Below, one piece after another: positions 1 to 64,000 of a stretch of DNA of 64,000 bases (position 1 is its first letter; the number at the start of each line of letters is the position of its first letter). A program made the translations under genes and the position numbers. The notes below the pieces were generated by a model. It was not told where the DNA came from, ran no database searches, and saw nothing but the letters and a program-made list of their open reading frames with translations. Location of the stretch: NCBI GenBank assembly GCA_964234715.1, contig OZ174279.1; one strand, 5' to 3'. Source of the DNA: Podarcis melisellensis. Taxonomy: Eukaryota.

Positions 1-509
1 TACCGCCATGATATGGATGGCAGAAAAGAGGTGTCTCCACCCACCATCAAAATTTGGCTCCCAACAATTTCCCCCTGTTGATTGTGCCTCTTAATCCTGA
101 AAAATTTGCCCTCACCTTCTCTATGGGTTGCAGGAACAAAAAGAATGGATAATTGAGAAAAAGAGCTGTGTTGGTAGGGATGACAGATGCGCTATACTAC
201 GGAGAGAGAAGAGAGCGTGAATGGTATGTGGAAAGAAAAGGAGGGAAAGCTATTGGAGAAGTATTCAAAGAAGTGGTAGAACAGAGCAAAAAGGGACTAA
301 TAGAATAGGCTAAAAAGAAAACACTGTGTTAAAATAACAAGTGGCTCACCGAGGTATTGGTATGGTGTGCCCCTACACTTAAGTGTGAAGAATTGCTCCC
401 AAGTAGTGTAGAGAACTGGCATTGGACATATCTTCATATTTCCTTGTGATAGCTCATTTTCAGCTCCAGTGTTTTGTTTTCTTTTTCCTCTTTTCTTTTG
501 CAAGTAGAC

Positions 510-650
510 CAGAGGTGTCCAAACTTTTTTCAAAGGGGGCCAGATTTCATGAAGTGAAGGGCCGTGAGGGCTGACCAAAGTTGTTGAGCTTTTTTTAGGA
601 TTGAAGTTGTGGAGGTATTAGGCCACCGAAACAGACTTTGGACACGCCTG
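510..650. mobile_element. hAT-type MITE
   Basis: TIRs CAGAGGTGTCCAAA / TTTGGACACGCCTG, perfect 8-bp TSD AAGTAGAC. Confidence 0.85.
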
Positions 651-739
651 AAGTAGACTGTTGTAGTGTGTTGTTACCTACACACCAAGTATGAGGGGGA
701 GGAAGTTATTTACCACCTGTATGCCATGGATGCTGTCAG

Positions 740-874
740 TAGTGCTATTTTCTAGAAAAGAGGTGCCAGAACTCACCATGAATGCCTCCCTTGTTCTCCT
801 TATAATGGCAATGGCACCCACCTGAGAGGTACCAGAACTGAGTTCCGGTGAGTTCCAGCTGCAAACAAGACCTG
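740..874. mobile_element. hAT-type MITE
   Basis: Perfect 8-bp TSD GCTGTCAG (732-739 and 875-882), degenerate TIRs, internal gaggtRccagaact repeats. Confidence 0.7.
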
Positions 875-2883
875 GCTGTCAGGTAGATGCCCTGGACACT
901 TAGACAGTATGTTCCAGACAGAACTGCTCATTGGAAGGGTGCTGCGAGGTTGCTAAAGAATCACATTTTTATCAGCCACAGTATATAGTAATTGCATTAT
1001 ACCTGAGATACAAGCACTTCCCTGAGGGAAAACATTTGGCTTCCTTGCAACACATGAGCAACAACTGAACAGTTGTTGCGTTATAAACAGATGGCCTGGA
1101 AAAATTCCAAAGTGATGTCTGCAGTGTGCACTAGGGATTCTGGGATACATATCTGGGAATGCATACTTGTTTGAACTTCACATTTACTGTTGTTCAGCGT
1201 ACTGAAATTAGATTATCTAAAACCTAGGAAACCAGGGTGAGCACAAACCAGTTTGAAAATTAGTAATCACTAAGAAAGCAAACTGAAGTGTTAATAGTGA
1301 GTGGCAAATGAGTCGAAGGCAAGGTTGAATTCTTGATTTAAAAAAATAGTTTTGTAGGTGCAAAATGTAGATATCTGGCTTGATTATTCTAAATTATTCT
1401 TGAATCTTGTGTGAGTCACATCTGTTTAACCTAACAATACTACTGAAGTTATTAGCTCACAAAGCAATTACTAATCCACCTGCCTACATATACCTGTATC
1501 TGGCCTAAAATAAAAATTAAAAGAACCAGTCTTTGTAAAGATTCCCTATCTAGTTGCTTAGAGACAATTCTTATTTGCAGCTGGTCAAGCCTAGGTTGGT
1601 TCGTTGTTTTTGCATGGTCATGATAGTGTGTATTGTGATATTCTAGGATTATACTTGTGTTCCAGAAATAGGAAAATATTCTGCTGCATACAGCAATGTG
1701 TTGCACTGCTCTAGAATCTTTGCTCCAAAAATAAGACTCATTTACATACTACTACATTACCAGCAAGTGATCAGTTCCACAACTGTTCCCGCAATACAGT
1801 ATTAAGAAGCTGCTGTTTTAAAAAGAATTTATTAAATGTGAAAAACTTTGTTTCCTCAACCACAGATAGTTGTGTGACTGCACACTTCTACTAATGGACC
1901 TGGTAGTAGATATGTTTAATTCAGAGCAAAGTGTATTGAGCTTCAAGTAGAAATGTAAGAATCCCCAGAAGTGCTCCAGTATTGCATAACTTAAAGCAAT
2001 ATGCATTTGATCATTAATGTGGCATACAATAAAAGCAGCAGCACATCTCCTCTGAAGTCTAGACTGTGATTTGTAATCTCTCTCACAACGTGCCAGCTGA
2101 ATCTTTCAGCCAAACTATAATTGACTGAATAGAACTATGAAATTCTTTCTGCAAAAAGTGTCAGTCTTACAGAGATTTTTGAGACTAGATTGATTTTAAT
2201 CACTGAAAAAACAGATTGTGAATCACATTTTCCATGTTAATCCATCTATTTCTTGAACAAGCACGCATACCATTTGGCTGCTAAAACAAAATGTTATCTG
2301 TGTTTGTTTTTTGCAATGTAATAAAGTGGCCTAGCTATACTAAGCACTATGCAGCCCGCATGCCCTTTGCACTACAGAATTTGTATGTGTTTAAAGACAG
2401 AAAGCCTTCACAGTTGCTAATGGTTTTATTTGACTTTATTAATAAGGACAATAAGCAAGAGCACTTACTTGAAGACAGCATGCTAAGAACTATTCAGAAG
2501 CAAGGGTTGGTAGTTAATAGAACAGCACTTCTTCAAAAAATGGGAAGTCTGTATCCAGGGCCTTTGACTCACCGCATAAACCTGTAATCGCTTATTCAGT
2601 TGGGAATAAAGTCAATTGAACTCGATATAACTTATTTCTGAGTGCAAATGTATAGGATTGCACTGTAAATGTTAGGGATGTGCATTGGGTTCAGATGAAT
2701 CCTACAATGAAGTGGACTGCCTCATACAAATTTTATGTTTGCCAGAGGTAAAGCTCTTTCTACAAGGTGGCTTGCATTGAAGCAACAACTTTGCCTTAGA
2801 AACCTAGACAGTCGCTAAAAATAATATGGACAAGTAGCTGCTGAAAGCAATGGTATTGTTGCTAAGCTTACTGTAATGTCAAG

Positions 2884-3110
2884 CTGGTTCAGACCTGGCC
2901 TTGGAGCTGAATCAGACTTGGTCACCCTGATGGGTGACTTTTATCATGAGAGAAACATGGGAAGGAGTGTGACCTTGTTATTTCTGCTCAGTCTCTCAGT
3001 GGCTTTTGATAGTGGCTTTTGATAGTGTTGACCATGGTATTCTCCTGGACTGACTCAATTGGATGGTTATCCAAGGCATTGTATTACATTGGTTCCATCC
3101 TTAGTTTCAG
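2884..3110 (+). mobile_element. L2-type LINE reverse-transcriptase remnant
   Basis: Degenerate GFRPG..TE.AL and LL.LS.AFD.VDHGILL motifs. Confidence 0.65.
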
Positions 3111-3988
3111 GGCTCCTGGCACCTGTGTTAGAGAGTTCTGCATCTTTTCATAACAGTTAGCTGATTTCTGATTTTAAAATTTTGCATAGTTTTTATTGTA
3201 TGGTTTTATGGGTGACTGTTGTAAACTATTCTGATTTTTTTTAATGACTAGCAATATAGATATAGATAAATTGTTCCAATATAGTTTTTTATTTTATTTA
3301 GATGCATTAAAATTTGATAATTTTACTTAATAAAATACAGTTTGCTGTCAGATACAAACTGTTTGATAATATGCATAGCCTTATTACTCCAAATAAACCC
3401 CTAATTTACATTTTGTAAACTGGGGTGGATATGTTAAGCCCCTAGAGCTGTATTCTGCAGAAACTATGGCTCTCAGTGTGGATTTTTTAATGCTCTGTTA
3501 ATGAATTTTAAAGCAGTATTAATCAGGTTACTTCTTGACTTCCACACTCTTAATAGTGCTTTTCCGGGTCACACCTTTTTTTAATGTGAAACTATTATGC
3601 TGAAAAATTTTCTGGCATAAGGAATTAGAAGAGAGAGTGTAAATTAAATTGTGGAAAGTCAAACAACAGATGTCAGCTTTGAAGTCTGAGATTGTCCAAT
3701 AAAAATAAACTAGAAGAAAGGGAATCAAAATGTGGAATTAAACATCTGCTTGGCAGCTGTGGATATCTGTCTGTCTTAAATTCTAAGATGTAGCACATTG
3801 CACCTTCTATTTCTTTACATTTATATTCCATCCTATTTTGAAGGTTTACAATCAAACTATAAATCTCCATTTAACTGTCTCCATTGTTTCTTTCACCTTT
3901 TGCAATGCAGCCAACCCAACCATTATGAGCCCTGCCAGTCACAGTGTCCTTTTCCATTCTCATTCCAAAGCTTCTGTGATACTCAATA

Positions 3989-4327
3989 CAGTGGTACCTC
4001 GGGTTAAGAACTTAACCTGAGGTCCTATTTCTGGGTTAGTGGAGTTTGTAACCTGAAGTGTCTGTAACCTGAAGCGTCTGTAACCAGTGCTACCTCTGGT
4101 TACAAACTTAATTCATTCTGGAGGTCTGTTCTTAAGCTGAAACCCTTCTTACCCTGAGGCGCGCTGTCGCTAATAGGGTCTTCTGCGCGTGCGTGTGCCT
4201 CTGGTGCGCGATTTCTGTTCGCATCCTGGGGCAAAGTTCGCAACCAGGAGCAGCTACTTCCGGGTTAGTGGAGCTTGTAACCTGAAGCGTTTGTAACCAG
4301 AAGCGTCCGTAACTAGAGGTGCCACTG
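3989..4327. mobile_element. Tc1/mariner-pogo-type MITE, composite of two units
   Basis: CAGTGGTACCTC...GAGGTGCCACTG ends, TA flanks, second TIR-like start at 4085. Confidence 0.85.
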
Positions 4328-5043
4328 TACAAGAAACCCAGCTCCCAATAAATGTATATCTACTATCCCCAACACTTCCTGTCTCTTAACCATGTAGCCT
4401 GATCTTTCCCTCATAAAACCCAGTCCCCTGAGGGTAGCTTCCTAAATGCCCACAGGGATGCAGCTTCCAAATGCACTGACTGCCCAGTGTTAGAAACCGA
4501 GATATGAAAGCTAGGAGCTAAATGGTACCTTAAGCCTAGGTTATAGGCGTAGCAACAGAATGTCCAGGTGCACTTTTTCATAACAAGAATGCAAAGCTGA
4601 AAATGAATGAACTGCAGCTAAAAGATTGTGTTCATTTTTCACTTGGTCTAGTCCTTCCCCTGCCCAGCCCCCTAATATTCTCTTCTAGAAGAGTACATGG
4701 AGGTGGGGAAGACTAGACCATGTGTTCCATTCAAAGTTATATTATGTTGCCTTTCAGGTTAAGCAACTAATTCCCCTTATTAGGGGCTTCTGGAAGACAC
4801 CCTGGGTACGGATTGAGCTCTTCCCCTCCATCTCTTTCTGGGACTGTCCAGGGCAGCACTGAGGAAAATTTGTAACCTCTTCTTGAAAGCAACCCTTTTG
4901 ACATGGAGGTAGTGGAGTTTGGTTTGGGCCCTGGGTGTGCCACCGCTCACCTCAGTATTGGATCACTTTGCTTTAAATATCAGCAATTTCAGGCCTGGGA
5001 ATCTAGGGGAGTCTATAGAATTAGTGATGTACTATATGGAGAA

Positions 5044-5416
5044 AGAGACGTGGGTGGCGCTGTGGGTTAAACCACAGAGCCTAGGACTTGCTGATCAGAA
5101 GGTCGGCGGTTCAAATCCCCGCAACGGGGTGAGCCCCCGTTGCTCGGTCCCTGCTCCTGCCAACCTAGCAGTTCGAAAGCACGTCAAAGTGCAAGTAGAT
5201 CAATAGGTACCGCTCCGGCGGGAAGGTAAACGGCCAGCATGACTAAGCCACTTCTGGTGAACCAGAGCAGCACACAGAAACGGGCTTAGTCATGCTGGCC
5301 ACATGACTCGGAAGCTGTACGCCGGCTCCCTCGGCCAATAAAGCAAGATGAGCGCCGCAACCCCAGAGTCGGTCACGACTGGACCTAATGGTCAGGGGTC
5401 CCTTTACCCTTTACCT
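5044..5416 (+). mobile_element. Sauria SINE, full length, with internal inversion
   Basis: tRNA-like head with B box GGTTCAAATCC, (ACCTTT)-type tail, 11-bp TSD TATATGGAGAA (5033-5043 and 5417-5427). Confidence 0.9.
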
Positions 5417-5575
5417 TATATGGAGAACAAGTCCTTAAGAAGGAGGCTGTCATTGTGCTGCTGTAGGGTACATTGTTTACATGGTTGTAGCTGCCTCAGT
5501 CATGTTCATTTGCAGCAAATCCCTATGGAAGGGGACAAATCTACAAGATAGGGGACCAGCCTCTATGCTTTATAG

Positions 5576-5808
5576 CAGGGGTCAGCAAACGTTTTCAGCA
5601 GGGGGCTGGTCCACTGTCCCTCAGACCTTGGAGGGTGGATCGCAGACTATATTTTGAAAACAGAAAAAGAAAAGAACGAATTCCTATGCCCCACAAATAA
5701 CCCAGAGATGCATTTAAATAAAAGGATACATTCTGCTCATGTAAAAACACACTGATTCCTGGACCGTGCGTGGGCCGGATTTAGAAGGTGATTGGGCCGG
5801 ATCTGGCT
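5576..5808. mobile_element. hAT-type non-autonomous element, 3' truncated
   Basis: CAGGGGTCAGCAAAC terminus and gggccggat subterminal repeats. Confidence 0.6.
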
Positions 5809-5881
5809 GAATCTCCAAATGCATGAGTAATATTACATTTACTGATACTTTCCTTGCTTCAGTAGTAGTAGTAGAAGAAGA

Positions 5882-5915
5882 AATTAATTAATTAATTAAT
5901 TAATTAATTAATTAA
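5882..5915. repeat. (AATT)n microsatellite
   Basis: Direct reading; lies at the tail of the L2 fragment. Confidence 0.9.
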
Positions 5916-5919
5916 AATA

Positions 5920-6243
5920 ATATTTATACCTCACCCATCTGGCTGGGTTTCCCCAGCCACTCTGGGTGGCTTACAGTACATATAAAATCATAGTAAAACC
6001 TCAAACATTAAAAACCTCCTGATACAGGGCTGCCTTCAGATGTTTTCTAAAAGTCAGGTAGTTGTTCATTTCCTTAACATCTGATGGGTGGGCGTTCTAC
6101 AGGGAGGATGCCACTGGTGAGAAGGTCCTCTGCCTGGTTCCCTCTAGCTTCACTTCTCGCAGTGAGGAAACTGTCAAAAAACCCTCGGAGGAGGACCTGA
6201 ATGATGGGGTGGAGACACTCCTTCAGGTATACTGGGCCGAGGT
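5920..6243 (-). mobile_element. L2-type LINE 3' fragment
   Basis: Reverse complement matches the copy at 26657-26855 (cagatgtcaagg...gcccagagtggctgggg). Confidence 0.7.
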
Positions 6244-9200
6244 TACTTTGCTTTGTGCAGGTTTGTAACTGAAATAAGTCTGTGTGCTGTTTGTAATGTT
6301 TAATGAAAATAATAAATTTCTCTTTAAAAAAATCTTATTCCTAGCCCTATTTTCCACCCACCCACAGTGACTTCGAGTGGAAAAAATTCCACTGTTATAT
6401 TTTTCTGTGCAATATTTTCCATTCCTAAAAATACATTTTCCCCATAAAATTAATCATTAACATAATGAATCAAATAGCTGTTAGTTGTAATGTTGTAATT
6501 AACTTTTTCCAGATGATTGTCCCTAGGAAGTACTTGCACACAGGCCTACATACAATTTCAGTACCCTAACTTTTTCTTAAACTTTAACTAACATATCCTA
6601 ATAAAAACAAATTCCAAACAAATTGCTACCCAAGTGTGCTTTATTGATCCCCGCCCCCACTCAGATAAATTCAAATGCTTCTGGTTTTTTGTAAAATATT
6701 TAATATTTATGCAGCATGTAAAATGAACATTGAGTACTTTTGATTAAGGTTTTTTTACTCCCAAGTGACTTAAGTTTAAGTTGAGTAAAGTGAGCTAAAA
6801 GTTGACAATCAGGGTGCTATTAAAGAAGCAGGAAGCAAAGAAATATAGGAGAAAGTGAGAGCTGAGAGACAGGTTTTGCTTCCTCACCCACTCACTTGCA
6901 TGTACCTGTCTGCCTCTGTGGCTCAGGAGCAAAGTAGGTAGAGACAGAAGCAGACAGGCAAAAGGAAAAGGGATCCCTTTGTTTTCTGCTCACCCCCTGC
7001 CCCCACAATTCAAGGAAAAAGAACAGGGGCAGCTGATTGGGAGGGGGCAATAGGTTATACCTTTTGCTCCTTCCTGAGTTGCAGCTGCAAAGCTGAACCA
7101 TAGCTGGCCTGAATCACATATTATGAATATGATTTTGCAAGGCAGTTGTGCACTGAAGCTGCTGGGTGTTTAAGCAGCAGCTATGGCTATAGTACCTTAG
7201 TCTGGGACTGGCGCTCATTGCCAATGCAGTGACCGCAGATTAGAGCAGAGAAAGAAAAATCATTTTTGCCTGGACACTTCTATACTATACTGGCATGCCA
7301 AATATTTCAAAATTTTAAATATTTTTAGGATTACAGCCCTCAACCACTTCTAATGGATTACTCATATCAGTTTTGAATTAAATAACTGATGAATCAGTTA
7401 AATTTGTGTATGGGAAAAACATTTCTGAAGCATGAAACATGTTTACTTAATTTTTAGAGATGCACACATTTGTCCTTGTAGGCATAATCTTGGTAAAGGC
7501 ATTCCTCCTGTGGTTGAGAGAAGGGAGAATGCCTCTGAATAAGTTGATTGGCACCTGAGGTTTTTATAAGCAATGGAAATTAAAAAAAAATCCTGCTGTC
7601 CAGTTTGATTAGGGGCAAATAGTTAATCAATATGTTATACTGATTTTTTTTTAAAGAAAAAGCAAGTTCCAGCCATTGCTGTGACCCTGGCCAGTGGCCC
7701 ATCAATTGGGTTGTTATGAGAGATGTTTCCAGCATGTCAGACTGTAGATTAAAATTATTTTGCTATAGTGCTTTGCCTTCGCTTGAGAATTTGACATCTA
7801 ACCAAATGTACCAGGATATACTAGAAAACTTCTTTGTTCATATGCTTTGACTTGCAGTCTATCTTCTGTTCTAAAATCCAAATGTGCTACCCGAAATGCT
7901 CGTGTGTGTGTGTGTGTGTGTTTATTTCTGAAGGCTAAAATCTACTTGGTATTTGCAGTGTATAAGAATGGCATGGGAGGGGGGAATTTAACACTAACAT
8001 GATTTCCCCCCACATTAAGGTTAGAGTCCTATAACCACTTAACTGGGAGTAAGCACTGCTCAGTATTCAGTTCAATGGATTTTGCTTCTGAGTTAGGCAT
8101 AGGATTGCACTGTAAAGTAACTTTTATCAAGGAAATACTTGCTCAGTAGATAGTGTCAGGAGCTCGTCCTACACTCAAGTAGGACCCTGGTAGAGACACA
8201 TGCCTGGTAGAGACACATGTAAAAATACATTGCTGAAATGTTATACATGAGTGAGCAAAAAGGGATGAGAGGAATCAGCTTTACAGAAAGCCGTTGTATC
8301 ATTGCCATCCTGTTTCATTGGGTCATCTACTGTGTCTATCTGGGTGGCAGGGTTCGAAATTAGCACGGTGCCAGGCCTAAAGATCCTTGCCTAAAGACTA
8401 AAGATTCTTCATTTGTGAGCACCTCAAAAAGGCTGGATACCATTTTTTGTGCCTGGCTGACACTCAAGGATTACTGAAATGCATGTGCTTTGAAGCCTCG
8501 AAGTATATGTTAAGGATAGACAATATGTTAAGGAGTTTAACAATAAAGAGTAGAATGTTTTGAAAACTGTAAACATAATTTCTACTCAAATACGATATTA
8601 ACAATGTGTCATTTATGTGAATTGTGTATTAGTTTGTGCTTATCAAAATAATAAAAAGTGTTGCTGACCCCCCCCCCTCCCCATGGCAACTAGACATTCT
8701 GTTTTGGTGCCCACAGGCTCCTAGCTTTTCTACCCCAGTTTCTAACACTGCTGGGTAGTGATTATACTCCCATTTTTTTACCAGCCAATTGAGTTTTAGA
8801 TTGAAACGCGGACATGAGCACCTACTTCCCATCCAGGCAGGGGTTGGGTGTTCACTACCAGCTATTGCTCTGGAAAAATTCTGGGGACTGAGACTTCAAG
8901 TAAAGGACCCTGAGTGCCCTTGCTCCTATAAATGTGCATGGTCTACTTCTAAAGTGTGCTGTCCGATACCTATGGTTTTATAGAGTGGTAAATAAGTGAG
9001 TGTGATATGCAGCACGTGCTCATCAAGAATTCTGAGAGGGCCCACCTGAACTCTGTTTACCTTCCTCCTGCACATGCCCAAGCTCACATATGTGTGCTGG
9101 CAGTGTGTTCGGACATTAGGGGAAATAAAATCTGCACAAACATCCCATCTCTACCTCTGTCTGTTGTGAGAGAGTGAGAAGGGCTTCAATGGAGTGATAC

Positions 9201-9477
9201 TGAATGATGTCCAGCCACTTGGCAATGGAAATGCACTTGTGCAACTGGATTTCTGGTTTCTCTTCTTTCTCATCCAGCTCCCTGCACACACCCAAAATCT
9301 GCTCCAGACGATCCCCCAAGACTCAAGAGCAGATTTTGAAGTTGTGGGGAGTTGTAGTGGGGAAGAAAAGATGAAGGCCTGTTGTGTGAGTGGGTATCTG
9401 CTCATGATATGATGGACCTCATTCATGGTTATAAAATCAATTGGCATGTTTATAGAAGAGATACCTGAAATATCTCA

Positions 9478-9700
9478 TGGGAGCCAGTGTGATCTAGTAG
9501 TAGTGTGTTGGACCTGGGAGACCATGGCTTGAAATTCTACTCAGTCATGAAGCTCATGGAGTGACCTTGGACCAATCACAGTCTCTCAGTCTAACCTACC
9601 CTGCAGGGTTGTTGTGAGGATAAAATGAGGAGGGGAAAAACTTTGCATGACATCTTGACTTCCTTGGATGAAAAGTGGGATATAAATGTAATAAAGAAAC
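9478..9700 (+). mobile_element. Older Squam3/MIR-like SINE
   Basis: gggagccagtgtg head, gtgaccttgg...ctctcagtctaacctacc...gttgttgtgagga body, AATAAA tail. Confidence 0.65.
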
Positions 9701-12700
9701 AAACGTTTGTTTGACCTAGGTTTAAATTGATTGATTTTAGTAGTGTTAGTGATAGATTCTTCTAGATCATTTTATCCTATATAGTAGTTTTAATCAGTCT
9801 TACCCATTCCTGCTTCCAAAGGATTCCAAGTATGGCTGTCATAGGAGAAAAGGAGGACATTTGCAGGTGCATATTATCTCCTCTACCCCAAGATACAGCT
9901 CGGTCATGATTCATGTGTCGTTCAAGCTGAGGTAACTACCCTCACTTCCTTCTCAGATCAGGTAAAGATATAAAGGAAAGGAAAGGCAGTAAAACACACT
10001 TTTTAAAGAAAATGTTTCCCAATTAAGGAATGTATTCAATGCTGCATGAACAACCTCCAGTCACACAACAAGGTCTTCCCTTCTTCTCTGCCCATGCAAC
10101 CCTCAAATCTATATCAGAGGTACTACAATGGTCTGGAGCAAATTTTGAAGTGCAGGGGAGAGGAGGGGAAAGTTACATTGCACAAATGGAGTAGTAGCAT
10201 TGGATACAGTCCATAGTGTTTAAACTACTCTTTAGACTTGGTAATGTGAATTGGGCTGCTCTGCATGAACCTTCTTTGAGTGCAATCAAACCCAAGTTTA
10301 GCTGTTTAAACAATGCAATCCTATGCACATGTACTGTACTCAGTTGCAAGTCCACATTGGTTAAAAGGATTGTAATGTATGCCTTAGGCAAGCATGCTGG
10401 TGTAGATAGTTCCTATGGATGGTTGTGACCACTGAGAGGGCCCCCTCTCTAATTGCGACCCTCCAAATTTCACTTAAGCTCGTAACAAATCCATGCAACA
10501 GAGGCCACCTCTGCCTCCCAAAGCACTTCCAGATAAGGGACTGTAGCACTGAAGCTTAAATCATGTTAGAATCAGAATAACTAAAGGAGCTTAGCTGGGA
10601 TCGATTATACCCTCTTTTATTAGTTGCTATACTAGAGAAGCTTACTGCTTGCTTAATACATTTTTGTTACTGTACTGGTTACTATTGTGTTGTTTTATAT
10701 AGCTGTGGTTCTGTCAGCTAAACCTGTTGTCATTGACCGTGTTACAGAAGTAACAAAGGGCATTCTCATTTTTTCATGAAGCGTTTAATCCATATTTGCT
10801 TACTGCTGCTATGGAAAAGACAAGTGTATCAGTAGAGAAGCCTCCTTAGGTTGCATGTTGTTATATTTATAGCACAATAGATCCCTGACATGGTTGAAGT
10901 TTGAGTGCTTTCCATGCATCTCTGCCAATGCATCTGTTTTCTCTTAATTTATTTTCAAAGATGCCAGAATGAGTGCATGGAGACTATTTTGCCTAATAAA
11001 GCAGAGACATTATGAAAGTGCATAAAGGATGCTGTACTGTTGCTTTTTCATAGTGGTAATGTGAGCTGAGACTATAGCTAGGGCTTTGTATTGCTTCATT
11101 CTTTGGTGAAAATCAAATGCTGATTAGGATGCCAAATATTTTTGACATTAGTCTTCTGATGCTACATTTTTTCAGTTTAACATATCTTTCCATATTAATT
11201 TAGTGTTCAACAGTAGGAGATTTACTGGGGGGGGGTAATAAGTATTTCTGTATCCCTGTCCTTAAAGCTTATTGTCCTATAGAGAAATGCTGGCTCATCA
11301 GAACATTGCCAGAGTAAGGTTTTCCCACCCATGCCTGTCACAGTGTGAATCAGCCTTCCTGGACTTAGGAAGTCGTGGATGGACAATAAAATGTACATGT
11401 AAGATACAGCTCTATGTTACTGAAATGAATTTTGTATTTGTCTGTGCTTTACATTTGCTTCACTAGCACATAATGCTAAACTATGGTTTGGTTTAACTTG
11501 AAGTTCAGGAATGAGAAGGACTTTGCCAGTATTTACTTTTATGTTTGCCCCACTCAATTTGTTATTGTAAGCAAATTAGGGATCATAATTCATCACGAAA
11601 TAATTGGTTTCAAATCAAACCGACTTCAAACCATGGGCTATGAAACTGATTTGTTTCCCCTCCCTCCCAACTCTGATTCTGTGATTCTCTAGTTCACGAT
11701 AAGGCAAGATTAGGGGAAACTGGAAGTAAACACTGACAAAGAGCTCCCTGTTGTATGGGAGGAGTAAGCTTTGCTTGGGTTAATTCCAGCTAAAATATAC
11801 AGCACTGAACCATAGTTTAGTGTTACATGTGAACGCAGCTGGTGTATAACAAACATAAGTGACTCTCCACTTCACGTTTGTTTGAGACACATTGACCATA
11901 CCATACAATAAGATGCTCTCTTCTCCCCTTTTGCACTCCCAGTTCCCCCTTTCAGTTCTGTGTTCATGGTAACTATAATTTACTTTTATGTCTGAATGAG
12001 GCAAGCTATGGTCACTGTGAGCCATTGTTTACTTTCAAACCAAAATGAGAAACCATTGATTGGACTGAGCTTGTATTGCTGGTTTGCAGGCAAACTGATT
12101 AGATTTAACAGCACACTGTAGTTACCCTGAACCTGGATGGGAGAGAATAAAAGTACACAAACCTGAGGTACATCCCAATAACCAAACCATATAATATCTG
12201 AACCAAGTATCTGTACAGAACTTAAATGGAGTTTGCTGTGGCTCTTATAATGGTTAATGTACTAATGGACTGTAAAGAGCGGTATTGAAATTGTTATGTA
12301 ATTGCAACCATGTCCAGGAATCATTTGCACAGTTTGCTTATTTGTATTGGGTGCGTGCCATTTATATATACACACAGTATAACCAATAACAAATCCATTT
12401 TACTGTTTGCATCTTGGTTATTCCCCTGTAATTGGTAGAATATCCATTGCATCAAAGAAGACAGCAGCCTCCTTAGAAAGCAGAGCAGAGGAAATCTTCA
12501 GAATATAAGTGACTTTAATGACAATTGTTCAGCTTAAGCAAAAAAGTAACACGTGTAGAGAGCACTGCAGATAATTCAAGATATATGCTACACTATCAAG
12601 TGCTGTGGATCACAGACTTTAATCGTAAACAAGTTCCACTGAAATCAATAACATTTCTGAGTAAACATTTTTAGCATTGTGCTATAAGTTTATTGTGAAA

Positions 12701-14624
12701 CTAAGATGCCTCAATTCCTGAAAACAGACATACATCAATAGATATGCTTCAATAAATGTTTCTAAAATTCTTCTTTAAGAAAAGAAAAGAAAAAAAGCTT
12801 AAAACTCCTAATATTTCCCGCTTTCAGCAGAATAACTCTATGAACCAGTGCTGAGATGCCATTTTAAGAGGTTAAATTACTTTCTAAATGTTGCTGTGAA
12901 GCAGAAGGGAAGGGAAAAGATCAAGTTACTCATTCTTCATTCCAGAGCCTACCACTACACTTGAAGGCTGGAGACATGCTGGCTAGAATACACAGTTGCC
13001 AGTCGTCTTTAGCCCTGCCCCCACTCAGGGGAAAGACCAAAAGAGATTTTCTTTAAAGGGGGCCTGGAAAGGGAAAACAATTTTTCTTTTCTCTAGGAAT
13101 TTTTAAGTGCAGCTGCCATATCATCTACTATGCTGATCATATAATCACAGTTGTCGTGTTTTTAGTTATTACTTCGCCAAATGTTACTTTTATACGTGTA
13201 AGAAAGTTTTGGTCCCTTTACTTTTTTTTCAGGGTGAACAAAAACTAACCTAACTAGTTGATAACTGTGTGCACGAGGTGGTACTTTATTCTTAATTCTG
13301 TGTTCCGTTATAGAAGGAATGGAGGAAATTGCTTGTTGACTTTCTCTCACAAGGCTGCATGCACTCTTACATAAAGAAATGAACCACTAGTAATAGTTAA
13401 ACATTGACGTGTATTTTCTCTTTATGCTCAAAAAGCTCTTCAGCTCAGTTGTAATCAAATGAAGCAGGAAAGGCTTGTACCTCTTCCTTCTCTCCCTCAA
13501 TATTTTTCATTGCAGTCCGGACAGTATGCTCCTGTCCTGGCCACGTCCTGTAAGAACATACCTCTTAATGGCGGAGAGGAGGCTGCAGGAGGGTGGAGTG
13601 GGAGGAGAGAGACAACAGCTTAATCAGCAAGGATCATACATTTTGGAGGGTCAGTTCAGAGAGGCAGGCATGGTGATCAGATGGTTACGTTTATTACAAT
13701 ATTGCTGGTTTCCCATAGCTGATCAGGGACATTGGTAGGAAAAGAGTTGGTCTTGAGCACAGCTTATGATGTAAAGCAAAATAAGAGCAATGGCAAATCA
13801 TGATTTTTGTTTCTCAAGAGGCTAAAGTTTCCCATTATGCCAATAACTGCCACACCTTTGACTTCTCCCTTTTCAGACACATTTATGAGATTGATGTGAC
13901 CATATGAGGATTAATATATATGGGGCAGATTATGAAAGCAAGGGTGGGGAAGGCACATCAATCTAAGTTTATAGGAGCTGGTGATTGAAAGATGTCTGCC
14001 ATTCACCTGGAATTTGAAAACACACAGATGGTGGTTCAATCAGTTTAGTTGGGAGGGGAGGAGGAATCCAGTTCAAACTGTGTGATGCACCACTTGCCTT
14101 TAATCTTGGGACAACATAAGCAAATGCACAATTTTATCCAACTCTCAACTTTTTGTGTTTATACTAGGTCGATCATTATTATAGCTAGTAATACCTGCCT
14201 TTAAAATAAATAAATAATGTTTTGCATGGCTATTTAGTACATTGAGTTCCACAAAGATGTGATGTTAGTTTGCAGACATGCAAAATATGGAATTTCTATT
14301 TTTAACTCGTGCAATTGTATGCATGCAACAGAACTGTGAAAAAAAGAATGATACCTCTGACCAGTTTATTGCTAGTTAAAGATGTAGTGACTGAAAAGTC
14401 CCAAGTGTGGATATACACAGGAAGCACTGTGTAAAAGTCTCAGCCAGATTGAAATATGTGTGTTTCTGAGATTTCTCTGACCATTTCTTTCTCAAGTTGC
14501 GAGTTGGAAAAAAGGCTCTCACAGTTTTTAGCAAAGTATTGTCACAGGCTGCTGTAACTGCTTGTGGTCCTGCAAAAATTCTATAGTCTTTTAGAGTCGT
14601 TGGCTACAGTATTTTTGTGAAGTA

Positions 14625-14869
14625 CAGTGGTACCTCGGGTTAAGAACTTAATTTGTTCTGGAGGTCCATTCTTAACCTGAAACTGTTCTTAACCTGAAGC
14701 ACCACTTTAGCTAATGGGACCTCCTGCTGCCGCCGCGCCACTACCATTGTGCGATTTCTGTTCTCAACCTGAAGCAAAGTTCTTAACCCGAGGTACTATT
14801 TCTGGGTTAGCGGAGTCTGTAACCTGAAGCGTCTGTAACCTGAAGCGTCTTTAACCTGAGGTACCACTG
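14625..14869. mobile_element. Tc1/mariner-pogo-type MITE (245 bp)
   Basis: TIRs CAGTGGTACCTC(G/A)GGTTAA, TA TSD. Confidence 0.9.
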
Positions 14870-15660
14870 TAGCCCTATGATGGGATGTACACACACTATT
14901 GTAAAGTATTTAGTTTCTGTGTTTGGAAAAATTACAGAAGTAATGAAATTGGCATGTATAGTTAGTAAACAGCTTCTGAAACATCCCTCAGAATATGTAA
15001 TCCATAGATATAACCACAGGAAAAATGGTGGGGATCAAGATGTCTTGCCATAATTTGGGGAAAGAGAATAATTGTGGCCAGTTCAGTTCAGTTGCAGTAT
15101 CTAGCCTCTAGTTTTTATCCCACAACTGATTCACATTTGAAAAACTTTCTTCCCCTATTTCCCCCCCTGGCAGTACTACAATAGCACCTGCTTCTTATAT
15201 GAAGCCAACACAAGTAGTTGCTTCTCTTCCTAAGATCAGCCTTAAGGCATTGAAATTCCTAGGCAAGCATTTTTCTCCTTTGTTTACCCTTAATACAGGA
15301 GAGGTAGAATTGAGGTTTGATTCTTTCTGCATGCCTAAATCATGCAATCATGGAAATAGGTCTTAAGCAGATTTTTAAAACATGGGGAGGAATTCTTAAT
15401 ATTTTGGATTGGTAATCTTTTTTGTATTTTGGAGGAAAGAATAGATGAACTGAACTTGCTTATTAACAAATTAAGCGGCATGGTACTGTTGGAGCGCTCC
15501 TCCATCTTGATTGCTATTACTTCTCAAGTGGAAGAAGCTTCACTTTACTGTGTGTTATATGCGCTCTGAACTAACACAGGCTGCTTTACATCAGTTCTGT
15601 TGTGAAGTTCATTGAACTTCCTCACAGCTCATTGAAGTTTATGCCGCTCTTCCATGAAAG

Positions 15661-15759
15661 GCTTGTTGCTGTTTAGTCGTGTCCGACTCTTCGTGACCCA
15701 ATGAACCAGAGCACCCCAGGCACTCCTGTCTTCCACTGCCTCCCGCAGTTTGGTCAAAA
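15661..15759 (-). mobile_element. RTE/BovB-type LINE 3' fragment
   Basis: tttagtcgtgtccgactcttcgtgaccc is the characteristic BovB 3' end; 9-bp TSD CCATGAAAG (15652-15660 and 15760-15768). Confidence 0.75.
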
Positions 15760-18656
15760 CCATGAAAGCCTATGGGTCTGCATTTCTGAAGCAGCCCTGC
15801 CCACAAGCCTGCATTTTCTTCTTGCAGAAGGTGATCAAGTCAGTGATTTTAGCTATAAGGTGTGGCAATAGGAGAGGGAGTTTGATCAAGGATTGAATCA
15901 GTTCTTAAGTCTCATTGATTGTATTGGGGTGGGGTGGGGCTTTGACTGGCCCCACAGTTTTCCACAAAACGTCTCAGGATTCCATCTGTTCTAAACCTTG
16001 GGCTTGTTTGTGGATGTTATTTTTGCACACATTGTGGCTGTGGGAAATTTAATAAGGTCTCAAATAGGACATGTAGGTTTGTCAGAAAAATGATATAGCA
16101 GATATTCTGTTGGTGTCAGTACAGCAAGAACCATGCTCCTATTTTCAGTGGTTTTATATGCGTTCCAACAGACATTAACAAGATTAATGAGATTTCAGCA
16201 AATGCGTAGGAAAAACACTTTATGTTTTGGCTTTACAATTATATTATATAGTGTGTGGGGAAAAACAAGAATTTTCCAAATATAAAAAGAGTGTTTGATA
16301 AAGAGGTTTAATGTCAGCCTGTCTATTCAGCAAAGACTGCAGTCTTTAAGAACTGGTGTTATCTGATATTTGAGTTAGTTTCGGGTTGCTCCATTTTACA
16401 CAAATTTATTATTGATTCCCAAGGCCTGTTAAACCAGTGATAGGAATACTTACAAATGTGCATGGAGGCAGAAGCATTATGACCTTCTTGTAATGACAAA
16501 GGTTATTATGAAGCTTTGAGGTAGCAATCCTGAAACTTATTTTTTTGAGGGCTGAGTGCTTGATTGTCTGCTCACGCCAAAGGCAGAACTGCACGTGTTA
16601 ACCTTTGGAATTAGCTTGAGTCAGGCTCATTAGCTTGCTGTGTTCAGCTTAACCAGAACATTATGGACAATGTGGAAGTCTTTCTTTAGCACAGGACTGG
16701 GGAACCAGTGTCCCATCAATTGCTTTTGGACTACAGTTCTCGTAATAGAACCATAGCAACCTGACCATTGACTACATTGGTGGGGGCTGAGAAAAGATGG
16801 TGACCAACAGCCTCTGAAGGACCACAGGTACCCAGGCCTTCAAGTTTTGAACTCTGCATGCTGACACAATGTAGTTGGACAAAAATCGACTTTAAAATCC
16901 TAAAGCACTAATGGGGCACCTGTGGTTCTCCATATGTCCCACTCCTGATTTAGGATTTAGAACCCTTATTTTTGCCCAGCTACATATCAATCATGTGCAA
17001 CAGCATCATTTTTATGTTTGTAGTGTTTTTTAATAGTATTGAAGTAGCATAATTTATTGCATAGTCATGCAGCCTTTCTGGCAGCTGGTAGGAATATGCT
17101 GCAGGCCATGTTGCATTCCCATTGGAGGTGGAGAGCAACCATCAATTGGTGTCAAAATACGCTGGTAACTTTTCAGCTCTTTCACTTGATGGCATAACAG
17201 AAGGTGGGGAGAACATCTTTAGTGTTTTTGAAGTAGGCACATAACAAGCTACAGAGCCTTTGTGTAGACATTTTTCTCAGCTGCTTCTCCCTTCATCAGT
17301 GTTATGTTCCTGTGTGTGTGTGTGTGTGCGCGCTTACACACATATATTTCTGCAGGAGGCACAAGGAAGCTGTTTTTATACTGACCTGTAGATCTTAATG
17401 AATGGTTAGTCCTCAAATTTATTCCTGGTGCTGAACATGTTTGTGATTTTGCCATGGTCTCAACCTTGTGAATACTAGCCATTCCAAATGGAAATCAGTC
17501 ATAAAATTTACATACAGTTTCATAAAAATATTGAAGCATGTACATGGACACTCTTAAAAATCTGAACAACACAAGAGTTCTGAACCACACAATAAGGGCT
17601 GAGAAAACAGAGCAGTGCCCTTCCATTTTACCCTTCTGTATTTCCGACAAACCTATCCATCTTGCTGGGGTGGGGAGGAAGTTTACAGTAGGTAGAGTCT
17701 GTGCAGAGAATTGTGTTCCTCTAAAGATTCAGCCCAGCATAATTATCCTACTTTTCAGGATTGGCTTGCTGTAGTTATACAAACCTACTTCTCAACCTCT
17801 TCCACTTCTCCCACACCCTATCAGCCATATAGCTGCTATACAGAGTCCAGGAGCCAGCATACTACCCCACCTTCCAAAATACGTATTCACAATGCCAGAT
17901 TTCTCCTCTTAACTTAAAGCCAGCTTTGACCATTTTAATCACTTGCCTTTCCCCATAGAACTGCTTTTTTATTTTTTTAAAAAAGAGATGGGGAATGCAA
18001 TTTTGGGGAGTGAATTGTCAAAATAGATCTTATTTATGGCAACAATTTATTTAAAACTGAGGGCCAAGCTAGGAACTATTACAGGTTCTTTAAGGCACTA
18101 GATCACATAGGAAACTGAGAGAATATTTAAATTCCTGAGTGATAGCGTTTTTAGAAGCCTCAGCAACCAGATGGTTAAGATTCTTCCAGTCCTTCCCTAA
18201 GTTAACATAGTTACTACACCAAGTTTTATATCCCCACTTCAATTGTTTTTGTTTTTGACTATGCCAAGACTATAGAAGTCTGTTGGTTGTCATCCTGAAT
18301 TATATACAGTTAATTGAATATGAAAATTGAGCCTGTATGTATGTAACACTTTGAAGAATTGTGTTGTTGTGCATCATTACAGATGATGGCGAGCATCCAA
18401 ATAACTACTTTAGGCATATCCAACAACTCAGGCATGCCTAGTGGGATTCATGGTGTTATCACAGACTGCTTTTGAAAGCCCCTTCAAAGTACTTTGCTAC
18501 ACAGTACAGAGAGGCTGTGTAGTGTTAGTGTTATTTGCAGACTAACATTTATGTGCACAAATACTCTATAGCTGGTAGGATGAAACACATACACATCTTT
18601 CTAGTTCTTAAAAAGCCTGTTTGAAATTAAATTCCAACTCTCTTCCTGTCTTACAG

Positions 18657-18777
18657 CTTTAAAGAAATATGCATTGTTACAATTTTATTTTGGAATTGAT
18701 GAAGTGGAAATACAGATGAAACAAGTTTGCAGGATATCAACTCTACAGCACCATTTCATCCCACTCATCAGCAAAAG
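18657..18777 (+). other. BMPR1A: Probable BMPR1A 5' UTR non-coding exon (exon 2 equivalent), 121 nt
   Basis: Pyrimidine tract and ttacag acceptor, AAG|gtaaca donor. Size and sequence resemble my recollection of human BMPR1A exon 2. Confidence 0.7.
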
Positions 18778-19286
18778 GTAACAAACATCCATTCAAAAAT
18801 GGGCTCAATTCAAATATAACATTCTTATGGGCTGTTGGATTAGAAATGTTAACTTTTATTTAAAGCACCAATATCCTGCCTATCTTAAAAGTTCAAGGTG
18901 GCTAGCAAAATTCTGGGGGAGGGGGGTCTATAATATATCTCCTGGTCAGATTCAAAGCTGCAAATAAACAAAACAAAACAAAACAAAAAACACGAACCAG
19001 CCTTCCTTGCTGTGCTGGTTTTTTAGTCCTCACTGTAGCAGGAGGGCATGAGTTTCATTACAGGCACTTGAAACATAATTGACAATCAGCGTCCATTGTA
19101 TTTCATATTTGAAAATATCATATAAAATGCCTGTTGGCTCTCCTTGTTGGAGAGGCTGATTAAATCCCTTTTCAGACACTTTGTTAACTTCTAGGCAAAC
19201 TATCAACCAATCCTACTGGTCAGAGTGGCTGAGAAGATCAAAAGGGATGGTGCCTTAACCCTTGGCAGAAAAATAATAGTTTAGCA

Positions 19287-19422
19287 CAGGCTTCCTCAGC
19301 CTCGGCCCTCCAGATGTTTCTGGCCTACAACTCCCATGATCCCTAGCTAGCAGGACCAGTAGTCAGGGATGATGAGAATTGTAGTCTCAAAACATCTGGA
19401 GGGCCGAGGTGAAGGAAGCCTG
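19287..19422. mobile_element. Palindromic hAT MITE (MER5/Charlie-like)
   Basis: Almost fully self-complementary, perfect 8-bp TSD GTTTAGCA. Older relatives near 16692, 31600, 37480, 51380, 53617 and 63150. Confidence 0.9.
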
Positions 19423-19617
19423 GTTTAGCATATGATATTTAAAAATAGTCTACCTCAGTTCAGATGTTTTTGATTGCTGTTCCGTTTATGGGGTAAAATT
19501 GGTCCAATATCTGATCTATCATTACATGCAGAAGTTTGTTCATGGTTGGACACATAATAATGAGTCTCAGCAGAAACTGGCCCAGATAGATGGACATTAG
19601 TATGTCATTGTTTAAAG

Positions 19618-20071
19618 CAGTGGTTCTCAAACTTTTTTCTCTGGACCACACCACATTATTTTATTGATAAGAAGTACATTGCAAAACAAGAAGAATCAAT
19701 TACTAGCAGTGCTTGATTTATCATATAGAAAACAGCTACTTCATAACATGATCATGGGACATCCAGAAAGTGTGAAACAATGCAGCTACATAAGAACATG
19801 ACTCATTTCCAAAATATAATTCTAAATGAGCCTCTTACATATGTATGTTAAGTGTGTATACAAACTCAATGAGAGGTGTGAGCTTGCAGTATCACTTGAT
19901 GCTCCTAGTCTCATTTTGAAAAGCTAGTTATTCATATTTTGAAAATAGAAAAATATTTTTACATTATACTACACTAAAATGTTTCTTTGATTGTCCTTGA
20001 ATCTTTGCAGCACATTTTCCAGCCTCTCCTGCCACACTTGTGTGGTGCACCACACCCTCTGAGAACCACTG
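19618..20071. mobile_element. hAT-type non-autonomous element
   Basis: TIRs CAGTGGTTCTCA / TGAGAACCACTG, imperfect 8-bp TSD (GTTTAAAG / TTTTAAAT). Confidence 0.7.
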
Positions 20072-21372
20072 TTTTAAATGAATGGTGATGAAATCTTACT
20101 GGCAAAGTTATACTTCGGAGTATTTTTTAAGAGAAAGGTCCTGTTTACTCTCTAGTTTGAAAGATAGGCTTGGATACATTTATCCCCTTCAGAATGCTCT
20201 CATTGGATAAGGCACAAGAGGGGGTTTGCTGAAGATACTGATGAAATAATAGTAACCAAAGTCCAAGGGAACAAAAAGCAGGAAAAATTCAGGGCAACCT
20301 AAAGGAAAGATATGAAAAAAATCATCTATGATATTGAAATTTGGGACATAATGGTGAGTGTCAAGTAGAATAAACCCATTCTAGTAAAACATTTAGCTTG
20401 GTATTATTGTAATTTTTACCTGCTATTAAAATGAGATAATTCAATAATTAAAATTATGATTTTGTTTCTGTTCAGATAGCTTTCATTGTACTTACTTTTG
20501 TGAGAAGTTATTGATCCAGTATCTAGTTTTATTTCACATTCAGTTTTAAATTGTGTTTTTATGTTGCAAATGCTGAAATTGTGGAGAAACATAACAAAAG
20601 ATTCATAAAAATTCATCATAGGGGAATTTAGATAAATATTGTGTACATGGCAAAATATATAATGATCCCAAGCAACATTTCCTTAAAATATGTGTCCCTT
20701 TAAAATTTTCACTCATCTTCCACAGAAATGAAGCACTTGCTTTCCTTCCCAAGCACATTATAATTTTATGCTAAGAAACTTTGGGATTCCTCATAAAAAG
20801 CCCCCCCCCCCGATATCAACACTGCTTAGCATTGATTTTCATGAATTGGGGGGGGGTACCATGAAACAACCTTATTTTAACACTTTAAAAAACTAAGGGA
20901 AAATACCAGTCTGTTGCTATTGAATTGTGAACATTATCTTTGTACTCTGTTTTGTTCATCTACTGAAATTTTAAGATTGGTTTTAGAGTCTGTTTTGAAA
21001 CTGTTTTTAGAACTACCTTGTTTTGAGCTTCAGGGAATACATTTTTGTGAAAGAATGTGTCCATAGTTGTTTAGTCATAACACATTTATGATACCTAAAA
21101 ATACATAGTTGCCTGTTTATCTTGCTCTAACTTGAAATCAACCACTTACTTGATAAGAGAGACAAAACGAGTCCTTACAAACTTGAGTTAAATGTTGCTC
21201 CACAACTTCCTCTACTATCAGCCAACTGTTCTGCTCAGCTTAATAGTTTTCTCATACCCTTTGTGGGCAACACTGAAAACTCTGGTATTTCAGTTATTGA
21301 AACTCCTTTGGCCATAGTTCCTAAGGACAGTTGCTCACGATGCACTCATTGCATTCCAATCAGTGCAAAATA

Positions 21373-21614
21373 CAGTCATACCTCGTGTTGTGTTCCGCTC
21401 TTCTTATGGACTTTCAGCTTATGAACGTGGCAAACCCAGAAGTATTTACTTCTGGGTTCGCCGCCCGTGTATGCACAGAAGCAACCTGCGCACTATTTGC
21501 AGAAGCGATTGATCGCACCTCACACATGCGCGGAAGAGGCTCTCTAGTTGTGGACTTTTTGGGGTGCAAACGGCACCCCAAAACGTATTAAGTCCGCAAC
21601 TAGAGGTACCACTG
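21373..21614. mobile_element. Tc1/mariner-pogo-type MITE
   Basis: CAGTCATACCTC...GAGGTACCACTG, TA TSD. Confidence 0.85.
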
Positions 21615-22443
21615 TAGGTTTCAGTCGCCAAGTTTGAACATCATGCTTAAACCATAGTTTCAGTATTATATAAATGAATCTGGACATGAGCCTTGGGTTT
21701 GCCCTCTCTTTCGTAGTTCAGGCATGAAAATGAGATTGGAAGAATCTGCTTTCAGGTTAAAATAACCATGGTTGTCACTACAGTTACTCTAGAGTTTAGT
21801 TTATTGGAACTAATCAATCCATGGTTTCTGATCCTGGCTTTTCCTGTGTGTTGTTTCCTTCAGACTTCTCATAATGAAACACTCCAGCAGTAAAACAGCG
21901 CACAAGCGTGATGTTGGGAATTGTTGGATTGACTTTAGATCTTTTCAGTTTAAATGGCGATCCTAAGATAACTGTGCATCTGAAAGGGCCAGTTCAGAGT
22001 TCCCCTCCATCTACTTCTGTTAGAGTGGAGAGAGAGAACAATTTGCGTTTAGTGGGAATGGTTTGAACACACGTTTTGGAATGTGTCTTAAAGTATTTTT
22101 CACCTCACATTAAAAGGTTGCATCTGCTTTGACCATTAGTTTCATTCCAGTAGTCCTTAACTCACTAAATAAGTAGTTTCTGTCAATCCTTTTGTCCTCA
22201 TTGCATGGGTGTAGCTTGGTTTCTCGTTAGGGGGGCAGGCAAAGCATTTTTAAGGGGATCAGCCAAAGTTGTTGAGCTTTTTGAGAGGAAATCACTGGTA
22301 GAAATATCCCCCAAAAGACATCTGCTGGCGCCACCCCCCAGCTATGCCCATGCCTCACTATACTCCATTCTTCAGCAGAGAAAGATCCATGAATGCCACT
22401 GTTGCTAACTCACACTCTTGTGTGATTCTGTTCTTCCACAGCA

Positions 22444-22691
22444 CAGTGGTACCTCATGTTACGTACCGTCCCCCTTAAGAATGCTTCAGGTTTTGCGCTC
22501 CGCTAACTCGGAAGTAGATGCCCTTTGTTGCAAACTTTGCCCTGGGATGTGAGCGGAAGTCGCGCTCCAGCGGCGTGGTGGTAGCAGCAGCAGGAAACGC
22601 CATTAGCAAAAGCACGCCTCATGTTATGAACGGTTTCCGGTTACGAACGAATCTCTGGAACAGATTAAGTTCGTAACTGGAGGTACCATTG
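22444..22691. mobile_element. Tc1/mariner-pogo-type MITE (inverted relative to 14625 copy)
   Basis: CAGTGGTACCTC...GAGGTACCATTG, internal homology on the opposite strand. Confidence 0.85.
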
Positions 22692-22847
22692 TAGTTTGCT
22701 CACTCTGGCTGTGGGTACTCTTTCCTGACCAGACAAATGGAAATACTACCCTCTTTTCACCAATCGGGGGGGGAAATCTGCTCCTTTGGAAACAGAATAT
22801 GCGGTGCAAATAACACCTCCAAACATAAGGACATTTAATAAATGTGC

Positions 22848-23790
22848 AACATAAAAATATAAGAAGAGCCTGTTGCATCAAGCCAGTGACTCATTTGGTC
22901 CAGCATCCTCTTCTCACACTGGCCAAACAGTTGCCTATTGGAAGCCGCCTCTCCTGTGGTTTCCAGCAACTGATATTGAGAAACCCCAAAGTGGAGGTAG
23001 AACATAGCTACCATGGTTAGTAGCCATTGATAGCCATATCTTCATGAATTTGTCTAATCCTATTTTAAAGCCATTGAAGTTGGTGGCCATCCTTGCCTCC
23101 CATGGGAGCAGATTTCATCGTTTAACTGTGCACTGTGTCCAGAAGTACTTCCTTTTGTCTGTCCTGAATCTTTCAACATTCAGCTTCATTGAATGTTCCC
23201 TAGTTGAAAGACAGAGACAAACCTGTCTCTATCCACATTCTCTACACAATGCATAATTTTGTACAACTCTATCATGTCTCCTCTTATTGATATTTTATGA
23301 AAATCCCAAACTGTTAAAACCTTTCCTCATGGGGAGCTATTCTATCCCATCAATCATTTTTGTTGCTCTTTTTGGAGCCTTATCCAGCTCTACACTGTCC
23401 TTTTTGAAGTGAGATGACCGGAACAGTACTTAGCATTCAAAGTGTAGCCGCATCATAGATTTGTATAATTGCATTATATCATTAGTTTCATTTTAAATTC
23501 CTTTCTGAAAGCATGGAATCTGCCTTTTCTGCAGCTACCACACACACTGGGTTGGCATCTTCATCAAGCTATTCTCTCCGAACTCCAAGGTTTTGCTCGT
23601 GTCAGTTACCACCGGTTCAGACATCAACTATGCGAAATTAAGTCATCTCCCCCTGCATCATTTTTATACTTGTTTACATTGAATTGCTTTTTGACATTTT
23701 ACAGCCCATTCACACAACTTTTAGAAATCCTTTTGGAGCTCTTCACAATTGTGATGTGTTTTGACCATCCTGTACAATTTAGAATCATCA
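22848..23790 (-). mobile_element. CR1 LINE 3' fragment, degraded
   Basis: ataagaagagcctg 3' end and CR1-like antisense ORF2 remnants. Boundaries approximate. Confidence 0.7.
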
Positions 23791-25759
23791 GTTCCTCAGT
23801 TCTCACTCTATAAAATGAGTGCATTAATTACCTTGTGCATAAATGAGAAAGAGTTGCTGTGAATTAGATCATAATTATAAACAAAAGTGTGTTACAGCCT
23901 GGTGTTGATAAATGCTAGGGCTCTGTGTAATACTACTCTTAGCTTAGCAGTTGGTAATGCAAGAATAATAAAGTGAGCTGCGTGTATTGCTTCTCCCACT
24001 TCCTTGGACTCCCCCCCCCCTCTAATGGCAGAGAGGAAGGGAGGAAGTTCCACAGTCTGATTCTTATTACTTAACTATTGTGAAGCAACCAGGAGCATTG
24101 AATCTGAAATGTTGGTGTTGCCCCTCTACATTCTCAGTGTTAGATTCACAAATGTTATGAATGATACTAACGAGTTGGGCAAATCTTCTGACCCAAAGTT
24201 CATCTGCGTAAGTCCTGAGATGACATGATTTAACAAATTGTATGGTCTAACTTATCATTCTACACTTTCACTCTTCAAACAGTTTCCCATAACTATAGCT
24301 GCCCCCCCAGCAGATATGTCACGTCTACCCCATTCAAAATCTTAGAAGCCAGTTCCACAGATTAAAATCTGCAGAGCACATGGGGTCATGCCCTATGTTT
24401 TTAATATCTTGCACCCTTCAAAATGTGTTGACAATCAATTGATTTCTCTCCTCTTCATCCCAAACCCCCTCCAAAACGCAGCCCTAATTCAAAATATTTG
24501 TTTCCCTTAAATATTCTGATAGTTCTTTGTTTAATTGTCTGGAATGTCGCTGGCATACCAAGAAGGCTGAAAGTTGTAACACCAAGTTTTCTTGCACTGT
24601 GGGTATGCAAGAATTTGTGTGCCTCATTCTTCTGAATTACTTAATATTTTATATAGCGTCACTGAACTGCAAAACAACGGCTTTTAACATTTTATCCTTA
24701 AATAAAGTCCTTCACTGTTTTGTCTGTAGGGGATGGCAGGAGGGGGAGATTGCTTACTGAAGGAGAAGACAGTATTCTTATGCTAATCCAGTCTGTGGAT
24801 AAGGAGCAATGCAGCCATGCAAACAATGGAAGTGGAGCCAGAAAGTCTGCTGTGTAGTCTAGCACGCCTTGAAAAGCATATGAGACAGGGCGCCTAGGGC
24901 TGCTTAAGGGGAGGGGCCCAAGAAAAGGGGAGCGCTTTACTCCAAGTTATTTTATGGAACTGGCAGATGACCAAAGAAAGGAACCTTACTACGTAGACAG
25001 AGAGAATTAAGATGAGGGGGATGAGAGAAAGGAGTTTTTGAAATCTGCTTTCCAGTTCTCATAGACTAAAACCCTAGCTTTGGCTTTATTTAATGTATGG
25101 CTGCAATTGAAACCTCAAATTCAGCTTGAAAAGATTTTGACATAAAACTATAAATATTATAAAAACTTATTTTAAGAGAAGATGCCGACTTTGAACAGGG
25201 TTTTGTTAGATTTACATGGTTAAAATATCTGATCACACAAATCACTGACCAGCAAAATGCCCATTTCTGTTAATTGCCTTTATATTTAACTTCTGGCAGT
25301 GCTTTATTTAATTTATTCATACTCAACCTTTCAAAACCTTCATCTGCACACGCTATACAGTTAGAAATGAGGCATACCATCCAGCTGGAGTTCTACTTAA
25401 GTGGCTTACCTATTCCTGAAGGAATGAATGTTGTAATCTAAAGTTATCAGCTTGCATGTCTTGCTGAAGAAGGATAGCAAGCATTTCTTCTTGGCTTATT
25501 ATCTTTTCAGTATGCTAAGACTAGGTAGTAAAAGCGAGATGATGAATTCCTAAAAGAAATACCAATTGTACAGCAAATTAATATCCTTTTTTGAACGCTA
25601 TGATTTCTCTACACAAGGGGCAATAAAGTGGGCACCTGGAGAACTCATTCTGCAACATAATACTAACATTTATTAATGGCAGTTGGCAATTCACCATAAA
25701 TATAAACCTGTAGCAGATGTTTTTGTGGTTTTATTTAAGTGTTCAGGTTTTAGTATGTA

Positions 25760-25968
25760 CAGTGGTACCTTGGGTTAAGAACTTCTGGTGGTCCGTTCTT
25801 AACCTGAAACTGTTCTTAACATGAGGTATCCCTTTAACTAATGGGACCTGCCGCACCGCAGCCGCACGATTTCTGTTCTCCTCCTGAATCAAAATTCTTA
25901 ACCCGAGGTACTATTTCTGGGTTAGTGGAGTCTGTAACCTGAAGCGTCTATAACCCAAGGTACCACTG
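25760..25968. mobile_element. Tc1/mariner-pogo-type MITE
   Basis: TIR CAGTGGTACCTTGGGTTA, TA TSD, closely similar to the 14625 copy. Confidence 0.9.
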
Positions 25969-26087
25969 TATTGCATTTTATGAAGTGAGGGGCTTTTGCA
26001 GACAAGTCAAGAAGTTCAGAAGTTATCTGTCAGTAGGCAACAACACTGAGCAAATGGAAGTTCTCTCTGCCACCTTTTCCCTGACTA

Positions 26088-26252
26088 CAGTCATACCTCA
26101 TGTTACAGACGCTTCTGGTTGCGCATTTTCAGGTTGCGCACCGTGCCAAACTCGGAAGTACCGGAATGGGTCACTTCGGGGTTTCGGCGCATGTGCAAGA
26201 AGCACTGGATCGTGAACCGCATGGATCACGTTCGCAACCCAAGCGTCCACTG
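26088..26252. mobile_element. Tc1/mariner-pogo-type MITE, short variant
   Basis: CAGTCATACCTC...CCACTG, TA TSD. Confidence 0.8.
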
Positions 26253-26656
26253 TACTTCACTGAGAAAGGCTCCTTCACAGGGCAAAGAAATTGCCTCTCT
26301 CCAGCTCTGCATGGCTGCCAGGCAGCCATGTTTAGTGAACAGCACTATCTTCGTTGTTCTTGCCTCCTACCCATCCTCCTCACTAAGGAAAAAAATCCTC
26401 TGCAAGACAAAGAGAGTGCCAGCTGTGTTAGCTCCATGTGGCTGGTGGGCAACAACAGCTGAGTGATGACAGGTTGCCTTGGGGATGCCAAGGAACGCCT
26501 TTGTCAGTGCTGGTATGGCAACCCCCAATCTAAGCAACTTATTGGATGACAGTAAACCCACCAACAAACCCACCAACAAATCACAGAACACTTCTGTAGA
26601 CACAGAAGTGACATACGAATAGATCACAGAATCCCTCGCTCCTGACGATTGTAGCA

Positions 26657-26855
26657 CAGTGGTGCCTGCCCTGTGGAACGCCCTCCCAGCAGATGTCAAG
26701 GCAATAAGCAACTATTTTACTTTTAAAAGACAACTGAAAGCTTCCCTGTTTAGGGAAGTTTTTAATATTTGATGCTGTATTGTTTTTAATATGCAGTTGA
26801 AAGCTGCCCAGAGTGGCTGGGGAATGAATGAATGAATGAATGAATGAATGAATAA
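26657..26855 (+). mobile_element. L2-type LINE 3' fragment with (GAAT)n tail
   Basis: gccctgtggaacgccctccc (LWNALP) ORF end followed by 3' UTR. Confidence 0.75.
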
Positions 26856-26857
26856 AT

Positions 26858-26901
<44 letters not shown>
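26822..26901. repeat. Compound (GAAT)n / (CTA)n microsatellite
   Basis: Direct reading. Confidence 0.95.
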
Positions 26902-26902
<1 letters not shown>

Positions 26903-29837
26903 ATTTTTACTTCATTTTTCCCTCCCCTTTCCCTCCTCATTCAGTTACTCCACTTTCCAGTTACGCAAATTCTGATTTGATAATTGAAAATCATATAGAG
27001 CTGAAAGAGGAAGTGAAAAAGAGCATTACTCTTCTAATTTTGTTCTTAAGTACTTTCGGAGGGGTGGTGGGGTGGTAATCACCCTCATCACAAAGCGGGT
27101 AGTGAGCCAGGGATATTGTGTGTCACATGGAGTATCACATTGGTCACTCCAGTTATGAACAAACATGGCAATTTAAAATCTTTTAAAATATTCTGAAATA
27201 CACAGTCCTCTGTTATAGGCAAATTGTTTGTAATGCATTTTATTAATATCAAACAAGTGCATGTAAATCTTACATAGCTGATCCTAAAACATTAAGCCAG
27301 TTCATTTTGTTCTTTACATTGCACCCAGAAACCCTCCTAATCAAAGCATTTCTTTGTTGAACATAGCCTCATTTTTTGCACTTTTAATTACTTCATTTTC
27401 ATTTTTATTACAACGATTACATGGCATTGAAACAACTCTGAAACACTTTTTCCTCTGGCTCTCAGAGAACTCATGAGTATCTTTCAGAATGTATTAGAGA
27501 AAAGCTTTAAATGGCCAGGATAAGCAAGGGTTTATTTTAGGAGTATGTGGTGTTCCTTGTTGATAGGGTGAGGTAAAAATCAAGTAAGTTAGTATGCTAC
27601 ATACAGGAAGCACAAATGACCAAGGTCTGCCACTCTAGAAGCATAAGCTTAGTGTAACTAAATCTTAGTGGTTTATGCAAGTTAGCTATGCCACAAGTTA
27701 TGTGGTAAGGTGAAAAAACACCAGATCATCAGCCAGTTGATCCCCAGGGAAAATTGCAACCTGGCTCCGGATATGGGTCATGAAAGCAGGATTTGCAGCT
27801 CTGCCAGCCTGCCTGCAATCTGATTCTTCAAGGAGGAAAAGAAAGTAAAAAATAAAATAATCTTAAAGGCATGGTCATTGTCTTAGGTTCTTACACTTGG
27901 TCCTAGATAAACTCCTCATCCCTTATATATAATCAGCTTAATTTTGGATACTTGGGTCCTTTTAGCCCTGTTGTTTTTGGGCCATCAGAAGTCAAATGCC
28001 CACACATCTAGGAGAATGTCCAGTAATGTTAACTATTACTGGTGTGGGGACCCCATATTTGACAGTCTTTTGTGCTGATATGTGTGAGTTCACACATTTG
28101 ACAATGTCTTGCACCCAAGGAAAGCCTTGGGCTGGATGTGATTCAATGCCACCTTGTTGAGGACACTGTCCTGGATCTGTGGGTATATGATTTATGGTGC
28201 CCAAAAATATTTTGGGGTCACACACAAAGTTTCTTAGTCATTCCTACGTTCTTGGACTTATATTTGGCATGTGAATGCTATATTTTGACACTGACTTGCA
28301 CTTAAGGAAAATGTTGGGCTGGATGCAAAAACCATCTTATAAAAGAAATTTGACTGCTTATTTTGGGATGATTCAAAACTTACGACGGGGCGTACAGCCC
28401 AACTTATTAATTTTTTAATTGTTATCTGAGGTCATTGTGCATTCATGACCATTACACATGCACAACAATTTTGACTGGGGAAAATTATTCTGGAACTGAA
28501 AGAAGACAATCTGCCAGTCATGGAAACGTGATTCAGGGATATAAAAACTTTAGGTCACTTTTTAAAAAGGTTTTCTAAATGAGAATCGATTCTGTGATTC
28601 TGTGACAATATTGAGGGCTGTGTACAGTCTGAAATGACATAAAGCAAATGTAAAATCAATACAATAAAAGCTGAAGACTTTTTGAAACAGCAACACTATC
28701 CGAGACCTAAAGGCTAAAATATTCATTGAGACTTTTAAAAGAAGCTTTAGGTGGAGATATTCTGGACAACTATTATATACTCTGGGCATAGCCCAACATT
28801 GAATATACATCAGTTGCTGAATCCACAGATAGGCTATTCCATTGCAATGGTTCTATTTCTTGTAGTGAGGAAGCTGCTTTGTTTCTTCATTACTAAGAAG
28901 TCACAGATGTGTGAAAAGTAGGCCACAGGTCGAAGGCTGCATGCCCCCTGCATGCGCAAATTGAAAGTGACAGACACCTCTATGCTCTGCCAGTAATTTG
29001 CCTCCATGTTAAATGCCTATGAAGCAGTAATTAAAATGAAAAGTTTTTGGGTCCTGCCAACAGACAGATTGAGTTATTTATGGTAGAAGCAGCCACTAAC
29101 AGTAATTGCAGCACATCCTTGAACAAATACAAGTTTTTTCATTCAAGAATAGCGCCAGGCTGACAGGGGTCAGGAGGTCAAGCCCACTCAAACAAGAGGC
29201 CAAAGAAAGGCAAAATCAGTGTTCTGTTCATCTTAACACAGAATCTGTATTGTCTATATTAACTACCTAGGTGTCCAAATTGCTGTTTATTCCTCTGAGA
29301 CCTAGTTAGGCCCTATTAATCATTTCAAAAACATCACTGTGAGATTACTAAAAGCTGCTACATTTTAATATATCCATGTTTGCCCACTTTGTTTCTGAAG
29401 TGTACTTCAAAATGGTAGAGCAAATTTCTACTGCCTTCCTTTTTATGCAGTTGAGCAAACATTGGAAAAGTGTTTTCTAGACAGCTTTGTATTTAAAGAA
29501 AAATCTTTTTTCTAGTAGATATTTGTGCACTGTTGTGTTAGAATGGAATTATTATCATACTTTTAAAATGTTAAGTTCTACAGCAATTTCACATTTTTAG
29601 CTACATAGTTGTCAACTATTAATTTTAAAATGTTGTATAGTTATCCAATGGATTAAAATACAAATAGGTCATATTTTAGTCTTTTAAATATATTTGTGTA
29701 TGTTTTATCACTTCAAGCTTTTACTGTACTGTATCTTGTCCATTTGATACCCCCCTCCCGTTTTCAGGGTTTGGGGAATTTGCATAATTTTATTCATCTG
29801 TTCAAAAATGCAATTTTGTTTCATTTCTTTTTTCCAG

Positions 29838-29984
29838 AAAACAAATTGGAATAATTAAACCATTGCTTCAACTGGCCACCAAGTCTTCTAGCAGATTTTG
29901 CTAAACAGTCCAGCTTAGAACTTGTCAAGCAGCAGGGCAATTTGCCAAAGTTGACAGTGCACAGGAAGGATTTATATTCGAACA
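29838..29984 (+). other. BMPR1A: BMPR1A 5' UTR part of first coding exon
   Basis: Acceptor tttcttttttccag ends at 29837, 147 nt upstream of the ATG. Confidence 0.8.
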
Positions 29985-44995
<15,011 letters not shown>

Positions 44996-47900
44996 CCAAG
45001 AAATAACATTGGACTGCTATGCCTCTTCACTCAAGCAAGTATAGGGTCTGGTGGGATGGGGCTGGGTCTGATTTTTCAGCCCCCTTCCTCACCACTTTTA
45101 CAGGCTGCTAATATTAAATCTTTCAGTACTTTGTAGAAAATGGTATCCACGTACACTATATGGTATACATGTGGATAGCCTCATTTTACTTTTTTTGTTT
45201 TTGTTTTGAGCTGCGTTGAGATTTTCTTCACACTTTCAAACTCCCCTAAAACTCATTGAGTTCTGAATTTCATATTCAGATGATAGTGCTTTCTGTGAAA
45301 GCCGTAAGTTAAATCAATTAAACAGCGGAGGTGGGGGGAATAAGCTTTTTGCCTACCTGATGATACCTTATCAAGTCTTGGTGGATTAGCCTGCAGTCTG
45401 GGGTACTAAATAATTTGGAAATTCCTTATGCCGTTTATGGTTTTGTGTGGGCATGCCAGGATTTTTCTGATGCCATTTGGAGTACCTAAGAAGCCATTTA
45501 ATTTCATGCAAAACTACTATTTTCTTTTGCAATGCCTTGGCTCAGCATATGGAACCTATTTGGATTTCAAAGAAAATCAATTTCTGCCTTCCTCTGTGCT
45601 GCATGGAAAAATTATATACGTTTCATGACCAAAAACCAAAATGGCTACTATAAACCTATGCAGTAAGTCACCATCAAGTGTGATGTGAAGAACAGTCCAG
45701 AATACAATTCATACTCCCAGTGCTATGAATTCCCCAAAGACTGAGCACACAACATGGAACAGTTAAACGTCTCCGATAATTTAAGTGCCTGTAATCTTGT
45801 ACTGTAAACTGTATCTTAGCTAGCTTTTTAAAAGGGAAGTTATTTATATAGTGTTCAGTGTACTTTTATTTGCTACATACCTGCTCTTTTGTATATGTGT
45901 AAACATAACATACTCACATCTGAAAATAATGAAACTTAATAATCATATTCAAGGTGAATGTGACTTGCAGAAATGTTGGATAGTCTGTCAAAGTATGTGC
46001 ATGGATACTACAAAGATATAAAAATTTCCCTTTTAGAGGCATTCATTAAGACCCTTAATGCAATATTAGAGTGAATTCAAATAAATGTGAGGATGTGTTA
46101 AAATTTTGTTCTATAGGTTGCAAACAGTAAACGGTCAGGCAAAGGATTGCAGTATTTTTTTTTAATTTATAGATGTACAAATCTTATTTAACATTTCCTT
46201 AAATCATTGCTTTTTCAGTGATGCCTTTAAAGTATTAGTATCAGCTGAACAGTTCACGGGATACATAAGCTATAAATTAATTTATTTTGAATGCAGCAAG
46301 TCACAGACAATATTGTGCCACGGATCTTGAGCAAAGGTGTGTCATTTCTTTTCCGTCCAGTACCAGGAAAGCAATCGGGCTGACGTTCTAAAATGTCTTT
46401 TTGTTTTGTTTTGCACAGGTAGCTGGTAAATATTTGCCATAAGTCAAATTATTACACTAGAGTACTGCTTTCAGGGAACGCTTTCCACTGTTAACTGACA
46501 TGTTTAAGAACTTCTGCATGGATTGCTGTTTGTCACAGAGTATTTTGAAGATTCAAGAATTGTTTGTAGGTACACTCAGTCCACTTGCTGGGCCTGTTTG
46601 GCCTCAATATTACATTCTTGTAAGCCGAGTATATACTCTAGGACACTTTCAGCTATCCACTATGTCTCTGGATAGCAGAGGAAGATCAGTAGTGGTAGAC
46701 AAGTGGTCTCAGAAAGCCTGTCTGCTTTTACTGATCATCTTGAGGCACCTCTGACGTAATCCTTTGAGGAACCCCAGGATTCCTGGGAGTGCAGATTGAA
46801 AACTGATATAGGCTATATTAAAATACAATGTTAACAAATATATGTTTACAAGTTTTGTCAGAATAGTTGGTGAGGTGTATATTTTCCATTATCCAGAATG
46901 GAATATTTGTTTTCTTGTTTTAAGTGCCATGTAAATTGGGTAGCTTTTTTAGTGGTGCATTATATGCTGACATTTAATTTTAATATTGACTTGAGAATCT
47001 AAAATAAAGCAAATGCCAATACTATCTCAGAGCCACTGGGTTGCATTCAAATTAAGTTATTTGCACTTAAGCCACATTTTCTCCCAATGAGAACTAACTT
47101 AGTAATGACTAACTTTTCACACTGAATTCAGTGGAACCTAAGTTTAACTAACATGGTTTGGATTTAGTCCATTGTTCCTAGAGTCCAGGCATATCTATGG
47201 GCTGGCATTCCACTTTCTAATTGGAAGCGCCACATTCCTTCCAGCTATGCAATTAGTAGAAATGAAATTTGCCTCAAAAAGACTTGAGAGTGTTAAACAA
47301 GTTTTGAAATAATTTCCTTCCAAAATTTAGTACCATTAACATAATGTTTATGAAAAGTCTTGTTCTTTTAGCTAACTCAACTGTGACCTTTGCTAATTTT
47401 CTCTTCTTGATTTCATCACATGGGAGTAAGATTCAAAATCTCATTTACTAAAGTAAATTTTATTTTTGATCTCTTGCCCTCTCCACCCCTTGGCAATTTT
47501 ACATAAGAGCAAGGGGAGAAATTGTACTTCTTCATGGTACTAATCATTCTGTGTCCATGTTTCTTTGGATCCCTTCTACCAGCCCTAGAATGTCCCACCA
47601 ATTTTGGGGTTTGTTTTTTAAGGGCATCTTTAACACCTCTGTAGATCACCTTGTGCTTGGAAGTCATTTGTTGCACTCATACTAATTCAGCAGTTGTAAA
47701 AATGTTTGACTAAGTCATGATTGTAAATTAATTTTCAATTGGGAGTAGATGCAAGTAGCAATTCTGCTATATGGCTGCACTTGATGTGTGGTAGAATCCT
47801 TCTTACTACTTGGTGGCCAAACAGCCTCACATATGAGCTTCTGCAGTGTGGTTTTATCTCCAGGCTACCACCAAATATTCCTGGTGGCAGCTTGCAGACA

Positions 47901-50030
47901 AATGACATATATCTCATTCACCTGGTGAGCCAATACAACGTGAAGGATGTGGCCACTCCCAGAGGCATTTTCAAGTGGCCATGACATCACAGCCAAAGAG
48001 TGAGAAGTGACCTTAAATGTGGCAAAATTGAATTATACCATTGTCAAAAGAATTGGTATGTTTTTCAACATTATTGCCTTATCATAATGCCAACAGACTC
48101 ATTTCAGACTTTTTCATGCTAATGTTATCTTTTATTAGACTACGTTTAGTATGTATGTGTGTCAAGTCTTTAAAAACACATGCTTGCTTATGTCTTCCAT
48201 TGTGTACTATACACACTAGTTCATCAACAGCGCATTTGTGCCTTGGAAGTATGCCTTTTTGAAATAATTTCCCACTTGCAAATGAATGGGTAGCTTGAAG
48301 CTTTGAGAGTATCATGAAAGTTAGATTAATGAAAAGTATAATGGTTTGATTGCTCCCTTGTTCCTTGTGAAGCAAACTTTTCAACTCTCCCTCTTTTTTT
48401 AAGGTAGCTGTGCCACCCTTGGGAATTTGAAAGCAGCAGGGGCAGCTCCATTTAAGCCTGTGAGGAAGGTTGGTTAGTGTTAAGAAATTAACCCAAATGC
48501 TGAATGTATTTTGCAGTAAGGAATACTAGAGGAACGAGAATGAATGGAAATCTCCCCTTGGAATTCCGTTTGCTTGTTTTCTAAAATATTCCTGAAAGCC
48601 AATATTGTAATTAAATTGGGTGGCGTTTTCAGCTCTGCAGTATATTTTTCTCCCATAAACCATTGTCATCTGAGAGAACTTACTAATTATCTAATAACAA
48701 TCAGCCAAGACTATTGGTATATATTTTGAGTATCACACTTTTTTTAAAAAAAAGCAAAAAGCCATCATTTCAATAAGTTCTGGCTAGTGCCATAAAAAAA
48801 CCAAACCTATTTGCTTCTTATGCCATAAAAATGCCTACCTCCATAAATACATTTCCTGAGTGGCTGCTGTCACCTGTTGCTTGATGTAACACCTTCATAT
48901 TCCAAGAATCAGCTTCTTTATGAACCCATAACGCCAGTTTGTGTCACTAACAGCATCGGTTTCCCATGTCTATTTTGATAAATGCTTTCTCCTGATACTC
49001 TTCTCAGCTCTAAACATTATTTGTCATTGGCCTCATGACACTACTGTCATTGCATCTGTACCTTTCCAGTGCATGGGAAACAGACTTTTCCGTTTCCCCC
49101 ATACACTTGTGAGCACTACAACTCTGTTTAAATAGAGTAACTTGACACACTACAAATTTGTAGGTTGCCTTCTTCAGTAATGCTGTCTGACATCAAGGTG
49201 TGATCTGAAATACTAGAACAAAATTTATTATTTTCATGCTGCATACTAATTTAAATACCGAGTCTTCTGCCCAGTTTCAATGTGAGTGGACTCAGATTTG
49301 GCTGGTCTTTTAGAAAAGTAATTATGTACCCTTTGCCTCGTCTTGTGATGGTAGCTATTGTTGGCCTAGTCATTCATATTGAATCCTGATCACTTAAATC
49401 ATGTCTCCAAAACCCATTTTGGTGGATTGCAGAAGTTTGTAGAAAAAGAGACGGGACAGGTCACCAGACACTTCTCTACTACAAGCCTCAGTAAAATAAA
49501 AGGGAGATTGTTGTGTAAACAGGAGTGTTCTTTCACAACTCCCACTCATTCTAAACTGGTGTTAAAATTTCTGGTGGATTGTGCCCAAAATGAAAGACTT
49601 GTTTCTTGTATCAAATGTGGAATTAACAATACTTCAAATGATCATCTCATTGAACAATTGCCTTGTTTGTATAGTACCCCTGAATGCAATATAGATGCCC
49701 ACATACTGTATTCATGTTTTGTGCTCTGACTTACCCATGCCCAATATAAAAATGTACTATATTGTATACAGAAAGAATAATGTAGCTAACCTATAGAAGA
49801 TGTAAATAAAAAGGAGAGGGTGAAAGAAGCAGTATGATTATACTCATTTTGTTATATATATACCACAAGTTTAGAATGTTTTTTAATTGTAACAGGCTAA
49901 GTGTCTTTTTGTACAGCATCTGATTTAAAAGGTGCCTTAAGTTTACCATGAATTGCTTTGTTCTGTACACAAATTTATGTCAATGTATCATTTTTAAGTA
50001 AATAACCTTATTTTAGTAAACATTAGTAAT
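44996..50030 (+). other. BMPR1A: BMPR1A 3' UTR (end uncertain), several candidate poly(A) signals
   Basis: About 5 kb largely free of recognisable TEs. AATAAA at 46080, 47003, 49495 and 49805, AGTAAA at 49997, TGTA-rich distal end. Confidence 0.55.
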
Positions 50031-50147
50031 ATATTTGTTTGTTAACCGTTGCATATTGGTGATCAACCATCCGCACACATGGTCATATGCTTTGCCTTTA
50101 AAATCAGTGCTGAAGATCATGTCTCCCAAGTAATTTGTACTGAAGTA

Positions 50148-50383
50148 CAGTCGTACCTTGGAAGTCAAACGGAGTCCATTCGACTTCCAAAACATTCAAA
50201 ACCAAAGCATGGCTTCTGATTGGCTGCAGGAAGCTCCTGCAGCCAATCGGAAGCTGTGGAAGCTCCATCAGATGTTCAGGCTCCAAAGAGCATTCGCAAA
50301 CCAGAACACTTACTTCCGTGTTTGTGGCGTTCGGGAGCCAAAACGTCCAAGTACCAAGGCATTCGGGATCCAAGGTACAACTA
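50148..50383. mobile_element. Tc1/mariner-pogo-type MITE between the convergent 3' ends
   Basis: CAGTCGTACCTTGGA...TCCAAGGTACAACTA, TA TSD, internal 14-bp hairpin. Confidence 0.85.
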
Positions 50384-51049
50384 TACAAAATAATAATTGC
50401 TTCCTTACGTCATTTTTTCCTGGTAACTTTTCAGATGCACCAAAAGTGGAGCCCCAGGCATTGATCATTCACTGATTCTGTGTGTTTTTAAAGTAAAACA
50501 GGTCATTCATAATTGCAACAATGTGCACTCCTATGCATTCAAACCAGGGTCCAAAATACCTTGTGAGAAGTTTCCCTCCACCATTCTACAAGAAAAATCT
50601 GTTGAAACTGAGTGCAGAATTATACTTCGTACACAGCATCAGGCTGCTGTTAAAAATGTTACCCCTTCTGTTTTGTTCTTCCATCTCCCCTGTAGCATGT
50701 GAGACTGCTTACCTCAAGTTGTGCATTACTTTCGTGCATAAACCTTAGGATTCCCCTGTCTGCTGAACCTTTTTCTGTAGCATTTATAAAACAAACCACA
50801 CACATAGTTTAGTAAACTAATGTAGAGTCACATTTATCTTTCTGCAGTTTTGGAACTTAGCTGGAATCATGCATATGAGGAGTTTTATTCAAAATAATTT
50901 GGCCTTGAAATAATCATTTGATGTCCAGTATTTGCACATCTACATGAAACTGGGTTAAATGCTTATCAGTGGAAGCTTTATGATTCCTGCACTTGAACTA
51001 TTAAAATGTGCAAAGCAAAACTACAGCCAGGTATACAAAACAAAGAGTA

Positions 51050-51055
51050 TTTATT
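51050..51055 (-). promoter_or_regulatory. Candidate MMRN2 poly(A) signal AATAAA
   Basis: tttatt on plus, about 680 nt after the stop, followed on minus by GT/T-rich tttgttttgt. Alternatives at 50884 and 51724. Confidence 0.55.
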
Positions 51056-51731
51056 GAGAATGTACGCAAAGTGATACAGTTCTCGTAAGTATAGACACCA
51101 TAATTTCATAACACTTTAGGAATAGAAATGCCTCATTTTGTTCACCTGAAAGTCCCTCCTGTGTGTTTTCTGATATCGCTTCCATGACAGAGAATGTCAC
51201 CATGCCAGTTTTTTTTTTTTTAAATGTAGGAGGGCCTGTCCTGTATTTTTTTATATAAAAAAATAAATCTTGAAATGAATGATTTTCCACTGGAAACTTA
51301 TATCCGGTGAAGAATGAACAATGTTCTTATAAATAAGACAAGAGGAAGAATAGAATCAAATGCATGATAAACTATCAAAGGGATGGAGCAGGAAAAACCT
51401 GGGGCTTCCTGATATTTCCCATAATCCCTGACTGATCATGGCTAGGGCCAAGAAGAGTTGGGAGTCCAGGAGCAGCTGAAGGCCACAAGTGACCCATCCT
51501 TGCTCTAACGTCTTTCATAAAGCTTTTGCAACATACAAACTCCATTTCTTCTTCATTTGTGACACTGCTAAGCAACGACTGAACTATTTCTAGGAAGCAG
51601 CACTGAGGCGAATCAAGAGCTGGGACTACATTTAAAAGTGCACACAGCAAAACTCGCCGTCTTTGGGCTAGTACAGGTTAGCCGTGTGTGTATAGGAAAG
51701 TATCATTTATGACTTTGGGACCTTTTATTTT

Positions 51732-52111
51732 TCAAGTTTTGAATATCAGAAATCCCGCCATGCTTAATCCAGCTGGGTTCTGCTTCGCTCCAGTGCCCTG
51801 CACCAGTTCAAACCACATGAGCTCACCCTTCTTGAGCTCCACAAGTGCAAAAGTAGCCAGAGAGCCTCCACTTGCCTTTCTCTTTTTGGTGTCGATGAGC
51901 GTCATTCTTTGCCGGTTGCTGAAGACCAGTTGCCCCAAGGCTGGTCCTGGTGCAAGCTCCACGCTGATGGCAACAAGGTAAACCCCAGTATGAGGAGACT
52001 TGAAGTAGCCGTGTTCAGGGAAATAACCCCCTCCGTAATTAAGATATGTTCCATTGAGGCTCAGCTCTCCTCTGGCTTCCGAATACCTCACATAAAAGGC
52101 CACATATGTAC
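51732..52111 (-). CDS. MMRN2: MMRN2 last exon, C1q domain
   Basis: VAFY...[22 protein letters not shown]...[12 protein letters not shown]...GFLIFKT-stop. Confidence 0.96.
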
Positions 52112-55100
52112 CTAGATGGGGGAGAGGGAGAGTTTACATACAGTGCATACAGTTATCCAAAGTCCCAGAACATTTCCAGTTTATCGGGCAAGATGCTTTC
52201 AAGTGTCTCCCAGCCAGGCGTTGAAGTGAGCTTCCATCTCAAAAACAAGGTAAGTCTTCCATTTCCCCAAACTCTTCCCTGCTTGGATATTGAGTACAGC
52301 TGGAGAATTCCTGGATTTGCCACTGCCGCCTCCTCACATTACAAAGCCACCCCTGCCCCACATCCCCCCTTTTGCCAGGTACTGGGATGAGGCAAGAGGA
52401 GAATGTTTGGGGAGGCAAGAGTGGAGGTATTTTTATTTCCCTCCATGACTAGGTGTTTGGGCTTACAGGAGCGGTAGTTGCTCTAAGGGCTTTTGTAACG
52501 TGAAAAACTACATATTCCATGGCACACTGTTGGCAACTATGACAGGATAATGGTTTTGGGGAGGAGGGGCTCTTCGTGTGCATTTGTTATAGCTGCCACT
52601 TGATGAAGAGGGGATGTTGGGGGGGGGGCAGTGGGGTGGCGAGACCATCTTACCAAATCTGCAGGTTGGCTCTGGAATTTTGTATGGGTTTTCCCAGTTG
52701 TCAAAATGCTGAAACACACTTTTCTAGACCACAGCTCAGGGAAAACAAAACAAAAGCACCATTCTGCCAGGAGATGGAGCTACACGGTAATTCAACGAGC
52801 AAACTAATTCAAGAAACCACTGTTGAGTTCTGTACCTCTTTAGCACAAACTCCCTGAGTTATTTTCTTCACCGTTTTACATAATTGGCCATCTTACGGCA
52901 CCCGTGCCGCCCTTTCAGGAAATACAGTAGTTCAAAACAATTCAAGTGGAAACTAAGGTTCGTTTGGCTAGGATAGGACTTTAAAATACTCAGTATTATC
53001 CTTGCTCCCATTTGTGAAACTTGCTGACAATATCTTATGTGCCCTTTTGTTCCATGCAAACCCACCCCGTAAGCCATTTATAAATCCCATTGAATTTTGT
53101 TGCAGAGTTTTGCCAGCATGTGGCATGGCAAAAGTGGCACTCCTATAGAAGAGGGAATTTCAACAAATTCTAAATACCTACTTATTTTCTTTCTGTGCAA
53201 TGGATTACCTACTTTCCACGCTCCAAGCAAACTCTGGTTTAAATTGAAAACGCTCTTTTGATGCTAAGCTTCAGAAAGTGCTGGCATCATAATGGCTCTT
53301 GTGCCTTTGTTAGGACGTGTTCCGTCAAAATTCAGAGCGTAGCGGACTAAATGTTCTCTTCTGTACTTATTGACAGGACTGGCTTGATGGAGTCCAGAAG
53401 CTTCCTGATCAATAGTTCAGAATATGAGTGGAGTTTGCCGAGAGGAAATGTGAAATAGATCTAGAAGTTCCTGTGGACATGCAGCTGCCCAAAGTGGCTG
53501 AGGCAACTCAGCCAGATGGGTGGGGTATTATCATCATAATCAACAACAATATCATATGCTTTAATGCAATTGAAATTTAAGAAGTTTTCTTATGCTAGGT
53601 CAGGTTATTTGTCTGCCAGGGATGGGGGAATCTTTGGCCCATTGTATGTTGCTAGACTCCAACTCTCATCATTCCTGACCATTTGGCCATGCTAGCTGGG
53701 GCTGATAGGAGCTGGAGTCCAGCAGCACATGGAGGGTCCCAGGGCTCCCTGCCCTTGGCCAAGCCCACAACTGCCTACTCAGACTGGCAGCAGCTGTTCA
53801 TGGGTATGAACTAGTTCTTTTCTAACCAGGGCTTCCCATGCTGTAGAACACCCTTCCAGCAGAGATTCAGCAGGCATCTCTTGGAGACTTCCTTTATGCT
53901 GTCCCTTGCATACCCAACAATTTCATCAAATTGCTTTTAGATATTTCTATGGTATTGTGCACCACCCTGATGTTTGGCGAGAGGGCAGTATATAAATACT
54001 TTTATAAGTACAGTGGGACCTTGGTTGTTGAACTTAATACATTCTGGGAGTCCGACTCCCAGAACCATTAGAAAACCAAGAGGCGGCTTCGATTGGCTGC
54101 AGGAGCTTCCTGCACTCAATTGGAAGTTTGGCTTCCAAAAAATGTTCGCAAACTGGAACACTTCCTTCCGGGTTTGCGGCGTTTGGGAGCCGCTTTGTTT
54201 GGGAGCCAAGCCGTTCGGCAACCTAGGTACCACTGTCAATGAAATATTTACACTTCTTTTGCATCACCCTGGAACATATTGATGGAGGGTAGTTAAGAAA
54301 TATTTGAAATATAATAAACTTCCCCAAGCTGGTTGGGCCTGATCTCCAAAACATCTAGAGAGCCTCAGGTGGGTAGATCATGATGAGGTTATTATAGGCG
54401 GTTGATGGAAGAAACGTACCTGTCTCCGGGATCTCTGCATGTATCTTGTTTCTTCCGTTTAAGGTACCTTCCCTACGACTGCTGGCTTCTTTCTTGTCTC
54501 TCATTTTTTGCCCCTCTTGAAGCTGCTTCCTCATCCTCCTGCCCACCAGCGACTGAATCTTTGTGACATCCAAGCTTACATTTGCAGCGGCTAATTCCTT
54601 GTTGCTTCCAAACAGCTTTTGAAAGATCTGCAGGTGCTCTTCAAGGATTTGCTGGGCTGACACAAGGTCTTCCCTCAAATTCTCCACTGAGCCACTGAGT
54701 GGTTCCACTAGGCTGGCTATGGTGTAATTACAGCAGAAATTGGCATGATCCCTCTGCAACTTATATTTATGCATCTCCCTGCTGAGGTGCCCAATCTCTT
54801 TCTTCAGAGTCATGATATCGTGATATGCTGGGTTATCCAGAGCATCCTCCATGGCAGCTTCATGGTTTGGCTCCATGTGTTCCACTCCACTGCGTTGGGT
54901 GGTAACCTCCTGCACTGTGTCCTCTGTTTTCCTTTCCAACATAGGATGCTTAAGAGATATATGGACATTGGGGTTGTCTCCATGGTCCATCATCTCCAAA
55001 GAGTGAATTGTCTTCATAAGATATTCCAGTGTATAATTTTGCTCCTTGAGTTCGTCAGAGATTAGCCTGATAGTCTTTTGAAGCTGCTCTATGGATAATT

Positions 55101-58100
55101 CTACAGGACTTGAGTCCTCTTCCAACAAGATCTCCATGTTTTCTTCTCCAAGCAAGGCCTTTAGTGCTAGCTCATGTCTCATTGCATCAAACAACAAAGA
55201 GTTAAAAGAGCTGTTGAGGTATTTGATATGCCCGTGCATCTTCTCATCATTTTTTTCCAGGATGCCAATATTGTCAGACAGCTTTTCTGCATGAGAATTG
55301 AGGAGGGACATGCCACCTTCCAGCTTTTGACTCTGCTTCTGTTGGCTTTCTAGAACCTGATGTATAATAGGGAAAGCTGCATTAAGATCCTTTAAGCGTG
55401 CCTCAAGTTGCTTTATTTCTTCTCTGTTGACCTGAGTGATGTTCACTAGATCCTCTGTAACAACAGGTGAAGATGGTGTTTCGCAATGACATGCTTTCAG
55501 AGACCTCTCTAAATCCCACTGGCTGTCTTCAATATTGGACAGAGTGTTGTTGAGAACAAGAATCTTCCTTTCCAGATCATCCCTGTATTCCTCTATTATA
55601 AGACTCTTCTCTATTAAATCAACTCTGAACTCCTCCAGGTCGTGCTTCAAGGTGGCTTTCAAGCTCGCAATGGAATCGCTTAGTTCTGTGTAGTCCTCAT
55701 CAGACTCATCAAAAATTTTGGTCAGCTGCTGTGCATGCGCTGCCAGGGTCTCATTGAGGATCTGAATGTCCCTCTCAATAAATGCTTCGTTTTGGCTGCC
55801 AAATTGTATTGGGTATACTGCTAAATTTCTATTCAGAGTCTTGAGCTCATCTTCAAGCTTGTTTTGCTGCTGTCTCATGTCTGTCAGGCTGCTGTTTAAG
55901 GCTGACAAATAGAAGTGTTGTGTCTTTTGGTGTCTCTTGAGCTTCAGATCAGTGTCTGCTTTGATCATGGTGAGATTGTAGTGCAAGGCTGCCTGCTGCG
56001 AGTGTAAATGATTCTCTATTTCTCTCTTCACATGGTCCACTCTCAAAAGGTTGGCTTGAACCTTGGATTCAAACTTCGTTCCCAACTCTTGAAAATCTTT
56101 CTTGGGCACGGTGCTTTCTTGGAAGATCTCTATACTTTTCCGATTGGCCTCGACGTTCTTTGAGAGATTTTTCACGGCAGCAGAAAGATCCTGTAGACTT
56201 TTATTGAAGCTTGCCCAGACTGGGTCGAAATGCTCCTTCAAGAAACTCTGCACGTGGGGAAAGAGTGTTTGCTGGAGGAATTGCTCCTGTACTTCTGAAA
56301 TACAAATAAAAACAATATAAGGTAACGTGGGCAGTTATTCCTTTAGAATTGTGTGCCCGCCTTTGACGTCAATTCGGAAACTGCAGCTGGTGCAGAATTC
56401 AATGGCCGCACTGCTGTCTGGAGCAAGACAGTGCAAGAAGATAACACTTTATTGTGGCACAACCGCATTGGGTACCAATTAGCCCAAGCCAACTCAAAAG
56501 TGCTGGTTTGGACCTGTAAAACCATATGCCACTCAGGAACCCCAATAGCTCAAGGGCCACCTCTCTCTACATGAGCCACACCAGATTCTGTGGTCATCAT
56601 CTGAGACCCTTCTGCACATGCCCCATCTGAGGGAGGAGGCACAAGAACAGGCCTTTTCAGTGGTGGCCCCTTGCTTCTGGAATGTTCTCCCAAGGGAAGC
56701 ACACAGGGTGCCATCTTTAGTTTCAGCCACCAGGCAAAACATTTCTTTTAAACCAGGCCCTCAGCCAACTAAGTAGGAGGGTTTTAGATATCTGTGGCCT
56801 CTTACTTGGATGGAACGTATGTGATTCTAGGTTTTTATTCTGTTCTGGTTTTAATGCTTATACTACTTTGTACGTCACCTTGGGCTGCTTTTTTGTGAAA
56901 AACACGACTAATAAATACAATTAATAATAATCATTAGATGCCAATGATGGACTCATAGCTCATCCAATCCTGAACACTCAGGCCAGCTCAAGCACTCCCC
57001 CAGCAAATATACTTAGGGTAGGGCAAGCAGCACACAAATTATTATGTAATACAATTAATTGCCACCCTTCCTTCAGGGAGCTCAGAGTGACTTAAGTGCT
57101 CGACACATCCACACACCCATTTTATCATCATAGTAACCCATGAAAAACGGGCTGATCCAAGCTCAGACAGTGAGCTTGATGACTGAGCTGGGGAAGGAGA
57201 TTTTGAAGCAGATTTTTACGGCCAGTAATTTTGTGTCATGGTTCCCTCTGAGCACCCTTGATTCAGACCAGGAGTGGAAGGCACTTGAGGACAAGGATTC
57301 AGAAGGGGAGAAAGAGACTATGTGGCAAGGTGCAAAACTTGCTGGAACCATTTCACAGCTCCCGTGCAGTCTTTGAACCCTTGCTGCTATTCTCAGACTC
57401 CTGAACCTTGGCGCTTGCTCTCAGACTGGATTTATTGTTGCAGCTCCTTTGCCTTGCAAGAACATCTTGACTATATCCTGCTCTTTTTCCAGTTGCTGAG
57501 TTCGTACATTTAGGCTGCTCTACTTAAAGTATACTTCTTTACGAACAGTAAACACACCTGTAATCTGGTTCTCGGCTGCAGCCAGGACTATGAGTGCAAG
57601 GGGTATGTCAAAACTTGAAAATACAAATGCCTTCTCTTAAACCTCTCCAAGCTAAACGCACAACACTTCCAACCATTCTGCATAGGGCTTGGCTTCCAGA
57701 TCCCCAACGTGCCCTCATTTAGTCACACTCCAGTTTGTCAAGAGTCCTGCCCGTCAATGACTTGTGCACCCAACTCTGCCCACCCTTTTGTGGCTGTGCT
57801 CTCACCTGATTGGTTGTGGCTCGCTGCTCGCCTTGTGCTGCTGCTGTTATAATGAAGCACCTTCTGTAAGACTCCCAAGTTGCTTGTGGCCTGGTGAATA
57901 TCGTTCTGCAGATCTTCCAGCAGGCCTTCGTGGCTTTCTTGGGCTTCTGCGATATCTCCTGATCCCAACGACAAAGGGCAGGAACAAATGAAACCATTTA
58001 CAACGTACCTCAGCCTGGAAGGTAGCATTACTTGGAGGAAAGCATTAGAAGACACTGCAGAGCACCCTTGCACACAGCTAACAGCTGCCTGCTCCACTCT

Positions 58101-58556
58101 GCCCCCCACCCCCAGCCCTATAGACCCAGGAGAAATGTCAGGAAGAAACATTACAACACCCATTGTTCAAGTACAGTGGTACCTCTGGTTGAGAACAGGA
58201 TCCTTTCCGGAATCGTGTTCGCAACCTGAACAGAATGCAACCTGTGCAGATTGTGATTTGCCGCTTCTGCGCATGCGCGTGATGTCATTTTGAGTGTCTG
58301 CGCATGCGAGAGCGGCGACACCTGGAAGTAACTCATTCCATTACTTCTGGGTCGCCGCGGTACGTATCCTGAAAAAACGTAACCTGAACCTAACGTAACG
58401 AGGTATGACTGCAACGTAAGGGAGATTTGGGCCATTAGTTTCTCATCCATTTGCAAAGCTCTATTAGGCTGCAACCCTATGCTTACTTACCTGGCAGTAA
58501 GTCTCACTGAACTCAGTGAAGTTAACTTCTAAGTAAAACACACATGATTGCACTGT

Positions 58557-58599
<43 letters not shown>

Positions 58600-61500
58600 T
58601 TCAGGCAGCTATGCTTTGCTTGAATAGACCAACACCATACATTTCAAAAATATTCTGTCCTATGAAGAAATGTCATGCAGACGGATAAACGGTTTAAGGG
58701 ATGCATTATTCTAATGGTGAAAGAATATATTGAATTAAAACGTACTCTGGCTGGAGAACTCTTCTTGTTCTTCCTCCCAGCTTTCCGGCTGATTGGTGGA
58801 CATCGGAAGAAAATTAGGATCTGCAAATTAAGTTTCCCAAGTCAGTGATTCTCTTTTTGCAGTTCAGCACTGTGGGGGAGGGTATTCTTTTCATTTAGGT
58901 AGAGTCTGGATTCATAAAGCATCCCTAGCATTAATCTCTTGCTTCCAGACATGCTGGTGAATTAGAATTATAGCACCTAATATATAAATAAACATAATTA
59001 CCATCAGTATAGTACTTTAGGAGTATTCAGAGCACTTCACAATCATTCTGAGAATCCTTATGACAACCCTGTAAGGTTGGCCAATATTATCCCCATATTG
59101 CAGCAGTTGGGGCAGAATGAGACCAAAGCACATAGGCTAAAGTCAATGCAATAAAATAAAATAAAAATAGGAACTTTGCCAACTTCTCCAACCTCTGCCA
59201 ATCTCATCCCCCTACTCTACCAGAAGAAGACAAAAATGCAAAAAGATGTGTATCCAGGAAAAGTGTTTATGAAAATGCACATATTTTGTGGGAAAATCAC
59301 ATAAAAATACGCATTCTATCAGGAGTAACTGCTTGAAAACATGTATATTAGTCAACACAGCATAAAATGTGTTTATTAGGAGAAATTTGCACTAAATGCT
59401 GACAATTTTTATGATTTTCCTCAACAACAACACCACCAACAAAACTGAATTTGAGAAATGGAAAAAACCAAAATGGGTAATACTAGCCTGGTAAAGAGGA
59501 GACTGAGAGGAGATATGATAGCTATCTTCAAATATCTAAAGGGCTGCCACACGGAACATGGAGCAAGCTTGCTTTCTCCTGCCCTGGAGGGTAGGACTTG
59601 AACCAATGGCTTCGAGTTACAAGAAAGGAGATTGTGACTAAGCATTAGGAAGAACTTTTTGCTGGTAAGAGCTGTTTGACAGTGGAACAGACTCCTTTGG
59701 GAAGTAGCAGACTCTCCTTCCTCGGAGGTCTTTAAGCAGAGGCTGGATGGCCACCTGTCATGGATGATCTAGTTGAGATTCCTGCATAGCAGGGGGTTGG
59801 ACTAGATGACCCTTGGGGTCCCTTCCAATTTTATGATTCTCTGCCCATCCCTTTCCTTCTCCCATCTGAACAAGACTCACTGCTGTTACCTTTGCAGTGT
59901 AGCAAGGAGCAGACTGCACTGCAGTGACTTCCACATTGCAAGGGGGGTGACCCAAGGGGCCTTGGGATAAATAAGGTAAAAACCATCCAGGGGTCCTTTA
60001 CCTAAGTCCACTCAAAGGCGACTATGGGGCTGTGGCGCTCATCTCACTTTCAGGCCGAGGGAGCCAGCGTTTGTCCACAGACAGCTTCTCTGGGTCATGT
60101 GGCCAGCATGACTAAACCACTTCTGGCGCAACAGGACACCGTGATGGAAGCCAGAGCACACGGAAACACTATTTACCTTCCCGCCACAGTGGTACCTAAT
60201 TGTCTACATGGACTAGTGTGCTTTTGAATTGCTAGGTTGGCAGGAGCTGGGGCAGAGCAACAGGAGCTCACCCTGTTGCAGGGATTTGAACCGCTGACCT
60301 TCTGATCAGCAAGCCCAAGAGGCTCAGCGATTTAGACCACAACGCCACCCACATCCCAGGTCGACCGAACAAGCCTAGCGCATGCCCAGCACAAACTAGA
60401 TGCATCCTATAAAGTGCCCCAGTATATTTTATGAGATATCACTACAGCTGTGTCCAGCCTTAACATTTATTCACCTTAGGGCCTTGCTTACCGTGATGTT
60501 CACAGTTCCTGCCAAAGTAGCCCGGGCAGCACTTCCAATACAAAATGTTCTTGACTTTTTGTTTAACCTGGTAAATGGGCTTCAAAGCCGCTCTGTACCT
60601 AGAGGTAGAAAAGCAAACACTTGAGAGATAGCAGGCAAACAAAATTTCAGATGATGAAATTGGGTATACTGATACCCTGGCTTTTTAATAAAGAAATATG
60701 CCAACTGTCACAGAGCGTACAAGTTGGTAAATCACCCGCAATTCAGAATTTAACGCTTTATTAGCAAAAACACGATCACTACTGACTTAATGAGCACTGC
60801 GATTCTGTCCCTGTCAGTCTTCTTCCATGTAAACAGTTGCTGAGACTGAAACGCCTTGCCTTCCCATAGCCATCTAAGTCTCCTCCTCTCCAGGGCTTTC
60901 CCAAAGCAATTGGAGACTGTGCCTGCATGCAATCTGTTGCTGCTCTGCCCATTTCAGCCCTCTTCTGGTTCTAGGAGATGGGAGGAGGGGAGCTTGTCAC
61001 AGCAGGAGGGGGAGACACCCGTGACTCATCACTGCCTCTTGGCCTCCCCTCCTCCACCTCACCTGCGTCAGCTTCTACCTGCGATTCTCAACTTCTCTCT
61101 GCCACAGTCTCTCCCAGCTCACTAAGCCCTGTTGCCCCTCCAGCTTCCGACACCTCTTCCCAGTCTTCTCCCTCTGACCCCTCACCATTGTCCCACAACT
61201 TCTCCTCGGGCTCTGATCCTTCCTTTGGTAGTTCCCCAGCTGATTCCTCCTGCCATTCCTCTGCATCCAACCAGTCCATGACACCAACCTAGCCTATAGG
61301 GGGGAGGGGACTTCCATGAGAAACCTGGTAGAAAATGCCTCATCCTCATGGGAGCTGGCATGCAGCAAAGCATAGCATTCAGGAATGCACGCAAGAGGAG
61401 AGGTCCCACTTCTGACCTCTTTCCATCCTTCTTTCTGGATAACGATCTCTTTATGACTCATAGGAGTGTTGGGATATTTTTCTAGGAGCACTCTAGCAGC

Positions 61501-61839
61501 CTCTGCACATATAGGGGAAGTGCAAGTGGCTTGGGCTAAGAATCACATCCAGCTTGCAACCTGCCCTTTCTTCCCTCTAGTCATCTCTAGAAACAAATAA
61601 CCTGGGCACTAAAGCAATGCGAGGGGAACAGGGGTCTCCCAATTCCAGGATATTCATAGTGCAGGCAAGGCCTTAAAGTTATCACAAAACCCCATTAAAG
61701 AGGCTGTCAGACTTACATGATCTTCTGGCAATCTGGAGTCCCATTTGGACATGGTTGCTGAGACTTAATTACATATTTCTCTGTCTTGCAAACAGCAATA
61801 TACGTGACCAGGCGGGACTGCGGAGACGAGCACCAGTTC
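51732..61839 (-). CDS. MMRN2: Multimerin-2, 5'-partial spliced CDS (6 exons; signal-peptide exon not found in window)
   Basis: Exons on minus: 61839-61717, 60598-60492, 58820-58746, 57958-57806, 56294-54420, 52111-51732. GT-AG introns with compatible phases. EMI domain, long coiled coil and C1q domain ending GFLIFKT. Lies tail-to-tail with BMPR1A as in mammals. Confidence 0.95.
54011..54235. mobile_element. Tc1/mariner-pogo-type MITE (same subfamily as 50148)
   Basis: CAGTGGGACCTTGGTTG...CAACCTAGGTACCACTG. Confidence 0.85.
54420..56294 (-). CDS. MMRN2: MMRN2 large coiled-coil exon (1875 nt)
   Basis: Covers most of the 632-aa ORF 54355-56253. tttcag acceptor, gtacgt donor. [22 protein letters not shown] resembles MMRN2. 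Confidence 0.95.
56480..56930 (+). mobile_element. L2-type LINE 3' fragment
   Basis: FKVLVWT.K and [17 protein letters not shown]2 C-terminal motifs; A/T-rich tail. Confidence 0.7.
57806..57958 (-). CDS. MMRN2: MMRN2 exon 5 ([22 protein letters not shown]...HNQS)
   Basis: 153 nt, phase 1-1, atcag acceptor, gtgaga donor. Confidence 0.88.
58174..58411. mobile_element. Tc1/mariner-pogo-type MITE in MMRN2 intron 4
   Basis: CAGTGGTACCTC...GAGGTATGACTG. Confidence 0.85.
58559..58599. repeat. (AAT)n microsatellite
   Basis: Direct reading. Confidence 0.95.
58746..58820 (-). CDS. MMRN2: MMRN2 exon 4 (acidic linker [25 protein letters not shown])
   Basis: 75 nt, tttgcag acceptor, gtacgt donor, phase 1-1, open frame. 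Confidence 0.8.
59483..59840 (+). mobile_element. CR1 LINE 3' fragment
   Basis: [23 protein letters not shown]2 C-terminus; 3' UTR gggttggactagatgacc...ttccaa...tatgattct. Confidence 0.85.
59973..60357 (-). mobile_element. Sauria SINE, older copy
   Basis: Reverse complement is homologous to the copy at 5044; aaggtaaa tail remnant. Confidence 0.85.
60492..60598 (-). CDS. MMRN2: MMRN2 exon 3 (EMI C-half: [35 protein letters not shown])
   Basis: 107 nt, WxCCPGY motif, gtaagc donor. Confidence 0.95.
60706..61283 (-). mobile_element. Solo LTR (578 bp) in MMRN2 intron 2
   Basis: TGTCA...TGACA inverted termini, perfect 5-bp TSD CCAAC (60701-60705 and 61284-61288), AATAAA on minus at 60762-60757. 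Confidence 0.85.
61717..61839 (-). CDS. MMRN2: MMRN2 exon 2 (EMI domain N-half: [40 protein letters not shown])
   Basis: 123 nt, cctag acceptor, gtaagt donor, EMI NWC motif. Confidence 0.95.
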
Positions 61840-61911
61840 CTAGGGGAGAAGAGGGAAACGCAGGCAGGAATTGTGAGAACAGCTACCATTGGCCTCTATA
61901 TCAGGCAAACA

Positions 61912-62655
61912 GTTTTTATTAAAGATTGTATTGTGCAACAAACAAAGGAAAGTACAGTCATACCTCATGTTACGTTTGCTTCAGATTGTGCATTTTCAGG
62001 TTGCATCCCATGGCGACCTGGAAGTACCGGAAAGGGTTACTTCTGGGTTTCGCCACTCGCGCATGCACAGAGGCGCAAAATGATGTCATGCACATGCGCA
62101 AAAGCCCCGAATCGTGACCCGCAGGTGCGGGTTGCATTCTGTTCAGGTTGTGAATGGGCCTCCGGAACAGATCCCATTCGCAACCAGAGGTACCACTGTA
62201 CATATAGCATCTTCACTTTCAATTCATAGAGTCTCGTTCACAATTTGTTTACATTTGGTATGAGACACTGTTGTCATATAATTGGGGGTGGGGGAAGAGG
62301 AGGGGGGAGAGTGATGGGGGATATTGATCTTCCATTCTATTGCGTAGTGCTTGTGCAGGGTTTGTGTGTCAGCATCACAAGGTTGGTCACAATGTTGGCA
62401 TTGTGAGAGATTGGAGGCTCCATTTGGCTTGGTTGGATGCCTCTGGTTGATTGCAGTGTGGTTTGCTTGAATGTGGAGTGAGGGGAGATTGTTGAGTCAG
62501 ATTAACCATCCTGAGTCATATGCTGGGGTGGGGGAGTAGGTCATTGTGTTGTTGTGCTGTATTCGTAATAAAGGCTGGCCACACCGGGCTGAAGGCATCC
62601 TCCTTTGCTTGTCCCCTTGCTAGTTTAAATGTGTTGGTTATCATTTCTAGTAGGT
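61912..62655 (-). mobile_element. Probable 5'-truncated L1/Tx1-like LINE, interrupted by a MITE
   Basis: Minus-strand LLEMITNTFKLARG...FSPVWPAFI resembles the non-mammalian L1 ORF2 C-terminus; AATAAAAA at 61920-61913. Confidence 0.5.
61955..62198. mobile_element. Tc1/mariner-pogo-type MITE in MMRN2 intron 1 (inverted relative to 58174 copy)
   Basis: CAGTCATACCTC...GAGGTACCACTG, TA TSD. Confidence 0.88.
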
Positions 62656-62890
62656 CGGTTTCTCCTACATTTTGGTACTAGTGGTCCACATTCCCTCCTC
62701 TATGTCCCTTTCATGAGTGCACAGCAGGCAGAATTTCACAGGGGGAGCTTTTCCAATCAGTGCATCATGCTGCTAATGAAATGCTTCCTCTGTTGGTTTC
62801 AGTCTCCCGTGTGTCGTGGCAAAAAATCCACTCTTCAAAGGCACTGTTAAAGTCACAAAACCCCTGTCCTGGTTTGCTTCTGGTTACCCT

Positions 62891-63142
62891 GCGCCAGTGT
62901 GGTGTAGTGGTTAAGAGCGGTAGACTCGTGATCTGGGGAACCGGGTTCGCGTCTCCGCTCCTCCACATGCAGCTGCTGGGCGACCTTGGGCTAGTCATAC
63001 TTCTCTGAAGTCTCTCAGCCTCACTCACCTCACAGAGTGTTTGTTGTGGGGGAGGAAGGGAAAGGAGATTGTTAGATGCTTTGAGACTCCTTAGGGTAGT
63101 GATAAAGCGGGATATCAAATCCAATCTCCTCCTCTCCTCTCC
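62891..63142 (+). mobile_element. Squam3-like tRNA-derived SINE, young
   Basis: A box TGGTGTAGTGG, B-box-like GGTTCGCGTCTCC, CpGs retained, (CTC)n-like tail. Family name from memory. Confidence 0.75.
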
Positions 63143-64000
63143 TATCCACAGGTCAGCCTTTCAAAACCTGGTGCCCTTCAGATGTTCTGGACTCCAACTC
63201 CATCAGCCCCAGCCAGCATGGTTTAATGGTCAGGAATGATGGGAGTTGTAGTTCAACAACACATGGAGTTAGTGAAGACTGTGCTGTGAACTGGTCCCAA
63301 AGCTCACCTTCTTGAAACTAACAGTTGGCAGACTCTATGCTCTGGCATTTTTGCAAACATGGAAAAGGCTGCCCTTTGCCTGTGCAATGTTGCAAAATGC
63401 TGTTTGCAGAGGGGCCTCCCATCGTGTTGCACATAGAACTGTGCTGGCACACAGGTTGCGAATGAGCTCTCTTGAGAAACGACATTGTGCTGATATAAAT
63501 ATCCCTCTCTCTCCCGAGAAGTAGGCAGGCCAGCAGACAACAACACAAAATGTAACGTTTCCACACAATGCCACCAGCGCCATGCAGGCAATTCAGAAAG
63601 GTCAGGAGACCTTTCCACTCAGCTGTTGGAGTCAGATTTGCATTGAAACTGGGCGGCTTTCTGTCGGCGTGGAGAGAGCTCGCAGCTATGAAAGAATGGC
63701 TGGACTTAGCTGCAGTTTTATATCTTCCAGTGGGAACTGATATCTCTGATAATCGCCATACATGGGAAAGTTTTTGCTTTAAGGCCGAGTGGCAGAAACA
63801 ATGGGAAAGTGCGTAAGGCAGGAGAAAGGAGGCTGAGGTCACTTCTGGCAGGAGCAGGAACTTAGCAACCAGTACACTGAGGCAGGAAACCAAGGAAAGC
63901 AAGCCCTGAAAACAAGGGTCGCAATCCACCCAAAAGTTAAGCACATTTAAAAGTACTTTCCTCCCAAAAAACCCAGAGTCCTTTCTTTTGGGGGTAATTC

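Follow-up and report, generated by a model that had tools for sequence, protein, structure and literature searches.

Coding frames inside the U3 part of a long terminal repeat (LTR) include sag of MMTV, nef of HIV and SIV and bel2 of the foamy viruses, and they are usable only from the 3′ copy of the LTR. Because the LTRs of vertebrates are regarded as non-coding and masked ahead of gene prediction, a protein encoded inside a high-copy lizard LTR would be missed systematically. In the foamy-like endogenous retrovirus ERV-Spuma-Spu of the tuatara, whose 935-nt LTR starts at nt 9110, an ORF (nt 9114-9498) opens at base 5 of the LTR; the section of the source that treats this ORF judges it a likely artefact (PMC6669660). 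Extra ORFs are also described for Ty3/Gypsy elements, those of Retand (TRP28) being antisense and placed between pol and the 3′ LTR according to the relevant part of PMC11963269, and CERV of Cer1 is made from a spliced mRNA, as stated in part of PMC10309623. The passages of PMC4585706 covered here contain no description of an LTR ORF for Xenopus 1a11/olt/xretpos. Here we describe an accessory frame, likely coding and presumably within U3, that belongs to an abundant lizard LTR family and has no named protein relatives. No description of the frame of this family was found in the literature covered, most subscription journals and Repbase entries lying outside that coverage.

In the window, by which we mean the whole 64,000-nt stretch of DNA analysed, a 578-bp solo LTR (TGTCA...TGACA) lies on the minus strand at 61283-60706. 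Its termini form a perfect 5-bp inverted repeat, TGTCA/TGACA, giving the TG...CA ends of an LTR. The target-site duplication is an exact 5-bp GTTGG, and duplications of 3, 4, 6, 7 or 8 bp do not match. GTTGG directly flanks the single LTR, the internal region is absent and the window holds no second copy of the LTR. An AATAAA signal is found at LTR base 522, 51 nt from the 3′ end. The LTR sits in sense orientation within an intron (60599-61716), 433 bp behind the upstream exon and about 105 bp ahead of the next, and these two exons jointly form an EMI domain (Pfam). Further 3′ the host gene has a long exon and then a C1q domain; we take it to be an MMRN2-like gene. The parts of the locus are as follows.

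61717..61839, minus strand: host exon preceding the LTR, which encodes the beginning of the EMI domain (Pfam).
61284..61288, minus strand: target-site duplication, upstream copy GTTGG (exact match).
60706..61283, minus strand: solo LTR of 578 bp, member of a high-copy family (termini, duplication, contig depth, loose contig ends at 61283).
60757..60762, minus strand: AATAAA polyadenylation signal (sequence).
60706..60873, minus strand: non-coding 3′ part of the LTR, presumed promoter/R/U5, much less common to the family copies (contig depth).
60701..60705, minus strand: target-site duplication, downstream copy GTTGG (exact match).
60492..60598, minus strand: host exon following the LTR, which encodes the remainder of the EMI domain (Pfam; a run X17 contig spans exactly this exon).

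Target duplications of 5 bp are compatible with Gypsy, Copia, BEL and class III ERV elements; in combination with the 3′-proximal AATAAA the duplication fits Gypsy, although the element may also be a class III ERV. The Gypsy elements Sushi and rGmr1 likewise have AATAAA near the 3′ end; their U3, however, is T-rich, whereas the one described here is purine-rich.

The reading frame spans LTR bases 5-410, with its ATG at LTR base 5 (61279), and is broken twice in this copy.

61091..61279, minus strand: intact start of the frame, 63 codons with 22 Asp/Glu and 4 Trp, no fold predicted (ORF reading, structure prediction).
61088..61090, minus strand: in-frame TGA, the first break; a sense codon in 7/7 natural models that span the position.
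60980..61087, minus strand: 36 further codons, acidic and then a Ser/Pro hinge, with a frame change (the second break) at the end, near 60980 (reading frame; contig ends at 60984).
60874..60978, minus strand: tail of 34 residues and TAG stop (60876-60874), with a basic start, SPRTRR, then RHSLQL and an acidic end (reading frame).

The initial annotation had described an ATG at the fifth base of the LTR, 63 codons, a TGA at 61090-61088, 36 more codons, a frameshift and a TAG at 60876-60874, and we found all of these as described; its reading of the tail up to the TAG was correct but omitted the last nine residues (WESPGEEET). The ATG has G at both -3 and +4. Among the first 63 residues, 22 are Asp or Glu and 9 are Trp or Leu, and no fold is predicted for them (pTM 0.16, from a five-sequence alignment). 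Such an acidic-plus-aromatic composition is the pattern of acidic activation domains.

Like MMTV sag, HIV/SIV nef and foamy-virus bel2, this frame would code inside the U3 part of its LTR. No sequence similarity to any of the three was found, however, and the present frame is short, acidic, predicted to be disordered and apparently contained wholly within the LTR from base 5 onwards. The tuatara ORF, the nearest case among reptiles, is, as here, part of a reptile LTR, starts at base 5, is of similar length (about 128 codons) and has no known relatives; three motifs of the present LTR are nevertheless absent from one supplement file, and the two families are likely unrelated. The start at base 5 in both LTRs may reflect the TGT-x-ATG terminus or a recurring design. 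Retand and Cer1 each have an extra gene, neither gag nor pol, with a likely regulatory role, as we propose below for this frame, which differs from theirs in being sense, inside the LTR and part of a vertebrate element.

It had been cautioned in the initial annotation that purine-rich DNA also yields Glu-rich frames by chance. In its openness the frame does not exceed chance: an open frame with at most one stop was obtained in 1167 of 5000 dinucleotide shuffles, and openness alone therefore means little. It does exceed chance in its phased acidity, in that 100 codons contain 30 Asp and Glu residues, against 17.1 ± 1.8 in the shuffles, none of which (0/5000) reached that level. Nor was it reached by any of 4190 other 300-nt stretches of the window (maximum 24, in a genuine host exon), although with just two equally purine-rich stretches among them this is a weak control, and taken alone it does not exclude triplet slippage in G/A-rich DNA as the source of the acidity. 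These counts bear on a reading of the frame as a by-product, in which the LTR would have retained its G/A-rich 5′ part as DNA, as enhancer or promoter, its Glu runs would stem from triplet slippage and its ATG from the TGTCA-TG terminus, and the 3′ part would have been swapped between subfamilies by recombination. We consider this unlikely; the ease with which shuffles yield open frames speaks for it, and the confinement of the acidity to a single phase against it.

The family was surveyed by aligning contigs of 4 of the 24 listed runs to 60400-61600 at 80% identity; three of these are DNA runs, and the fourth, X17, is RNA by our guess, for which reason its family-like contigs do not enter as evidence of expression. 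Relative to the single-copy flank, summed depth within the frame had medians of 380-595× and peaks of 2500-3800×; since such depth is not a copy number, we state no more than that the copies number in the hundreds to thousands. The non-coding 3′ part of the LTR stood at 17-33× flank, so that the ratio of frame to non-coding depth was 22, 17 and 19 in the three DNA runs; even the lowest bin of the frame stood at 7-10× the highest non-coding bin. This decrease is located some 25 nt beyond the TAG stop of the frame. Several contigs align both to the last part of the frame and to the region around AATAAA and leave the spacer between them unmatched, with joints from 60773-60777, which indicates that subfamilies have the frame and the poly(A) signal in common but not the sequence between these. 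According to part of PMC3601003, conservation of U3 is ordinarily poor. A frame that is better kept than the rest is the reverse of this and points to coding constraint. The alternative explanation for the depth pattern is recombination that swaps the 3′ part, as supposed if the frame is a by-product; a boundary of conservation at the stop, and an AATAAA common across a diverged spacer, argue against that reading.

That copies are dispersed is seen behind 61283, where 101-106 contigs of each DNA run have unrelated flanks. At 60984, the site of the frameshift, 91-112 contigs per DNA run stop aligning, and this copy therefore differs there from many of its relatives. The commonest indel among those listed inside the frame is of 3 nt (23-26 contigs per DNA run), and a 1-nt indel at 61049 is listed too (4-7 contigs). 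The lead of 3-nt indels speaks for a coding frame; against this stand the listed 1-nt indels and the fact that slippage in GAG/GAA runs can likewise produce changes of three bases. Third codon positions hold 3 of the 17 listed difference sites inside the frame (p=0.13), a count that leaves aside 107 other difference rows.

A scan of 1.84 billion protein representatives, with follow-up searches and cluster look-ups, led to 13 lacertid proteins from Podarcis lilfordi, P. raffonei, P. muralis and Zootoca vivipara. The full HMMER scan gave three matches, of which one was real; the other two, P0002 and P0004, were dropped as unrelated repeat proteins that match by composition. All 13 lacertid proteins are gene models of host SCAN zinc-finger genes, and 10 of the 13 contain the frame (P0003, P0014-P0021, P0023). 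In these 10 models the reading continues in frame beyond the splice point from which KRAB is normally reached, runs on for about 15 codons and meets the LTR exactly at the ATG. They represent one inherited LTR insertion, that is, one independent lineage, were picked by gene callers that favour open frames, and differ in their ends. We rejected a Gmr1-like Gypsy gag as the source of the SCAN domains, the proteins belonging to host SCAN-KRAB-zinc-finger genes, of which P0020 and P0024 show the normal splice into KRAB at the point where the models read on. In the read-through models KRAB and the zinc fingers are replaced by the acidic domain, and the read-through may be either an exonised isoform that lacks the repressor domain or an artefact of annotation.

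Over the first 63 codons, four lacertid models are 57-70% identical to the window. The register between the window frame and the models is kept across 2-4 gaps at about 60% amino-acid identity, and a register so held between subfamilies speaks against a by-product. At the position of the TGA, each of the seven models that span it (one lineage) has a sense codon that is never Arg, and two Zootoca models pass from the acidic frame via a Pro hinge into the tail frame (8/17 identities, not significant by BLASTP); the stop and the frameshift are therefore likely to be damage to this copy. The earlier proposals that both breaks are decay of this copy, and that an acidic frame from LTR base 5 is a family-wide property of this lizard solo LTR, are thus supported, the first by the lacertid models together with the contig ends at 60984 and the second by the models together with the depth pattern. 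The same seven models, all of one lineage, give no support to the derivation of the TGA from an Arg codon.

A stand-alone intact protein was found neither by a profile search of proteins of 194-2000 aa, among the best 8000 candidates, nor by single queries at 110-194 aa, and a search with the read-through protein gave 0 matches among 24 candidates at E ≤ 0.01. Metagenome and viral collections returned 598 and 19 pattern matches, none of which was confirmed, and 0 exact DNA matches; seven viral matches of 17-23 nt were taken as chance. That the database searches yielded no free-standing protein speaks for a by-product, as does the tuatara ORF that likewise runs from the fifth LTR base and is judged a likely artefact in part of its source (PMC6669660).

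The lacertid models enter the frame from upstream without a break, as they would if the frame were the C-terminal end of a longer gene that runs from the internal region through the polypurine tract into U3 and does not start at the base-5 ATG. Indeed, nef follows this course, and a purine-only tract cannot hold a stop codon. We regard such a gene as very improbable, given that the ATG lies in a strong initiation context and that no fusion to Gag, Pol or Env occurs among 6 matches from the best 8000 candidates of 194-2000 aa, the latter being a weak test.

We hypothesize, with a probability of roughly 0.75, that the frame is a real gene of the family and was under coding selection while the family replicated. 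If so, we put at about even the chance that the 3′ LTR copy was the source of the protein, through an RNA that was spliced or started internally; our reason is the position of the frame, ahead of where transcription presumably starts. More tentatively, and with the odds somewhat against us, we suggest that the product was a small accessory protein, predicted to be disordered, that served as a nuclear transactivator of the element's own LTR. On this model the frame (bases 5-410), being upstream of the poly(A) signal and presumably of the transcription start, would be transcribed from the 3′ LTR only, and would be translated from spliced or internally started RNA in the manner of MMTV sag or HIV nef. 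An acidic activation domain would be formed by the N-terminal part, rich in Asp/Glu and Trp, and the basic start of the tail, SPRTRR, could provide a nuclear import signal or a chromatin/DNA tether. In the present solo copy the gene is dead, a remnant left after LTR-LTR recombination that would be removed from the host transcript by splicing; the downstream host exon is covered exactly by an X17 contig (RNA by guess), which fits normal splicing.

The same basic SPRTRR stretch, in a protein predicted to be disordered, could also mean that the protein acts on RNA, its Arg-rich tail binding the genomic RNA of the element so that this is packaged or, as with CERV of Cer1, exported. An LTR retrotransposon with an export factor of the accessory kind, made by splicing, is thus known (described in part of PMC10309623); acidic residues nevertheless dominate the present protein, and no similarity to CERV was found in the database searches, and we hold an RNA role to be quite improbable.

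The initial annotation had instead likened the tail to an HMGN nucleosome anchor, RRSxRL. According to parts of PMC12487698 and PMC13347269, the acidic patch of the nucleosome is bound by HMGN via RRSARLSA, by tardigrade Dsup via RRSSRLTS and by yeast Dot5 via RRSARIAT, with three key arginines. RRSxRL is absent from our sequence as it stands, where the position reads RHSLQL and holds one of the three arginines called essential in those papers. A tail of the HMGN/Dsup type would place an arginine anchor on the H2A-H2B acidic patch, and would loosen or shield nucleosomes on the element or compete with silencing factors. The S-x-x-L spacing and one Arg are in place, two natural copies give an indirect sign of Arg at one more position of the motif, and the motif is known to work in unrelated proteins, Dsup and yeast Dot5 (PMC12487698, PMC13347269, both in part). 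Set against this, two of the three essential arginines are missing from this copy, and RRSxR occurs in 0 of the 13 related lacertid proteins, none of which covers the motif position in the frame. Pfam, HMGN model included, gave 0 families at E ≤ 1 for the read-through and 0 at E ≤ 0.1 for the two pieces. It had further been proposed that six tail positions are decayed Arg codons. Two of these gain support, one directly in Zootoca and the other indirectly, from residues forced in the neighbouring frame and from a single contig seen in two runs and read by eye; two have other residues in Zootoca, and the remaining two, among them the second Arg of the motif, lie outside the coverage of natural copies. 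On this evidence we think such an anchor on the acidic patch rather unlikely.

The frame product may resemble HMGN, Dsup and Dot5 in being a disordered, charged protein with an acidic region and possibly a short Arg motif. It differs from them in that the motif is absent in this copy, there is no Pfam match, the acidic part is N-terminal to the putative motif and the protein would be encoded by an element. We also hold as rather doubtful the broader scheme in which the family encodes a disordered protein with an acidic activation domain and an HMGN/Dsup-type arginine anchor, a binder of the acidic patch that would open the element's own chromatin, and in which SCAN genes may have captured the acidic part as an alternative C-terminus in place of KRAB.

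Should the frame be a real gene, each new solo LTR would spread a start codon and an acidic domain that are open to capture by the host, as the SCAN zinc-finger models suggest. Should the tail be an arginine anchor, the retroelement would make use of the nucleosome surface that is used by HMGN, Dsup and viral tethers, and would have a route to escape silencing.

At the locus itself, the LTR runs in the direction of the host EMI/C1q gene and puts its AATAAA about 160 bp upstream of a splice acceptor, and premature polyadenylation of the host gene is therefore possible. Contigs from organisms A and E bridge both LTR junctions, and over 623 flank bases 17 differences are listed (2.7%), from which it follows that the insertion predates the A/E split and has decayed since. 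Run X4 carries the same species label as X1, yet it has several flank and LTR variants in common with organism E (60400-60751, 61258-61600), which suggests deep structure or introgression within the species label.

A search of Rfam gave 0 matches. A short interspersed repeat is present in two related copies of opposite orientation, at 58171-58399 and 61950-62201, whose 72-nt arms are 85% complementary, and similar 16-bp tandem units are found at 4047-4317 and 14815-14859. On the strand opposite to the EMI/C1q gene, a protein-kinase exon (Pfam) at 41180-41530 (plus strand) belongs to a BMP type I receptor-like gene, presumably BMPR1A by its synteny with MMRN2.
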